The notes beneath the pieces were generated by a model. The model did no database searches, was not told where the DNA came from, and saw only the letters and a list, made by a program, of their open reading frames with translations. A program made the translations under genes and the position numbers. From Archangium gephyra (GTDB lineage: Bacteria > Armatimonadota > Fimbriimonadia > Fimbriimonadales > Fimbriimonadaceae), in assembly GCA_943371495.1 (NCBI GenBank), contig CALRVA020000001.1, positions 1 to 45,182 on the forward strand: a stretch of DNA of 45,182 bases. Direction: 5' to 3'. Shown here piece after piece: positions 1 through 45,182 of the stretch. Numbering within the stretch: position 1 is the stretch's first letter; each line of letters begins with the position of its first letter.

Positions 1-953
1 TGGCTCGCATTGGCATCGCTCGTACCGACGTTGGCGCCGCGCCGGCAGTGAATCCCGTCGTCAATCCGGTCACGGAAGCCTTGGCGCAAGTAACTGACAT
101 TGAGCCGGACTCTGAACTGGAAGCTGAGCCCGAAGTCGCCGAGATTGCCATCCCTGAGCCTCCGGTGGTGCCTGCGCCGCCGCAAGCGGAAGATGTTCCG
201 GCCGAAGTTGAGGAAGTTCCGCCGACGATGACGGCCGCCGAAGCCGAAGTGGCTTCGTTTGACAGCACCCCGGTCACTCCGGCCGCGGAGAAGACGGAAG
301 ATGGATTTACGCTCAGCGCCACCGAGGAAGCTCGTGCGGCCTGGCTGGAGTTCATGAGCGGCGAGAATCAGCCGACGGTGCAGCCGCGAAGTGACACCAC
401 GCCGATCATGATCGAGCAGATGCTGGACCGGATGAACCGAGAAATTGAGGTCGAGCGGGCCGCGGCGCAAGCTATCCCGTCGTCGGACTTCAAGGAAGAG
501 GATGACGATGGCCGCGCCAGCAGCGACGCGGGATTCTTGACCGAAGAGGAGGCTGAAGAAAGCCGTATCGCCCTGGAGCATGCCTCGGCCATCCAGCGCC
601 TGATGGGGCAGTCCTTGGTGCCGAAGCCCGAGATACTGGCCCGGTTTAGTCGCGATACGGCCACCCGCCTGCGCGCTTTGCCCGTGACGATTGAAGCGGG
701 CACCCTGCATGTGATGGGGGCGGGCGCACTCAGCGAAGAGTCCGTCCAGATGCTCTCCGATGAGTCTGGCTTACCGATTCAGTTGCACCTGGCGCCGGCG
801 GACCACCTGCAGCGAATGCTGGACAAGGCTTACCCGGACCCGGATCGCGACCTGGAGCAGCACACCAAGGTGGCTGAGCTGCGCCGCCAGCAAGAGATGG
901 ACGACAAGGGCTGGCTGAGCAAGCTGATGAACCGCGTCAATCGCGGCGCCTAA
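1..953 (+). CDS. 5'-truncated protein with acidic/Pro-rich linker and C-terminal GspE/PilB N-terminal-like (T2SSE_N) domain
   Basis: Frame is open from the window edge through the GTG at 48. C-terminus ILARFSRDTATRLRALPVTIEAGTLHVMGA...LSDESGLPIQLHLA...LQRMLDKAYP resembles T2SSE_N domains. Confidence 0.6.
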   Translation, partial: ARIGIARTDVGAAPAVNPVVNPVTEALAQVTDIEPDSELEAEPEVAEIAIPEPPVVPAPPQAEDVPAEVEEVPPTMTAAEAEVASFDSTPVTPAAEKTEDGFTLSATEEARAAWLEFMSGENQPTVQPRSDTTPIMIEQMLDRMNREIEVERAAAQAIPSSDFKEEDDDGRASSDAGFLTEEEAEESRIALEHASAIQRLMGQSLVPKPEILARFSRDTATRLRALPVTIEAGTLHVMGAGALSEESVQMLSDESGLPIQLHLAPADHLQRMLDKAYPDPDRDLEQHTKVAELRRQQEMDDKGWLSKLMNRVNRGA

Positions 954-973
954 TTCGCCTCACGCGATAAACG

Positions 974-1019
974 AAGAACCCTCTCCTTCACCTCAATCGA
1001 GGTTGGGGAGAGGGTTTTC
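974..1019. terminator. Likely bidirectional intrinsic terminator
   Basis: AGAACCCTCTCC...GGAGAGGGTTTT long inverted repeat between convergent genes. Confidence 0.75.
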
Positions 1020-1040
1020 TGGGCTTGGTCTTTAGCGAGG

Positions 1041-2882
1041 TTAGGGAAGGGGAAGGCCCATGGCTTCCAGCCACTCGCGGTTCTTGGCTACGCGCTCTTT
1101 CACATCCGGGCTGAGGTTGAGGGGACGACCTCGCGCATCAATGATGATGCCGACCGTACCGCCTTCGAACTTCTGCGTGACGGCCTTGCCCTTGCCGTGA
1201 CCGATGTCCAAGCCGCGGGCCGGGGTGACGGTGAGTTCACGGAACTCGCCTCGACCGGCCGGAATGACCTTGATCTCGCCGACCTTCACCGATTCGTTCA
1301 CGCCATCGCCAGAAACCGTAATGGCGACTTCACCCGGCTTGGCTTGGCCCACCGGCGAAATGCAGTGACCGCACTTGACGATACAGTCGTACTCAAACAC
1401 TTGGCGAGCCGCCTCAAAGAAGTGTTCGCTCAGCACGCCCAGGTGCGGCATCATAAAGATGCTGTCCACGGTGAGCATCGTAATGCCTTCCGGTTCGTAA
1501 GCGTCCATCATCATGAGCGCAGATTGGGCACGCTTGGGCGCGTGGCTCAGCACCCCGCCGGACCCGATGATCATGTCCAGGTCCATCATCTTGATGAGGG
1601 TTTCGCCGCCACCAGCTTGCTCAAAGATTTGGCCGACGTCGCGCTGCTGTTGCGTTCCCTTGAGGCTACGGGCCAGCGATTTGTGGTGATAGAACGCGAG
1701 GCGTAAGGCTTCGCGGCTCACCGCTTGCTCAATCAGCAGGTCTTCGTAGGTCTGCGGGATCGTGGTCGGGCGGATCATCTTGTTGCGCAGTCGGTTGCGC
1801 ATTTCGAACGGATCCATCTCGAACGGGAGCCAGCGCCCGATGTTGTCGGTGCCCGATTCCTTGAGCACGTTACAAATCGAGTAGCTCATGCCCAAGTTGG
1901 CCGAAACCGTACGGTTATAGGTGCCGCCAAACACGGAGAACACGTCGGTGGTCGCCCCGCCGATGTCCACGCCCAGGATGTTGATGTTCTCCTGGTCGGC
2001 GTAGTTCTTCATCAGCTTGCCCACGGCGTTGGGGGTGGCCATCACCTCTTCGCTCGCCCAGTCCAGCAGCTTGTTGTAGCCGGGAGCCTGCTGCATCACG
2101 TGCTCAAGGAAGAGCTCGTGGATTTCATCGCGGGCTGGGTCAAGGTTTTCATTCTCCAGCGTCGGGCGGAGGTTGTCCACTTCCTTCAGCGAGACGCCAC
2201 CCCCGAGCACTTCCTTGACCGCGCTGCGGGCTTCCACGTTGCCGGCGAAGATCACCGGGAGCTTCATGTCGCCAAAGCGGGGCTTGGGGTCGGCACGGCG
2301 GATGACTTCGGCCATGTCGGCAAGGTGCGAGATGGTGCCCCCATCGGTGCCACCGGACATCAGGATGATGTCGGGGCGAAGTTGGCGGAGTCGCTCCACC
2401 TTCTCAAAGTCTTTGCGGCCGTCGTCCACGGCCAAGGTGTCCATCAGGATGGCGCCGGCGCCCAGAGCGGCGCGCTCTGCGCTTTCTGCGCTCATGGATT
2501 TCACAACCCCGGCCACCATCATCTGCAGACCGCCGCCCGCACTGGAGGTGGACACATAGAGGTCAGCCCCTTCAAACGGAGTGCTCCGGGTCATATCGCT
2601 TTGTCCGTCCTTGAGCAATCGCCACACGCGCCCGTCCTTAATCAGGCTGCGCCGGCCCACTTCGTAACCTTCGGGCATCACTTCGCCGGTGATTTCTTCC
2701 AGCTCGGTCATGGCGTTCAGTACGCCCACCGTCACGTCTTCAAAGGGCTTCTCCACCGTGGTGGGGGCCTCGCCTCGGGCTACCAAACGGTATTGGCCTT
2801 CAGCGTTACGTTCGATGAGGATGGCTTTGGTCGTTGTCGAGCCGCAGTCTGTCGCCACGATGCGCTCGATGTTTCCGGACAT
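1041..2882 (-). CDS. Glutamate mutase L (GlmL)-family actin-like ATPase / B12-enzyme reactivating factor
   Basis: ATDCGSTTTKA and GVDIGGATTDVFS phosphate motifs, SSAGGGLQM, IIGSGGVLSHAP, IIDARGRP. Start at 2882 chosen because CATAAT lies 7 nt upstream. Confidence 0.8.
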   Translation of the reverse strand: MSGNIERIVATDCGSTTTKAILIERNAEGQYRLVARGEAPTTVEKPFEDVTVGVLNAMTELEEITGEVMPEGYEVGRRSLIKDGRVWRLLKDGQSDMTRSTPFEGADLYVSTSSAGGGLQMMVAGVVKSMSAESAERAALGAGAILMDTLAVDDGRKDFEKVERLRQLRPDIILMSGGTDGGTISHLADMAEVIRRADPKPRFGDMKLPVIFAGNVEARSAVKEVLGGGVSLKEVDNLRPTLENENLDPARDEIHELFLEHVMQQAPGYNKLLDWASEEVMATPNAVGKLMKNYADQENINILGVDIGGATTDVFSVFGGTYNRTVSANLGMSYSICNVLKESGTDNIGRWLPFEMDPFEMRNRLRNKMIRPTTIPQTYEDLLIEQAVSREALRLAFYHHKSLARSLKGTQQQRDVGQIFEQAGGGETLIKMMDLDMIIGSGGVLSHAPKRAQSALMMMDAYEPEGITMLTVDSIFMMPHLGVLSEHFFEAARQVFEYDCIVKCGHCISPVGQAKPGEVAITVSGDGVNESVKVGEIKVIPAGRGEFRELTVTPARGLDIGHGKGKAVTQKFEGGTVGIIIDARGRPLNLSPDVKERVAKNREWLEAMGLPLP

Positions 2883-3087
2883 GTCTCGCATTATGAACGG
2901 TACGGGGCCTCTCCTGCCGCGCCTGAGGGCAAAGATTTGCGCGAACTCGTCGTTTGGTTGGCCGAACCTGAGGGGACGAACCTGGGTGGAGGGTTCCGTA
3001 ACGAATCCGATACGAGCCTAGAGGCTGGTTGGATATAATGCGGCACAAGCACGCGCAACGGTGGGTGTGCCACTTGGGTGATTCACA

Positions 3088-4224
<1,137 letters not shown>

Positions 4225-4249
4225 GTAGCCGCAGGAAAACGTACGAACT

Positions 4250-5680
4250 CTACTCGAGTTGTTGTTGGACTTGGTTTAACACGATTGCCAACTTTTCGTT
4301 GTCGATGATGAAGGCATCCAATAACCACTCAATGTTTTGGAGTGACTTGGAGAGTTCTGCGTTCACCAGACTTTCGCGTTTGTCCACCCCGATTAGTGCC
4401 GGTAGCGTCTCGAGAAGTTCTTTACTCTCGGTGAAGCTGCCGTAGAGTCTTTGAACGGCAGCCTTGAGTTCAGCCGGTTCGGGGAGGATATCGATCAGGC
4501 TGAGCAGAAGGGCTCCTCCTGCATTCAAGGTCTTGGCGCCGTCTTCGGAAGGGCGGTGCCACATCAAAAGACCAAATCGAAACACGGCTTCGGACTGGAA
4601 GTAGTTCATCCAATCCTTCCCCATGCCAATTTCAGATTCAGTCCTTACGTGCTGTACCGTAAGGAGATAGGACGCGATGTCGAGCACCCCATTGGGGTCG
4701 ACTTTCATCTGAACTTTGTAGGAACTCACCTTCAGCAAGAGGGTATCCAAAAGCGAAACCGGATCTCGGGGCTGCCAGCCGCTGAAGCTGGGGTCCTGCT
4801 TCTGGATTGCTTCCAGCACCACCTCGTATCGCGACATCGATTCGCGTGCACACTCAAAAAGGAGTGCGCTCGCTCGCGTATCGTAAACAACATCACCTAA
4901 GGCGTCTATCGTAGCTTCAAGACTCGGGAGAATCGTGTTCTCGATCACGCCCGGATCGAGCATAAAGGGGAACCGACCGTTGATTCCAATGGCTCTCAGC
5001 TCATCAAACTTTTCCTTAATCTCCTTGATTTGCAGAGCTTGCTTCAGGTCGTTCTCTTTCAGGTCATTCAAGGAATCCAGGTTTATGTCAAGGTGGATAT
5101 TCAGTAGCTCGAGAATCTCAAGGCGAATCGAATCATCCTTCTGCGATGCCAGAGAGGCTGTGAGTTCTGTCGAGCGGATGGTGACAAAGAAGACATGGAG
5201 TCTCCGCGCAAGAGTAAAGATCTTGTCAAGCGAACTTGTGATCTCCTCGTTGAGAATGGCGTAGTCGTCCCGCTTCTTTTGGGATTCTGCGAGTTTGTTC
5301 TGACTGATGACAAGCTCGTTCTGCCTTGAGGCCAGAGCGTTTTGTTGATGAGATGTGGTGAGCGCTTGGTTGGCGAGACGAATGACAACATAGGCCCCGG
5401 CGATGCCCGCGGCCACCCCGAAGGTGCCGGCGATGAAGTCGGCCATGGAACCCCAGTCCTCGGGCTTCTGAACGAGCTTTGAGAATGAGGCAATGTACAG
5501 CGTGAGGACAAGGAACAGCCCGACAATCAGCACCATGCGGACGAATTGCCACGCTTCACGCTGAGCTACCTTCTTGAAATCGCTGTGAGAGGGTGAAGAG
5601 ACTTCAACTCCTCCGTTCGCGGCAGGCCGGGCCGGCACGGTGGGTTTCGGATCCCCCATCTCTCTTTCTTGTTGACTCAT
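4250..5680 (-). CDS. Hypothetical protein with two N-terminal TM helices and a coiled coil; AT-richer insert
   Basis: 476-aa ORF with hydrophobic segments VLIVGLFLVLTLYI and FIAGTFGVAAGIAGAYVVI, followed by QN heptads; composition differs from flanks. Confidence 0.7.
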   Translation of the reverse strand: MSQQEREMGDPKPTVPARPAANGGVEVSSPSHSDFKKVAQREAWQFVRMVLIVGLFLVLTLYIASFSKLVQKPEDWGSMADFIAGTFGVAAGIAGAYVVIRLANQALTTSHQQNALASRQNELVISQNKLAESQKKRDDYAILNEEITSSLDKIFTLARRLHVFFVTIRSTELTASLASQKDDSIRLEILELLNIHLDINLDSLNDLKENDLKQALQIKEIKEKFDELRAIGINGRFPFMLDPGVIENTILPSLEATIDALGDVVYDTRASALLFECARESMSRYEVVLEAIQKQDPSFSGWQPRDPVSLLDTLLLKVSSYKVQMKVDPNGVLDIASYLLTVQHVRTESEIGMGKDWMNYFQSEAVFRFGLLMWHRPSEDGAKTLNAGGALLLSLIDILPEPAELKAAVQRLYGSFTESKELLETLPALIGVDKRESLVNAELSKSLQNIEWLLDAFIIDNEKLAIVLNQVQQQLE

Positions 5681-5728
5681 CAGGCTTCGGGCTCTTGGAT
5701 CGAGCTTACTGAGGTCGGCGCGGTGTCG

Positions 5729-7165
5729 TCAATGCTCTCGGGTCACCACAGCGAGGGGCTCGGTCATTTCCTCGTAGGCGAAGCGGACGCCTTCGCGGCC
5801 GAAGCCACTACGCTTGACGCCGCCGTAGGGCATGGCATCAAACCTCACCGTCGGCACGTCGTTGATCACCACGCCCCCGACCTCAAGGTCTTCGATGTAG
5901 AGTTCGGCACGGTCCTTTGAGGCGGTAAAGACCCCGGCCTGCAGCCCAAACCGCCCGCCATTGACTTGACCCATCGCTTCGGAATCATTTGCAAAGGTGC
6001 TCAGAGTGAGCACCGGGCCAAACACCTCGTCGCAGGCCAGGGTGTGCCCCACGGGGAGATCACAGATCAAGGTGGGTGACACGAGGTTGCCGGTGCGCTG
6101 GCCCCCGGCCAGAATCTTTGCCCCTCCTTCCACCGCCGATGCCAGGGCCGCCTCAATCCTGTCAGCCGCGGCGTCATTGATCACCGGCCCCACCACCGTG
6201 CTTTCAAGGGCCGGATCCCCACAACTAAGGTTCTCAATCATCGGCACCAGCCGAGCCACCACCTCATCCACCCGGGACTCATGCACGCGCAGGTGCTGCA
6301 CGCTGATGCAGATCTGCCCGGCGTAGGCGAATGCCCCGTTCAGCACCAGCGGCAGCGCATGGTCCAGGTCCGCATCCTGGCAGATAACGGCGCTCGCATC
6401 GCCACCGAGTTCAAGGGACACCTTTCGGTCCGGCACTAGCTCCTTCAGGCGCCAGCCCACGGCCTCGCTGCCCGTGAAGCTCACAAACTTCGCCCGCGGG
6501 TCGCGCACGGCCTTTTGGGCAATGGCATTGGGGCAGGCGATGGCATTCATCACCCCCGCCGGGCATCCGCATTCGTGGATTATGCGGGCCAAAGTAAGGG
6601 TGCACAGGGCGGCTGCTGTACTGGGCTTCAGCACCACCGGGCACCCCGCCAGCAGGGCGGGGGCGATCTTGTGGGCAGCCAGGTTGTACGGCCAATTCCA
6701 GGGCACAATCGCCAGCACCGGCCCCACCGGGCGGCGGCGCACTTCACCGTGATAGTTGGCCCCGCGCGGGTCGTAGCTCAGGTCAACGGTGTCGGGTTCC
6801 ATCGACCGGGCGAGGTCAGCGGCCAGCCCAAAAGTGAGGGCAGTTCGTTTCACTTCGGCGCGGGCGGCAGTGATGGGTTTGCCGACCTCCTGCACCAGGA
6901 GTTCGGCCAGTTCTTCCTCGCGCTCCGTCACTGCCTCGCCGATGCGCTGCAACAGCTCGCCGCGCTCGGCCAGCGGGGTTTTTCGATAGGAATCAAAAGC
7001 CTGCGCGGCACAGTCCAGGGCCGCATCCATCTCCGCCCAACCGCCTTCGGCAAACGTGCCGATGCGGCGGCCATCCCAGGGGCTCACCGCGATCTCCTTC
7101 CCAATGCCCTGGTCGCAGGGGCCGCCGAGGAAAACCCCGTTCAAAAGGAGCTCGCGGTGAATCAT
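5729..7165 (-). CDS. Aldehyde dehydrogenase family protein
   Basis: PWNWP, LKPS, SFTGS, LELGG, catalytic Cys in AGQICIS, EVFGP, PYGGVKRSGFGREG. Confidence 0.93.
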   Translation of the reverse strand: MIHRELLLNGVFLGGPCDQGIGKEIAVSPWDGRRIGTFAEGGWAEMDAALDCAAQAFDSYRKTPLAERGELLQRIGEAVTEREEELAELLVQEVGKPITAARAEVKRTALTFGLAADLARSMEPDTVDLSYDPRGANYHGEVRRRPVGPVLAIVPWNWPYNLAAHKIAPALLAGCPVVLKPSTAAALCTLTLARIIHECGCPAGVMNAIACPNAIAQKAVRDPRAKFVSFTGSEAVGWRLKELVPDRKVSLELGGDASAVICQDADLDHALPLVLNGAFAYAGQICISVQHLRVHESRVDEVVARLVPMIENLSCGDPALESTVVGPVINDAAADRIEAALASAVEGGAKILAGGQRTGNLVSPTLICDLPVGHTLACDEVFGPVLTLSTFANDSEAMGQVNGGRFGLQAGVFTASKDRAELYIEDLEVGGVVINDVPTVRFDAMPYGGVKRSGFGREGVRFAYEEMTEPLAVVTREH

Positions 7166-7204
7166 TTGTTCATTTCACCCGGTAGACGCGGTTACACTAA
7201 GGGT

Positions 7205-7909
7205 ATGGACCGTCGAATAATTTGCGCCCTAGATACAGGTGACTTGGATGAAGCCATTGCCTTGGTCCATCGCTTTGCGCCCTACGTGGGTGCGTTCAAG
7301 ATCGGCCACGGCCTGACAATGCCGAATGGCCTGCGTGTGGTGGACATTCTGCGCGAACACGGGGCCGAGCGAATCTTCCTCGATCTCAAGTTCCACGACA
7401 TTCCCAATTCGGTCGCACTGGCGGTGCGTGAAGCCGCCAAACACGGCGTGTGGATGCTGACGCTCCACCTCAGTGGTGGCCCCGCGATGATCTCGGCGGC
7501 GGTGGAAGAAGCCGCCATGTACCCTGAGGACCAGAGTCCACTCTTGGTCGGCGTCTCCGTTTTGACCTCGCTCGATGAGCCGACCCTCCAGGGCTTTATG
7601 GGGGTGAATCGCACCCTGCCCGAACAGATGGCGCACCTCTCCCAGCGCGGGGTGGAACTCGGCTTGGATGGCGTGGTGTGCTCCGCGCACGAACTCAAAG
7701 TGCTCCGCCCAATCGTGGGTCACAAGGTGCTGGTGACGCCAGGCATCCGGGGCAGTGTGGGCGACGTGCACGATCAAGTACGGGTTGGCGACGCGCAAAC
7801 GGCGCTGGCTGACACGGCGGACTATCTGGTGATTGGCCGGGCTTTGACATCGAAGACCGATCCGGTCGCCGCCCTCCAGCAACTCGGCCTCGATCCCGTC
7901 GGTGCATAA
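7205..7909 (+). CDS. pyrF: Orotidine-5'-phosphate decarboxylase
   Basis: IICALD, FLDLKFHDIPNSV, VLTS, TPGIR, VIGR motifs. True start is the ATG at 7205 within ORF 6515-7909. Confidence 0.95.
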   Translation: MDRRIICALDTGDLDEAIALVHRFAPYVGAFKIGHGLTMPNGLRVVDILREHGAERIFLDLKFHDIPNSVALAVREAAKHGVWMLTLHLSGGPAMISAAVEEAAMYPEDQSPLLVGVSVLTSLDEPTLQGFMGVNRTLPEQMAHLSQRGVELGLDGVVCSAHELKVLRPIVGHKVLVTPGIRGSVGDVHDQVRVGDAQTALADTADYLVIGRALTSKTDPVAALQQLGLDPVGA

Positions 7910-8879
7910 GGAACTCCTCGACTGGTATGACCAGCACAAGCGGGATTTGCCCTGGCGCGAATCCCGCGACCCTTACCGCGTGCTGGTAAGCGAACTGATG
8001 CTCCAGCAAACCGTAGTGGCCTCGGTGATTGAGCCGTACCGCCGCTGGATGGAGCGTTTTCCCACCATCGAAGCCCTCGGAGCCGCTGATCTGGACGATG
8101 TGCTCCACGCCTGGCAGGGGCTGGGGTATTACCGGCGGGCGCGTCTGCTCCAGCAGGCCGCGAAGGAGATTGCTCAGCACGGCTGGCCGCAAGATCGCAA
8201 GGGGATGCGGGCCGTCCCGGGCATTGGCCCCTACACGGCGGGGGCGGTGCTTTCCATCGCCTTTGATCTGCCTGAACCCCTGGTGGATGGCAATGTGGAG
8301 CGCGTTTATGCGCGGTTGATGGCCGAGCCCACCCCGCCCCCGGCTTTGACGAAGCGCGCGTGGGCGTGGGCCGAATCCACCGTCCCTGCCGATCGCCCGG
8401 GCGACTGGAACCAAGCCCTCATGGAGCTTGGGGCCACCGTGTGCCGCCCGCGCACGCCTCTTTGTCACGTCTGCCCGTGGCAACGCCTTTGCCAGGGCGC
8501 GCGGGGCGATGTGAGCCTCTATCCGGCCCCGAAGCCACGTCCGGAGATGCGCGAGATGGATCTGCCCCTGGCGGTTTGCGAACAAGTGGGCCGGTACGCC
8601 TTGGTGCGCTATCCCGAAGGGGGCTGGTGGGCAGGTCTCTACGGGTTTCCACCCGCTCCCGCGGAATCAGGCGAGGAGATGGGAAGGTTTCCGTTTGTGG
8701 TCACGCGCCATCGCTTGACGGTGCGAGTGCTACGAGTGTACGAACTGGATGGGGAAGTCGAGTGGTTCACTCCGGAGCAGTTTGCGGACCTTGCCTTACC
8801 GGCTCTCCAACGGCGGGCTTGGGATGTCGTCCGGGCGAGGCAGACGCAGCCAACCCTCACTGTCTCCCCACAGGAATAG
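7902..8879 (+). CDS. mutY: A/G-specific adenine glycosylase
   Basis: RDLPWR, VSELMLQQT, WQGLGYYRRAR, HhH GIGPYTAGAV, VDGNVERV, Fe-S motif CRPRTPLCHVCPWQRLC. Confidence 0.93.
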   Translation: MHKELLDWYDQHKRDLPWRESRDPYRVLVSELMLQQTVVASVIEPYRRWMERFPTIEALGAADLDDVLHAWQGLGYYRRARLLQQAAKEIAQHGWPQDRKGMRAVPGIGPYTAGAVLSIAFDLPEPLVDGNVERVYARLMAEPTPPPALTKRAWAWAESTVPADRPGDWNQALMELGATVCRPRTPLCHVCPWQRLCQGARGDVSLYPAPKPRPEMREMDLPLAVCEQVGRYALVRYPEGGWWAGLYGFPPAPAESGEEMGRFPFVVTRHRLTVRVLRVYELDGEVEWFTPEQFADLALPALQRRAWDVVRARQTQPTLTVSPQE

Positions 8880-9062
8880 CGCCAGCAGAGCCTGGAAAAC
8901 GATCGCGACCATGGCGATGAAGATAACGGCGTGCAAGATGCGCAACCCATAGCGGCGGGCAAACTGCTCCTGGCGGCGGAAGTGTTCGCGCGTGCGCGGG
9001 TTTAGATGGCTTGCGCGGCGCTGGAGCTTATGCACCCCGGGGCGGCGCATAAACCGCAACAT
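8796..9062 (-). CDS. Small hypothetical membrane protein
   Basis: Basic N-terminus and one TM segment (ILHAVIFIAMVAIVFQALLALFLW); lies downstream of the 9108-10829 gene; start uncertain. Confidence 0.5.
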   Translation of the reverse strand: MLRFMRRPGVHKLQRRASHLNPRTREHFRRQEQFARRYGLRILHAVIFIAMVAIVFQALLALFLWGDSEGWLRLPRPDDIPSPPLESR

Positions 9063-9107
9063 ATGCCACCACAAACAGCGACTGAGGGTGCGCGACCAGC
9101 CCAGCAC

Positions 9108-10829
9108 TTAACTTTCTACGTCTTCGGTGGGCGCAAGTCTTGCGGGGCGAACGAGGTGACCTTCTTGATCGAAGATGGCGACGAGGGCGGGCACCATCTC
9201 TTCCTTCTGTCTCCCGATTTTGAGAAGCAAGCGGAAGGGGCCGTGGCCAGCCAGGGCAATTTCACAGGGGTGATCGGGCGCGACATCCTGCCCCGCTTCG
9301 TCATTGAGCCAGCAACGGGCCGGAACGGGCGATTCGATGCGCAATCGGTATTGCCGTCCTGCGGGCATTGTCGCCTGGGAAAATACGTACATGACCCCCG
9401 GTGCCCCTCGGAATAGGGGCTCAAGATTGAGTTCGGGTCCGTCGGGCGAGAACGCCTGCCATGCAACGGGAAGCTCCGCGCGGCCCGTATCCTTGAGCAG
9501 AGGATCATAGGCTTTCTCAGGGGCGTAGGCTTGCGTCATTCCCGCGCCGTTCTGGTTGGGATAAGGGCCAATGACCGACCACGTGCCCGTGGCCAGCAGG
9601 GGCAAGCTGAGTCGCAAACCCTCCGTGCGGAGTTCGACTACTTGGTCGCTTTCTACACCCTTGGGGGCCTGGATTTTGGCCTTCGTGGTCCAGGAAGCGC
9701 CGGGGGCGACGACTTCCGATTTGGCATCGGAACTCACCTCAAGTCCGGCACCAACCACCCATTCGGGTGAGATCCGTATGGGCGTGGATTCTCGATTGAT
9801 GAGGGTGAGTTCGACCTCGGCGTGGCGACCTTCTTGGAAAATCGGACCCTGCGGATAGTGAACGTGAAGCTGGAAGGGGCCAACCTCCGCGTAGGCAGAG
9901 TGCTTCTGGAGGTCTAGGGCGCGGGCCTCGGGCAGGCCGCCGTCAAAGAGCTCCGCAAAGGCGGCCAGGGTGGACGGAGGATCAATATCTTGCAGAAACC
10001 CCGTGGCGACATAGGTTTGCCCCAGGGGTCCCGTCCATTCGGGTTCCAACGGACCGTAGAGACCGGCACCTAAGGCCGCGGCAATCGCAGCGGTGTCGCT
10101 CGCGGCGTGGCCCATGCTGGCCGCCAGAATCATGGCGCGCGACGCTTGCTCTTGGCATCCCGAGAGGGCGGCAAGAATGTGCAACAACGCGCGGCTGGCC
10201 GGACTGAATTCTTCTGGAATGAGGCTGGGAACGCTGGAAGGCTGGGAAATCCCTGCCCCGAGAACCTCCGGGACCTTGGCAAGAGCCGGGTGGCCCGGGG
10301 GAACGAACTTGGGGATGAGGCCGAGCAAGGCCCCCCAGCTGCTGTGCTCACTCGCGGCCGTGGCGGCCGCGGCGGCGACCCAGCCGGCCACCCAGAGGGC
10401 GTCTCCGGCGTGGTCCACGCTCATATCCGTGGCCGCCCAGACGCTGGCCAGCTCGGGCTTCCCGGCGCCGCGCATCCCCCAGAAGAGCGCACGGGCCAGG
10501 CCGGTAGCCCGGCCGCTGGCGGGGTTTCCAAATTGTCCACTGAGGGGCAAACCTAAGCCGGCGGCCAAGTTGGCGAGGGCATAGGCATCTCCGCGTTCGG
10601 CCGAGTTCCAGTGCGCACGGTAAGTGCCGCTGAGATTGGTGTGGGGGCGGGATTGCCGCAGGTGATAGGCCCACACCACGGCTAAATCTTGGTGGCCCGC
10701 CGGGGCCATGCGGAAGGGCACAGGTTCGTATCCCGTAAGCGGAACAAACTCCTGGCGCCGTACGTGCGGGGCTCCCATTGTGGCTCCCGCAAGGGAAGCC
10801 ATGACCATGGCCACACGACGTTCGCTCAT
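9108..10829 (-). CDS. ADP-ribosylglycohydrolase-like protein with C-terminal Ig-like/beta-sandwich domains
   Basis: SLAGATMGAP, DMSVDHAGD and GHAASDTAAIAAALGAG resemble the ARH fold; WSVIGPYPN-type C-terminal domain. Confidence 0.6.
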   Translation of the reverse strand: MSERRVAMVMASLAGATMGAPHVRRQEFVPLTGYEPVPFRMAPAGHQDLAVVWAYHLRQSRPHTNLSGTYRAHWNSAERGDAYALANLAAGLGLPLSGQFGNPASGRATGLARALFWGMRGAGKPELASVWAATDMSVDHAGDALWVAGWVAAAAATAASEHSSWGALLGLIPKFVPPGHPALAKVPEVLGAGISQPSSVPSLIPEEFSPASRALLHILAALSGCQEQASRAMILAASMGHAASDTAAIAAALGAGLYGPLEPEWTGPLGQTYVATGFLQDIDPPSTLAAFAELFDGGLPEARALDLQKHSAYAEVGPFQLHVHYPQGPIFQEGRHAEVELTLINRESTPIRISPEWVVGAGLEVSSDAKSEVVAPGASWTTKAKIQAPKGVESDQVVELRTEGLRLSLPLLATGTWSVIGPYPNQNGAGMTQAYAPEKAYDPLLKDTGRAELPVAWQAFSPDGPELNLEPLFRGAPGVMYVFSQATMPAGRQYRLRIESPVPARCWLNDEAGQDVAPDHPCEIALAGHGPFRLLLKIGRQKEEMVPALVAIFDQEGHLVRPARLAPTEDVES

Positions 10830-10868
10830 CAGCGGGTCGGGTTTACCTGAAACGGCACTGGTACTCTA

Positions 10869-11480
10869 ATGGCAATGGGCATTGACCACATGATCTTTCG
10901 GTGGGTCAACCACTGGCCATCAGAGTGGGAGCCATTTTTCTGGTTTTTTAGCGAAGGAAACAAGCAATGGGCCGTGCGCGGGCTGTTCCTGGCCCTGGCG
11001 ATCTACCTCGTTTGGAACAAGACCACGCGCGTGGCGACGGTGCGCGGATTGGTTGCCTTTCCGGTCACCAATGCCCTCACCGATGCGATCAAATTTGGGT
11101 TTCCGATGGATCGCCCGTGCGCGGTTGTGGCCCGTGCGCTCGACGGAGGGATGGCCCGCGATCTGGCCATGAAACTCGACCCTGAATTGATCTTGCGGGT
11201 GCCGCATACGGCAAGTTCAGGCACGGCCAGTGCCCATGCCGCCAATACGATGGCAGTAGCGGTGAGTTTGCTCTACGCCAAGTCCCCGTGGGGATGGCTG
11301 TGGTTGGGGGTGAGTTTCTTCACCGGGACGAGCCGCATCTACAACGGCGTCCACTATCCGAGTCAGGTTTTGCTCGGTTGGGCTTGCGGGGCCTTTGTGG
11401 CATGGGTGATTTCCACCACCCATGCCCATTGGGTTAAGGTCAGGACTTCTCGACCGGAAGCGGCGAGTTCAGCTCAATAG
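10869..11480 (+). CDS. PAP2-family phosphatase
   Basis: K...DRP, TASAHA, SRIYNGVHYPSQV motifs plus TM segments. Start may be the ATG at 10875. Confidence 0.88.
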   Translation: MAMGIDHMIFRWVNHWPSEWEPFFWFFSEGNKQWAVRGLFLALAIYLVWNKTTRVATVRGLVAFPVTNALTDAIKFGFPMDRPCAVVARALDGGMARDLAMKLDPELILRVPHTASSGTASAHAANTMAVAVSLLYAKSPWGWLWLGVSFFTGTSRIYNGVHYPSQVLLGWACGAFVAWVISTTHAHWVKVRTSRPEAASSAQ

Positions 11481-11994
11481 TGCCGAGCGAGTCGAGCGGT
11501 TGACCACCGGTGGTGAAGAGGACACTCTTGACCTCGGGGAACTGCGCCATCACGCGCAGCATGCCGCGAATGATGATCTGCTCATCTTCGGTGCCGTACC
11601 CCGCGTAGATCTTGTCGTTGAAGTCAACGGTGGCAATGCCCTCCTTCACGGTGACTGTCTTTACATCGGCATCCTTGGGCACGGCCGGAACCTTGTCCAA
11701 GTAGTCGTTGAGCGCAAACACCATCGGGTCTTCACCTTTCGGGGATTCCTTGGTGTCCGGCTTGGTGCCGAATTGCCCGCCGTTGTAGGTGGGGGTCAGG
11801 GTCGTGACGTCTTGTTGCTTGGGCGTGTCCACTTCGTCCGACGGCGCGTTGTTCGTCACGGCCGGATCGGTGTTTGCCATCGGCACTGCGGGTCGGCTGG
11901 AGACATACCAAGCCAAGGCTCCGAAGCATGCGACAGCAACCCCCAAGACGAGGATCGGTGCCTTTTTGGAGGCAGAGTTTTTGGATTCGCTCAT
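11440..11994 (-). CDS. GerMN domain protein
   Basis: N-terminal TM anchor; GIATVDFND...MLRVMAQFPEVKSVLFTTGG; coupled to the amidase gene. Confidence 0.8.
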   Translation of the reverse strand: MSESKNSASKKAPILVLGVAVACFGALAWYVSSRPAVPMANTDPAVTNNAPSDEVDTPKQQDVTTLTPTYNGGQFGTKPDTKESPKGEDPMVFALNDYLDKVPAVPKDADVKTVTVKEGIATVDFNDKIYAGYGTEDEQIIIRGMLRVMAQFPEVKSVLFTTGGQPLDSLGTIELNSPLPVEKS

Positions 11995-13604
11995 TGCTGG
12001 TAATACCTCTTCACGGCGAGGGTAATGGCCTTAGCCACCGAGGAATGGAATTCGGGTTCTTGTAACCGGGCGCGATCGCGGCTGTGGTTAATGAACGCGA
12101 GTTCGAGAAGTACGGCCGGCATCCGGGAAAGCCGCAATACGGCAAAACCAGAATCATAGATTGTCTGGTCGCTCCGAACTCCCATATTAGGAAGCTTGCT
12201 CACCTTTGCAATTTCCTCCGCCATCAGGTTCGCCAAGAGAATGCCAAGCGGGCTCTGTTTGTGGTGGAACATGATGCTGCCCGATCGGCTATTGGCAACC
12301 GTATTGCTATTGAAGTGGATGCTGAGGAAGAGGTCCGCGTTACTTCGGTTTGCGATTTCGGACCTTTCGCCGAGCGGAATGAACCGGTCGTCGTTGCGCG
12401 TGAGAATGACACTCGCTCCGGCCTCCGTTAGCGCCTTTGCGGTTTGCTGGGCAACTTTCAGAGCGTTGGTTTTCTCATTCACTTGCGCGGCCGTAGCACC
12501 GGGGTCTCGCCCGCCATGCCCGGCATCAATGACAATCACCTTGCCGGCAAGGGTGCCATTCGAGCCAGAGGGCTTGATCAATCGCAAGGTGATGGTTTGG
12601 CCGCTGATGCTGGCCGAGAAGGCCAAAGCCCGCTTGGTGGCCAAGACCACGTTCACAAAGCCGTTGCCCGCGTTCTGCATGGAATAGCGACTTACATAGT
12701 CGCCTGCGCCGAGGGCACCTTCGCGGCTCACTACGGTCTGTGCCTTCGCAATCTGCAATTGGATCGTGTTGGCGTTCACATAAGAAACCGCCGGAGCGCT
12801 ATCAATCGTCTTCGAAAGCTGGAAGGTGTAAACCGCGTCGGTCGCCGTCTCGCGCACCACCTTGGGCTCGCTTACAATCACGGGGTCCACCACCGGCGTT
12901 TGGCTGGGCGGCGGGGTCGTGGTCGGAGGAGCGGCCGGGGCGGGCTTGATGGCGATCTGACTTGTGCCGACGTGGACGAGGTCCACTTCAAACTTGCGAC
13001 TGGGGAGCAGGGAAGGAATGGGCTGCTCGGACATGCGTGGGGTCTCCACCACAATGCGCACGACGTCCGGAGCAAACTGCCCCACGCGCACTTGGTTGGG
13101 CAGTTCTGCGCTCACGCGGGAGTTCAACTTGGCGCCGAAGAGGTCCACCACCAGGCGATCGGGAGCCGCAAGGCGGAAGGCGCGCATGCGCACCATCATC
13201 GTCCCATCAATACGGAATCCCTCATTGGTGGTCTCCACATTGCGGATTTCGCTGAGGACTCGGAAGGTGTTGCCCTCCCACATCGTGTGGCCACCCAGAG
13301 TCTCCGTGATGGTGCCGAGGTCCACCGTCGGTTTCGAGGCAATCGTGCGGGTTTCCAGCCGGATTTCTCGGCCTTCGGCCTTAACGATGGTTTCGTTGCC
13401 GCGAACGTTGACGTCCCAGCCCCAACGACGCATCATGTCAGCCGGGATGAAGCAGTTATTGCCGACACGATAGCCATCGTGCGGCGAAACGCCTTGGAAA
13501 GTGTAATTCACCCGGACCGCCGTGGGCGTCGCGGGCGCATCTTGCGCGTATCCCTGTGTTAGCGCCATCCCTAGCGCCAAACAGGTACCAAAAATCCTCC
13601 TCAT
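11991..13604 (-). CDS. N-acetylmuramoyl-L-alanine amidase (Amidase_3) with AMIN domain
   Basis: Signal peptide; PDRLVVDL/VRIVVE AMIN motifs; VIVIDAGHGGRDPGA, EK, SIHFN, VLLELAF zinc-amidase motifs; GGAGG SD upstream. Confidence 0.92.
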   Translation of the reverse strand: MRRIFGTCLALGMALTQGYAQDAPATPTAVRVNYTFQGVSPHDGYRVGNNCFIPADMMRRWGWDVNVRGNETIVKAEGREIRLETRTIASKPTVDLGTITETLGGHTMWEGNTFRVLSEIRNVETTNEGFRIDGTMMVRMRAFRLAAPDRLVVDLFGAKLNSRVSAELPNQVRVGQFAPDVVRIVVETPRMSEQPIPSLLPSRKFEVDLVHVGTSQIAIKPAPAAPPTTTPPPSQTPVVDPVIVSEPKVVRETATDAVYTFQLSKTIDSAPAVSYVNANTIQLQIAKAQTVVSREGALGAGDYVSRYSMQNAGNGFVNVVLATKRALAFSASISGQTITLRLIKPSGSNGTLAGKVIVIDAGHGGRDPGATAAQVNEKTNALKVAQQTAKALTEAGASVILTRNDDRFIPLGERSEIANRSNADLFLSIHFNSNTVANSRSGSIMFHHKQSPLGILLANLMAEEIAKVSKLPNMGVRSDQTIYDSGFAVLRLSRMPAVLLELAFINHSRDRARLQEPEFHSSVAKAITLAVKRYYQQ

Positions 13605-13688
13605 GAGGTCCTCCGTAATATACCAGAACGTTTAGGATTAAGTGCCGGTTACGTACTTGGCACGGAAATTGCGCGTCATATTCGCATT

Positions 13689-15014
13689 GTGCGGTTTTCG
13701 GCGCTGTTGGTAGCTGTGGGCGCGGCCCTTGCCTTGAGTGGGCAAGCAAAGGCCGACGCGATTCTAGATTGGAATGCGGAGGCGCTTCAGGCGATTCGCA
13801 CCGCCAAATCTGCACCGCCCATGGCCGCGCGCAACCTGGCCATCGTTTCTGGGGCGGCGTTTGATGCCGTGAACTCGATTTCGAATTCTGGCTACCGCAA
13901 CGTTTTCTATTCGGGGGCAGGTAACGCCAGTGCGAGTAAGGAAGCCGCCGCCATCCAAGCGCAGTACGACACCCTGCGCGCGCTCTATCCCACTCAGGCG
14001 GGCCGCTTTAAGGCGCTTTACGATAACCAGATGAGCCAGATCGCGCCGGGAGCCGCCCGTGAAGCGGGCATGGCACTGGGCGCGAAGACCGCTGCCGCGG
14101 CGCTGTCCATGCGGTCCAATGATGGATCGGCCACGGCCGGAACTGTGCCCGATGGCCGGAGCAACGACCTGGGTAAGTGGCGCCCCACCCCGAGCAACTT
14201 TGCCTCGGGAGCCCTGCCGGGATGGTCGCAGGTGCGGCCCTTCACGCTCAATTCTTCGGATCAGTTCCGCTCGGAAGTCATGCCCGCCCTCGGCACTGAG
14301 GAGTACGCCTCGGCCTACAACGAAGTGAAGGCCCTGGGTGGCCTGACCAGCCTGGCCCGCACCGCGGACCAAACCGAAATTGCAATGTTCTGGATTGGCG
14401 GGGCGGGCACGGCCACGCCTCCGGGCCACTGGAACGTAATCGCCGCCGGCGTCTCGCAAGATCGCAACCTGAGCCTGGAGGACAATGCTCGCATGTTCTT
14501 GTTGCTCAACTTCTCCCTGGCCGATGCCGGCGTGAGCGCCTGGGATACCAAGTACACCTATCAGTGCTGGCGACCGATCACGGCCATCCATCAGGGCGAC
14601 CTGGACGGCAACGTGACGACCGACGGCGACCCGAACTGGAGTCCGCTCATCCCGACCCCGAACCACCCCAGCTATGTGAGTGGGCACTCCACTTTTAGCG
14701 GCGCGGCCGCGGCGGCTTTGGCCGGGTTCTTCGGGACGGACGACATCAGCTTTAACGCCAAAAGCGAAGACATCACGGCCACGCGGCACTTCAACTCCTT
14801 TAGTCAGGCGGCGGCGGAGGCCGGGAAGAGCCGTATCTACGGCGGGATTCACTTCGAATTCGACAATGTCGCTGGGCAACTGATGGGGCGGAATGTGGCG
14901 CAGTGGACGCTCGACTCGCTGAACTCGCCCGTGCCGGAGCCGGTGACCCTGCTGGCGATGGGCGCGGGCCTGGCGGCCCTGGTGCGACGGCGACGCCGCG
15001 CCGCCAGCGAGTAG
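13689..15014 (+). CDS. Vanadium-dependent haloperoxidase/PAP2-like protein with PEP-CTERM sorting signal
   Basis: Signal peptide; WDTKYTYQCWRP, HPSYVSGHS, SRIYGGIHF vanadate/phosphate motifs; C-terminal VPEP-TM-RRRRR. Confidence 0.88.
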   Translation: MRFSALLVAVGAALALSGQAKADAILDWNAEALQAIRTAKSAPPMAARNLAIVSGAAFDAVNSISNSGYRNVFYSGAGNASASKEAAAIQAQYDTLRALYPTQAGRFKALYDNQMSQIAPGAAREAGMALGAKTAAAALSMRSNDGSATAGTVPDGRSNDLGKWRPTPSNFASGALPGWSQVRPFTLNSSDQFRSEVMPALGTEEYASAYNEVKALGGLTSLARTADQTEIAMFWIGGAGTATPPGHWNVIAAGVSQDRNLSLEDNARMFLLLNFSLADAGVSAWDTKYTYQCWRPITAIHQGDLDGNVTTDGDPNWSPLIPTPNHPSYVSGHSTFSGAAAAALAGFFGTDDISFNAKSEDITATRHFNSFSQAAAEAGKSRIYGGIHFEFDNVAGQLMGRNVAQWTLDSLNSPVPEPVTLLAMGAGLAALVRRRRRAASE

Positions 15015-15028
15015 AATCACAGCCTCGC

Positions 15029-15104
15029 GGGCGATTAACTCAGTTGGTAGAGTGGCTCCTTTACACGGAGTAAGTCGGGGGTTCGAGTCCCTCATCGCCC
15101 ACCA
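15029..15104 (+). tRNA. tRNA-Val(TAC)
   Basis: Acceptor stem GGGCGAT/ATCGCCC-ACCA, D arm, anticodon loop TTTACAC, T loop GGTTCGAGTCC; 76 nt. Confidence 0.97.
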
Positions 15105-15151
15105 TCCTATGCCTCATATCCTTGGCCTCTTGGGCATACTAAGAGGCACCT

Positions 15152-16591
15152 ATGAGCGACGCGAAGACGCCGGACGAAAAGCCGACCGCGATGACCTTTG
15201 AAGAAGAGGCACCGGTCACCACCAGCCTCAGCATCCCGGGCCTCGAATTTGAAGCCACCACCGGCCGAATGCCTCTAAAGAACGACCAGGGCGAGATTCT
15301 GGCCCAGGTGTTTTATGTGGCCTATACCAAGAAGGGCGCCGAGCCCGGCACTCGTCCCGTCACGTTCACCTTCAACGGGGGGCCGGGTTCGCCCAGCATC
15401 TGGCTGCACATGGGGGCGGTGGGGCCGTTCCGCGCGCCGATGACCCCGGAAGGGCAGTTGCCGCCCGCGCCCTACCAAGTGGAACCGAATCTGGAAACCT
15501 GGCTCCACTTCACCGATCTCGTCTTCATTGACCCGGTGGGCACCGGCTACAGCCGCGCCAAGGACAAGGTGACGGCCGAAACCTATTGGGGTGTGGAAGG
15601 CGACATCAAGAGCGTCAGTGAGTTCTGCCGCATGTGGCTGAACCGCAATGCCCGCTGGCGTTCACCGCTCTACCTGGTGGGTGAGAGCTACGGCACCACC
15701 CGCGCGGCGGGCATGGCCGGCCACATGATTGACCAAGGGATTGCCCTCAACGGGGTGATTCTGGTTTCGGCCATCCTCAACTTCCAAACTGGTTATCAGC
15801 AGTACGGCAACGATGTGTCGTTCAAGTTGTATTTCCCGACCTATACTGCCACGGCGTGGTACCACGATAAGCTGCCCTGGGCCGCGAGCCTGGAAGACGC
15901 TCTGCGCCAATCGGAAGCCTTTGTGCAAGGCGATTACGCCCGGGCTTTGCTGCTTGGCGATGATCTCGTGGGCGAGGCTCGCCAGGCCGTCGTCAATGAA
16001 TACGCACGTCTTACTGGCCTGAGTCCTGAGTACGTTGACCGTGCGGACCTCCGCGTGACGCAGGGTGCCTTCTGCAAGGAACTCTTGCGTAGTGATCGCC
16101 GCACGGTGGGACGCTTGGACAGCCGCATCAAGGGCATTGATGACTACCGCCGAGGCGAAGGGGAGCACCTGACCAGCGACCCCAGCATGTCCATGCTGAT
16201 GCCGCCCTATACGGCGACATTCAATGACTTTGTGCGCACTCAGCTCAAGTACGAATCGGACCTCAAGTACGAGATATTCAGCGGGATTGGCGAGTGGAAC
16301 TGGGGCACCAAGGGACGCCAGGGCTACCCCGACACCAGCGAGGCTCTGCGCAATGCCATGCACAAGAACCCCTACATGAAGGTGTTTGTGGCCAGTGGCT
16401 ATTACGACCTCGCGACGCCCTACTTTGCCACCGAGTACACCTATCGGCACATGGGGTTGGACCCCGAAGTGCGCGGCAACTTCTCGTTTGGCTATTACGA
16501 AGCCGGGCACATGATGTACGTGCACACGGGCTGCCTCACCACGCTATTCCAAGACGTCAAGGCGTTTGTGGAAGGCACTCAGCGAGGCTGA
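15152..16591 (+). CDS. Serine carboxypeptidase, S10 family
   Basis: FNGGPGSPS, IDPVGTGYS, GESYG nucleophile motif, GYYDLATP, AGHMMY. Confidence 0.92.
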   Translation: MSDAKTPDEKPTAMTFEEEAPVTTSLSIPGLEFEATTGRMPLKNDQGEILAQVFYVAYTKKGAEPGTRPVTFTFNGGPGSPSIWLHMGAVGPFRAPMTPEGQLPPAPYQVEPNLETWLHFTDLVFIDPVGTGYSRAKDKVTAETYWGVEGDIKSVSEFCRMWLNRNARWRSPLYLVGESYGTTRAAGMAGHMIDQGIALNGVILVSAILNFQTGYQQYGNDVSFKLYFPTYTATAWYHDKLPWAASLEDALRQSEAFVQGDYARALLLGDDLVGEARQAVVNEYARLTGLSPEYVDRADLRVTQGAFCKELLRSDRRTVGRLDSRIKGIDDYRRGEGEHLTSDPSMSMLMPPYTATFNDFVRTQLKYESDLKYEIFSGIGEWNWGTKGRQGYPDTSEALRNAMHKNPYMKVFVASGYYDLATPYFATEYTYRHMGLDPEVRGNFSFGYYEAGHMMYVHTGCLTTLFQDVKAFVEGTQRG

Positions 16592-18079
16592 TTACGCGTT
16601 GGCCGGCGCCCAACCGGGCGCGGCCGCGCGGAAGCCCTGATACAGGGCCAGCATCGCGTAGGTATCCAGTTGGCAGTATTCGCGCAGGTCATCAATGATG
16701 GCCGCGCGTCTCTCGTTGGTGGTGGCCGGGTCCAGATACTCCTCGTAGACCTGCACCGCCACCGCCCCATTTTGGACGTTAAGTGTCTTGTAGCTGACGG
16801 CGGGGTTCACAGCGGGGAGCACGTTCTTGATGCTGTATGAGCCTTTGAAGCTGGTCCAATAGGTTTTGCCCTTGATGGCCTTATAGAGGTCGAAACCGAC
16901 CGCCTTGATCTTGTTATAGAGCTCGTGGCCAAAGGGGACGCCCGCATCCCGGAGCATCTTGAGCGTGGTGACCTCGTAATCGGAATAGAACACGAGGCTT
17001 TCGCAGTCCTGTACGGCCTCCCACAGGGTGGCGGCAAAGGCCACGCGCGGGTCTTGGTTGACGTCGGTGTGCAGGTAGTCGCGCCACTCCGGAGTGTCGG
17101 GGGAATCGGCATCCGGGATCACGTGGAGCGACCACTGGAACGGCACCCGCTCGTAGGGGTGGTGCCCCACAAACTTCGGTAGGGCAGGATCGATGGCCTC
17201 GAAATCCACAAAGCCGATGGGGCCGGGCAGGCGCTCAAGTTGTTTGATGAGATCGGGGTCGGTGAAGTCCTGCTGGCCCGAGATCACCCGGTAGGCCAAG
17301 CGATTGGTGGGGCTGAGTTGCTCGGCGGTGGTGACATCGTCAATCATCCGTAATCCTTGGGTGGCCAACTTGCGGACGGAATTGACGTTGATGCCCGGAA
17401 GCTTCCACAGGCCTCCCTCCGGAATCCCTTCGTGGCAGTTTTCGCGGAAATCGCAGTCCCGGCAGTACGTGTTGGGTTCAAACGGGGGCGGATCGTCCTG
17501 CTGGCGGAGGGCGCGGACGGCATCGAGGTCGGCCGTCAGCCGAGGGATCATTTCGAGGACGAGACCGGTGATGTCCACCGAGGAAAAAAGCCGCTCGGCG
17601 TCGTAGGGGCCGCCGTCGTGGACGTAGTCGCGGTCCAGATGCATGAGGCGGTAATCCCGAATGCGAATGCCCGCCGCCCGCAGGACGACAGCCTGAAAGG
17701 CGACATCCGCAATGTGGTCTGGTTCCTTCACCCGAACCCCGGACTTGACCTCAATCAACGTCCAGGTGCCATCGGCGTTCCGCTCCAAAATGTCGCACCG
17801 GGTGATCAACTCTTCGGCCGCGAAACTTGCCTCGAAGAGAACCGGCGCATCTCCTTCTACGGCCACGGCGGTGTGGGCAAGGGCCACCTCAGGAGGGCCT
17901 GAAGGCAAAAGCACGCCGGTGGGGAAGTTGTGCCGGGCAAGTTCGCCAATTGCCTGGCCGGTGACCATGTAAGCCCGCTGATCCGCATTCGGCGCCTTGG
18001 CCAGATCGGGGCGGTGGGTGGCATACCAAAACCTCTTCGCGCATGGGCGAAACTGCTGGAAGAGGCTTTTTGTGATCAC
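16592..18079 (-). CDS. DUF2779-type protein: PD-(D/E)XK (Cas4/RecB-like) nuclease fused to RNase H-like DEDD domain
   Basis: RCDIL...LIEVKS, DVAFQ, Cys pattern C12 plus CxxCxxxxxC; C-terminal FVDFEA, PFQWS, FDL, YCQLDT. Confidence 0.8.
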   Translation of the reverse strand: MITKSLFQQFRPCAKRFWYATHRPDLAKAPNADQRAYMVTGQAIGELARHNFPTGVLLPSGPPEVALAHTAVAVEGDAPVLFEASFAAEELITRCDILERNADGTWTLIEVKSGVRVKEPDHIADVAFQAVVLRAAGIRIRDYRLMHLDRDYVHDGGPYDAERLFSSVDITGLVLEMIPRLTADLDAVRALRQQDDPPPFEPNTYCRDCDFRENCHEGIPEGGLWKLPGINVNSVRKLATQGLRMIDDVTTAEQLSPTNRLAYRVISGQQDFTDPDLIKQLERLPGPIGFVDFEAIDPALPKFVGHHPYERVPFQWSLHVIPDADSPDTPEWRDYLHTDVNQDPRVAFAATLWEAVQDCESLVFYSDYEVTTLKMLRDAGVPFGHELYNKIKAVGFDLYKAIKGKTYWTSFKGSYSIKNVLPAVNPAVSYKTLNVQNGAVAVQVYEEYLDPATTNERRAAIIDDLREYCQLDTYAMLALYQGFRAAAPGWAPANA

Positions 18080-18131
18080 AGAGTCGCAAGGCTACCCTTC
18101 GGGACCCTGGGTTGGGGGTAGGATTTTGCGC

Positions 18132-18731
18132 ATGGCGACCCCCTTGGCCGACCGCTTGAGCGCTGTGATTGAGCGCTACGATCTGCTTCAACATCCGTTC
18201 TATCAGGCTTGGAGTGCGGGCACTCTGCCGGTAGACGCCTTGAAGACTTACGCTTCCGAATACGGAGCCTTCATCAATCGCGTGGCCGCCGGCTGGGCTG
18301 CCCACGGTGACGAAGAAATCGCCGCCGAAGAGCGCGAGCACGCCGACCTGTGGGCCGAATTTGCCGGCGCGCTGGGTACGGACGTGAAGGGCGCCTCGCT
18401 GCCGGCCGTGACCGACATGGCCAACCGCGTGGATGCGGCGTTTGCGGATGCGGTGACCTCGCTTGGTGGGCTCTACGCCTTCGAGTGCCAGCAGCCGAAT
18501 ACCAGCAAGAGCAAGCTCGAAGGTCTGGATACGCACTACACCGGCCTGCCGGAAGCCGCGCGCACCTACTTCGAGATTCACGTGAACGACATTCACGAGC
18601 CCGCCCTGCTTCTGCAACGCATGGAAGCGCTCTCGGCGGACGATCAAGATCGCGCCGTGGCGGCCTGCGAAAGCGTGGCCGAAGGCCTGTGGAACGCCCT
18701 CACGGACATCCACAAGGTTCACTGCGCCTAA
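18132..18731 (+). CDS. CADD/PqqC/TenA-like heme-oxygenase-fold diiron protein
   Basis: LLQHPFYQAWSAG, EEREHADLW, LYAFE, YFEIH. Start at ATG 18132, with TAGGAT 7 nt upstream. Confidence 0.8.
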   Translation: MATPLADRLSAVIERYDLLQHPFYQAWSAGTLPVDALKTYASEYGAFINRVAAGWAAHGDEEIAAEEREHADLWAEFAGALGTDVKGASLPAVTDMANRVDAAFADAVTSLGGLYAFECQQPNTSKSKLEGLDTHYTGLPEAARTYFEIHVNDIHEPALLLQRMEALSADDQDRAVAACESVAEGLWNALTDIHKVHCA

Positions 18732-18853
18732 GCCGAACATCGGCTTGAGTTCATGGCCCCTGAGGTGTGAATGCCTCGGGGGTCATTGCTTTTTATGACG
18801 CCTTCCGCGATGCTAGACAGGAGCGCGGAGGGGTAAGTATTCTCCTGGCTGAT

Positions 18854-19258
18854 ATGGCGAAGATCGCGGACATCGAAGGCATCGGCCCCAAGTATGCGGC
18901 GGCCCTGAAGGACCACGGAATTGACACGACGGACGAACTGCTGGCGGCGGGCGCGAGTAAGAAGGGCCGCGCGGACCTGGCCGAGAAGACCGGCCTGAGC
19001 GAGAAGCTGGTGCTGGAGTGGGTGAACCGCGCCGACCTGATGCGCATTAAGGGCATTGGTTCGCAGTACTCCGACCTCCTGGAGCACGCGGGCGTGGATA
19101 GCGTGCCGGAACTGGCTCAGCGCAACGGGGCGAACCTGGCCGCCAAGATGGCCGAGATCAACGAAGCCAAGAATCTGACCAGCCGCGCGCCGAGCGAGAA
19201 GGAAGTCGAGGACTGGGTGGAGCAGGCCAAGGGGCTTGATCGCGTCGTCACGCACTAA
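18854..19258 (+). CDS. DUF4332 (helix-hairpin-helix) protein
   Basis: IADIEGIGPKYA, WVNRADLMRIKGIG..YSDLLEHAGVDSVPELAQRN, PSEKEVEDWVEQAK. Confidence 0.88.
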   Translation: MAKIADIEGIGPKYAAALKDHGIDTTDELLAAGASKKGRADLAEKTGLSEKLVLEWVNRADLMRIKGIGSQYSDLLEHAGVDSVPELAQRNGANLAAKMAEINEAKNLTSRAPSEKEVEDWVEQAKGLDRVVTH

Positions 19259-19278
19259 TCTTTAGTTGCCTTGAAGTG

Positions 19279-19317
19279 AAGCCTCGCGGCCCCGGGAGTG
19301 GGGTGGCGAGGCTTTTT
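19279..19317 (+). terminator. Intrinsic terminator
   Basis: AAGCCTCGC...GCGAGGC followed by TTTTT just downstream of the DUF4332 stop. Confidence 0.75.
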
Positions 19318-19352
19318 GCATCCCAAGGCGCGGGTGCAGTAAAGTCCGAGGC

Positions 19353-21782
19353 ATGAACGGACGAGGTGCGGCCCGGGCCGCCACATGGGGATTGAGCTTG
19401 ATGGTCAGCTTGGGGGCCGCCCAGGGCACCCGCGACATCACCAGCCTAGCCGAAGAGCGCTACGACGCCCGCATCCCCGCCCCCGAGGCCGTCCTCGGCG
19501 CACCGCTCGCCAGTCGCTACGCCCGCGCCCACGAACTGACCGAGTACATCCGCCTTCTGGACACCGCCAGCCCCCGCGTGGTGAGCGTGAACCTAGGCCG
19601 CACTTACCAGGGCCGGGAGATCACCGCCGCCATCATCACGTCCCCCGAAAACCACGCGCGGATCAAGGAAATCCAGGCTCAAAACCGGCGGCTGGTCTTC
19701 GATTCGGCCTCTATGACCGACGAAGAAATCAAGACCATGCCGACCGTGATGTGGATGGGCTACGGCGTGCACGGCAACGAGGCCAGCACCTCGGAGGCCG
19801 CCCTGGCCACCCTCTATCACCTCGCGGCAGGCTCCGGCCGGGTGCCTGCGCTGCTGAAGGACATGGTCATCATCCTGATGCCCTCCCTGAATCCCGACGG
19901 GCGCGACCGCTTTGCCAATCACGCGAACGGATTTAGAGGCCTTACCCCCACGCCGGACCGGCAAGACCGCGAGCACGACCAGCCCTGGCCCGGCGGGCGC
20001 ACTAACCACTTTTGGTTCGACCTGAACCGAGACTGGATGCCGCTGACCCAGGTGGAAAGTCAGGTGCGGCACCGACTCTACACCGCGTGGCGGCCGCAAG
20101 TGACCCTGGACTTCCACGAGCAAGGTTTGGGTCTCAATTACTTCTTCCAGCCCGGCGAGCCCTTGCGTGTGAACGCCCTGACGCCCAAAGAGAACCAGGC
20201 GATCACCGCCGACTTTGCGCAGTACCACGCCAAGGCGCTGGAGGAGCTGAACGAACGCTACTTCACCGAAGAGCGGTTCGATGACTTCTATATCGGCAAG
20301 GGCAGCACCTACCCAGACGTCATCGGCTCGATTGGCATCCTCTTCGAGCAAGCCAGCACCGGGGCCATCCAAAGTGAACTGCGTGGCCGGATTTACACCT
20401 TTGCCGATTCGGTGCGCAACCAGTTTGCGACCTCGATGAGCTCGCTGGAGGCCGCGCAGGCCAACCGCGTTCGGCTTCTCACCTACCAGCGCAACTTCTT
20501 TAGAGATGACGTGCAACTGGCCGGGGGCGTGGGCACCGAGATGGAGGCCACCACCATCGGCTGGCAGTGGCCAGTGGACGACCGGGGCCGCGAACTGGCC
20601 AGCCTACTGCGGGCGCACGAGATCCGGGTGGACGAAGCCGACGGCTGGATGGAAGTGCGGCTGAACCAGCCCCTGCACCGCCTGGCGCGGGCGATGATTG
20701 CCCCGCCCAACATCTTTGAAGATATCTCCTTCTACGACATCAGCACCTGGGGGCTGGCCTACGGTTCGATGGCCAAGGTGTCGCCCATCACGGGCACGCG
20801 TGGGCGCCCGTTCACGCGGCCGGTGGGGCCGACGTTCCGGCGGGCGGAGAACCCCGTCGGGCTCATCATCCACCGGGGCCGCGCGGACTTCCACGACGTG
20901 GTGCGGCAGGCCCTGCGCCTGCGGCTGCGCGCGTTCTTTGTGAAGGAGGCGATCGGCGAGGCGCAGCCGGGGGATGTGTTCATCGCGGCGGACGGCGCTC
21001 AAGATGTAGAAAAGTGGCGCGGAGCCTGGGAGGGTTCCAAGCTCCGAATTGATATGCAAGAAGTGGCCGGGCAAACCGGGGCCGTGGTGAGCTGGGGTGG
21101 CCGCCGCCTGGTGGAACTGGGCACCAAGCGCATCGCCCTGATTGCCGATGCCACCACCAGCAGCAACCGCGCGGGCGAGCTGTGGTACCGGCTGCCGGAT
21201 GTCTCGGTGGTGCCCGCCAGCGCGAACTTGGCGAACTACGATGTGGTGATCTACCCTGGTGGGGGCGGGGCGGAATTCATGACCCGCCTGGGCACCTTTG
21301 TGAGCGGCGGGGGCCACCTGGTGGCGGTGGGCGATGGCGCCTTGGCGGTGGCCAATTCGGATATCTGGCGAGTGCCGGCAAGCTCGTATTCCGCGAATGT
21401 GGCGGGGCTCAAGTTCGGGGAGATTGCCGATGAGCGGGCGCGGCACCAGGTTCCGGGGACGATCTTGCGGGTGCGCTACGACGACACCCACCCCCTGACC
21501 TACGGGCTGAGCGAGGGGTACGCGTTCCGGGATGAGAGCGTGTTCCTGAACGCGCCGACTGAGCCTGGAACTGCGGTGGGGGTTTACACGGATGAACCGG
21601 TGGCGGCGGGTTACCTGACACCGGAGGTGACGAAGCTCGTGCCGGGCAAGCTCTCGGTGGCGGCGCGGCGCGTGGGGTCCGGAAGGGTGGCGCTGTTTGC
21701 GGATTCGCCGAACTTCCGGGGGTTCTTCCGAGCGCAAGAGGAGATTTTCCTCAATGCGGTGCTGTTCGGGGAGGCGTGGTAA
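19353..21782 (+). CDS. M14 zinc carboxypeptidase with C-terminal glutamine amidotransferase-like domain
   Basis: Signal peptide; VHGNE, NPDGR, DLNRDW, LDFHE, LFEQ motifs. Confidence 0.9.
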   Translation: MNGRGAARAATWGLSLMVSLGAAQGTRDITSLAEERYDARIPAPEAVLGAPLASRYARAHELTEYIRLLDTASPRVVSVNLGRTYQGREITAAIITSPENHARIKEIQAQNRRLVFDSASMTDEEIKTMPTVMWMGYGVHGNEASTSEAALATLYHLAAGSGRVPALLKDMVIILMPSLNPDGRDRFANHANGFRGLTPTPDRQDREHDQPWPGGRTNHFWFDLNRDWMPLTQVESQVRHRLYTAWRPQVTLDFHEQGLGLNYFFQPGEPLRVNALTPKENQAITADFAQYHAKALEELNERYFTEERFDDFYIGKGSTYPDVIGSIGILFEQASTGAIQSELRGRIYTFADSVRNQFATSMSSLEAAQANRVRLLTYQRNFFRDDVQLAGGVGTEMEATTIGWQWPVDDRGRELASLLRAHEIRVDEADGWMEVRLNQPLHRLARAMIAPPNIFEDISFYDISTWGLAYGSMAKVSPITGTRGRPFTRPVGPTFRRAENPVGLIIHRGRADFHDVVRQALRLRLRAFFVKEAIGEAQPGDVFIAADGAQDVEKWRGAWEGSKLRIDMQEVAGQTGAVVSWGGRRLVELGTKRIALIADATTSSNRAGELWYRLPDVSVVPASANLANYDVVIYPGGGGAEFMTRLGTFVSGGGHLVAVGDGALAVANSDIWRVPASSYSANVAGLKFGEIADERARHQVPGTILRVRYDDTHPLTYGLSEGYAFRDESVFLNAPTEPGTAVGVYTDEPVAAGYLTPEVTKLVPGKLSVAARRVGSGRVALFADSPNFRGFFRAQEEIFLNAVLFGEAW

Positions 21783-21852
21783 AATTCAAGGTCGGTAAAC
21801 GTCAGGACTGCTTTTCACGTTACCTAAAGAGTGAGATATTCTTTGAGGAAAT

Positions 21853-22779
21853 ATGAGCGAAGACATTAAGGAAGAGAGCTGGGCGACTCAAGGTTCGGTC
21901 GAGTTCTTGACAAATCGCGATGAATTGCTTCGGGCTTATGACAGGGAAAAGGAAAAAAACGTCGATCGTCCGATAAAGTTATCGCACGGAAATGTTGGAG
22001 AAGCGGATTTTCGCCAATGGCTCTCGACCTTTTTACCAAAGAGATTCGGTGTAACCTCTGGGTATATCATTTCTCAAGGCAGGCAGGCTGGCAATAAGTT
22101 ACATCATTTCGATGTAATAATTTATGATCAAATTGAGGCTCCTGTTTTATGGGTGCAAGGCAGCAGTGATCAATCGGAAAACGGAAAGCGGAAGGCCATA
22201 CCCGCAGAGTATGTTCTCTGTGTTATCGAAGTGAAGTCGACCTTTTCAAAGGAGAACGTGTGTGATGCAATAGCGCAGCTTCGTAAGCTTGAGCCATTGA
22301 TGAAAGGACAGAATCAGGGCGATTCCACATACCCTGAGTACTTACCCAGTAACTTTCGATGCATGGTTGTTTTCTTTGAAATCCGAAAAAAGGAAGCGAA
22401 AAGCATAAGTGCATTGGAAGAGCTAGTCGCAGAAACTAGCCTTAGAGGATTTGTTGGGGGCATTATTCTGCGTGGTGAAGGTGCTCCTGCGAATTCGAGC
22501 GGACGTATCTACTTCTTGGAAATGCACAGGAGTCATAGCCATTATGATGCGATTTTTGAACGTTTGGACGATCAGCATGGCATGATAGGAGTGCTTTCAA
22601 GTACTGGTGTCGTGTCTACAACTGGAGAAATATCTCGGCATGGCTTCATAAACTGGGGCGACTTTTGCTTTGCGCAATTCGCTCATGATTTAGTCGCCAT
22701 ATGCCGTGGAAGGTTCAAAGTTGGCAGGCTTTCCAGCTGGCATGGATTGGACTTTCGAGCAAACAATACCGAGAACTAA
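21853..22779 (+). CDS. DUF6602/NucC-like PD-(D/E)XK nuclease; AT-richer insert
   Basis: GNVGEADFRQWLSTFLPKRFGV, FDVIIYD, IPAEYVLCVIEVKS; GAGG SD upstream; clearly lower GC than flanks. Confidence 0.75.
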   Translation: MSEDIKEESWATQGSVEFLTNRDELLRAYDREKEKNVDRPIKLSHGNVGEADFRQWLSTFLPKRFGVTSGYIISQGRQAGNKLHHFDVIIYDQIEAPVLWVQGSSDQSENGKRKAIPAEYVLCVIEVKSTFSKENVCDAIAQLRKLEPLMKGQNQGDSTYPEYLPSNFRCMVVFFEIRKKEAKSISALEELVAETSLRGFVGGIILRGEGAPANSSGRIYFLEMHRSHSHYDAIFERLDDQHGMIGVLSSTGVVSTTGEISRHGFINWGDFCFAQFAHDLVAICRGRFKVGRLSSWHGLDFRANNTEN

Positions 22780-22862
22780 TGGATTTGCCGATACCTGGTA
22801 ATCAATTGTTGGCTTAGGGCACGTCCGAATGTAGTCTGTGCGCAAAGAGTATCAGGTGGAAA

Positions 22863-24320
22863 TTACTTTGTATTTCGGGCAATAAACCCCTCCGCTGCCG
22901 CCAAGATCCGGTCGCGGCGCGTGGGTTCCAGTCGCTCGTAACCCCTTACGGCCTGGCTCATGCGCTGGTTCTGGGCAAAGAACTCCCGGTTCCGGGCAAT
23001 CGTCCGCCAATACAGCCCGTCCCACACATCGCACCACGGCCCGGCGGGCTCCCCGGACATCCGCCGGATGTACGCCGACCCGGAGAAGTACGGTTTGGTG
23101 GCAAACGCCCCCGCCGACGCGCACTGCGACATCCCGAACACGTTCGGCCCCATCACCCATTCGCTGGCGTCCACAAACATCTCCATGAAGTAGCGGTAGA
23201 CCTCCTCGGGGTCCACCTCGCACATAAACATCACCGCGCCGATGACCATCAGCCGCTCGATGTGGTGGCACCAGCCGTGGTCGCGGGCGCGGGCCAGGCT
23301 CCGGTCCAGCGGGGGGAGGCCGGTGGCGGCATTTTCCCACGCCGGGGTGAGGCGACGATGATGCGGGAAGGTGCGCTGCACAGCCGGTTCTTCGCGGGCG
23401 ATGCCCCGCACAAACTCGCGCCAGCCGATGATTTGGCGGATGAACCCTTCCAGCGAATTGAGCGGCACCGGGCGGCGGGCGTGCCGCGCGAGGGTGGCCT
23501 CGATGACCCGCGCCGGAGTGAGCAAGCCAATGTTGAGCATGGGGGTGAGCAGGCTGTGGAACACCGTGCGCTCCTGCGGGGGGAGGGCGTCTTCGTAGTC
23601 GCCAAAGAGGTCGAGACGGTGTTCCAGGAAGTCGGCCAGCCAGTCTTCGGCTTGGGCGGGGGTGACGGGGAAGGCGAAGGTGGCGGGGTCCCCGGCGGCC
23701 ACAGGGAAGTGGTTCTTGACGAGCGTGATGACTTCGCGGGTGATGGGGGTGAGGGCCGGGGGCATCACGGCCGGGGGCTGGAGATGCTTGGGGAGGGGCT
23801 TGCGGTTCTCGGTGTCGTAGCTCCACTGGCCGCCCAGGGGTTCTTGGTGGTCATCCAGCAGGATGCCCAGGCGCCGCCGCTGCCGCTTGTAGAAGTCGGC
23901 CATCAGCAGGCGCTTGTGGTGGGCGCGGTAGTTCTGCCACTCCTCGGCGGGGGTCAGGAACATCGGGTTGGGATGCTCCTTGAGCGTGATGCACTCGGTT
24001 TGCGCCCAGGTGCGGAGCTGGCGGGCGAAGAAGGCGTCGGCGGGCTCGAAGGTATGGACTTCTTGGGCTTGGCTGGATTGGAGGGTTTGGGCGAGCGCCT
24101 GGGGGATGGAGGTGCGGGCTTCAAGCGGGAAGTAGTGGACGCGGCCCGGGTGGCGGGCGGCGAATTCGCGCATGGCGGCGAAGGTGAGAACGAGCTTGTG
24201 GGCGTGGTAGCAGTAGTGCCGGGCGAGGTCGAGGTCTTCCACCATCACCACCGGGCCGGGGGGCAGCGCCGAGATGTCGGCAAAGAGCTGATCGCCCAGG
24301 ATGAGGTTGACGGCACCCAC
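22863..24320 (-). CDS. Cryptochrome/photolyase family protein (PhrB/CryB-like bacterial (6-4) photolyase class)
   Basis: LILGDQL, HAHKLVL, GGQWSYDTENR, FHSLLTPMLNIGLL, EGFIRQIIGWRE, HHIERLM, WVMGPNV, TKPY. Confidence 0.92.
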   Translation of the reverse strand: MGAVNLILGDQLFADISALPPGPVVMVEDLDLARHYCYHAHKLVLTFAAMREFAARHPGRVHYFPLEARTSIPQALAQTLQSSQAQEVHTFEPADAFFARQLRTWAQTECITLKEHPNPMFLTPAEEWQNYRAHHKRLLMADFYKRQRRRLGILLDDHQEPLGGQWSYDTENRKPLPKHLQPPAVMPPALTPITREVITLVKNHFPVAAGDPATFAFPVTPAQAEDWLADFLEHRLDLFGDYEDALPPQERTVFHSLLTPMLNIGLLTPARVIEATLARHARRPVPLNSLEGFIRQIIGWREFVRGIAREEPAVQRTFPHHRRLTPAWENAATGLPPLDRSLARARDHGWCHHIERLMVIGAVMFMCEVDPEEVYRYFMEMFVDASEWVMGPNVFGMSQCASAGAFATKPYFSGSAYIRRMSGEPAGPWCDVWDGLYWRTIARNREFFAQNQRMSQAVRGYERLEPTRRDRILAAAEGFIARNTK

Positions 24321-24358
24321 GCCTGGGGTCTACGGGACGGGGGGTGGGGGCGTCGCGG
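24180..24358. repeat. Direct repeat copy A (photolyase upstream region plus first ~47 codons)
   Basis: Core 24234-24333 matches 26379-26478 at 87/100 nt ungapped (manual alignment); similarity extends on both sides. Confidence 0.9.
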
Positions 24359-24390
24359 GGGGCGCGCGTCCAGCCTAATCGACGTCAGAA

Positions 24391-25290
24391 CTAGCCACCA
24401 TCAGTTGTAAACGTACTATTTACCATTGTTGTATATGTTCCCAAGAAAGGATTCTTCACATCATCTGGCAATGGCGATTGCGTTACATCTGAAATGAATT
24501 GCTGATAACTCATGAACAAAGCTCGACCTGTGGAAAACGGGATCGGTCCTGGTTGCTTTCCCGGAACCTCTACGAGTTCAATCAAGGCAACTTCCCAGCC
24601 TTCGTACCACTCCATGCCATTCGGTACTGTTCTCAAAACATAGTCAAACAGGGTCGGCCCCATAACTAGTGCGAAGCCTCCGCCGAACCTGCTTGCTAGG
24701 GGAGCCTTTCTAAATACTTGCCGCAGTTGACGCTTCCATGCATTGTCTGGAATCAATCCTACTTTCGGAAAGCTTTTCCTAAGATACTCATTTGTTCGCG
24801 CCGTTGACGCTGTCCATTGATCAACGTGTTTCGAAAGAGTGCCTGTGTTGCTTGTCTCGCCGCCACCCTGAATCTCTACAATAGCCATCTGTCGACCAAT
24901 GATCGCGTTTGAATTGACGCGCATAACATAGTCCAAGTACACCTTTCCGCCGCCAACTTTTTGACCAACTTGACGTCTGAAGCCAACATCCTTATCATCA
25001 GCGTCAGGGAATAGGCAACTCGCCACTTGACCTAAGATATTGAGATGGTCCGATGTCAATACATTAGACTTGGCTGGCACGAGCCTGTCTGAGCAAACAA
25101 CGAATAGTTGGTCACTATCTGATCTAACGCTACAGACTGGAGGATATGATTTCTGCCCGACTAGCTTTGAACATGGTCCACCCATAAACGGACACGTAGG
25201 GGCTATTGTCGGATTGAGGACTGAAGGCCTAATCTGAGGAGCGTCTACATCCGTTCTTTGACCAAGGTATTCAGCAATTCCGACTGGCAT
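24391..25290 (-). CDS. Type II restriction endonuclease, NotI-like family
   Basis: GIAEYLG start; Cys cluster CPFMGGPCSK...VCSV...VVCSDRL; catalytic-like YLDYV...IVEIQ; WKRQLRQ; adjacent to an m5C methyltransferase. Confidence 0.78.
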   Translation of the reverse strand: MPVGIAEYLGQRTDVDAPQIRPSVLNPTIAPTCPFMGGPCSKLVGQKSYPPVCSVRSDSDQLFVVCSDRLVPAKSNVLTSDHLNILGQVASCLFPDADDKDVGFRRQVGQKVGGGKVYLDYVMRVNSNAIIGRQMAIVEIQGGGETSNTGTLSKHVDQWTASTARTNEYLRKSFPKVGLIPDNAWKRQLRQVFRKAPLASRFGGGFALVMGPTLFDYVLRTVPNGMEWYEGWEVALIELVEVPGKQPGPIPFSTGRALFMSYQQFISDVTQSPLPDDVKNPFLGTYTTMVNSTFTTDGG

Positions 25291-26204
25291 AGCACTCTCG
25301 CGCCGCCTACTATACCTGACGACTCCAGTATTCGTAGCGCCAGCCAGTTGGCTACGTCCACATTCACGGCGTTGCCGAGGGCTCTGAATCTACGTCCGTC
25401 CATCCTGTCGGGAATCCCTGCAGAATCTCGTACTCCGAAGCCGTCATTCGTCGCACATACAACATCGGAGGACCCTCTGCTATCCAATGTGTATGTTTCC
25501 CCGTCGCATCTGTAGCCTTTTGCTTGAGGCCCAGCGGTCGGCTTGCGTCCGATTGTGGCATGCTGGATAACGTATACATCTGCGTCACGATCGCTGACCG
25601 TAGGTCTTCTGGCAGCGTGCGCCCCAGGGAGTCGTGTCTGTCTAACCACTTCTCCAACTGCTGAGTCGTCAAAAAGTACTCTAGAGGCGCAGCTGGTTCC
25701 AAGACTTGCGACAAGGAACGTACGACGACGTCTTTGGGGTGTTCCGTAGTATTTGCTGTCCAGAACTCGCCATGCAGTGCAATACCCGAGTTCATCCAAG
25801 GTTGAGAGTACGATTCGGAAATCTTCCCCACCGTGGGAATTAAGCAACCCGACCACATTCTCGATGACAAGCCATTTTGGTCGTACAATCGAAGCAAGTC
25901 CTGCAAACTTGTGAAAGAGTCCACTTCTGCCACCTTCTAATCCTAACCTTTTACCTTGATTTGCCAAGCTCAGATCTTGGCATGGAAAACCACCGCACCA
26001 GACGTCAGCGTATGGAATATCGTCTGGATGAACCTCGTTAATATCACCAACCAATGGAATGCTTGGCCAGTGCTTCCGCAACACGCTTTGGCAGAACGAG
26101 TCGCGTTCGCACTGGAACACAACTTCATACCCAGCTCGCTCGAACCCAAGATCGAATCCACCAATTCCTGCAAAAAAAGAGGCTACCTTCACCGTATTCC
26201 CCAA
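25245..26204 (-). CDS. DNA (cytosine-5) methyltransferase, alpha polypeptide lacking motif IX
   Basis: Motif I FAGIGG, IV GFPCQD, VI IENV, VIII PQRRRR, TRD YTLDS, X RALGNAV. No R-x-T-x-x-E...QGFP motif IX in this frame. TTG start. Confidence 0.93.
   Translation of the reverse strand: MGNTVKVASFFAGIGGFDLGFERAGYEVVFQCERDSFCQSVLRKHWPSIPLVGDINEVHPDDIPYADVWCGGFPCQDLSLANQGKRLGLEGGRSGLFHKFAGLASIVRPKWLVIENVVGLLNSHGGEDFRIVLSTLDELGYCTAWRVLDSKYYGTPQRRRRTFLVASLGTSCASRVLFDDSAVGEVVRQTRLPGAHAARRPTVSDRDADVYVIQHATIGRKPTAGPQAKGYRCDGETYTLDSRGSSDVVCATNDGFGVRDSAGIPDRMDGRRFRALGNAVNVDVANWLALRILESSGIVGGARVLCQSELLNTLVKERM
25364..25933 (-). CDS. Methyltransferase beta polypeptide encoded in an alternative frame within the MTase gene; carries motif IX
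   Basis: 189 stop-free codons in AT-richer DNA; ends VRRMTASEYEILQGFPTGWT (motif IX); SLSQVLE...YFLT motif; GTG start with AGGA 7 nt upstream. Confidence 0.85.
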   Translation of the reverse strand: MAEVDSFTSLQDLLRLYDQNGLSSRMWSGCLIPTVGKISESYSQPWMNSGIALHGEFWTANTTEHPKDVVVRSLSQVLEPAAPLEYFLTTQQLEKWLDRHDSLGRTLPEDLRSAIVTQMYTLSSMPQSDASRPLGLKQKATDATGKHTHWIAEGPPMLYVRRMTASEYEILQGFPTGWTDVDSEPSATP

Positions 26205-26309
26205 CAGTGTGACCTATACAGACGTCTAGTTGCAACCGTTTGTTCCAAGATTTTTCAGTACATACCGATGGACTAGATTAACTTGCGGGTTACTGGTCCT
26301 AGGACAGTG

Positions 26310-26465
26310 CTAGGCAGAGAAGGTGCGGACGAACTTGTTCGGGCAGTACCGGTACCGATGGTCGCGGGCGAACTCAAAGTCTTCCACCATCACCGCCAGG
26401 CCGATGGGCAACACCGAGATGTCGGCAAAAAGCTGATCGCCCTGGATGGAACTGGCGGCACCCAC
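26310..26465 (-). pseudogene. Truncated, diverged copy of the photolyase 5' end
   Basis: Translates MGAASSIQGDQLFADISVLPIGLAVMVEDFEFARDHRYRYCPNKFVRTFSA*, versus MGAVNLILGDQLFADISALPPGPVVMVEDLDLARHYCYHAHKLVLTFAA for the intact gene. Confidence 0.88.
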
Positions 26466-26503
26466 GCCTGGGGTCTACCTGGCGGGGGGTCGGGGCGTCG
26501 CGG
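26319..26503. repeat. Direct repeat copy B
   Basis: Diverged copy of 24180-24358, including an identical CGGCACCCACGCCTGGGGTCTAC that spans the start codon and putative -10. Confidence 0.9.
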
Positions 26504-26527
26504 AGCTTGGTTGCAGGTCCGGGGCCG

Positions 26528-26992
26528 CTAGTGATTCATCTCCGAGCGCAAAGCCCGCAACCGCGCGAAGGCCGCGGGGAAGGAACCCTTCTTGAACTCC
26601 GCCCCGATGTGCCCGTCGCAGAACTTCTCGCCGCGTGTGCACAGCACCAGGTAGCGGCGCACCTGGTTCAGCGTGGCCCGGGGGAAGTAGTCCGGCGGAA
26701 ACTCCGCCCCCATCGGCTGGAACGGCCGCCCATCCACCTCGGGGTCCTCGGGCAGGGTCGCGTAGGGGTCAATGTACGCCGAGCTTTCGTACAGCATCTG
26801 CACGATCAGCCCCACCACGGGGTTGTATTCCGGGTACGGCATTTGGACAATCCGCGTGCCGTTCTCCTCGAGGTCCGGGAGGTCCGGCCAGGTCATGATC
26901 TCGAAGTTCGGTGATTCCATCACCCGCGCCAGGTCCAGCAGGGCGTCAATGTCGGCGAGCCGCCATTTCTTGGTGGGCTTTTCCAGGCTCAT
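26528..26992 (-). CDS. DUF6508-like protein
   Basis: RRYLVLCTRGEKFCDGHIGAEFKKG..AAFARL resembles the DUF6508 R-x-E-R/K-F-C-x-G motif. Confidence 0.7.
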   Translation of the reverse strand: MSLEKPTKKWRLADIDALLDLARVMESPNFEIMTWPDLPDLEENGTRIVQMPYPEYNPVVGLIVQMLYESSAYIDPYATLPEDPEVDGRPFQPMGAEFPPDYFPRATLNQVRRYLVLCTRGEKFCDGHIGAEFKKGSFPAAFARLRALRSEMNH

Positions 26993-27006
26993 GGCCGCTC
27001 AAAAGG

Positions 27007-27091
<85 letters not shown>

Positions 27092-27127
27092 GTGGCTTCC
27101 AATTTACCCGGGGGTAAGGTCTGGGCC

Positions 27128-28114
27128 ATGGTCTTGGTGGTGGGCGGTGCCGGGTACATCGGGTCGGCGTTTGCGCGGCAGCTCAAGGCCGCCGGCACCC
27201 CGCACGTCATCTACGACAACCTGGAAGCGGGCCACCCGGAGTCCGTCCCCTACACCCGCGTCATCCCCGGTGACACCCGCGATCCCGGCCGCCTGCAGCG
27301 CGTGATGCGGGAGCACAAGGTGACCACGGTAGCGCACTTTGCCGCCCATATCGAGGTCGGCGAGGGCGAACGCGACCCCGCCCGGTTCTACGACAACAAC
27401 ACTTACGGCACCCTGTGCCTGCTGCAGGCCATGCGCGAGGTGGGGGTGGAGCAGCTCATTTTCAGCAGTACGGCGGCGGTTTACGGCGAGCCCGAAACCG
27501 TCCCCATCCCGGAAGACCACCCGCTCCGCCCCACCAGCGTGTACGGCCGCACCAAGCTGGCCAGCGAGCAGATGATCCGCGATTTCACGCGGGCGTACGG
27601 CCTGCGGCACGTCATTTTTCGGTACTTCAATGCGGCCGGGGCCGATGCCAATGGCCGCCACGGCGAGGCGCACCAGCCGGAATCTCACCTCATCCCGCTG
27701 TGCATCCAGGCGGCACTGGGTCAGCGCCCGGCGCTCAAGGTGTTTGGCGATGATTTTCCGACCCCCGATGGCACCTGCGTGCGCGACTACCTGCACACCG
27801 CCGACCTGGCCAGCGCGCACATCCGAGCGGTGGCGCACCTGCAAAAAGGCGGGGAATCGGCGACCTACAACCTCGGCACGGGCCGGGGCCACAGTGTTCG
27901 TGAGGTAATTGCCGCGGTGGGCGACGTGCTGGGCACCCCGGTACCGCACGAAGCCGCCCCGCGCCGCGCGGGTGACCCGGCCCAACTTGTGGCCAGCAGT
28001 GCGGCGATCCAGGCGGATTGGGGATGGACCCCCGCCCACAGCGATCTCACGGAAATTGTGAAATCGGCGGCGCAATGGCACCGCACCCACCCTTCGGGCT
28101 ACAAAGCAGGCTAG
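27128..28114 (+). CDS. galE: UDP-glucose 4-epimerase
   Basis: VVGGAGYIGS, HFAA, FSSTAAVYG, YGRTK, RYFNAAGA, TPDGTCVRDY, RRAGDP. Confidence 0.93.
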   Translation: MVLVVGGAGYIGSAFARQLKAAGTPHVIYDNLEAGHPESVPYTRVIPGDTRDPGRLQRVMREHKVTTVAHFAAHIEVGEGERDPARFYDNNTYGTLCLLQAMREVGVEQLIFSSTAAVYGEPETVPIPEDHPLRPTSVYGRTKLASEQMIRDFTRAYGLRHVIFRYFNAAGADANGRHGEAHQPESHLIPLCIQAALGQRPALKVFGDDFPTPDGTCVRDYLHTADLASAHIRAVAHLQKGGESATYNLGTGRGHSVREVIAAVGDVLGTPVPHEAAPRRAGDPAQLVASSAAIQADWGWTPAHSDLTEIVKSAAQWHRTHPSGYKAG

Positions 28115-28632
28115 GCGGGCGCGTAGGCCAGGCCGTGCACCCAAATGGCTTGGTCGCGCACTTCCACACGCTCGATGCGCATAGGGACGGGGAAGTCCTT
28201 CACGTCAAAAATCGGGTTGATGCGGTCCAGTTGACCTTCCACCAGCTTGCGGGCGTCAGCGCCCTTCACTTCGGCGCTCTGCAGCACCACCATCAGGCGC
28301 TGCTCGTCCTCCACCACCAGGGTCAGGTCGGCTTCCACCGGCACTTCAAAGAGAATTTTGGCGGTGGCGTTAATGCGGATGACCTCATTGGCGCAGGCCA
28401 CGGTAAAGCCCTTCAGGCCGCCGGGGGCCAGCTGATTGAGGTACTCGGCCACGCTGGTCTCTTCGATAATGGCCAGGATGCGGCCGGGCTGATCGAGGAA
28501 CAATCGGAAAGGATCGGTTTCGGCGCGAGCGGGGCCCGAGGTGAGCTGGACTTCGTCCACGCGGAGCCCCATCGGCAAAATAATCCCAAAGGCTTTGGCT
28601 TCGAGGCTTTGAAGGCGTACTTCGTCCGGCAT
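28111..28632 (-). CDS. Hypothetical protein, possibly DUF2993/LmeA-like lipid-binding
   Basis: Beta-rich ORF ending INPIFDVKDFPVPMRIERVEV. Start set at MPDEV because the upstream part overlaps the opposite gene. Confidence 0.55.
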   Translation of the reverse strand: MPDEVRLQSLEAKAFGIILPMGLRVDEVQLTSGPARAETDPFRLFLDQPGRILAIIEETSVAEYLNQLAPGGLKGFTVACANEVIRINATAKILFEVPVEADLTLVVEDEQRLMVVLQSAEVKGADARKLVEGQLDRINPIFDVKDFPVPMRIERVEVRDQAIWVHGLAYAPA

Positions 28633-28648
28633 TTTCGGTACCCTGTAA

Positions 28649-30115
28649 ATGATGATGACGGCCCTCGCTCTCGCCTCGGTGCTGACAGCCCTACCATCCA
28701 CCGGTAGCACCAGCTCTAGCATAAACCCCGTGTTGCCCCGCGAGTTCCGCGCGGCGTGGGTGGCCACGGTCGCCAACATCGACTACCCGAGCAAGCCGGG
28801 ACTGCCGACGGACCAACAACAAGCCGAACTGAAGCGGATTGTAGACGCGAGCAAGAACATCGGCCTCAACGCCATCGTCTTCCAGATTCGCCCGCACGGC
28901 GATGCGCTCTACAAGAGCCCGCACGAACCCTGGAGCTACTATCTCACCGGCCAGCAGGGGCGCGCCCCCAGCCCGGCGTGGGATCCGCTCTCGTGGCTGG
29001 TGGAATACGCCCACCAAAAGGGAATCGAAGTCCACGTGTGGTTCAACCCCTACCGCGCCAACCACAGCGCGCAGAAGGGGCCTCAATCGAGCAATCACGT
29101 CTCCCAAACTTTGAAGCCGTACGTGTACAAGTACGGCACCTTCGAGTGGATGGACCCGGGGGCCAAGCAAGTGCAGGACCACTCATTCAAGGTCTTTATG
29201 GACGTGGTGGAGCGCTACGACGTGGACGGCATCCACATTGACGACTATTTCTATCCCTACCCGGTGCGGGAGAATGGCCTAGAAGTACCGTTCCCGGATG
29301 CGGCGACTTATGCGGCCTACCAGCGCTCGGGTGGTCGGATGTCGCGAAGTGACTGGCGCCGGCACAACGTGGACGTGTTCATCGAGCGGGTCTACAAGGG
29401 CATCAAGCAGCGCAAGCCGTGGGTTAAGTTCGGCATCAGCCCGTTTGGGATCTATCGGCCGGGCACGCCCGCCGGGATTCAGGCCGGGATTGACCAATAC
29501 GAGGCCCTGAGTGCGGACGCTCTGAAGTGGTTCCAAGAGGGATGGTGTGACTATTACACGCCGCAGCTTTACTGGCCGATTGAGCAGACCCCGCAGAGCT
29601 TCCCGGTGCTTTTGAACTGGTGGAACTCGGTGAACACCAAGAAGCGGCACCTGTGGCCGGGTCTCTACACCAGCCGGACCAACCCTGCCGATGGCAACTG
29701 GAAGGCGAGCCAAGTGGAGCGGCAGATCGGCCTCATTCGCTCTAAGGGCGAGAACATGGGGCACGTGCACTTCAGCATGAAGTCGTTGCTCAATGACTGG
29801 AACGGCGTGCGCAAGGCGTTGCAGCAGAATGTCTACTTGGAGCCCGCCGCGCCGCCAGCCTCCCCGTGGTTGGATAACACCGCCCCGGGCGCTCCCACGG
29901 TGACGCGCTCGGGCTCGATCTATCGCATGCGGTCGGTCGATCGTGACATTCGGTGGTACGCCGTGATGGCGAAGGTCAATGACGACTGGCGCGTGGTGTA
30001 CATGGGTTCCCAGCCGACGTTTGATGCCTCGCGCGTGGCCAGCGGGACGCCGATGGCATTCTTCGCCCTGGACCGCACCTACAACAGCAGCAAGCCCGCG
30101 ATCATCAATCGCTGA
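28649..30115 (+). CDS. Glycosyl hydrolase-like 10 (YddW/DigH family)
   Basis: Signal peptide; REFRAAWVATVANIDYPS, VHVWFNPYR, YDVDGIHIDDYFYPYP, FGISPFGI, PQLYW. Confidence 0.9.
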   Translation: MMMTALALASVLTALPSTGSTSSSINPVLPREFRAAWVATVANIDYPSKPGLPTDQQQAELKRIVDASKNIGLNAIVFQIRPHGDALYKSPHEPWSYYLTGQQGRAPSPAWDPLSWLVEYAHQKGIEVHVWFNPYRANHSAQKGPQSSNHVSQTLKPYVYKYGTFEWMDPGAKQVQDHSFKVFMDVVERYDVDGIHIDDYFYPYPVRENGLEVPFPDAATYAAYQRSGGRMSRSDWRRHNVDVFIERVYKGIKQRKPWVKFGISPFGIYRPGTPAGIQAGIDQYEALSADALKWFQEGWCDYYTPQLYWPIEQTPQSFPVLLNWWNSVNTKKRHLWPGLYTSRTNPADGNWKASQVERQIGLIRSKGENMGHVHFSMKSLLNDWNGVRKALQQNVYLEPAAPPASPWLDNTAPGAPTVTRSGSIYRMRSVDRDIRWYAVMAKVNDDWRVVYMGSQPTFDASRVASGTPMAFFALDRTYNSSKPAIINR

Positions 30116-31355
30116 GCGGCTGGAACGGAAAGAGCCGAGGAAGATTGACCGTGAAGGTCGTCCCTCGGCCTTCTTCGCTACTCACCCGGATGGTGCCCTG
30201 GTGGCTCTCCACAATATGCCGGACGATGGCGAGCCCCAGCCCGGTGCCCCCGGTGGCGCGGCTGCGGCCTTTGTCCACGCGGTAGAAGCGTTCAAAGATA
30301 CGGTCGAGGTGCTCCGCGGGGATGCCCATGCCGGTGTCGGTGACGGAGAGGGTGACCTCTTGCGGGCTTTCTTCCACCCGCACCACCACTTCGCCTTCGC
30401 TCGTGTAGTTCACGGCGTTGTCCACCAGGTTGTAAATCACCTGGGTGAGTTGCGCTTCGTTGCCGAGGGTTGAACCTAGCGGCACGGTTTCCAGGCGGAT
30501 CGTAAGGTTCTTGGCGGCGGCTTTTGTTTGGAGCTGCTGCACGGTGTGGTGGCAAAGCTCGGAGAGATCCACCCGGCCGAGATTGGGTTCCTGGCTTTCC
30601 GCCTTGGCCAGGGTGAGCAAGTCATCTGAGATAGCGGTGAGGCGGTCCACTTCCGAGACAATCCGCCCGAGGAATCGGCTGCGCACTTCCACATCATCGG
30701 GGTCGTCGGCGATGGTCTCCGTCATGGTCCGGATGGTGGTCAGCGGCGTGCGCAACTCGTGCGAGACGTTGGCGACGAAGTCCCGCCGAATGCGCTCCAA
30801 GCGCCGGAGTTCGGTGACGTCTTCGAGGATGAGGTAGGTGCGATGGGATTCCTCATCGGCATCCTGCCAGGTGCGGGCGAGGACGGTGCGCACACGGGGG
30901 TAATCCAGCGAGAACTCGTCATCGAGAGGCACCCCTTCCTGCGGGGCTTCGCTTACAAACTGGATGAGGTCAGGGCTTTGCACCACGTCGGCCAGATTCC
31001 GTCCGACGGCCCCGTACGACTGGAACATCCCCTCGGCGCGCGGGTTGGCGAAGACGATGAGCCCACCTTCGGTGACTTCAAAAATGGCGAGATCCAGGCC
31101 ATCGGCAAGGCCTGCGTACTCCCGGTCCACTTGGAGAGCGCGTTCGCGCAGATCGAGGTCCGCGACCGGGGCGGGTCGCTTGCGGACTTGGGCCGTGAGG
31201 GCGATGCCGGCTCCGCCCAAGAGCCCGGCCCCTAGCCAAAGGGGAGACTGGGCGACCGGGATGAAGGCGCCCGCGGCACCTAGCACGACTCCTCCGGCGA
31301 TTGCGCCGAGCCCCCAGGGTTTTGGCACCGTATTGGTCTTGGCCCGCTTGCGCAC
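30105..31355 (-). CDS. PhoR-like PAS sensor histidine kinase
   Basis: FVANVSHELRTPLT, NLVDNAVNY, DTGMGI, FERFYRVDKGRSRATGGTGLGL. GTG at 31355 has TACACT 6 nt upstream. Confidence 0.9.
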   Translation of the reverse strand: MRKRAKTNTVPKPWGLGAIAGGVVLGAAGAFIPVAQSPLWLGAGLLGGAGIALTAQVRKRPAPVADLDLRERALQVDREYAGLADGLDLAIFEVTEGGLIVFANPRAEGMFQSYGAVGRNLADVVQSPDLIQFVSEAPQEGVPLDDEFSLDYPRVRTVLARTWQDADEESHRTYLILEDVTELRRLERIRRDFVANVSHELRTPLTTIRTMTETIADDPDDVEVRSRFLGRIVSEVDRLTAISDDLLTLAKAESQEPNLGRVDLSELCHHTVQQLQTKAAAKNLTIRLETVPLGSTLGNEAQLTQVIYNLVDNAVNYTSEGEVVVRVEESPQEVTLSVTDTGMGIPAEHLDRIFERFYRVDKGRSRATGGTGLGLAIVRHIVESHQGTIRVSSEEGRGTTFTVNLPRLFPFQPLSD

Positions 31356-31382
31356 GGTGGGAGTGTAATCTATGGGGCACCC

Positions 31383-31721
31383 ATGAAGAGGATCCAGGCC
31401 CTGATTCGCACCAACCAGCTTGAGGATGTGCTGCTGGCGCTTGAGGACGTGGGCCAACTAGGTGTGAGCGTGGAGAGCACGCGCGGCTACGGGCGGCAGC
31501 AGGGGCAGAACGAGACCCTGCGGGGCTCGACCTACGCTCTGAATTTGGTGCCCAAGACGTGCCTGGAAATTGTGACCACGGATGAGAAGGCCCCGGACGT
31601 GATCGAGGCGATCCAGTCGGCGGCGCGGACGGGCGAACTGGGGGATGGGAAAATCTTTGTGAGCGAAGTGCTGACGGCAATCCGGATTCGGACGGGCGAA
31701 CAGGGCGACGACGCCCTTTAG
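31383..31721 (+). CDS. glnB: P-II family nitrogen regulatory protein
   Basis: 112 aa; GYGRQ, T-loop RGSTY (Tyr51), PK58, TGELGDGKIFV, IRIRTGE. glnB versus glnK cannot be resolved. Confidence 0.88.
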   Translation: MKRIQALIRTNQLEDVLLALEDVGQLGVSVESTRGYGRQQGQNETLRGSTYALNLVPKTCLEIVTTDEKAPDVIEAIQSAARTGELGDGKIFVSEVLTAIRIRTGEQGDDAL

Positions 31722-31725
31722 CGAT

Positions 31726-32262
31726 CTACTGGCCCACGGGCGTGCCCATGGGGCCGCCGAGCGAACTCAGTCGGATGGCCGAGACGTGCAGGCTGGGGTG
31801 AGCGCGCCAGGCCTCGGCGGCGGCGATGAGGTCGGGGACTATTTGAACCTCGACGCCATCCTCATTGGCGGCCTGGGGTAAGTCGGTGAGCCAGCGCCCC
31901 GCCGTGGGGGTTTGAGAGACTTCACTGATCCAGCACCCGTGGTCGCCGGTGTCTTGCCAGCCGTCGTCTCCTTCAAAAGTGTATTCATAGATCTGCCCCG
32001 ACCGCCAAAGCTCGGCCTGGGAGGCATCTACCAAGATCAGCATCCGTCTCGAGGTATTGTCCACCAGGGCGGCTTGGTCATCTGTGGTTGTATGGGGCGT
32101 GCACCAGATGCCGACGCGGGCGCAATCGCGCGGGAAAAAGTACAGCCCTCGGTGCTCGGCATCAATGGCGTACACCCGCGGCGGAGAGTTCGGATGGCGC
32201 AGGGGAGCACGAGGATGAAAGACCTCAATGGCGTCATGCTCGCTGTAGTGGTATCGCAACAT
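31726..32262 (-). CDS. DUF6886-like hypothetical protein
   Basis: YHYSEH..IEVFHPR, VYAID, YFFPRDCARV, HVSAIRL; start at ATG 32262. Confidence 0.65.
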   Translation of the reverse strand: MLRYHYSEHDAIEVFHPRAPLRHPNSPPRVYAIDAEHRGLYFFPRDCARVGIWCTPHTTTDDQAALVDNTSRRMLILVDASQAELWRSGQIYEYTFEGDDGWQDTGDHGCWISEVSQTPTAGRWLTDLPQAANEDGVEVQIVPDLIAAAEAWRAHPSLHVSAIRLSSLGGPMGTPVGQ

Positions 32263-32304
32263 GCCCCGCTCGCCCCTGTGATGAAACCACAATAGAAGCG
32301 GCCC

Positions 32305-32793
32305 ATGGCGCGATTCAAGAACTTTAGCCAATGGAAGGGGCGGTGGCCGCACTGGCGCGCCGATGGCGAGACGTATTACGTCAGTTTTCGGCATCGTCGG
32401 CCCTTGGAACCCGAGGAGCAGCAGACCCTGTTCCGAGCCCTGCTTATTGGTACGAGGCGACTGGATGTGGTGGTTTTGGCCGTGTTTCCCGACCGTACCG
32501 AGTGCCTGGGGCGGCCCATCGCGGACGACGAAGGGTACGAATCCGAGCTGAGCGACGAGATTGAAAAAGCCAAGCGACGAGCCGCCAAGGCGATTCTCAA
32601 GCGGAGCGGGGAGCGTTTTCCGCCATACGGCTCGGAGTCCTTTGATCGCATCATGCGCGACGAAATGGAGTTGCAAACCTATTTCGACGCCATCATCGAG
32701 CGGCCCGAGCGGGAAGGTTGGACCGCTGACGCCGAAGAATACGAGTGGCTTTTTGTGGCTGACAGTCCCGATTCCGCCCCCGAACGCAACTGA
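32305..32793 (+). CDS. Degenerate REP-associated tyrosine transposase (Y1/IS200-like) homologue
   Basis: PHWRADGETYYVSFR, AVFPD, ESFDRIMRDE, EEYEW match RAYT blocks, but the HUH His residues and catalytic Tyr are absent. Confidence 0.7.
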   Translation: MARFKNFSQWKGRWPHWRADGETYYVSFRHRRPLEPEEQQTLFRALLIGTRRLDVVVLAVFPDRTECLGRPIADDEGYESELSDEIEKAKRRAAKAILKRSGERFPPYGSESFDRIMRDEMELQTYFDAIIERPEREGWTADAEEYEWLFVADSPDSAPERN

Positions 32794-32814
32794 CTTCCTT
32801 CAAAATACGTCTAC

Positions 32815-32849
32815 TTGACTGTAAGACACTCAAGATATTTGAGTGAGAT
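32815..32849 (+). promoter_or_regulatory. TTGACT -35-like hexamer followed by CIRCE-like (HrcA) operator
   Basis: AAGACACTC-N9-GAGTGAGAT versus consensus TTAGCACTC-N9-GAGTGCTAA, immediately upstream of dnaK. Confidence 0.7.
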
Positions 32850-32858
32850 AAGGAAGAT

Positions 32859-34766
<1,908 letters not shown>

Positions 34767-34784
34767 GTCCGCCCGACGTAAAGC

Positions 34785-34820
34785 AAAACTCCCTCCTGGC
34801 AACAGCCGGGAGGGAGTTTT
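34785..34820. terminator. Bidirectional intrinsic terminator between dnaK and dnaN
   Basis: AAAACTCCCTCC-TGGC-AACA-GCCG-GGAGGGAGTTTT. Confidence 0.85.
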
Positions 34821-34838
34821 CTTGTGTCAGTCCTTAGC

Positions 34839-35939
34839 TTAGCCAAGTGCCATCGGCATGACCACGCAGAAGCGGTCTTCACCGCCTTCCACGGGGCGAA
34901 CAACTGCCGAGCGGCTCGCTTCCGTCATTTCGGTGCGCACGCCTTCGCTGTCAAAGGAGCTGAGGGCATCCATGATGAACTTCACGTTAAAGGCGATGTC
35001 GATGTCGCCGTTCTGCGAGATCATCGGCACTTCTTCCTTGGCCGTTCCGCGCTCCTCACTGCGGGCGCTGATGACGACCTTGTCGCCTTGGCCGCTGAGG
35101 GTGACGCGGTTGGAGTTATCACGCGCCAAGATGGCGGCGCGCTTGAGGTTGTCAAAGAATTCCTTGCGGTCCATCGTCCACTGGCGGGTGAACTCGCTGG
35201 GGACCACGCGCTGCCAGTTCGGGTAGTTGCCATCCAAGAGTTGCGAAACGACTTGGGCGGTACCTACGTCCACGCTCATGCGGATGCCGTCGAAGCGGAT
35301 CGCAATCTCTTCATCGCCCGGCACGGGGAGGTTGCGGATGGTCTTGAGGGCCTTTTCAGGCACGATGTAATTCAGGTCACTGCCCACACCTTCGCGGTGC
35401 ACGCGGTTTACGGCCAAGCGGTGGGTGTCGGTGGCCACCAGGGTCAGGGTGCGGCCATCGTAATTCATCAGCACGCCGGTCAGCACGCCCCGGGTCGTGT
35501 CGCTGCTCACGGCGTAGGTCACGGCGTCAAGGCTCACTTGCAGCAAGCTCATGGGCAGGCTGAGTTCGCCGGTGCTGGGCACGTCGGGGATGCCCGGGAA
35601 GAGGTCCGCCGGGGTGGCAAACAGCTTCCATTCCGATTGGCCACCTTCAATGACCAGGCTGGTCCCGCTGAGTTGGAGGGTGACTTGCTCATCCGGCAAG
35701 GCACCCACCACCTCGGTCAAAAAGCGGGTCTGCACGCAAATCTCACCTTCCACCTCGATGCTGGCGGGCAGATAGGCTTGCGCCCACATTTCCCCGTCGC
35801 ACCCTAGGAGCGTCAGCTTGCCATCGGCCAGCGTCATGCGAATGGACATGAGCGCCGGTTGAGTGGACCGAGCTGAGCTAGCCGACGCCGCAATGCTGAG
35901 GGCGTCGTTGAGTTCTTTGCGAGAGACCGTCGCTTTCAT
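34839..35939 (-). CDS. dnaN: DNA polymerase III beta sliding clamp
   Basis: 366 aa; LTGV, LVATDTHRLA, SQLLDGNYPNW, IAFNVKFIMDAL, VVMPM. Confidence 0.96.
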   Translation of the reverse strand: MKATVSRKELNDALSIAASASSARSTQPALMSIRMTLADGKLTLLGCDGEMWAQAYLPASIEVEGEICVQTRFLTEVVGALPDEQVTLQLSGTSLVIEGGQSEWKLFATPADLFPGIPDVPSTGELSLPMSLLQVSLDAVTYAVSSDTTRGVLTGVLMNYDGRTLTLVATDTHRLAVNRVHREGVGSDLNYIVPEKALKTIRNLPVPGDEEIAIRFDGIRMSVDVGTAQVVSQLLDGNYPNWQRVVPSEFTRQWTMDRKEFFDNLKRAAILARDNSNRVTLSGQGDKVVISARSEERGTAKEEVPMISQNGDIDIAFNVKFIMDALSSFDSEGVRTEMTEASRSAVVRPVEGGEDRFCVVMPMALG

Positions 35940-35951
35940 AGTGATTAATCG

Positions 35952-36236
35952 TTATCCTTCGAGAGGGAATTGATACTGCCAGTAGGCAGGCTGGGGGGCC
36001 TCGGTGCGGGGTGTAACTCCGCTCTGAATGAGGCGTTGCAAAATACGCTCGTACCCGGCCTCGCCCAATTGGGGTCGGTCTATGGACTGGATTGCCTCAA
36101 CAGTTCGCGCAAGCGTGAGCATGTCGTGGGCCAGTTCCGGGTCTCCAAACGCTTCAGCTTCGAGTGCCTCCCTGGCTTCCGAATCCAGTTCATTGCTCGC
36201 GTAGAGGTCAATGAGCTGTCGCTGTAGTTCCGTCAT
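35952..36236 (-). CDS. Small putative anti-sigma factor
   Basis: Overlaps the ECF stop by 4 bp; LIDLYASNELDSEAREALEA resembles an anti-sigma N-terminal domain without Zn ligands. Confidence 0.6.
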   Translation of the reverse strand: MTELQRQLIDLYASNELDSEAREALEAEAFGDPELAHDMLTLARTVEAIQSIDRPQLGEAGYERILQRLIQSGVTPRTEAPQPAYWQYQFPLEG

Positions 36237-36799
36237 TTGATGTTCTCCTTAACTTTCGGTTGGTTTGGTTGTTTTTCTGTAAGTCGATCGCGCAGGGCTC
36301 GTCGGCCTCGGTAGAGGCGCGATTTGAGCGCGGGCACGCTGATTTCCAGAATATCGGCGGCTTCTTTGGCGGGCAGCTCTTCCAGATCGCAGAGGATCAA
36401 GGGCTCTCGGTATTCCACCGGGAGTTGATCCAGCGCCTGGTGAACCATCACCTTGAGGGCCGTCTTTTCTTCGGGACCTGCGTAATGCGCGTCGGAAGGC
36501 AGTTCAAGCAGTTTGTGCTGCCGCATCTTGTCCACGCAGAGGTTGCGTGCAATGCGGAACACCCACGTTTTGAACGCGCCATCGGCACGCAAATCGCGCG
36601 AATATCTCAGCACCCGCAAAAAGGTTTCGGCGGTGGCATCCTCCGCATCCGTCCGATTGCCGAGCATTCGGTAGGTGAAGCGGAAGATCTTGTCGCTATA
36701 CAGTTCATATAGCCCACCAATCGCCGAGTGGTCGCCATTGGCAAGAGCCGTTAGCCACCGCTTTTCTGCGACCGAGTCATCCGTTTGGTTTCCCGACAT
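36233..36799 (-). CDS. ECF-type RNA polymerase sigma factor
   Basis: DAEDATAETFLRV, FKTWVFRIARNLCVD, LDQLP..YREPLIL, VPALKSRLYRGR. Confidence 0.93.
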   Translation of the reverse strand: MSGNQTDDSVAEKRWLTALANGDHSAIGGLYELYSDKIFRFTYRMLGNRTDAEDATAETFLRVLRYSRDLRADGAFKTWVFRIARNLCVDKMRQHKLLELPSDAHYAGPEEKTALKVMVHQALDQLPVEYREPLILCDLEELPAKEAADILEISVPALKSRLYRGRRALRDRLTEKQPNQPKVKENIK

Positions 36800-36882
36800 A
36801 TCAAGACGAAGAACACCCGTGAAAGGGCGCAGGTAGGTTCTACCCGATAGGTCCGGGGGAAACTTCTTAAGCCACCAAAAGC

Positions 36883-37632
36883 CTAAAGGGTGTTGAGACG
36901 AATGAAGGTGATCTGCGGGGCTTCGGCGGGGGTCGCCGCGCCTTCGGTGCCCGAAAGAAGGGCGATATAGATGCCGCCCGTGAGGTTGATGGTGGCGGTG
37001 CCGTAGACCGATTCGCCATCACTGCGCTTGATCTGCCAGGTGTTGGTGCCAGCGGCGATATCCAGTGTGCCCGTTTCGCCAAAGGCCAGATCGCGGATGG
37101 CGTAAGTCGGGTTATCGCCCGGGGTTTGCAGGGTTACGTTCGGCGTGAACGATCCGGCTTGGCGATTGAAGCCCTGGAGGGCAATGATCCGCACGGTGCT
37201 GCCACCGAGGGCATTGCGTTCAACTGGGATGAGCACCTGGCGGAGACGCTTGATCTCTTCACCTGGGCCAAAGTTGCGCTGACCAATGGCCGCCACCACG
37301 GTGTGCGTGTTGCGGGCAAATTCTTGCTCTTCGGCGTCGAATTGCTCGCTGAGGTCATCGGAGGAGGTGACGACGTCGTAGGCTTCGTCGGCCGTCGAAA
37401 TGAACTCGGTCGGCTTGAAATCCGCCATGGCGGCCCCGGGAGCCACGGCACCGGAGAAGTCCACATTGTTGAGCAGAAGCCGCAGGTTGCCCGCATCGCG
37501 CGAGCCGTTGATGAAGAGCACGGTCGGGTCGGGCAACAGGGACGTTGAGGTGTTGCCGCCGCATCCGGCCAGCATCATGGCGGTCAAAAGTGCCCCGGCC
37601 ATGCCAAATCCCTGCGCGCGATGCTTCATCAT
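36883..37632 (-). CDS. Lipoprotein, DUF4397-like
   Basis: Lipobox LAGC; VLFINGSRDAG and VRIIALQGF beta-sandwich repeats. Confidence 0.7.
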   Translation of the reverse strand: MMKHRAQGFGMAGALLTAMMLAGCGGNTSTSLLPDPTVLFINGSRDAGNLRLLLNNVDFSGAVAPGAAMADFKPTEFISTADEAYDVVTSSDDLSEQFDAEEQEFARNTHTVVAAIGQRNFGPGEEIKRLRQVLIPVERNALGGSTVRIIALQGFNRQAGSFTPNVTLQTPGDNPTYAIRDLAFGETGTLDIAAGTNTWQIKRSDGESVYGTATINLTGGIYIALLSGTEGAATPAEAPQITFIRLNTL

Positions 37633-37639
37633 CTCCGGC

Positions 37640-37840
37640 TCAAGATACCTGATGCGAGTTCTCGTTAGGACTCGTAAGGGGTACGGGTTCCTTCACGAGG
37701 GCGTGAGTAGGCCCTCCCGAAGACACGGAAGATTTGGCTTTGCGGTCGTCAAAGGCCACGTAGCATTCCGGGCAACCCAAGAGTCCGGTGCGCTCGAAGT
37801 CTTGGGTTGTCCAGTGGCAGTGCGGGCAGGTGCGTCGCAA
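37640..37840 (-). CDS. Small McsA-like zinc-finger protein
   Basis: CPHC..TTQDFERTGLLGCPECYVAF matches the second Zn finger of McsA; begins 4 bp after the ilvE stop; TTG start. Confidence 0.55.
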   Translation of the reverse strand: MRRTCPHCHWTTQDFERTGLLGCPECYVAFDDRKAKSSVSSGGPTHALVKEPVPLTSPNENSHQVS

Positions 37841-37843
37841 GGC

Positions 37844-38734
37844 TTAGGCGGTGGTACCAGCCAAGTAGGGCGTGCCGTACTTGATCTCTTCGCGGAAGGC
37901 CGTGACGAGCTGCTTGGTAATCGGACCGGCGCTGCCATTGCCCAGCACGCGTCCATCGAGGGAGCGCATGGGGATGACTTCGGCGGCGGTACCAGTCAGG
38001 AAGGCTTCGTCCGCCGACGTAATGTCGTAGATCGTCATGAAGTCCTCCACCACCGGAATCCCGGCGCGCTTGGCCAGGTCGATCACCGTGTCGCGCGTGA
38101 TGCCCTGCAGGATGCCGCACGAGGGGTGCGGCGTGCGCAGAACCCCATCGCGCACGATGAAGATGTTGTCGCCGGTGCACTCGGCCACATAGCCCTGCTG
38201 ATTCAGCATCAGGCCTTCGCCGGCATTCTGCATGTTCGCTTCGCGCTTCGCCATGATGTTGGCGGCGTAGCGTCCGATGCACTTGAGGCGGGGGTCCAGG
38301 CTATCGGCTTGGATGACACGCCAGGAGGTCGTGACGACGTCGAGGCCGGCCTCATGCTGCTCGGGCGTGTAGAGCGCCAAGGTGTTGATCATGATCATCA
38401 CGTTCGGCAGCGTCTTGACGGCGCGGGGGTCGAGGCCGAGGCCGGTGCCGCGGGTGACGTTGAGGCGGATGTACCCATCGGTAAGGTCAGCCTGGGCGCA
38501 GGTGTCCATGACAGCCTGACGCATGGCTTCGTAGGCCATCGGCTCTTCAAAACCCAAGAACCGCATGCCGTCATAGAGGCGGCGGAGGTGCTCATCCAGC
38601 TTGAAAATCCGGCTGTTATAGAACCGGATGCCTTCAAAAAGACCGTCACCGTAGAGGTGCGCGTGGTCAGCCGCAGGAACCTGCGCGGATTCGAGGGGCG
38701 AAATCGTGCCGTTGAACCAGACGAGCTTGGGCAT
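37844..38734 (-). CDS. ilvE: Branched-chain amino acid aminotransferase (class IV PLP)
   Basis: YGDGLFEGIR, EHLRRL, YIRLNVTRG, AECTGDNIF, ILQGITR, ADEAFLTGTAAE, GPITKQL. Confidence 0.92.
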   Translation of the reverse strand: MPKLVWFNGTISPLESAQVPAADHAHLYGDGLFEGIRFYNSRIFKLDEHLRRLYDGMRFLGFEEPMAYEAMRQAVMDTCAQADLTDGYIRLNVTRGTGLGLDPRAVKTLPNVMIMINTLALYTPEQHEAGLDVVTTSWRVIQADSLDPRLKCIGRYAANIMAKREANMQNAGEGLMLNQQGYVAECTGDNIFIVRDGVLRTPHPSCGILQGITRDTVIDLAKRAGIPVVEDFMTIYDITSADEAFLTGTAAEVIPMRSLDGRVLGNGSAGPITKQLVTAFREEIKYGTPYLAGTTA

Positions 38735-38847
38735 AGAATTAGTCTACCGATCTTAACGGAATGGGACAGAAATGGGCTCATTCCCGGGAACAACAAGGAT
38801 CAAGCCGGGGTCATAAACCGTCAGAATAAGGGGGAAGGTTCGCAAGG

Positions 38848-40293
38848 ATGCAAGAGAACACGAAAGGCAAGGGCAAAGCCGCGCCGAAGCGCAGGAACGG
38901 ATCGCCGTCCAAGATGGGCATGGCGGTGGGCTTGCTGTGTTTGGGTGGTGCCGGAGTGGCAGCCTATGAGTTTGTCGGCCCGCCGACGATTGCCCGGGGC
39001 GTGAGCGTTTTTGGTACCGACCTGAGTGGCCTGACGCCCAGCGAGGCCGAACGCCGCTTGGAAGCCGAATGGGGCAAGCTGGGATCGCAAGAGATCAAGG
39101 TTGAACTGAAGGAATTTGAATTGGGCGACCGGACCTTGACGCCGGCCGAGGCGGGTGTGAAATTCGACGCCTCCGCGACGATCAAGGCTCTTCCCGTCGA
39201 GCGCCCGGTGACTGCTTCGGTGGCCAAGATGCAAGGTCCGGCGGTGCCGAAGGCCGTGACCCCGGTTTTCGTTTACGACAACGTCGACGGCAATTTGCTG
39301 AAGAAGTGGGTGGAGGAAGCTCGCCCCGCTAACCAACCGGCCCGCGCCCAGTGGGCAGGCGGCCGCGTGAAGCTGACGCCAGAGATTCCGACCTGGGAGC
39401 TAGACCAAGCGCGCCTGAGCGCGGCCTGGGCTGATGCCCTGGCAAACAACTCCGCCTTGGTGGTGCCGCTGAAGGCGGAAGACCTGAAGATCAAGCCGGA
39501 ACAGCTGGAGTCCGTGCGCGCCATCGTCAGCGAGTTCAACACGAAATTCTCCTCCGGGCAAGTCGCGCGCAGCAAGAACATCAAGCGGGCGGCGGAACTC
39601 ATTGACGGCACGATCCTGATGCCGGGTGAGGTCTTTGACTTCAACCGCGTCGTCGGTCAGCGCACGGCCGCTCGCGGTTTCCATGTGGCGGGGGTGTACG
39701 TTTCTGGTCGTCACGATTTTGACTTTGGCGGGGGGATCTGCCAGGTCAGCACCACGCTTTACAATGCCGTTCTGCTCGGCGAATTGAAGGTGAATGCCCG
39801 GAATCCGCACTCACTGCCGGTGCCGTACGTGCCGTTGGGACGTGATGCGGCCGTGAGTTGGCCGAACCTAGACTTTAAGTTCACCAACGACACCAAGTCG
39901 CCGTTGGCGGTGTCCGCCGAATACCGACCCGGACAGTTGACGTTCCGGATTCTCGGCGAGGCCAAGCACCCGCACGATGTCTCCTTCGAGACGAAGTTCT
40001 TGGGATCGTGGGATAACGGGGTGAAGTACGAAACGGACTCGTCGCTAGGCTACGGCGTGGAGCGCGTGGTTGACCGAGGCGGCGCGGGCCGTCGAGTACG
40101 CACCTACCGCATCATCAAAACGGGGGACCAAGTGGTCCGTCGGGACGACCTGGGCGAGAGCGTCTACCGAGGCGGGCCGCGCATCGTGGCGCGCAACCCG
40201 AACGCCAAGCCGCCTCAGCCTAAGGCGCCGGCGGATTCCAGCGCACCAGCCGGTACTGCTGGGTCTCCAGCAGCAACTCCGACGGAAGACTAA
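38848..40293 (+). CDS. VanW family protein with PG-binding and G5-like regions
   Basis: N-terminal TM; FDFNRVVGQR, GGGICQVSTTLYNA, HSLPVPYVPLGRDAAVS, DFKFTN. Confidence 0.9.
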   Translation: MQENTKGKGKAAPKRRNGSPSKMGMAVGLLCLGGAGVAAYEFVGPPTIARGVSVFGTDLSGLTPSEAERRLEAEWGKLGSQEIKVELKEFELGDRTLTPAEAGVKFDASATIKALPVERPVTASVAKMQGPAVPKAVTPVFVYDNVDGNLLKKWVEEARPANQPARAQWAGGRVKLTPEIPTWELDQARLSAAWADALANNSALVVPLKAEDLKIKPEQLESVRAIVSEFNTKFSSGQVARSKNIKRAAELIDGTILMPGEVFDFNRVVGQRTAARGFHVAGVYVSGRHDFDFGGGICQVSTTLYNAVLLGELKVNARNPHSLPVPYVPLGRDAAVSWPNLDFKFTNDTKSPLAVSAEYRPGQLTFRILGEAKHPHDVSFETKFLGSWDNGVKYETDSSLGYGVERVVDRGGAGRRVRTYRIIKTGDQVVRRDDLGESVYRGGPRIVARNPNAKPPQPKAPADSSAPAGTAGSPAATPTED

Positions 40294-42079
40294 AGTCGTT
40301 CATCCGCACTTGCGGGAAGGTTTCCCGGCGCGGTAGCACGACGTAAACCGGTTCGCCCTGGGCGGCTTGGGCAATGGCCTCGGCCCCTTGGGTTCCGCCA
40401 CTCAGGATAAACGCCGCGAGTTGATTGCGCCGGTTCCCGTAATCGGGGGTTTCACTCCAGTGCCCGGCGAAGCTGCGGGCGCCGCCTAATCCCACAAAGA
40501 ACGGATTGAGGTCGGGCAGATAGGGTTCGGCGTACTCGCCCGTGGGGAGCGGCATAGGAATGCCGGGCGCCGCTACCACAATGGAGCGCGGAGGCAGGGT
40601 TTGGACCTTCGCCAGAATCTCGGTCGCACTGGCCGATAGGCGCACCGGATGGACAGTGGTGGAGCTGACGTTGTCTCGGATGAGCGTGAGCTCCCGGCGC
40701 AGCCAAAAGAGGCTCGAGACCCCGCAAAACAGCACCAAAACGAGGGTGATCAGTTGCCGTCGCTGCACATCCCGGGTGGCCAACCGCGCCGTGAGCGCGT
40801 ATCCGGCGAGCAGCCCCCAGGGGATCGACAAGCCCATGCCCAGCTTGCGCTGGAAGAGGGCGGGGAAGTACATCGCCACCAGCCCCACCAGCGCCCATGC
40901 CCACACGAGATCATCGTCCCGGTCTTGGCGGCTATAGATGAGGCCGGCCCCGATGCCCACCAGCACAATGCCGAAGCTCACGGGATTGAGGAAGTAGCCC
41001 TCCGGGTTGTGGGTGCGAGAGAGCGTGAGGAGGATGAGCACCAGGGCCCCGGCGACAACGGTGGGCCGCCAGCGGTGCTCGGGTTCGGGGCGGAAGTAGC
41101 CCCACACGGCAATCACCACCAAAGCGGCAACCCCCCAGAAAACGCTGGTGAAGTGAGGCGCGTAGGTGAGCGTGGCGGCGCGGGCCTGGAATACAGCATC
41201 CCGTTGCAAAACGTAGCCCAGCCACGCCGCGGCCGGAATCGCCCCAGCGGCAATGCCGAGGCACCGTAGCAACCAGGCTTTTTCGAGCGTGCGACGGACG
41301 TACTGCACCGCCGCGAAGGCAAGGAGCACAAGCCCGACCAAGAGCGCATCGTAGGAGTGAATATTCGCCAGCACCCCAAAGGCCAAGGCCCCGCGCAGGG
41401 CGGCTTTGCCATCCGTGCGGGCATCCAGCACCGCGGAGAAGACTAGGAGAATGAGCCAAAGGCTCGCCATGAATAGCCCGTTGGCCAGCGCGGAGGGGAA
41501 AGCGAAGGCCTCGGTTTGCCATACGTCAACGGGCAAACGACCGGCAAAAATGGACTGCAAGGCCACGCCAGGATCTTTGATGAGGAGACCGAAGTTCTGC
41601 CACACCATCCAGCCCACGCCCGCCCCAAAACAGGCCATGACGCTCGCCGTCTTGATGGCGGCCGGCTTCCAGCCTAGTCGCTCTTGCAAGCGCACGAGCC
41701 CGAAGACAAAGAGGGCGCTGAAGACCAGCCGGCTGAGGAGCATTGCCCACGGGAAGCCCACCACCTTGGCCACCCACCCCATCACCAAAAAGTAGAGGTG
41801 GAAAGTGAGGCCGGGCTGAGCGTCCAGGGTGAACCGGTTTTCAAACAGGAACCGGCCCTCGGCGGCTTGTCGCATCCACGCGGCGTACACCATCTGGTCG
41901 TCCACCGCAATCGCGGTGCCCAGCGGGAGAGTGCCCGGTGCCGCGCCGGTGATGGCGGCAATCGCAGGCAAAACGGCCAAGCCGCCAAAGACCCCCGCCA
42001 GGATCCACGCAAAGCGGCGGAGGCCGGGGTCGGAGGACTGAGCCTCGGGATTAACTTCCGGTGGGGACGGGTCGGCCAA
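40220..42079 (-). CDS. Multi-pass membrane protein, possibly GT-C glycosyltransferase-like
   Basis: Many TM helices; DDQMVYAAWMRQ first loop; FENRFT; IHSYD; AGHWSET. Confidence 0.7.
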   Translation of the reverse strand: MADPSPPEVNPEAQSSDPGLRRFAWILAGVFGGLAVLPAIAAITGAAPGTLPLGTAIAVDDQMVYAAWMRQAAEGRFLFENRFTLDAQPGLTFHLYFLVMGWVAKVVGFPWAMLLSRLVFSALFVFGLVRLQERLGWKPAAIKTASVMACFGAGVGWMVWQNFGLLIKDPGVALQSIFAGRLPVDVWQTEAFAFPSALANGLFMASLWLILLVFSAVLDARTDGKAALRGALAFGVLANIHSYDALLVGLVLLAFAAVQYVRRTLEKAWLLRCLGIAAGAIPAAAWLGYVLQRDAVFQARAATLTYAPHFTSVFWGVAALVVIAVWGYFRPEPEHRWRPTVVAGALVLILLTLSRTHNPEGYFLNPVSFGIVLVGIGAGLIYSRQDRDDDLVWAWALVGLVAMYFPALFQRKLGMGLSIPWGLLAGYALTARLATRDVQRRQLITLVLVLFCGVSSLFWLRRELTLIRDNVSSTTVHPVRLSASATEILAKVQTLPPRSIVVAAPGIPMPLPTGEYAEPYLPDLNPFFVGLGGARSFAGHWSETPDYGNRRNQLAAFILSGGTQGAEAIAQAAQGEPVYVVLPRRETFPQVRMNDFSLPSELLLETQQYRLVRWNPPAP

Positions 42080-42371
42080 GGCTTTCGTAGATTCCGATGA
42101 TCATTTCTGAGTTCGCTTTGGCCTCGGGTTGATTCGGGTCCAGGCGAAGGGCGGCGCGATAAAGGGCCAGTGCCTTGGGGTACTTATCCATGGGCTTGGC
42201 GGTGAGGTCGTTCATCACCGTCGTGCCAAAGGCGACCGTGGTGTCGATGTGGGCTTGCTTGGCCCAGGCACTCTGAGGATGGGCTTCCATCCGGCGCTGG
42301 GTGTCCGTTTGCAGAGCTTCCCACTGAGCAGGGCCAACAGGGAAAGCGAGGGCAAGAAACGCCGCGACCAT
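42051..42371 (-). CDS. Small TPR-containing protein
   Basis: KYPKALALYRAALRLDPNQPEA TPR motif; TAACAT 6 nt before ATG. Confidence 0.7.
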   Translation of the reverse strand: MVAAFLALAFPVGPAQWEALQTDTQRRMEAHPQSAWAKQAHIDTTVAFGTTVMNDLTAKPMDKYPKALALYRAALRLDPNQPEAKANSEMIIGIYESLGRPVPTGS

Positions 42372-42387
42372 GCCTTGATGTTACTGC

Positions 42388-43638
42388 CTAGCGGAGAAAA
42401 TCGGCGTCACGGCCCGACCGGACCTGAGACTCAAAGCCCTGGATTTCGGATTCGAGCGTGGCGATGTAGCCCAGGATGACCGCGATCTTCCGCCCCGGGA
42501 ACGCCGCGTTGGCCTGCATGAGCTTGATGTGCTCGGCCAGCGAGGGCGTGAGGTGCGGGAAAATTTGATTCCAATCCGAATCGGGAGCCATGCCGAGCGT
42601 TCGTTCGAGCCTCTGTTTGGCTTGGATGAGCTCCCGTTGCATGACAAAGCGGTTATGGTCGCCCCGGCTGAGCGCGGAGCCGAAGGCTTCCATCAAGTGT
42701 TGGCTGGAGCGCTGCGGGATGCGGTCGAGGATGGGCCGCCCGAACATCATCCCCGAGGCGTAGGCGACCACAGCGAGAAGCAGAATGAACTGCCAGCGGG
42801 CCGTGTTGGCCCACGGGCCGATGGATTCGATTAAGCCCTTCGATTCCACATTGTCGAGGGCACCTTCGTAGAACACCACCTCGCCGCCGGATTTCTGGAG
42901 TTCGCGCACCCAGCCCAGGGCGAACGCGGCGTTGTCGTGCTTGTCGAGGCTCCGGTTTTCGAGGACATAGCCTTCTTCGAGAATGATGATCCGTCCCTTG
43001 TCCGGGAATGCCTCGCGGGCGACATCCCGATCGCCTTCAACGGCTTAGGCCCGGGACATATGGGATACGTTCGGCAGCACAAGTGGGAAGATGCCGTCAG
43101 AGCCGGTGCGCACGGTGATCTTCATCGCCGTGCCGTCCCAGAGCTTGACGTTGGTGGGGTAACCGACATCCCGCACCCCTTCGCCGTCATGATGGACAAC
43201 CAGGACGTGGCCGCCCTGGCGGAGGTGGGTGAGGATCGCTTCTCGCCAGAATTCTCGGCCCCGGCGGGGTGGTGATGCGGTAGCTTCGGACTCCGATTCG
43301 GCATCGCCTTCCGCTTCGTCTTCGGATTCCGCCTTGCTATCTTCTTCGATCTCCTCGGCCTCCTCGGTCAAACCTTCCATGTACTCCTCCCATCCTTCTT
43401 GGATGGGAACCATGGGCACCACCATGAGAGCTTCAGGATTGAGCTTCGGTTGTCGAGTTCGATCCAGCCGCACTTGGTAGCCATCCCGGCGAACCAGTTC
43501 CGCCCACGCCGACGTCCCCGAGGCGCCGTAATCCTGCACGCTGGGTTTTGTGGCGCCGGCGCTCCGACCCGTAATCAAAAAGACAGTCGCCAGGCCCAAG
43601 ATCGCGAGCCCGATGCTGACGGCGGCCCGTGCCTTCAT
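42388..43638 (-). pseudogene. DUF4350-like protein interrupted by one in-frame TAA at 43045-43047
   Basis: ORFs 43045-43638 and 42388-42909 share a frame. Sequence after the TAA reads on as AVEGDRDVAREAFPDKGRIIILEEGYVLENRSLDKHDNAAFALGWVRE. Confidence 0.8.
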
Positions 43639-44570
43639 GCCGACCTCCGTTGGCGGATGGCCTGCATCACCGATTCGTACTGGCTACGGAACCAGGCGAC
43701 GTCCTCCATCCCCTTGGTTCGCTCGCCGTACCACACGGTGTCGAATTTGGACGTGGCTTCTCGGAAATTGAGGTCAGCGGGGCGGGTGCGGCTCTTGTCC
43801 AGGCGGCGAAGGTGCTCCCAGTTCGTCTCTTCCCGGCGCAGCGGGATGATGCCGTGCTCATCGAACCGCACCAGGCACGCCAGATAAAGGCAGCGGACGG
43901 CTTGTCGGTGTTGACCTTCCTGGGCGAGTTGGTCTGCCCGTTTGAGCCATTCATCGGCGGGGAGGGCGGCTTCTTCATCGCTGAGCAAGCCTTGGCCCAC
44001 GGCGGCGGCCCGGCGGCGCACCTTGATGAACCGCAGCGCAAAGATCACCAACGCAATGGCGGCGAGGATGACCAGGACTTGAACGATCGGAATCACGGCG
44101 GCCAAAGCCGTGCCTCCCGCCGCCGGAGCCCCAAAACGCGGCATAAACCGGCCGAGAAACTCGAGAATCCGGCGGATGACTTCCGCCACCATCTCGCCAA
44201 ACCGCGAGAGGGTATCGCCGAGCCAGTTTCCGGAGCGGGCCGGCGGATTCAAATCTCGCGGGCGGTAGCTCGGCGGGACCAGGATGCGCTTGGCTTCGGC
44301 CCGGGCATCCTTGACCTTGGTCGTCGTGGCGGCATCCCCCCATTTGCTGTCCTTGAGATAGGCCCGCAGGGTGCGCTGACGGTCGGCCAGGGGTTGGTTA
44401 AGGAAGAAATAGCCGCCGATTTGCTCTTGTGCTTTCTCGGGAAGCTGCTCCCAAACCTTGCGAAACTGCTGCTCATTGGGCGCCGCCAGCAGTCGCCGAG
44501 CTTCGGCGACTTGGCCAAGAGCACCCGCCAGCAGACTAACGCAGAAGACGAGTGCGACGAGTGCCCGCAC
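43635..44570 (-). CDS. DUF4129 domain protein
   Basis: TM segment followed by AVRCLYLACL..FDEHG, ETNWEHL, FDTVWYG; ATGA overlap with the DUF4350 gene. Confidence 0.82.
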   Translation of the reverse strand: MRALVALVFCVSLLAGALGQVAEARRLLAAPNEQQFRKVWEQLPEKAQEQIGGYFFLNQPLADRQRTLRAYLKDSKWGDAATTTKVKDARAEAKRILVPPSYRPRDLNPPARSGNWLGDTLSRFGEMVAEVIRRILEFLGRFMPRFGAPAAGGTALAAVIPIVQVLVILAAIALVIFALRFIKVRRRAAAVGQGLLSDEEAALPADEWLKRADQLAQEGQHRQAVRCLYLACLVRFDEHGIIPLRREETNWEHLRRLDKSRTRPADLNFREATSKFDTVWYGERTKGMEDVAWFRSQYESVMQAIRQRRSA

Positions 44571-45182
44571 GCAAATCCTCCGCCATCATTCGTACATCCA
44601 GCATCTCAAACCGAACTCGTCGGTCGAAATACACCACCGTGCTGACAATTCCCCAGAGAGGGAGGGCTAGCATAATCCCACCCAGGTAGGGGATGGCGCT
44701 CGCCACTTGATAGAACAAGGACACCCCGGGGCTCAGCTGCCCTTGCAGACCCGCTGTCGTGGCGAGGGCCAGGCTGAGGATGATTTGCAACCCCACGCCC
44801 AAGACCAAGAGCATCAAAAAGGAAGCTAACAAGACGCCGAGCATCGGCCCCACGACGTTGGGCGTGAACGGCCGGTTCGCGATGAGATAACCCGAACGCT
44901 TCACGGCTTCTTTGCCTCTCGTACCTTCCAAGATCATCACCGGACCGAGGAGGAGCGTCTTGCCCAGGAACCCTAGAATCACGATGACCGAGCCCGCGAG
45001 GGCGAGAAATCCAAGGGTGCTCAGGAAAGCCACCAGGGCGTCGTCTTGGGTGGTGCCTTCCCCGACCCGGCTGGCCCCGAAGAACGCCAGCAGCGACACA
45101 ATCGGAGGCAGGATGATGAGGTGCAGGTGGCCGATATAGGCTCGTACAAAGGCGCTGAGACCGGCCGAACCCGTCTCTTCTT
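44536..45182 (-). CDS. 5'-truncated multi-TM membrane protein of the type found with DUF4129/DUF4350 genes
   Basis: Frame is open to the window edge; PVMILEG..G.EAVKRS and VVYFDRRVRFEMLD motifs. Confidence 0.75.
   Translation of the reverse strand, partial: EETGSAGLSAFVRAYIGHLHLIILPPIVSLLAFFGASRVGEGTTQDDALVAFLSTLGFLALAGSVIVILGFLGKTLLLGPVMILEGTRGKEAVKRSGYLIANRPFTPNVVGPMLGVLLASFLMLLVLGVGLQIILSLALATTAGLQGQLSPGVSLFYQVASAIPYLGGIMLALPLWGIVSTVVYFDRRVRFEMLDVRMMAEDLRAGTRRTRLLR

Follow-up and report, generated by a model that had tools for sequence, protein, structure and literature searches.

A C5 methyltransferase encoded in two reading frames was reportedly shown in E. coli in the 1990s, by Lee, Kam and Shaw in 1995, and M.EaeI is likewise a two-chain enzyme. 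Tn5252 is also reported to carry a two-frame methyltransferase, which the literature searched did not confirm. For M.EcoHK31I, an E. coli enzyme with the specificity YGGCCR (PMC2836561, PMC3404938), the available sections of PMC2836561 describe both chains as needed for activity and as complementing each other from two plasmids, and those of both papers credit beta with motif IX only. M.AquI (CYCGRG) is described in the available text of PMC3404938 as a natural two-polypeptide C5 methyltransferase with one split, in the variable region. Here we analysed a stretch of 45,182 nt, called the window throughout, in which two overlapping frames on the minus strand probably make up a methyltransferase of this kind.

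Two interleaved reading frames

The elements of the two frames, in window coordinates, are as follows.

25245..26204, minus strand: alpha, a 319-aa C5 methyltransferase by its sequence motifs, with a TTG start
25364..25933, minus strand: beta, 570 nt in the +1 frame relative to alpha and nested wholly within it, 180-189 aa depending on start choice
25320..25397, minus strand: motif X region, alpha frame
25388..25462, minus strand: motif IX, LYVRR...LQGFP..WT, beta frame, residues 158-182, near the C-terminal end of beta
25455..25574, minus strand: target-recognition segment, alpha frame, residues about 211-250, overlying a variable spacer of beta
25565..25714, minus strand: beta block 2, L74-S-Q-V-L-E...YFL...helices to S123, delimited by conservation, profile match and model helices
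25736..25798, minus strand: beta block 1, W46-x-x-S-G...G55...E64-H-P, overprinting alpha residues 136-157 (motifs VII-VIII)
25941..25944, minus strand: AGGA, a possible ribosome-binding site 7 nt ahead of the GTG at 25933

The motif residues of alpha are FFAGIGG at 10 (motif I), PCQ at 74 (IV), ENV at 115 (VI), QRRRR at 157 (VIII) and GNAV at 277 (X), and its Pfam DNA_methylase match is confined to residues 6-168. Motifs I-VIII, the target-recognition segment and X are in frame, without motif IX or a post-VIII linker, and a layout with ten motifs in one frame was not found at the alpha/beta locus. We take the segment to be the target-recognition domain (TRD) from its position and the general anatomy of C5 methyltransferases, which also underlies the motif numbering. 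The DNA of motif IX is placed between the recognition segment and motif X of alpha. Beta had no match in Pfam or NCBIfam, and its motif IX matched that of M.HaeIII weakly (E 0.12). An earlier sequence-only reading had described a 319-aa methyltransferase with motifs I-VIII and X lacking motif IX, and a nested 189-aa frame carrying motif IX just ahead of motif X with about 570 bp double-coding; motifs and Pfam coverage bear out the former, and the coordinates agree with the latter.

When alpha codons 91-280 were recoded synonymously 20,000 times, the +1 frame never stayed open with either codon pool (about 8 stops on average), so the open frame is not a product of chance. We also considered whether two compensating indel errors had moved motif IX out of the main frame, which would have undone the observation. 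Apart from the low depth of the likely source contig (7.5), nothing was found in favour of such errors. Contigs of runs X2, X3 and X4, which come from three studies distinct from that of the possible source X1, together span all of beta with no break (X2 25057-25791, X4 25706-25921 and X2 25855-26226), no indel was seen in these independent runs, and the layout is shared by 45 other loci in many phyla and by an E. coli locus, which leaves assembly error a negligible probability. Within the overlap, the low-depth X2-X4 contigs carry four substitutions: the three over the recognition segment leave the alpha protein unchanged, and the one in motif IX leaves beta unchanged. They fit an alternating-frame constraint, as weak evidence.

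Beta has three in-frame start candidates, GTG 25933, GTG 25924 and TTG 25906, the last at the position aligned with the ATG of M.EcoHK31I beta. The start is not conserved at one site: of 40 loci, 22 have ATG or TTG where the window has TTG 25906, and 26 have GTG where it has GTG 25924. The AGGA proposed earlier for the first GTG does lie 7 nt upstream, while the choice of that GTG as the start is uncertain among the three codons. A sigma-70-like match within alpha (25967-25940, 7 nt before the GTG) was rejected as being at chance level (2 found, 1.7 expected).

Orthology with M.EcoHK31I and the predicted restriction cassette

A DNA search of 5,426 E. coli genomes with a relative, L025, as query found an EcoHK31I-like system in 81, always chromosomal. 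The locus in E. coli S43 (L470) encodes a 309-aa alpha and a nested 176-aa beta at the same +1 offset as in the window, and RefSeq annotates alpha alone there; gene callers do overlook beta, as had been proposed. Compared by eye with the M.EcoHK31I primers in the PMC2836561 supplement, this locus matched the beta start and delta-65 primers exactly and the alpha end primers with one mismatch each, and codon 12 of its nuclease gene is AGA, agreeing with the EcoHK31I listing in the available part of PMC6456624. The E. coli cassette (L470:2974-4831) sits amid integrase fragments and IS elements and adjoins SIR2-family and ATP-binding genes.

The window and S43 chains align gap-free, with 62% identity over 288 residues for alpha and 50% over 165 residues for beta; their nucleases are 34% identical (E 6e-47). 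The top ESM Atlas match of beta was a cluster of 104 members named 'EaeI methyltransferase beta subunit family protein' (score 0.96). From these identities, the primer and AGA matches and the cluster name, the window locus is, on sequence comparison, an orthologue of M.EcoHK31I, an already studied system. The assignment to the M.EcoHK31I type made in the sequence-only reading is thereby confirmed. The case is less isolated than that reading implied: members of the family occur in many phyla, and the ESM Atlas has a named cluster for beta. Because the recognition segment of the window alpha is nearly identical to that of the M.EcoHK31I allele, the window enzyme is predicted to have YGGCCR specificity. 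YGGCCR was not clearly avoided in the genome (observed/expected 0.76, 0.91, 1.04 and 1.04), which fits a recent arrival and gives no support for the specificity. Other palindromes are strongly under-represented in this genome (CCGCGG 0.27, GGGCCC 0.33, ATCGAT 0.38, TTTAAA 0.42, GTCGAC 0.48), which may reflect other past or present restriction systems.

The methyltransferase is part of a cassette with these further features.

24391..25290, minus strand: predicted restriction endonuclease, 299 aa, in tandem with alpha and overlapping its end by 46 nt
24206..24358, no strand assigned: 153-nt direct repeat, copy 1, the 5' end of an intact photolyase-related gene; left cassette border
26351..26503, no strand assigned: 153-nt direct repeat, copy 2, 82% identical to copy 1; right cassette border

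With a putative cognate endonuclease gene adjacent, the locus would qualify as a type II restriction-modification system. The 299-aa nuclease had no Pfam, PHROG or NCBIfam match, no significant PDB sequence match and no plasmid match; a few of its 544 relatives are named NotI family or restriction endonuclease. The cassette has 50% GC against about 60-65% in the genome region, lies about 500 nt from a tRNA-Leu, and was not found in the 30 relatives searched; in three congeners (G001, G002, G003) the same slot is filled by other genes. It was probably acquired recently, in a variable slot. That slot (L242-L245) lies between a DUF6508 gene and the photolyase-related gene, and in both the window and congener G002 the 5' end of the photolyase-related gene is duplicated, with low-GC cargo, different in the two, enclosed by the copies. 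The window's cassette showed no integrase gene. The opposite end of the photolyase-related gene is immediately adjoined by a second low-GC gene (DUF6602, 21853-22779, plus strand).

Alternating constraint and the proposed contribution of beta

Of 113 candidates, 42 were relatives of beta (30-63% identity), and scans with the beta alignment, each taking the best 80, gave at least 240 loci. Among the matches listed, 45 loci scored above 200 bits and share the window layout, with the window itself as a 46th; by record title they belong to Armatimonadota, Bacillota, Actinomycetota, Pseudomonadota, Cyanobacteria, Chloroflexota, Bacteroidota and Spirochaetota, with one archaeal assembly (L032). The window repeats the E. 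coli design, and with it that exact system extends to many phyla. A related nuclease gene lies beside 43 of the 46 listed loci (convergent 38, tandem 3, divergent 2) and was not found at 3. The alpha frame was broken upstream at one locus, L007, the sole such case among the 45.

Selection was assessed on the window and 39 of the 45 loci (40 members), leaving out the broken L007, the near-duplicates L019, L020 and L023, L088 with insertions, and L011, which was missed by the pattern. Across alpha codons 92-272 the +1 frame has no stop in any member, compared with about 5% stops per codon upstream (codons 1-80) and 6-8% in the +2 frame over the overlap region. Third-position difference at four-fold sites was 0.71 ahead of the overlap and 0.73 past the beta stop; in between, the values were 0.48 at the beta start, 0.27 for alpha 141-200 (the beta module), 0.60 for 201-245 (the recognition segment) and 0.335 for 246-280 (motif IX). 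The conserved openness and reduced synonymous variation suggested earlier as a check were thus both seen.

Constraint passes from one frame to the other. Beta drifts along alpha 214-247, a stretch in which alpha hardly varies, whereas along alpha 177-212 and 248-269 it is beta that is fixed and alpha that for the most part drifts; at motifs VII-VIII both frames are constrained. The two frames form a mosaic in which a conserved element in one overlies a mostly loose spacer in the other, except at VII-VIII, and the locus is a clean natural case of interlocked frames under alternating constraint. Invariant positions of beta are W46, G50, G55, E64, L74, V77, F87, L88 and R99; residues 1-45 and 125-157 are variable, and over residues 46-123 synonymous change in alpha is suppressed. 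The suggestion that the ~150 N-terminal residues of beta show no evident function, and could be regulatory, is not supported: residues 46-123 are under selection and only about the first 45 are loose.

Beta residues 69-101 align with the in-frame segment that follows motif VIII in one-chain enzymes. A beta-module profile made from 128 +1-frame segments gives matches in the main frame of ordinary enzymes a short way past motif VIII (for example 20.6 bits at L252). Of 187 enzymes picked by their main frame alone, 17 had the module in frame 0 and 27 had it in +1, with no enzyme having both, at thresholds of 8 and 12 bits chosen after the first profile scores were seen. In hhalign comparisons with a profile of enzymes in which the +1 frame is closed (76 in all), both the linker and motif IX of beta aligned (probability 96.9); the master row was the best-scoring enzyme, which favours the match. 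The linker-containing core without IX gave a probability of 70 (E 4e-5), so that the linker homology, taken alone, is moderate.

In single-chain models, the large domain of alpha superposes on M.HhaI (rmsd 1.6 over 165 columns) and residues 181-278 are of low confidence and disordered, though low confidence from a 40-row alignment need not mean that alpha is disordered. Beta is modelled with helices at 74-77, 90-102, 109-124 and 165-172, without a structural match in the PDB. Deletions of M.EcoHK31I beta, as given in the available sections of PMC2836561, lower protection from delta-37 on, with a significant drop between delta-65 and delta-70, and those past W37 keep some activity in cells. Delta-37 starts at W37, which aligns with window W46, and delta-65 to delta-70 remove LSQVLE residue by residue, corresponding to window residues 74-79. 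Since deletions past W37 retain some activity, block 1 helps without being essential. We infer that the beta module likely has a structural role beside motif IX, a second role that would explain the published deletion endpoints.

Our preferred reading, which we consider very probable, is that two separately started chains assemble into one EcoHK31I-type enzyme predicted to methylate YGGCCR. Ribosomes would start at the alpha TTG and, internally, at the beta start near motif V. Alpha would fold the catalytic domain and contribute the recognition segment and motif X, with its small domain unfolded in the absence of beta; beta would bring the pieces that alpha lacks, motif IX and the post-VIII linker together with the helices of residues 74-123, and would probably dock on alpha through its W46-E64 block. 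For the window locus we infer that beta is started internally, that the chains assemble and methylate YGGCCR, and that the neighbouring nuclease restricts. If such a gene were recoded or synthesised with only the annotated protein as a guide, beta would probably be lost and the enzyme inactive.

The order of the DNA, recognition segment, then IX, then X, is the normal one, as it would be if programmed frameshifting took a single chain into +1 for motif IX and back again. We regard this double frameshift, raised as an alternative in the sequence-only reading, as very unlikely. The invariant beta stretches W46-E64 and L74-L88 overlie alpha 136-178, that is, motifs VII-VIII and the following strand, and one chain cannot hold both; including the linker together with IX would need four frame switches, and the M.EcoHK31I orthologue works from two plasmids according to the available text of PMC2836561. 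There could instead be two chains of which only the motif IX of beta matters, the rest being an open spacer or regulatory leader, as the variability of beta 1-45 and 125-157 would allow and as the portions of PMC2836561 and PMC3404938 that name only IX in beta might suggest. Residues 46-123 nevertheless combine invariant positions with suppressed synonymous change, and activity drops as the deletions described in the available part of PMC2836561 reach LSQVLE. Moreover, motifs IX and X both lie in alpha at 147 of 241 beta-selected loci among the matches listed, and the +1 ORF is conserved there without IX, so we give little credence to a role for motif IX only.

More weight is due to the reading that the layout is inherited while the window copy is inactive or of another specificity, which we still consider unlikely. 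YGGCCR is not clearly avoided in the genome, the window deviates at a few near-invariant alpha positions (e.g. V118 and C233), and its nuclease is only 34% identical and in the less common tandem (3 of 46) rather than convergent (38 of 46) orientation. Against this, every catalytic motif is intact, as are the two frames and the nuclease gene, the recognition segment hardly differs from that of the E. coli allele, and near-identical copies occur in runs of other studies.

The wider dual-coded clade and known systems

The sole other C5 methyltransferase of the genome (G000:C43:9124-10038, minus strand; L246, L249) is 45% identical to alpha and has a nested +1 frame (9222-9884, minus strand) with linker and motif IX and a different recognition segment. 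A divergent HNH-like nuclease gene (C43:10216-11256) lies beside it in a low-GC patch. We assessed the +1 frame more widely from 40 codons before to 45 codons after motif VIII. Residues 1-110 of alpha served as query for a viral set of 80 loci, which parsing and the removal of exact duplicates reduced to 71. In this set, +1 was open in 69 of 71 enzymes against 8.9 expected from synonymous shuffles, and +2 in 2; with many close kin, and a query that favours the window's clade, this count speaks for the clade rather than for all phage enzymes. Across samples of three bacterial phyla, +1 was open in 17 of 116 enzymes (5.8 expected), two of the 116 being from the window's own genome, and closed in 99.

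Layouts in the clade differ. Besides loci with IX and X in alpha, there are loci with IX in beta and others in which alpha ends right after VIII and the remainder is in +1. In many of the viral loci L370-L409, alpha stops within a few codons of VIII and +1 continues for 150-350 codons, this long frame carrying motif X and a motif IX-like segment. Within L037-L240, loci with IX and X in the main frame (e.g. L173, L195, L063) have a conserved ORF of ~140-200 codons in +1, the end of which falls shortly past the linker module (PHROG 16143). In a FastTree phylogeny of motifs I-VIII (209 rows), 92 of 95 rows labelled as dual-coded fell on one side of a 105-row split (support 0.78), and 11 of the other 13 rows on that side were also +1-open. 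The short methyltransferase L319 (G089:C9), whose linker module in +1 is divergent, was placed outside the main dual-coded group. The window's group (0.84) clusters with enzymes retaining IX in alpha (0.97), and motif IX has therefore changed frame at least once.

We think it probable, with less assurance than for the window locus itself, that M.EcoHK31I, rather than being an oddity, is the only member studied so far of a large clade, carried mostly by phages, whose enzymes all depend on an unannotated +1 partner over motifs VI-VIII. The W-x-x-S-G docking block, with the post-VIII linker in one branch, would be what is constant in this partner, and IX, the recognition segment and X would have shifted frames more than once. 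If so, a great many annotated 'DNA cytosine methyltransferases' would be half-enzymes, and among same-strand overlaps of prokaryotes and their viruses that of the clade would be one of the most deeply conserved. We found no paper on such a clade in the literature searched, which lacks most subscription journals, and the available main text of two frameshift and overlap surveys (PMC3711429, PMC8788219) does not mention a two-frame C5 family.

Among known systems, M.HhaI and M.HaeIII resemble the window enzyme in that the large domain of alpha superposes and the linker and IX of beta are like their in-frame segments, but they have all elements in one frame. PHROG 16143 (139 aa, 'DNA methyltransferase') matches beta 24-93 (E 1.4e-5) and five tested +1 ORFs of related loci; lacking motif IX, it is the counterpart of the shorter partner found where alpha retains IX. 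The small chain of M.AquI holds both IX and X, an arrangement not found in the window, where X is kept in alpha and the chains interleave. Likeness to M.EaeI is a matter of an automatic cluster name rather than of comparison with the EaeI sequence. M.EcoHK31I is like the window in having beta nested in another frame of alpha, motifs I-VIII, the TRD and X in alpha, IX in beta, and a related nuclease gene adjoining. The two differ in that the nuclease gene is tandem in the window and convergent in E. coli, and in that the window beta may start up to 9 codons earlier, with no ATG at the aligned start. Unlike that of M.EcoHK31I, the window host is probably non-enterobacterial, and the closest matches of its nuclease are labelled Armatimonadota.
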